Positions 1 through 16,946 of a stretch of DNA of 16,946 nt are shown one piece after another (the stretch's first letter is position 1; the number at the start of each line of letters is the position of its first letter). This DNA comes from Candidatus Heimdallarchaeota archaeon (GTDB taxonomy: Archaea > Asgardarchaeota > Heimdallarchaeia > Heimdallarchaeales > Heimdallarchaeaceae). The notes below the pieces were generated by a model that saw only the letters and a program-made list of their open reading frames with translations, was not told the origin of the DNA and did no database searches. The position numbers and the translations under genes are program-made. The stretch covers positions 1 through 16,946 of the forward strand of contig JAHLWR010000037.1 of assembly GCA_019057815.1 (NCBI GenBank), in the 5' to 3' direction.

Positions 1-59
1 TTAGGCTCAGGTTTAGATTCAACTTTGGGCTTAGGTTTGGATTCAACTTTAGGCTTAGG
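1..59 (-). repeat. 24-bp coding tandem repeat (PKPKVESK), about 2.5 copies visible, in the uS4 tail
   Basis: CCTAAGCCTAAAGTTGAATCCAAA (59-36), CCTAAGCCCAAAGTTGAATCTAAA (35-12), CCTGAGCCTAA (11-1). Confidence 0.9.
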
Positions 60-803
60 TTTAGGTATAGATTTATCTACTTGAAGAGAACGTGTTGCAC
101 CAGCTTTCGGTGAGACCTTAGAAGGAGGTGTTTTAGAAGGCCTACGAGATTGATCAGGGGTTCTGCCTCTCTTAGTTTTTAGAGGTTCAGCTCTAGTAGT
201 GTCACTTTTTGCTACTTCCTTCGTAGATTCAGGTTCAGGCTTTATGTCACCTTTCTCTTGTTCTACAGTGAGATCCACTTGGGTAGGAGGAGCACTAGGT
301 CTAGCAGGATGACTCTCTTTTTGTAAAGAAGACCTAGGAGCATAATCTATTATAATTTCCTCCTCAGTTGTTATTAGTCTTCCAGGGGAGGTTACAATGC
401 AATTATTAATAGCTATATGTCTATGAACAATAAATTGACGAGCTTGATGAGGTGATCCTGCCAATCCTTTGTTATGCACAATAGTCTGAAGACGACGTTC
501 TAAAACAACACGAACATCAAGAGCTAAAACAGAGTCAAGGTCATTACCTTTTTGAAGCATTCCAAAACGAGATAGTTTTGAAAGAAGTTCTTCTGCTCTG
601 GTTTTACGAACATTTTCTGGTAAAGCTAATAAAGCACGAGCTTGTTGTCGAGCTTTTGAAAGGATAGTACGGGCTTTCCAAAGTTCGCGCTTGTTTCTTA
701 AACCATACTCACCCACAAGAGGTAGTTCTCGCTGAAGCCGAGCCTTATCGTAAGGATGACCAGGAGTGACAATTTTTTTTCTTTGTCTTCGAATTCCACC
801 CAT
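1..803 (-). CDS. rps4: 30S ribosomal protein uS4 with long Pro/Lys/Ser-rich C-terminal extension; 3' end runs off the window
   Basis: Hand translation from ATG at 803: MGGIRRQRKKIVTPGHPYDKARLQRELPLVGEYGLRNKRELW...LERRLQTIVHNKGLAGSPHQARQFIVHRHIAI. YGLRNKRE, LERRLQT and ARQFIVH are uS4 motifs. GGTGA SD at 813-809. Follows rps13. No in-frame stop over 267 codons to the window edge. Confidence 0.97.
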   Translation of the reverse strand, partial: MGGIRRQRKKIVTPGHPYDKARLQRELPLVGEYGLRNKRELWKARTILSKARQQARALLALPENVRKTRAEELLSKLSRFGMLQKGNDLDSVLALDVRVVLERRLQTIVHNKGLAGSPHQARQFIVHRHIAINNCIVTSPGRLITTEEEIIIDYAPRSSLQKESHPARPSAPPTQVDLTVEQEKGDIKPEPESTKEVAKSDTTRAEPLKTKRGRTPDQSRRPSKTPPSKVSPKAGATRSLQVDKSIPKPKPKVESKPKPKVESKPEP

Positions 804-813
804 TCAAATCACC

Positions 814-1266
814 TTAACGTCTCCTCTTTGTAACACCCACAGTTGAACCTTTTACAGAACCGTGAGTTCGAGTCTTTTGACCTCTAACTTTTAAATTAAA
901 CTGATGACGTATACCTCTACGACAGCGTATACGAATGTAACGTTCAATATCCTGCTTGTTTTGCAGTATTAACTGAGCTTCTGTAAGATGGATATCTTTC
1001 CCAGTTAAACGATCCTTTCTTCGATTCAGCATCCACTCAGGAACACCTAGATTTGTAGGATCAGATAACATGCTTTCGATATCTTTTATAGAAGCATCAG
1101 TGAGAGAACCAATACGTTCAGTGGGAGGAATCCCAAGAATGCGTACAATTGTATGGGCTAAGCGCCTATTCACACCAGAAATCCTACTGAGACCAAGATG
1201 AACAGGAAGTGGTCCCGGGAGATCGGTGGACTTAATACGAACGAGATGACGAAACCCGCTTGACAT
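814..1266 (-). CDS. rps13: 30S ribosomal protein uS13
   Basis: FRHLVRI...PEWMLNRRKDRLTGKDIHL...RGIRHQFNLKVRGQKTRT. Start moved to ATG 1266 because the track's GTG at 1275 is part of a GTGA SD-like motif. Confidence 0.98.
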   Translation of the reverse strand: MSSGFRHLVRIKSTDLPGPLPVHLGLSRISGVNRRLAHTIVRILGIPPTERIGSLTDASIKDIESMLSDPTNLGVPEWMLNRRKDRLTGKDIHLTEAQLILQNKQDIERYIRIRCRRGIRHQFNLKVRGQKTRTHGSVKGSTVGVTKRRR

Positions 1267-1435
1267 ATCAATCACTTTTTATGTTAGTTTACTTTGTTTG
1301 GTACCACAATCTATCATTGTGGTGCTCGTAATTCTGAGAGTTTCAGAATATGGGAATATTTAATCCCTTGAGCTTCGTCTGTGCCTTTTGAAATTACAAA
1401 CGCACCTTGACTTTAAGTTGTCTGTCAAAAAGATT

Positions 1436-1452
1436 TTTTTAAAGGTTTACTT
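1436..1452 (-). promoter_or_regulatory. Putative BRE-TATA promoter for rps13-rps4
   Basis: Minus strand AAGTAAACC-TTTAAAAA. Same purine-rich BRE plus TTT/ATTAAAA pattern as other promoters in the window. Confidence 0.55.
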
Positions 1453-1494
1453 CAAAGCGAATAAATTTACTCATGAGAGCTTGGAAGAAAATTA

Positions 1495-1576
1495 TGGAGC
1501 CAGGACGGGGATTTGAACCCCGGAACCTAAGGCACTAGATTTCCAATCTAGCCTCATACCGCTTGAGTATCCTGGC
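1495..1576 (-). tRNA. tRNA-Ser(GGA), intronless, CCA encoded
   Basis: GCCAGGA-TA-CTCA-AGCGGTA-TGAG-G-CTAGA-TTGGAAA-TCTAG-TGCCTTAGGTTC-CGGGG-TTCAAAT-CCCCG-TCCTGGC-T-CCA. All four stems pair, anticodon GGA, class II variable arm. A tRNA-Ser upstream of rps13 is a known archaeal arrangement. Confidence 0.96.
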
Positions 1577-1635
1577 GAGAACTATAAATTACAATCGTAT
1601 TGTAATCTAACTCTATTCTTCACTCTTAACTTTTA

Positions 1636-1650
1636 TTTTAAAATGTTTCT
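1636..1650 (-). promoter_or_regulatory. Putative BRE-TATA promoter for tRNA-Ser
   Basis: Minus strand AGAAACA-TTTTAAAA about 60 nt upstream of the mature tRNA 5' end. Confidence 0.5.
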
Positions 1651-1718
1651 TTGTAGTTCCCTAACATATATTCAAAATGTTAAACAAAATTACATGAAAA
1701 AGAATACGATAACCTTAT

Positions 1719-1733
1719 CAAAACTTTTTTATC
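1719..1733 (+). promoter_or_regulatory. Putative BRE-TATA for a leaderless transcript of the P-loop kinase gene
   Basis: CAAAAC-TTTTTTATC ends about 25 nt before ATG 1759. No clear SD. Confidence 0.4.
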
Positions 1734-1758
1734 TAATATTAAATGTAGATGTAAAAAC

Positions 1759-2370
1759 ATGAAAATCTTTATCCTTGTCGGTTTTCAGCTCACTGGTAAA
1801 TCTAGCCATGGTCATAAAATGGAAATCGAAGAAAACATTCCTATGATTGAAACTGGTCACGCAGTTTATTATGAGCTGCAACGGCAAGGTTTGGAAACCA
1901 ATCATGCAAATACTTCTAAAGTCATTAAAGGTTTATTATCAAGAAATCCAACAGTTTTTACTCAAGCAATACTAGAATTCGAGGAGAAAAAATACCAAGA
2001 TTCATCTATAATGCTTTTCAATGGGATCAAATCACCTGCAGAAATAGATTACATAAAAAAACGATTTGGAAAAGAGAACGTACGTGTAGTGGGGTTTCAT
2101 GCGTGTCAAATGACAAGATTTGGAAGAGTAAAAAACCCCGATAGGTTTACAGTTTCAGGACGTTTCCAGCAAAAAAAGCAAGAAGATGAAGATTTAGCTC
2201 TACTGGAAAATTTTACTAGTCGAGATACAAGAGAGATAGGTCTAGGGATAGGCATTGCTTTTTCTTTAGCAAATGAAATAATTATAACTGAAAATATTCA
2301 GTGGCCATATTATGATTTTGAGATATCATATAAAAGTTTCAAAAACTACATCTTTTACAAAAAAAACTAA
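1759..2370 (+). CDS. UPF0200-like P-loop nucleotide-kinase-fold protein (dephospho-CoA-kinase-like / 'AAA family ATPase')
   Basis: N-terminal Walker A GFQLTGKS. NGIKSPAEIDY matches the family DGxRSxxE motif. Also TRFGRV and RDTREIGLGIGIAFSLANEIII (family RDxREL.GIG.....AD..I.N). Confidence 0.75.
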   Translation: MKIFILVGFQLTGKSSHGHKMEIEENIPMIETGHAVYYELQRQGLETNHANTSKVIKGLLSRNPTVFTQAILEFEEKKYQDSSIMLFNGIKSPAEIDYIKKRFGKENVRVVGFHACQMTRFGRVKNPDRFTVSGRFQQKKQEDEDLALLENFTSRDTREIGLGIGIAFSLANEIIITENIQWPYYDFEISYKSFKNYIFYKKN

Positions 2371-2408
2371 GGAACAAAGAAATAGTTCTCTATTTTCTAG
2401 AAAAGACA

Positions 2409-3419
2409 CTATTTCTTTTTCATTGAAGGATAAGTCCCTATAGGCATTAATACTCTTTTTACACTAGCCACCAAACCATGATTCATCTTTTCAATTTTTT
2501 CTGCTTGTAGCTGGGTTTCACCCAAAGCGATTAACTCATTTTTTAAGGTAAATATGCCAACTATGTTACCTTCCTCAAAATTTTCAGTGTATTTGGAAAT
2601 ACCAGGAATAGCTATTGGTGCGCCATGACATACAGAATCTACCGCGTTGTCTTTCATAAAAATCTTAGGTATATGTGTAACTCCATACTCCATTGGTAAG
2701 ATTATATTTCGTAGGGGTATCTCATCATTTTCTTCTTTAAACCACATAAAAGCATCATACAGCGCTAGTAAACTTGATGAAAAAACATCTTCAGTAAATG
2801 GACCAGATCTAATTCTACGTAACTCTTTCATATGAGCTCCACCACCTAAACTTTGTCCAATGTCGTGCGTGTACTTTCGAATATACGTTCCTGCTTGGCA
2901 CTTTATGCGAAATAGTACTTCGCGATCATGTATTTCTATAATTTCGCTCTCATAAATGGTTCTAATCCTCAGCACTCTTTTTACACTTGACCGTAAAGGA
3001 GGTCGTTGATAAATGTGACCAGTATACTCGTCTATAATGTTACGAATAACATCCTCTTCAACATCAGAATGAAGACGCATATTACAAATATATTCTTTTC
3101 CAGCAAGAAGAAGAGTATCTAAAATCCTTGTTGCTTTGTCTAGTGCAACGGGTAGAACACCAGTTACTTGAGGATCTAATGTACCTGAGTGTCCAGCTTT
3201 TGGAATGTTTAGTATCTTTTTCACTATACTGACTACTTCGTGACTTGTGGGTCTTGGTGGTTTATCAAGATTAATTATGCCATACTGTAACAATTCCCTG
3301 ATTGTTCTCTTTGTTGGTACTTTTCCATACTTAAAATCAGTAGTATCATCAGATAAAATTTGAATTGGAACATTATCATCTACTAGCTTAATATCAGGTA
3401 GGGAAAAGTGTAATGTCAT
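2409..3419 (-). CDS. cbf5: H/ACA RNA-guided pseudouridine synthase Cbf5 (TruB family, PUA domain)
   Basis: INLDKPPRPTSHEV, catalytic GHSGTLDPQVTG, IYQRPPLRSSVKR, CQAGTYIRK, GAHMKELRR, C-terminal PUA-like domain. Confidence 0.98.
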   Translation of the reverse strand: MTLHFSLPDIKLVDDNVPIQILSDDTTDFKYGKVPTKRTIRELLQYGIINLDKPPRPTSHEVVSIVKKILNIPKAGHSGTLDPQVTGVLPVALDKATRILDTLLLAGKEYICNMRLHSDVEEDVIRNIIDEYTGHIYQRPPLRSSVKRVLRIRTIYESEIIEIHDREVLFRIKCQAGTYIRKYTHDIGQSLGGGAHMKELRRIRSGPFTEDVFSSSLLALYDAFMWFKEENDEIPLRNIILPMEYGVTHIPKIFMKDNAVDSVCHGAPIAIPGISKYTENFEEGNIVGIFTLKNELIALGETQLQAEKIEKMNHGLVASVKRVLMPIGTYPSMKKK

Positions 3420-3472
3420 TTTATACCACTAAGTACACAAAAATAGAGATAAAAGGTTTAGGAAAGAATCTA

Positions 3473-3748
3473 TTAAGGAATTATAGCCTTTTCCATGAAC
3501 TTTTTTAAATCAGATTCTTCAACTGCTGCAAGAACATCTTCATCACTAGCGTCTCGCTTAAGTGATAGAATTTTGTCAGTAGGTTCAATGTGCCTAACAT
3601 TGCATTTACGACGACGTACTCCTGTAAGTGACTTTGGTCCTGCAACGAGTACATAGTTCTGATTAATTACGTCAATAATTACTCCTTTCTTTCCTGCTTC
3701 TCTACCATTTGTTTTTACGATTATTCTTCCAATCTGAATCGCGGTCAT
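3473..3748 (-). CDS. rpl14e: 50S ribosomal protein eL14
   Basis: IGRIIVKTNGREAGKKGVIIDVINQNYVLVAGPKSLTGVRRRKCNVRHIEPT. Conserved position between cmk and cbf5. Confidence 0.97.
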   Translation of the reverse strand: MTAIQIGRIIVKTNGREAGKKGVIIDVINQNYVLVAGPKSLTGVRRRKCNVRHIEPTDKILSLKRDASDEDVLAAVEESDLKKFMEKAIIP

Positions 3749-3750
3749 TG

Positions 3751-4299
3751 TTATTCACCTTTGTATAGTTTTTTAAACGCTGTCATTATTATCTGAATAC
3801 AATTTGAAGCGTCAAACTTCTCTGAATTGACAATCAAATCATAGACAGATAAATCAGCAATATCGATATTATACAGTTTTTGATAGCGCAGTTTTTCAGA
3901 TTTTTCTCTTATGATAGTTTCAGACCTTGTATACTCAAGCTGCTTATCATCTCTTTGCGCCATTCTTTTAATTCGTGTTTCGAAGGGTGCGATTATAAAC
4001 ACTGTGAGAGCACCCAAATCTTTTAGAAGCCAACCAGCAAGTTGGGCATCAACGACTAAATTATCTTTATCATTAGCCAAATTCACTGTTCGTTCATCTA
4101 TCTGTTTGTCAATCTTTTCATTTACTTCCGCAACTTTGCTAAATTCCTTAATGGAGAGATGACTTTGATCAGCCATTTTTCTGAACATATTACCAACAGA
4201 TACGTAAGTATAACCTAAAAGATTAGCTAATCCCTTTGCGATAGTACTTTTACCGGACCCATGAGGACCTGAAACAGCTACTATAGGCAAGTTAGCCAC
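3751..4299 (-). CDS. cmk: Cytidylate kinase, archaeal type
   Basis: SGPHGSGKST P-loop, IDKQIDER, LAGW, RYQKLYNIDIADLSVYDL. GTG start. Syntenic between eL34 and eL14. Confidence 0.93.
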   Translation of the reverse strand: MANLPIVAVSGPHGSGKSTIAKGLANLLGYTYVSVGNMFRKMADQSHLSIKEFSKVAEVNEKIDKQIDERTVNLANDKDNLVVDAQLAGWLLKDLGALTVFIIAPFETRIKRMAQRDDKQLEYTRSETIIREKSEKLRYQKLYNIDIADLSVYDLIVNSEKFDASNCIQIIMTAFKKLYKGE

Positions 4300-4302
4300 A
4301 CC

Positions 4303-4566
4303 CTATTGACTATTGCGTACATTGTTTTTAATTGCGCTTTTAAGGCACATGGAGCATAAGTATCCTGCGTGAATTCTGGAGGGTAAACGCTTAGAGCGAT
4401 GTAACTTCTTGACACGACTTTGGTGACCGAAGGCTACACCCTGAAGAATGGTGCCACAATTAGAGCAATGTGCTCGTTTGGTTCGTTTTGAAACTTTCAC
4501 AATTTTTGTCCTTGAAGGAGTGCGAACATTCCTTGTTTTTGCAACTCTTAAAGAAGGTTTAACCAT
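4303..4566 (-). CDS. rpl34e: 50S ribosomal protein eL34
   Basis: VRTP, CSNCG..LQGV, PSR..AGYLCSMC (C4 zinc ligands). GAGG SD upstream. Synteny. Confidence 0.93.
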   Translation of the reverse strand: MVKPSLRVAKTRNVRTPSRTKIVKVSKRTKRAHCSNCGTILQGVAFGHQSRVKKLHRSKRLPSRIHAGYLCSMCLKSAIKNNVRNSQ

Positions 4567-4598
4567 TTTTAGTCCTCACTACTATTTTATTGATTTTT

Positions 4599-5237
4599 TT
4601 ACTTTGATGTGGGGGATTTCTTATTAGAAGAAAGTTGTGATTGATTTTGTTTCTGTTTCATTTTGGCAGCTCCAGAAGGATTAGCACCAAAAATACGACT
4701 AATCAAAGACCCAAAAGCAAAAGATACCATGAAATACCATAGAGTAAATGTAGCTTTTGAGTAACCTAAAAATCCTTCTTCAACTGTAGGCTCAAACCAA
4801 GGATTACCGCCTACGAATGGGAAACCACCCATGCTGAAAGGTAACCAAGCATAATAGTGCCCAGAAAAGGCAGTCCTAACGATAGCGAATATTATAAGAA
4901 ATGGTACAGTTGTAATGAGCATTGGTTTCATTCTTTTCATCATCATAGATGATTGAAGCTTTTTAATTCGCTCTTCATCTCTTTTAACTTTCAACCAAAG
5001 TTTCTTATCAGCCTTAGCCATAGCTTGTTTTTTTTTCTGATTCCACTCATTGACTTTGATCATCGTTTCTTTCAATGCATCTACATCGGTTATTAGACGG
5101 GTAGCAGTGGTGGAGATTACAGATATGAAAATTGAAACTAAAACGATAAATATAGCAGATGTTGGACGTTGATTCCAACCATTTTGAGTTATCCAATTTG
5201 CTATACCTTCAAACCATGAATCCCAGAACGGGCTCAC
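4599..5237 (-). CDS. DUF106 / EMC3-TMCO1 (Oxa1 superfamily) membrane insertase
   Basis: TM1, then a Lys-rich coiled coil, then MMMKRMKPMLITTVPFLIIF (TM2), then WYFMVSFAF (TM3). Conserved position upstream of eL34. GTG start. Confidence 0.92.
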   Translation of the reverse strand: MSPFWDSWFEGIANWITQNGWNQRPTSAIFIVLVSIFISVISTTATRLITDVDALKETMIKVNEWNQKKKQAMAKADKKLWLKVKRDEERIKKLQSSMMMKRMKPMLITTVPFLIIFAIVRTAFSGHYYAWLPFSMGGFPFVGGNPWFEPTVEEGFLGYSKATFTLWYFMVSFAFGSLISRIFGANPSGAAKMKQKQNQSQLSSNKKSPTSK

Positions 5238-5287
5238 TTAAAACCACTTTCCTTTCTTCTTAATTACTCTTCCGGAAAGTGTGTCAC

Positions 5288-5304
5288 TTTTAAAAGCTTT
5301 TGTC
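5288..5304 (-). promoter_or_regulatory. Putative BRE-TATA promoter for DUF106-eL34-cmk-eL14-cbf5
   Basis: Minus strand GACAAAAGC-TTTTAAAA about 50 nt upstream of GTG 5237. Confidence 0.55.
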
Positions 5305-5336
5305 ATTAGAGTTTTCAGTTTTTTTCTTTTTTACTT

Positions 5337-6119
5337 TTATTCTTCTTTTTGTAGAAGAACAAAGAAATTATCTTTTCCATTTTTTCCTCCAAATTTTGAG
5401 AAGTTTCTTGTTTTTAACCCACTCGCCTTTATAATTTTTCCTAGTTTTCTTTTTGTGTATAAGTGATAATATCTCTGTGCTATTATTTTTCTCCCATCAT
5501 CATACCAAGGATGATATAGATCACCTAATCTCCACTTATGATTTTTTATCCGCTTATAAAATGCTAAAAATAAATCGATAATCATTTTCTTTCTTGTATC
5601 TTTTTTCCATCTTCTCCAACATGATAGAATCAAGAAACTTTCGTTTCTTAGTGTAGCTTTTACTTCTTTCAATATTTTAACTACTTCTTTCTTTGATGAT
5701 AGATGATGGATGGCAGCTATGCAAATAGCTATATCAACTGTTCCTGGTTTCATTGGCAACGTTCTCATATCAGAGTTAATAATCGATTTTTTAGCTATAG
5801 GTAATTCAACAAAGTTCTTCAGTAATTCGAAAGAAACATCGATTGCTACAAATTCCCATCTTTTCCCTGAAAAGTGTAGAAGGTTTCTCCCGTTCCCGCA
5901 ACCAATGTCCAGCAATATTCCTTCTAATGGTAGATGTACTATATTTGTAACATACTCCACATATGCTACAAAATCTCTCCAAGGTTTCTGCTTAACTTTC
6001 TGATAGAGTGGTGCAATTCTGTTGTAAGCATCCATAAGACTCTGAATTTTTGAATTTCTTGATTTCCACAACTCAGAGTATATATCTCCTAACACTTTTT
6101 CAAGATTTGTTTCCCTCAA
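5337..6119 (-). CDS. Class I SAM-dependent methyltransferase, Trm9/ALKBH8-MT-like (putative tRNA wobble-uridine methyltransferase)
   Basis: Motif I LLDIGCGNGRN, AICIAAIHHL, GDLYHPW and QRYYHLY parallel Trm9/ALKBH8 DIGCGNGK, SIAVIHH, D..VPW and RYYH.F. The TTG start is uncertain. Confidence 0.85.
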   Translation of the reverse strand: MRETNLEKVLGDIYSELWKSRNSKIQSLMDAYNRIAPLYQKVKQKPWRDFVAYVEYVTNIVHLPLEGILLDIGCGNGRNLLHFSGKRWEFVAIDVSFELLKNFVELPIAKKSIINSDMRTLPMKPGTVDIAICIAAIHHLSSKKEVVKILKEVKATLRNESFLILSCWRRWKKDTRKKMIIDLFLAFYKRIKNHKWRLGDLYHPWYDDGRKIIAQRYYHLYTKRKLGKIIKASGLKTRNFSKFGGKNGKDNFFVLLQKEE

Positions 6120-6135
6120 TCATTAAGATTAAATA

Positions 6136-6152
6136 AGAAACCTTAAATATTA
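6136..6152. promoter_or_regulatory. Overlapping divergent TATA elements for the methyltransferase (-) and oxidoreductase (+)
   Basis: Plus strand AGAAAC-CTTAAATA (6136-6149). Minus strand ATATTTAAG lies about 23-30 nt upstream of TTG 6119. The intergenic gap is only 83 bp. Confidence 0.4.
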
Positions 6153-6202
6153 TCTTCTTTTGAGTTAAATTGAGGTAAATTCCCGCTCAAAGATGTGAAA
6201 TC

Positions 6203-7150
6203 ATGAAAAAACTCAATGTTGCAGTAGTTGGTACTGGAAGCTGGGGAAAGAATCATGCGCGTATTTATAGTGAACTTCCTTATGCAAATTTATTTGGAAT
6301 TGTCGATAAAGATCTGAAAATAGGAAAAGCGATAGCAAAACAATACAACACTCAATTTTTTGAAAATCTTGATGACCTTCTCAAGAATAAAGAACTTCAT
6401 ATGATTGCTATTGCCTCTCCAACCACAAGTCACGCAAAAATAGCTATCCAAGCTATTGAACAGGGTAAACATGTATTCATCGAGAAACCTATGACTAGCA
6501 CAGTTGATGAAGCTGTGGAGGTTATAGATGCTGAAAAAGCTCATAGTATAAAAATCGGAGTTGGTTTTATTGAACGTTTTAACCCGGTTATCAAAAGATC
6601 CAAACAGCTGGTTGAAAATAAAGAACTAGGTAATTTAGTATTAATGGGTGCAAGAAGATTGGGGCCATTTTGGCCAGGTAGATTGAAAGATGTTGATGTT
6701 ATACGAGATGTTAGCATTCATGACATTGATGGATTCAGGTATATAATAGGTAAAGACCCTATTTCTATCTATGCTAGAGGCGGTAAACTAAGACACCACT
6801 ACTATGATTATGCAGAGATAATTCTGGATTTTGGCGCGGGTGTAACAGGATTTATAGAAAGTAATTATCTGACACCCCACAAGTATAGAAAACTCTCTTT
6901 AACTTGTGAACATGGAATGGTAGAAGCAGATTTTATGACACAAGAGTACATTATTGAAAATGAAGAATTCATAAAAAAGAGAAAACTTGAATGGCAAGAA
7001 CCATTAAGTGCTGAATTAGGATCTTTTGTGAAAGCTTGCTTGGAAGATAGAAAACCTTTAGTGACTTCAGAAGATGGGTTAAGAGCATTAGAAATTGCTT
7101 ATGCAGCTATTGAGAGTATTGAAACTCACAAAGTCATCAATATAAATTAA
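6203..7150 (+). CDS. Gfo/Idh/MocA family NAD-dependent oxidoreductase (UDP-sugar 3-dehydrogenase-like)
   Basis: Rossmann VAVVGTGSWGKNHAR, KHVFIEKP, VGFIERFNP, DVSIHDID, EPLSAEL. Family is secure, substrate is inferred. Confidence 0.92.
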   Translation: MKKLNVAVVGTGSWGKNHARIYSELPYANLFGIVDKDLKIGKAIAKQYNTQFFENLDDLLKNKELHMIAIASPTTSHAKIAIQAIEQGKHVFIEKPMTSTVDEAVEVIDAEKAHSIKIGVGFIERFNPVIKRSKQLVENKELGNLVLMGARRLGPFWPGRLKDVDVIRDVSIHDIDGFRYIIGKDPISIYARGGKLRHHYYDYAEIILDFGAGVTGFIESNYLTPHKYRKLSLTCEHGMVEADFMTQEYIIENEEFIKKRKLEWQEPLSAELGSFVKACLEDRKPLVTSEDGLRALEIAYAAIESIETHKVININ

Positions 7151-7172
7151 TTTTTTAAAAAACAAATAAAAA
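7151..7172. terminator. Putative bidirectional oligo-T terminator between the convergent oxidoreductase and secY genes
   Basis: TTTTTTAAAAAACAAATAAAAA gives T-runs on both strands directly after both stop codons. Confidence 0.55.
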
Positions 7173-7180
7173 GGGATTTT

Positions 7181-8614
7181 TCACATACCTAGGAATCCTG
7201 CCAAAGCGGGTACTGTTTCAGATATTTGTTCACTCGCAAATATCTCATAATACTGCCTTAGAATCCCTGTTGTAAGAAGTATTCCTGTGCCTGTTCCTAA
7301 CGCTCCTAGAAAGTCTGCTACTGCGGCTAGCACTCCAATAAAGAATCCTCCCAGCCACGCAGCTGTTGGAATATATTTGTCCAAATATTTTTCCACTGTC
7401 CTCGGAGATCTACGAAAACCAGGTATTTGCATATTTGCATCCAGTAACTGTTTAGCTACATTTTTGGAACTCATACCTGCTGTATCAATCCATATCCGCG
7501 AGAATACACCACATAGTATTACCATTAGCAACAGATAAACAAACGCATTCCACGGGTATGCTATGACTTGTTCTGGTCCATAAGGTGCCGTTGTTATTGC
7601 TGATAATCCAGATACAGGCGCTTCTTGTCCTCCTGTTGCATCACTAGCCTCCCACCGGCCAAAGAAGTTCACTAAGAAGTTTTTAAAACCAGTAGCTGTA
7701 GAACCCCAATTCCGCCACATCAGATTTGAAATGAAGTATATATTTGCAAACAATGCGCTTACTAGGATTACTGGTATATTAGAAGTATAGAGGAATTTTA
7801 TTGGGTATCTGGCTGGCATTTTGAATTGGCTATGTTGTACAGGTATTTCTATCTTTATTGAATCAACGTATATAACCACTGCAAAAACAACAATTGTTGC
7901 TAATAGACCTAATAGGTCCGGAACTCTTCCAGGACGGCTAAATGCTGCGCCTACATCACCTCTTGCTATTCCTTGGAAGAATGCAAGAATGCAACCTCTG
8001 TAAAGCCCTCCTGATTCTGGGGAGAAACTAAACATACCGTCAAAGATTTGGAAAGAAACACTTGCTGCTATGAATAGACTAATACCAGATCCTAAACCAT
8101 AGCCTTTCTGTATTACTTCATCCATCAACATAATAATTATACCTGCTATAAGTAACTGTCCCAAGATAAGTATTTGTTCACTGAATTCTAATTCACCATA
8201 TGCTCCACCTAGAATGTAAGCAAGTGCTTCAAAGAATGTTAATAGAATAGCCATTATTTTTTGAGCACCAGTATAGAGAGCTCTTTCACTTGAATTAGAA
8301 AAGTCAACCTTTATTATTTGGCTTCCCACTAATAATTGCATAATAAGTCCGGCTGTAACTATGGGGCCTATACCTAATTCAGCCAATGAGCCTCGCTGAG
8401 ATGCCATAATAGCACGCATAGCAAAGAAGGGATCAGACCCGCTTGGGTCTTGTTCAACTCCAACAATGGGTATATTTAACATAGCTAAGTAAATGGCTAA
8501 TATTCCAAAAGTCCAAGCCAGTTTCTTTTTAAAAGAGGGCTTTCGCTCAGGTTTTCTTACTTCGAATGTAAACCGTTGAAGTGGTTTGAATAGCGTTAAA
8601 AATTTAGAGGCCAT
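7181..8614 (-). CDS. secY: Protein translocase subunit SecY / Sec61alpha
   Basis: [70 protein letters not shown]. About 10 TM segments. Follows uL15. Confidence 0.99.
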   Translation of the reverse strand: [477 protein letters not shown]

Positions 8615-8656
8615 TTTATTAGTCCTGTCTATGCTAAAAAGATTGCAGACTAATTT

Positions 8657-8672
8657 ATTTATAAGTTATACG
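8657..8672 (-). promoter_or_regulatory. Putative TATA for a separate secY transcript
   Basis: Minus strand CGTATAAC-TTATAAAT about 45 nt upstream of ATG 8614, within a 225-bp gap. Confidence 0.45.
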
Positions 8673-8814
8673 TTGTTTGTGTGCAGCATATCAGTTTAAC
8701 ATTATCCTTATTTACTTCACATTATCTTTTAAAAGAAGTTCACTAAAAGGAGTTTCAACAGACGAAGTATGTATAGCAAATATGTGTTCTAGAATATTTT
8801 CAAGAGTAATAATT

Positions 8815-8839
8815 AAAATGAAAAATAAAAAGAAAAGAA
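8815..8839 (-). terminator. Putative oligo-T terminator after uL15
   Basis: Minus strand TTCTTTTCTTTTTATTTTTCATTTT immediately after the TAA. Confidence 0.6.
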
Positions 8840-9289
8840 TTACTCTTTTTCTTCAGTTATAACTTTGCCACCTACTGCTTCAATTTTTGAGATAGCTCGT
8901 TCACTAGCTGATTCTACAGTTATGTTCAGTGGTGTTTTAATCTCTCCTTGTGCTAAAAGTTTAGTGTAGCCTAAATCCTTTAAATTAATTTGAAAAACAT
9001 TGCTCTTTTTCTCTATTTTTCCTTCCTTGATTAGTGTAGGTAACATAGATTCAAGGTGGGAGATATTGATTTGCTTCGTATTTTTTCTAACAGTTGGCGG
9101 ACGAATAAAGCCTTTCTTACCGAGAGGAGGTCTCTTCCCAGTAACGACTTGTAACCAATGATGAGATGTAGGAGCAGCATTTCCAACTCCACCTCTGGTA
9201 CCGCTTTTCCTGTGTCGTTTCTGTTTTCCCCAACCATGAGTTCTAGTAGCACGATATTTTCTTATCTTCTTTTTATGTCTTAGTACCAT
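8840..9289 (-). CDS. rpl15: 50S ribosomal protein uL15
   Basis: RKYRATRTHGWGKQKRHRKSGTRGGVGNA, GKKGF, AISKIEAVGG. ATG 9289 preferred because the GTGA at 9298 is SD-like. Confidence 0.97.
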   Translation of the reverse strand: MVLRHKKKIRKYRATRTHGWGKQKRHRKSGTRGGVGNAAPTSHHWLQVVTGKRPPLGKKGFIRPPTVRKNTKQINISHLESMLPTLIKEGKIEKKSNVFQINLKDLGYTKLLAQGEIKTPLNITVESASERAISKIEAVGGKVITEEKE

Positions 9290-9294
9290 TTCAA

Positions 9295-9783
9295 TCACGC
9301 CATCCTTACAATTAGAGGATTTATAGCAATTCCTCTATAACCTAGTTCGCCACCTTCTGCAAAACCTCGTTTTACTCCACGATATCCTTTTCGTGCAGGA
9401 TGCAATCTAAAGAATTGTTTCATTGTAGGAATATCTTTCAAAGAGGTTTTACCAGCCAATAGGGCATCAGCAAAAGCTGAAATACTTTCATAGTCAGTAT
9501 TTTCCTTCAAATATTCATCAGTCAGGGGATTACGTCCTTCAAGTTGTCCTCTCTTTTTAAGCACGTGTGCTAACACATCTTTGTTAATCTCTCCCCAAGT
9601 TATAGCATCTTTTGCTTTTTTTAACATTCCCCTATAGGAGGAGGAATTAGGTATTAGTGTCATGTAATTTGGTCTTTCAACTCTTAGCATTTTCAAAGTT
9701 TCTTTTACCTTCTGTTGAACATTAACAGTTCCTCTAAGCCTTATTATTGCGTAAAGTTCATTTTTTTCTTGTTTATTGCTCAT
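9295..9783 (-). CDS. rpl30: 50S ribosomal protein uL30 (long archaeal form)
   Basis: AIIRLRG, TLKMLR, ITWGE, FRLHPARKGY, GELGYRG. Start ATG 9783 with GGCGGTG SD. Confidence 0.97.
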   Translation of the reverse strand: MSNKQEKNELYAIIRLRGTVNVQQKVKETLKMLRVERPNYMTLIPNSSSYRGMLKKAKDAITWGEINKDVLAHVLKKRGQLEGRNPLTDEYLKENTDYESISAFADALLAGKTSLKDIPTMKQFFRLHPARKGYRGVKRGFAEGGELGYRGIAINPLIVRMA

Positions 9784-9794
9784 ACTAACACCGC

Positions 9795-10433
9795 CTATTG
9801 TGTCCAATCATTCCGATTCATGATTGCATAAGTGTTATGTAACGCTTTCGCCGTTGCCTTTGCAAAATTACTTGTTGTTCTTGTTTCTCCGAAGGTTTTA
9901 CTCCACACATCTTTAATACCTGCAAGTTCAAGGACAATTTTAGCTGTATCACCAGTTACTAAACCTAACCCCCTTGGAGCTGAAAATAGTAACACATTTG
10001 TTGATCCTACCTTTCCACTTACTTTGAAGGGTACTGTATGGGGTTCACCACATGAACATTCCCATGAACCACATCCTCGTCTCACAGGGCGTAGATTTAG
10101 TTTAGCGTTTATTATTGCTTTTTTAATAGCATGTCCAATTTCTTTTAACTTTGCTTCCCCTACTCCCACATAGCCATCTTTGTTTCCGACAACAGCTGTT
10201 GCTCTGAACTTACGTTTTCTACCAGCATCGCTTTGTCTTTGAACTAAGGAGATGTCTACAACTTCATCCTCAAGTAAATCACCAACTAATATATCAACAA
10301 TCTCTGGTTCAGCAATAGTAAGTCCTTGTTGGAAAATTTCGTCAATTGTTGTTATTTTGCCTTCTTTCACTAATCTACCTACTCTTGTTCGAGGTTCCCA
10401 TTCTTCTATTTCCATAAACATTTTTCTACTCAT
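9795..10433 (-). CDS. rps5: 30S ribosomal protein uS5
   Basis: [67 protein letters not shown] before ATG 10433. Confidence 0.98.
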
Positions 10434-10443
10434 GATAATCACC

Positions 10444-11088
10444 TTAAAATTCGGAATCTATCTTCGCTTTTGTCTCCTCAAAGTACTTAGGAAGGTCTTC
10501 AGGTTTCTTGTTAACTGCTAGATATTTAGAAAAGAATCTTTTATAATTTTCTTTGTCTTCGCTAGCTAGTAGCTTACCGTACTTAGCGATGTGCTCTCCT
10601 TTTATTCGTTCTTCAGGAGGTATCATAATATCATTAACAGGAATTTCAACACCTGCATCTAAAGCTCCTTTCAAAGTAGCAAAAATCCTAGTTCCAGCAT
10701 TTGGAGTGTGGATTCCAATATCTAAAATAGCTTCATTAACGGATTTTATCATTGCCTTTTTACCAGCTAAGTAACCTGTAAGGTAAGCAGCAGGTAGATT
10801 AGAAGTAGCAATATCCCAACCATATTCTTTAAGCTCGTGTGACCTTACTTGAATAAGTGTAAGATCTCCACCAATATTAGATTTCACAAATTGAACTAAA
10901 ACTTGCTTATTAGAGGGGCGTGTTACTAACCTGATTTTTCCAGACTTTATGAGTCTCTTTCTTTGGTGAAAATCAGTTTTTTGCTGTCGTCTTCTTCTGA
11001 ATGGAACTTTATAGAGAGGGCCGTGTTTTTTTCTTGGGGGCATTTGTCTCTGTTTACGTCTCATCGATCTTTTACTTCTTTTAGACAT
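10444..11088 (-). CDS. rpl18: 50S ribosomal protein uL18 with basic N-terminal extension
   Basis: [64 protein letters not shown] supports start 11088. Confidence 0.98.
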
Positions 11089-11102
11089 TTTATTTCACCT
11101 TA

Positions 11103-11567
11103 TTAAAGCTCAGGAAGACGTTTTTTGGCCAATCCATGCTCAGTGATGTAGTTTCGTAAATATCTCACGTTACGGAACAACCCACCTTTAGCTTGAAGAT
11201 AGAGTTTACGATAAATAATGGTTTCAATATAACCTTCATCACGTAACATTTTGAGAAACTTGCGTTGGGCGCGGACTCGATTTATCCATCTTGTTTTGCT
11301 TGGAAAACGGGCATTTTTAGTTCCTCTTCTACTTCCAGGACCAATTCTTTGCCCCCGCTTTTTCTTTACTCTAAGAGCACGAGCTCTTCCGCGACTAACG
11401 CCTTTTATTCTACGCTTTTTTATATCTCCATCATCAATGTGTCGTCTAATATCCTCACGTGTAATGGCTAAAGCTAAATCTTGTAAACTATCAGGGTCTA
11501 CTTTGACTCTGTTTGCACCTATTTTAAGCACTCTGGCCGCCATCTTTCTTTGCGTTTTTACGTCCAT
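11103..11567 (-). CDS. rpl19e: 50S ribosomal protein eL19
   Basis: QRKMAARVLKIGANRV, AITREDIR, GPGSRRG, WINRVRAQR, YRKLYLQAKGG. Confidence 0.98.
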   Translation of the reverse strand: MDVKTQRKMAARVLKIGANRVKVDPDSLQDLALAITREDIRRHIDDGDIKKRRIKGVSRGRARALRVKKKRGQRIGPGSRRGTKNARFPSKTRWINRVRAQRKFLKMLRDEGYIETIIYRKLYLQAKGGLFRNVRYLRNYITEHGLAKKRLPEL

Positions 11568-11600
11568 TTATAAGCCTCTTTACAGTTATTAAAGGAAGAA

Positions 11601-12122
11601 TCAGTCTGATTCTTCTTCATCTAACTCGAATTCTTCTTCAAATTCCGCTGTCGATAAGTCCTCTTCAAATTCGTCTTCAAGTAATTCATATTCTTCGTCC
11701 AACTCAGCTTCTTCAATAACTTCACTAATTTCTTCAATAGTAGCTGGTGGATTAAGAATTTTTAAATTCAAGTCAGAAGCAGTATCTAAAATCATTTGGC
11801 GTTTTCTTGCACCAACTGTTCTTTTGATCATAATTGCTTCTATCTCACGATTAACGAATTCTAGTTCTGCAGGATTCCCGATATGAACTACTTCATACCC
11901 TGAAGGATGCAGACCGCGCACTTTTTTGGGACTACGGTAGCCTACATTGACCATTGAAGGATAACCTTTGCGCCTTTCTTTTATTTTATTATCAATACCC
12001 TTAGGTTTGCGCCAAGTAGTATCTACACGCTTGTAACGCCAAGATTCTTGTCTTACAAACTTTGGTCTACGGGCACTAATTTCTTTGCGCTTTTCTAGTA
12101 ACTTTTTTTTGTCAACTGACAT
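11601..12122 (-). CDS. rpl32e: 50S ribosomal protein eL32 with acidic C-terminal tail
   Basis: RPKFVRQESWRYKR..WRKPKGIDNK, VGYRSPKKVRGLHPSG, VGARKR, ILNP, then a 47-aa acidic tail. ATG 12122 preferred over TTG 12128. Confidence 0.97.
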   Translation of the reverse strand: MSVDKKKLLEKRKEISARRPKFVRQESWRYKRVDTTWRKPKGIDNKIKERRKGYPSMVNVGYRSPKKVRGLHPSGYEVVHIGNPAELEFVNREIEAIMIKRTVGARKRQMILDTASDLNLKILNPPATIEEISEVIEEAELDEEYELLEDEFEEDLSTAEFEEEFELDEEESD

Positions 12123-12180
12123 AGGCAATCACAGTAGAATGTTAACTTAATCGTAGTAGTAAGCTATCATCAAGCTTGTG

Positions 12181-12195
12181 TTTTTAATACTTTTC
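12181..12195 (-). promoter_or_regulatory. Putative internal BRE-TATA promoter for eL32-uL15
   Basis: Minus strand GAAAAG-TATTAAAAA about 60 nt upstream of the eL32 start, downstream of a T-run (12271-12266) that follows uL6. Confidence 0.55.
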
Positions 12196-12310
12196 ATGTT
12201 TAACAAATAATTTCGTAGAAACTTAAATTAATAGAAGATAAAAGAGAGTATTGCAAAAGGATGTAAAAAAAGAACAAGGAACAATTAAGGAAGTGTAATG
12301 AGATAAGGGC

Positions 12311-12865
12311 TTATTCTTTCTTTTGCCACACCCAAATTCCATCCATAAAAGTCTCTGGATCTTTCTTTCTTTTACCTCTTAACCTGCATTTTTCCTGCAT
12401 ATTCGCAGCTGTTTGACCTACAGCTTGTTTATCTATACCTTCTATGATTACGTCGTCTTTATCTAAGCTTACTTTTGTATTATTCCCCACAATTGGTACT
12501 ATCAGTATTTTTCTTCCACCATACAGGTTTTTAATTAGTATTTGTCGTTGTTTGTCCTTAATTTCAACAGTTATAGGAAAGTGGCTAAACACTATTTTTG
12601 ATTTATAGACATAACCTTTAGTTACTCCATGGATCATGTTTTGGATTCTTCCTACCACAGCAAGTGTTTTAGCTTTCTTTTTCTTATTAAGGAAAAAACC
12701 TGTAACAATCAAGGCATTTTCTCTTTTTTCTAAATCTACATCATAATTAGTATAATCAGAGGTCAGTACACCCTTTTGTCCTTTAACCGATACTTTTTTG
12801 TTTTCGATTGTTATATCTACTTCTTCAGGTATTTCGATTTTTTTTGTTAAATATACTAATTTCAT
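12311..12865 (-). CDS. rpl6: 50S ribosomal protein uL6
   Basis: IEIPEEV, VKGQKG, NMIHGVTKG, SHFPITV, IEGIDKQAVGQTAAN, KDPETFMDGI. Confidence 0.97.
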   Translation of the reverse strand: MKLVYLTKKIEIPEEVDITIENKKVSVKGQKGVLTSDYTNYDVDLEKRENALIVTGFFLNKKKKAKTLAVVGRIQNMIHGVTKGYVYKSKIVFSHFPITVEIKDKQRQILIKNLYGGRKILIVPIVGNNTKVSLDKDDVIIEGIDKQAVGQTAANMQEKCRLRGKRKKDPETFMDGIWVWQKKE

Positions 12866-12877
12866 AGTACCATCACC

Positions 12878-13270
12878 TCAATACATATAGGCCAACAACC
12901 GGCCACCAACACCTTTCTCTTTTGCATCTTCGTGACTCAGTACACCTTCAGGAGTTGTTAATACAAGTATACCAAATCCTCTAGCGGGGAGAAATTGCCG
13001 TTCCCAAGATTCAAAGTCATCTTTCTTAACAGGGAAACGTGGCTTAATAACACCACATTTGTTTATTCTTCCCATAAGTTGGATCTCAAATATTCCTCCA
13101 CGGTGATCTTCAATATATTCTAATTCTCCTAAATAACCGGATCTTTGTGCAGTTCTTAAGACATTTGCGATAATCTTGCTTGCGGGTTTAACTTCAACTG
13201 ACTTCTTTCCTGTTTTTTCAGCGTTCAGTATAGTGATTAGAGCATCACTTAATGGGTCCATTTTCACCAT
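12878..13270 (-). CDS. rps8: 30S ribosomal protein uS8
   Basis: [59 protein letters not shown]. Start ATG 13270 with GGAGGT SD. The track's 13327 start lies inside rps14. Confidence 0.98.
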
Positions 13271-13283
13271 TTTCTTTACCTCC

Positions 13284-13451
13284 TTATCCTCCTCGACTTC
13301 CTGTTTTTTTGAAACCGATTTTGCCATAGATTTCTCTTATACATCTTCTACAAACGTTCAAGCCACCTCTTCGTATAAGTCCTTTATGGCTTCCACATCT
13401 TCGACATTGGCGAGATCCTTTTCCGTATTTTATTTCTCTTCTTTCTTGCAT
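13284..13451 (-). CDS. rps14: 30S ribosomal protein uS14 (zinc-binding C+ type), 55 aa, absent from ORF track
   Basis: Hand translation [55 protein letters not shown]. Two CxxC motifs, GGTGA SD, between uL5 and uS8. Confidence 0.97.
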
Positions 13452-13461
13452 TTCGATCACC

Positions 13462-14028
13462 TTAAACTATTTGAACATTGAATTCCTTTTGAACATATTC
13501 TAATGCCTCTTCTTTTGTTAGCACATGATTCTTAGAGATTCTCTGTCGCTTTCGTTGTCTATACTTTAGCCTATAACCAGGTCGTTCAAGTTTCACGATG
13601 ACATTAAAACCTATTGTCCCGAGCAGTGGATCGAAAGGAGCTTTTTCTATGTCGACGTGTTCAGTTATACCAAAGCTAAAATTACCTTGTTTATCGAAAG
13701 AAGATTCTTTTATCATGAAATCTTTTGCATAAAGAAACCGTTTCAATAACTGGTGTGCTTCTTCGCCTCTTAAAGTTATAACTACCGCTATTGCTTCATC
13801 TTTTCGGATATTAAAACCTCTAACAGTTTCTTTGGCACACCTTTCCACAGGTTCCCTATCAGTAATCTGACGCAAAATCTCTTTTGCTCTTTCAAAACTA
13901 GGTCCGGATTCACCCACACAAGAGTTGATTATTACACTAGCCAACTTTGGTTTTCTCATGGGGTGTTTCTTCCATTCTTCTTCAAATTGAGAAGGAATTA
14001 ATTTGGTTTCAGCAACTTCATCACTCAT
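13462..14028 (-). CDS. rpl5: 50S ribosomal protein uL5
   Basis: [50 protein letters not shown]. Confidence 0.98.
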
Positions 14029-14783
14029 TTCCCGTCACCTACATTTTCAAACATAGATATTGATGGGTCTTTATTACCTACAACAAAGATGTATCTGAAC
14101 AGCGTTACAATTAAGTCACCAGAAGACGATTTAATTGTGACAGTTCTTACATTCTTAGTTTGATGAGTACTTATGTCTTCAATTATTCCATGTTGTCCCA
14201 TCCATCTTCCACTTGTAACTATACCGTAATTACCTAATTTCAATTCAAAGTTTTCAAGGATTTTCTGGTTTGGTAATGTTATTTTTATTGTATCATAAGT
14301 AGAATAGTTTCTTGTTTCTTGCTCTTCAGGAGTTAAAATAATATTTCTTCCATCGTGTAGATTAAGCTGCGTTAAACCACCTTTGATTGTACTTTTGTTT
14401 TTTATCTGACATAGTTTAACTTTGGCTTCATCGTCAGTTATTGTAATTGTCCTTAACCCTTTCCCTGGGAGATATACCAGTCTATAATGCTCATTAATTT
14501 TTGGGAATGAGATAACATCCATAAAACCTACAGGATATTTTCTGTTACGACGAACTCTTCCGTCAACAACAGTATTTCTTTCGTTAATAATTCTCTTAAC
14601 TTCACTCATATTTCGAGCATATCCAAACATATCTCGCAATATAATAGCTAGTGGGATACATTCAGATGCAGCATGAGGACCGGGAGAGGGTCTTACTGTA
14701 TATTTAAATGCTTTCTTAAGGACTGGAATGTGTTTTGAAATTGCCAATCTTTTTAGATGGTGTCCGCCACCTGAACGTGTCAT
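14025..14783 (-). CDS. rps4e: 30S ribosomal protein eS4
   Basis: HLKRLA, RPSPGPH, PLAIILRD, VDGRVR..KYPVGFMDVI, KLCQI, QLNLHDGRN, YIFVVG. Confidence 0.98.
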   Translation of the reverse strand: MTRSGGGHHLKRLAISKHIPVLKKAFKYTVRPSPGPHAASECIPLAIILRDMFGYARNMSEVKRIINERNTVVDGRVRRNRKYPVGFMDVISFPKINEHYRLVYLPGKGLRTITITDDEAKVKLCQIKNKSTIKGGLTQLNLHDGRNIILTPEEQETRNYSTYDTIKITLPNQKILENFELKLGNYGIVTSGRWMGQHGIIEDISTHQTKNVRTVTIKSSSGDLIVTLFRYIFVVGNKDPSISMFENVGDGK

Positions 14784-15310
14784 GATGATGCCTCCTCTTC
14801 TAATTCATCTACTTCTAAATCTTCAAACTCTTCTTCAAAAGTTTCATCTTCAGTAATATCATGATCTTCACTTAATTCGTCCCTCGACTCCTCTTCATCA
14901 AAGACACTTTCTTCAAATTCCTCTTCAGATAACTCTTTCTCAGAACGACGTCGAATGATTTCTCTACGTTTTTTGTCTTTGAGATTTAATGCTGTTATCA
15001 CTACATTACTTGGACGCATTGGAAAGCTGACTATGGTTCCATCAGCTTTTTCTTTCGAGTATCCTTCAACATGAATAGAATATTTTTGTGGAAGGGTCCT
15101 GATCACCTTACCTTTAATCTCTTGGTCTTCTGATTTAGCTCTGAAAACAGTAACTTTATCTCCTTTATGAACAGGTAAACGCTTAATACCATACTTTTCT
15201 CTCAATGATTTTGATAGTGGAGCAGTCATTCTTTTGTTTCTGAGATGAAGTGAGGCTTGATAGCGTCTTTTTCTTTGCTTTTTTGGTTGTTTTGTTTTTG
15301 GTAAAGTCAT
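14780..15310 (-). CDS. rpl24: 50S ribosomal protein uL24 with acidic C-terminal tail
   Basis: QPKKQRK, APLSKSLREKYG, LPVHKGDKV (KOW), KADGT, PSNVVIT, then a 54-aa acidic tail. Start ATG 15310 with GGAGG SD. Confidence 0.96.
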   Translation of the reverse strand: MTLPKTKQPKKQRKRRYQASLHLRNKRMTAPLSKSLREKYGIKRLPVHKGDKVTVFRAKSEDQEIKGKVIRTLPQKYSIHVEGYSKEKADGTIVSFPMRPSNVVITALNLKDKKRREIIRRRSEKELSEEEFEESVFDEEESRDELSEDHDITEDETFEEEFEDLEVDELEEEASS

Positions 15311-15321
15311 ATTTTCTCCTC

Positions 15322-15738
15322 CTAAACAATTATTGAAGCTTGGTGTGCAATCCTTGGCCATTTCTCTGCTGCTTCACGAGAAATAGGTCCTCTTATTTCG
15401 GAACCAAGTGGATCTGCAACTTCATTTGTTAGAACGCAAGCATTTTCTTCGAATTGTATCCATTCACCAGAAGGTCTTCTATAAGGAGATTTTTGACGAA
15501 CTACAATAGCCGGATGAATGGTTTTTCTTCTTTGAGGAGTGCCTTGTTTAACTGAAATAATGACCATATCTCCAACTGCTGCGCGAGGAACTCTATTTAA
15601 TCTACCTCTATAACCTTTCACAGCTATTATCTGAACAATTCTTGCACCTGAATTATCAGCAACTTTCATTCTTGAACCTACCATCAATCCAAAAGTTCTA
15701 TGGTTTAATGGACGTCCTACAGTTTTTCGCTTTGCCAT
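15322..15738 (-). CDS. rpl14: 50S ribosomal protein uL14
   Basis: VADNSGAR, GRLNRVPRAAVGDM, AIVVRQK.PYRRP.G, FEENACV, GSEIRGPISREAAEKWPRIA. ATG 15738 with GGTG SD. Confidence 0.98.
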   Translation of the reverse strand: MAKRKTVGRPLNHRTFGLMVGSRMKVADNSGARIVQIIAVKGYRGRLNRVPRAAVGDMVIISVKQGTPQRRKTIHPAIVVRQKSPYRRPSGEWIQFEENACVLTNEVADPLGSEIRGPISREAAEKWPRIAHQASIIV

Positions 15739-15748
15739 AATCAACACC

Positions 15749-16081
15749 TTAAGACATCTTTTGTATTACAACAAAGCTCACAGTCTTTGACAGTGGGCGA
15801 CATTCGCTTGCAAGTACGATATCTCCTTCTTTTACATTTAAACAAGGAGGGTTATGGGCAGATATTTTGCCGTGTTGTCGTTCATATCGTTTGTATTTCT
15901 TTACATATCGAAGAAAATCCCGTCTCATAACAACTGTCCCTCTCATTTTATCAGAGATAACTTTTCCAGAAAACAGTCTCCCTCTTACACTTAGTTTTCC
16001 ATGGAAGGGACAATTCAAATCCTCACACTCTGTTGGTGGAGGCATTACATTTTGTATACCTATATTTCTAACTTTTGCCAT
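15749..16081 (-). CDS. rps17: 30S ribosomal protein uS17
   Basis: [46 protein letters not shown]. Start ATG 16081 with GGAGTGA SD (16093-16087). Confidence 0.98.
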
Positions 16082-16086
16082 TTGTA

Positions 16087-16197
16087 TCACTCCGGTAAAG
16101 CGTCTTCCACCCATAATCACTCATATTTGGCTAAACACATGAGTGTCAATTTTGGACCCTATTTTAGGGTTAAGACGTCAGATACCTGTTTTACCAG
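16087..16197 (-). ncRNA. Candidate structured cis-regulatory RNA in the rpp29-rps17 intercistronic region
   Basis: Four nested or adjacent stems by inspection. The G-U pairs form only on the mRNA strand (see findings). Confidence 0.5.
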
Positions 16198-16490
16198 TTT
16201 TTTGTTTTTCTTTTTAATCTTTTCTCTGGAGTACCTTCTAAGATTTTACCATCTATTCTGGTTTTTGTTCCATCTTCGAACTCAATTCTGAATATTTGGC
16301 CTTTCTTTTGTACCCAGATTTTCTTATTACCTATATTCAACTTCAACATTTTTGCAGTTTCATCTTCAATTTTACCTTTGACATTTTGAAATTCTGGCAA
16401 CTTACTCTTTATTATTTCGACATTACATCCGCACAATGATGTAATCACTTGTCGCCAAACCTTTTTGTTTTTTTCCTTATATTTGATCAT
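16191..16490 (-). CDS. rnp1: Ribonuclease P protein subunit Rpp29 (POP4)
   Basis: L.G..VEII.S.......KGKIEDETAKML, V.KKG..F, IDGKILEGTPEKRLK. Canonical position between uL29 and uS17. Confidence 0.9.
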   Translation of the reverse strand: MIKYKEKNKKVWRQVITSLCGCNVEIIKSKLPEFQNVKGKIEDETAKMLKLNIGNKKIWVQKKGQIFRIEFEDGTKTRIDGKILEGTPEKRLKRKTKNW

Positions 16491-16693
16491 ACTTTTTCTT
16501 CTTCTTCAGACATAATTGTTAGTATTCTCGAAATTGCTTTCTTATATTCCTTTATTTGCCCTGGATTTTGAATTGAACCACCTGCAGCTAATTGAGATTT
16601 AACTTCAAATAGCTTTTTCTTATAGTCTTCTAACCGCTTAAGTCGCTGTTCTCGTGACAGTTTCCTTACATCTTTTGAACTAATTATTGTCAT
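16487..16693 (-). CDS. rpl29: 50S ribosomal protein uL29
   Basis: DVRKLSREQR, GGSIQNPGQIKEYKKAISRILT. ATG 16693 has a GGTGA SD. The alternative ATG 16705 overlaps the upstream TAA. Confidence 0.95.
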   Translation of the reverse strand: MTIISSKDVRKLSREQRLKRLEDYKKKLFEVKSQLAAGGSIQNPGQIKEYKKAISRILTIMSEEEEKV

Positions 16694-16704
16694 TATTATC
16701 ACCA

Positions 16705-16946
16705 TTATTTTTCAGTGTCTTTCTTATCAGCGTCTTTCTTTTTAGAAACCTTCTTAGGCTTATCCTCTTTTACTTCAGTGTCCTTCTTATCAGCGTCTTT
16801 CTTTTTAGAAACCTTCTTAGGTTTATCCTCTTTTACTTCAGCGTCTTTCTTATCGGCGTCTTTCTTTTTAGAAACCTTCTTAGGCTTGTCTTCTTTTACT
16901 TCAGCGTCTTTCTTATCGGCGTCTTTCTTTTTAGAAACCTTCTTAG
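16705..16946 (-). CDS. rps3: 3' end of the gene upstream of uL29, almost certainly the repetitive C-terminal tail of uS3
   Basis: 79 open codons (KKVSKKKDADKKDAEVKEDKP...DTEK*) ending at TAA 16707-16705, abutting uL29. Identity rests only on conserved S3-L29 synteny because the uS3 core lies outside the window. Confidence 0.75.
   Translation of the reverse strand, partial: KKVSKKKDADKKDAEVKEDKPKKVSKKKDADKKDAEVKEDKPKKVSKKKDADKKDTEVKEDKPKKVSKKKDADKKDTEK
16711..16946 (-). repeat. 63-bp coding tandem repeat (PKKVSKKKDADKKD[A/T]EVKEDK), at least 3.8 copies
   Basis: Units start at CCT codons at 16947 (off edge), 16884, 16821 and 16758. Differences are mostly synonymous, plus GCT/ACT. Confidence 0.97.

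Follow-up and report, generated by a model that had tools for sequence, protein, structure and literature searches.

The DNA directly upstream of rps17 in this heimdallarchaeotal genome encodes a conserved RNA, whose three-way junction fold is supported by covariation and which lies on the mRNA strand at positions 16187-16086 of the window (the whole stretch of 16,946 nt that was analysed). Because rpp29 is often missing upstream, and because the element follows a conserved BRE/TATA box in relatives, we take it as the 5′ leader of an eight-gene ribosomal protein (r-protein) operon, uS17-uL14-uL24-eS4-uL5-uS14-uS8-uL6, of which the transcription start and the limits are predicted. We propose, with a probability of about 0.6, that this leader mediates feedback repression by one of the eight encoded r-proteins.

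Architecture of the element in the window

The window belongs to a 3.7-Mb archaeal genome of 33% G+C, and a search of this genome with covariance model R1, built from 23 sequences of the Heimdallarchaeaceae (family f1), returned a single match at 16187-16086. The features of the locus are as follows.

16705-16487, minus strand: uL29 (Pfam L29)
16191-16490, minus strand: rpp29, RNase P protein subunit (Pfam RNase_P-MRP_p29), outside the element
16210-16224, minus strand: BRE/TATA-like box GAAAAG-ATTAAAAAG in the 3′ end of rpp29, matching the box of relatives, GAAAAGTATTAAAAAG
16086-16187, minus strand: leader RNA element, three-way junction, full covariance-model match (model R1, 82.6 bits, E 1.3e-20)
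16183-16186, minus strand: P1′ 5′ strand GGUA, partner UACC 16094-16097; conserved closing helix (95.8% of cells paired)
16172-16179, minus strand: P2 5′ strand with G16179, bulged A16178 and CGUCUU 16177-16172, partner AAGACGC 16100-16106; invariant in 36 of 36 sequences
16156-16170, minus strand: P3 hairpin ACCCUA-AAA-UAGGGU; 6 of 6 pairs with compensatory changes, 97.7% of cells paired
16111-16155, minus strand: P4 arm, with base CCA 16155-16153 paired to UGG 16113-16111, a 4-nt bulge AAAU 16152-16149 and a variable hairpin (12 of 13 hairpin pairs with compensatory changes)
16145-16137/16126-16118, minus strand: P4 hairpin helix
16107-16110, minus strand: junction strand J4/2, GUGG in the window and GUAU in most relatives
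16087-16093, minus strand: Shine-Dalgarno sequence GGAGUGA, immediately 3′ of P1′, complementary to the 16S 3′ end GGAUCACCUCCU
15749-16081, minus strand: rps17 (uS17), first gene of the predicted operon (Pfam Ribosomal_S17, E 7e-26)
12311-15738, minus strand: rest of the predicted operon, uL14, uL24, eS4, uL5, uS14, uS8 and uL6 (Pfam)

The gap from the rpp29 stop codon (UAA 16193-16191) to the uS17 AUG (16081-16079) measures 109 nt on the minus strand, and the gene following uS17 on that strand is uL14 (Pfam L14). An earlier note, made from the letters of the window, had given this gap length and the identities of the two flanking genes; the coordinates agree and Pfam confirms the genes. Further upstream, the gene preceding uL29 (window 16705-16944, minus strand), which probably encodes uS3, carries a C-terminus with at least four tandem Lys/Asp-rich 21-residue repeats.

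The minimum free energy (MFE) structure computed by RNAfold for 16205-16075 (minus strand), at −35.3 kcal/mol, reproduces the three-way junction that the earlier note had drawn, and all of its helices, namely P1 (16197-16190 with 16099-16092), the alternative closing helix GGUA/UACC, P2, P3 and P4 with the CCA/UGG extension, were located at the positions assigned to them. Dinucleotide shuffles of the same segment, the check suggested in that note, averaged −24.7 kcal/mol (sd 3.5), so that the native fold stands at z = −3.05 and is equalled in stability by 1 of 200 shuffles. The opposite (plus) strand folds more weakly, at −28.8 kcal/mol (z = −2.24). The first two bases of J4/2 form the end of an AUGGGU block that is invariant among 36 distinct sequences, and the 3′ edge of the fold lies 1 nt from the rps17 Shine-Dalgarno sequence in every genome, this sequence reading GAGGUGA in most relatives.

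Conservation, covariation and rejected identities

For the comparative analysis, uS17 was located in 40 related genomes and the DNA upstream was then read. Among the first-fetched loci of the Heimdallarchaeaceae the element lies directly before the rps17 Shine-Dalgarno sequence in 23 of 23, from five genera, and it is still present in the 11 of these 23 loci that lack both rpp29 and L29 upstream of rps17. Model R1 detects it once per genome in 28 of 30 Heimdallarchaeaceae genomes, the other two having no S17 match either. Outside the family the model gave no match, whether in 17 further genomes of the order or in 53 belonging to other families of the class. In a retrieval independent of the RNA, 80 metagenomic uS17 loci were fetched by protein alone; the element occurs in all 10 close relatives having upstream DNA and in 0 of 69 distant uS17 loci. 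An exact-pattern scan of public genomes with the conserved blocks of the element returned 26 contigs, nearly all filed as Candidatus Heimdallarchaeota, among them two closed genomes, Ca. Heimdallarchaeum endolithica PR6 and Ca. H. aukensis PM71, as well as AB_125. A leader scoring 96.6 bits was also observed at locus L063 on a 7.6-kb contig filed under a Candidatus Atribacteria MAG (JAIVYW010000060.1), probably a mis-binned archaeal contig.

The family consensus reads AGGUA-nn-U-G-A-CGUCUU-A-[P3 hairpin]-CC-R-ARAU-UG-[P4 hairpin]-CA-UGG-GUAU-AAGACG-C-nn-UACC-GAGGUGA, and the same architecture is obtained when each of the 23 sequences is folded individually. The element ranges from 81 to 108 nt in length in steps that are not multiples of three, and the region is thus non-coding. 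Covariation was assessed on 36 distinct sequences, some of them retrieved by protein only, in a model-based alignment which, being fitted to the covariance model, leans towards that model: standard pairs occupy 93.4% of cells, compared with 79.8% in column shuffles, and sliding the 3′ partner by 1-3 columns drops the paired cells to 39-47%. Changes on both sides occur in 21 of 32 pairs, and the covariation score of 0.412, compared with 0.167 in the shuffles, was reached by 0 of 500 shuffles. A plain MAFFT alignment gave a similar result (89.3% paired vs 39-47%). The element is a real conserved RNA, and the comparison of gaps and covariation among relatives that the earlier note had advised thus comes out in favour of its candidate archaeal r-protein leader, a conserved and covarying structure directly before the rps17 Shine-Dalgarno sequence.

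The variation is unevenly distributed over the structure. The P2 helix, comprising a G-C pair, the bulged A and CGUCUU/AAGACG, shows no variation in the 36 sequences from five genera, and the junction bases A, CC, AUU and AUGGGU are likewise invariant. P1′ covaries, becoming AAUAA/UUAUU in genus g4 (Ca. Heimdallarchaeum) and being extended as GGUGAU/AUUACC in part of genus g3. The pairs at the base of P4 vary on one side only, G-U with A-U and C-G with U-G. Because G-U alternates with A-U or G-C in relatives, the RNA is assigned to the mRNA strand, as the earlier note had argued from the G-U pairs of the window. As a separate feature, most of the relatives in genus g3 (L003-L019) carry an extra small hairpin within the 20-45 nt before the element, between the predicted transcription start and the element (for example AUAACUG-UGAAU-CAGUUAU or AAAUCC...GGGAUUU), which the genus of the window lacks.

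Several known identities were considered for the element. With Rfam 15, only a tRNA-Ser at 1498-1576 reaches the gathering score in the window, and the best values at the element (E 1.3-6.3) are noise, which bears out the earlier statement that it is not a described family. ARAGORN reports no tRNA at the element, no C/D or H/ACA boxes were found in it, and a scan for bacterial-type promoters and terminators, a type of scan not applicable to archaea, gave nothing relevant. A coding role, either as a small ORF or as an extension of the uS17 N-terminus (from GTG 16120), was rejected, as the length differences are non-triplet and the variation follows pairing rather than codons. The kink-turn of the L7Ae/eL30 type consists of a 3-nt bulge followed by tandem sheared G-A/A-G pairs, whereas in P4 the bulge ARAU is followed by U-A and G-C pairs and the consensus has no GA opposite GA. 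The core of the uS8 site is an irregular helix with a base triple, in which AAG faces a strand with bulged UA (A642/U641); a uS8 operator mimicking 16S h21 was rejected, as AAGACG-CGUCUU of P2 pairs continuously and the only bulged base of the helix, an A, is found at its opposite end.

Imitation of the rRNA site of the bound protein is common among r-protein leaders, though not obligatory, and no convincing rRNA mimic was found in the element. With filters off, model R1 scores at most 7.9 bits on the 16S and 23S rRNAs of the genome itself and on the 5S candidate of a related genome. Short motif resemblances near chance level exist with 23S H39-H41 and H27-H31, 16S h11 and h21, and 5S loop C, and no match to the element was found in 16S h11, the uS17 site, or h21, the uS8 site. 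23S H39-H40-H41 (GCCGAAA-hairpin-CGAUGGGUUAAGG) resembles the flanks of P4, with the rRNA bases pairing with other partners; CCRAAA followed by AUGGGU within 45 nt occurs 40 times in the genome, with about 0.03 expected in rRNA, and a second resemblance of this kind at 23S positions 784-840 indicates that such matches arise easily. The region of 5S loop C has only CCA(G/A)AA and UAAG in common with the element. A divergent 5S rRNA was also rejected as the identity of the element, since the 5S model gives no match on it and sub-threshold full-length 5S candidates lie elsewhere.

Two side observations concern the rRNAs of this family. The Rfam 5S model has no match in the genome of the window at E <= 0.001, and its hits in the closed Ca. 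Heimdallarchaeum genomes, although full-length, all stay below threshold (31 bits vs a cut-off of 38); one such candidate, G004:C1:2590506-2590630 (L089 1501-1625), when used in blastn, points to likely copies at G000 C39:47761-47866 and C43:238930-239034. The 5S rRNA of the family is divergent and standard annotation would miss it. In addition, the 16S 3′ end at G000:C23 ~18380-18430 (minus strand) has about 32 nt, AAAUACAUGAGUAGAAACUUAUGUAUCGCAAG (a hairpin), between CUGCGG and the anti-Shine-Dalgarno tail UGGAUCACCUCCU, where roughly a single base is present in other archaea; this insertion adjoining the anti-Shine-Dalgarno sequence is unusual.

Transcription unit and proposed feedback control

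In relatives, a strongly conserved box, CTTAACAATrAAAAGTATTAAAAAGAT, is found some 65-70 nt ahead of the element, and in the window the corresponding box GAAAAG-ATTAAAAAG precedes the element by about 22 nt. The gap itself holds no TATA-like sequence, and in this respect the earlier reading of 'no obvious TATA' was right, but the box at 16224-16210 lies in the last codons of rpp29. From the usual archaeal distance between TATA and start, transcription is predicted to begin at about A16187, the first base of the element, which is preceded by a C. The earlier note had allowed that a start inside the gap might reduce the gap to a promoter spacer; a start there is indeed probable, but the fold lies downstream of the predicted start, so that the gap is not only a spacer. 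In several genomes of genus g3, rps17 is preceded by divergently oriented uL22-uS3 or by unrelated genes, and therefore rps17 must have its own promoter. At L009, L012, L015 and L018 of this genus, uL22 and uS3 were observed in the 1.5 kb before the leader, encoded on the other strand and adjoining the rps17 promoter, and in these species the r-protein supercluster is inverted or broken exactly at the promoter of the leader.

At the other end of the predicted operon, the 182-nt gap between uL6 and eL32 (window 12129-12310, minus strand) contains a T7 run at 12271-12265 and then, before eL32, a box AACATGAAAAGTATTAAAAAC (12200-12180) that is a near-perfect copy of the BRE/TATA box of the family. 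It probably holds both an internal terminator and a promoter, which would divide the long r-protein cluster into a uS17..uL6 and an eL32..uL15 unit. A further box GAAAAGTATTAAAAAG at G000:C21 ~27566 (minus strand) stands about 28 nt before an apparent tRNA gene (GCCCCGAUGGUGUAGUUCGGCC...), and since copies precede both eL32 and a tRNA gene, the box is a general strong BRE/TATA element. In the window its bases also encode the conserved basic (Lys/Arg) tail of Rpp29, and no T-run lies between rpp29 and the element; for these two reasons, the leader may also, or only, be intercistronic in the genus of the window.

In models of 23 leaders, each running from the start of the element to codon 11, the Shine-Dalgarno sequence has a mean pairing probability of 0.29, and no conserved anti-Shine-Dalgarno segment was found. 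By itself, then, the RNA does not close off the ribosome-binding site and, as P2 and the junction are invariant and the Shine-Dalgarno sequence is mostly unpaired, a trans-acting binder is indicated, which is most likely an encoded r-protein. The closing stack, P1′ together with the invariant P2 and its bulged A, carries P3 and P4, in which the sequence is free as long as the pairing is kept. In the mechanism that we consider most likely, an r-protein of the operon in excess over free rRNA would bind the invariant core of P2 and the junction and, by its bulk or by locking P1′, keep the 30S subunit off the adjacent Shine-Dalgarno sequence, so that the mode of repression would be steric exclusion or entrapment of the 30S subunit. 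Translational coupling between the closely spaced genes would then spread the repression from uS17 to the rest of the operon.

uS17, uS8 and uL24 are primary rRNA binders, and uS8 regulates the bacterial counterpart of the uS17..uL6 operon. Among the primary 16S-binding proteins of E. coli, uS17 alone has no known autoregulatory site; for this reason, and because it heads the operon, uS17 is an obvious candidate ligand. A bolder version of the proposal, possible yet tentative and clearly less probable than feedback as such, is that the leader would be the first Asgard r-protein operator, that its ligand, with uS17 and uL24 as the obvious candidates, would be a protein without a known mRNA operator in any domain, recognising an invariant bulged-A helix beside a three-way junction, and that a sister family would solve the same task with an unrelated pseudoknotted leader.

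The same fold could instead serve the stability or processing of the mRNA, protecting it from 5′-to-3′ exonucleases or offering an endonuclease site that separates read-through transcripts, with no r-protein feedback. The Shine-Dalgarno sequence is left free, the predicted start coincides with the first base of the fold in the window, and read-through transcripts in the genus of the window must carry the element, as no T-run separates it from rpp29. However, a stable fold would suffice for protection, which does not explain why the sequence of P2, the bulged A and the junction stays absolutely constant over five genera in which the other helices change; most relatives, moreover, have about 45 nt and another hairpin before the element, which hence is not at the 5′ end. 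We consider this explanation unlikely.

A riboswitch combines an aptamer with an expression platform of mutually exclusive pairing and usually serves several genes of a pathway. Invariant junction nucleotides amid covarying helices are an aptamer-like pattern and the element matches no known family, so that the junction might bind a small molecule, an ion or a regulatory protein reporting the growth state; indeed, a non-ribosomal factor might just as well recognise the invariant helix. However, a single copy per genome, always before rps17, makes no regulon, no conserved alternative pairing that might act as an expression platform was found, with the Shine-Dalgarno sequence mostly open, and complete invariance of a 7-bp helix is more usual where a protein is the binder. 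A site for such a ligand or factor is thus somewhat less probable still than a stability element.

The earlier note had offered, as an alternative to the r-protein leader, a coupling switch, in which translation of uS17 would depend on ribosomes terminating at rpp29, through pairing of the rpp29 stop codon with the G bases of the Shine-Dalgarno sequence. This helix, CUGGUAAA/UUUACCGG, of 8 bp, is indeed part of the MFE structure of the window and of its sister genome, and read-through transcripts probably exist in this genus. However, it is confined to the genus of the window; in other genera either there is no rpp29 upstream or its stop codon is 184-308 nt away, and the junction is closed by GGUA/UACC. 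Its 5′ strand, UGGUAA, is merely the conserved Trp-stop end of rpp29, and a start near 16187 would leave this strand out of the RNA. Since the stop-codon helix is unconserved, the coupling switch fails for the family, and we regard it as highly improbable. That the element acts in trans, as a small RNA gene of its own or as a stable sRNA derived from the leader, to which the upstream promoter box and the compact fold might point, is just as improbable, as no T-run terminator separates the element from rps17, the fold ends one base before the Shine-Dalgarno sequence in every genome, and neither C/D or H/ACA boxes nor a tRNA-like call or an Rfam match is present. Feedback repression by an encoded r-protein is the reading that we prefer, and it is the one considered below.

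Comparison with known ribosomal protein leaders

The element is a new candidate family of a known kind, the r-protein leader. In the E. coli spc operon, an mRNA structure near a ribosome-binding site is bound by uS8 and the control is spread by translational coupling, and the near-identical gene string L14-L24-L5-S14-S8-L6 is under feedback control. However, the uS8 operator lies inside the operon at the start of L5 and copies 16S h21, whereas the present element lies at the 5′ end before uS17; as compared with the genome's own h21, the AAG/bulged UA core is absent and P2 is regular apart from one bulged A at a different place. The leader of the E. coli S10 operon (L4) similarly occupies the 5′ end of a long r-protein operon, which in bacteria includes rpsQ (S17), but L4 is not encoded in the uS17..uL6 operon and the two structures are unrelated. 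The S10 leader also works at the level of transcription, but the present element is not followed by a terminator-like T-run.

Few cis-regulatory RNAs are known in archaea, and Asgard archaea are the closest prokaryotic relatives of eukaryotes. This well-supported small leader, with clear invariant bases and only eight candidate binders, offers a direct route to the balance of r-protein and rRNA synthesis in these organisms, and may reveal a new RNA-protein recognition pair. A search of the full-text literature found no description of the element, nor of any cis-regulatory RNA in Asgard archaea, and promoters and intergenic RNA are not discussed in a paper on Asgard r-protein clusters (PMC10833476). 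A survey of bacterial and archaeal r-leaders (Eckert and Weinberg, 2020; PMC7247131) gives four archaeal motifs, of which two belong to S15, from Halobacteria and Methanomicrobia, and one each to eL15 and L4. Like the present element, these candidates are covariation-supported 5′ UTR RNAs of r-protein operons, proposed to bind the encoded protein, and the S15 motifs are multistem junctions as well; however, that work includes no S17, L14, Asgard or Heimdall motif, and its Rfam models match nothing here.

A further comparison is offered by sister family f3 (L028-L030, L095-L101), in which a multistem leader also lies between rpp29 and rps17, downstream of a TATA box; the gap measures 211-304 nt and the leader occupies the 130-170 nt before the rps17 ATG. 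This leader was described by eye, its MAFFT alignment being too poor for a covariance model. It has a covarying hairpin (GGAA/UUCC, GAGA/UCUC, CAGAU/AUCUG), a second hairpin with a CCCUC loop complementary to the Shine-Dalgarno sequence of f3, GAGGG, and a three-way junction closed by AGCCU/AGGUU. It differs from the present element in its consensus, in which CCUGA is complementary to the UCAGG loop of the covarying hairpin, a pairing that likely forms a pseudoknot, and model R1 is blind to it. In families f2 and f4 the gap between rpp29 and rps17 shrinks to 1-2 nt and there is no leader. Therefore, with unrelated leaders at the same operon boundary in two sister families and none in two others, these archaea present a compact case of regulatory RNA turnover.
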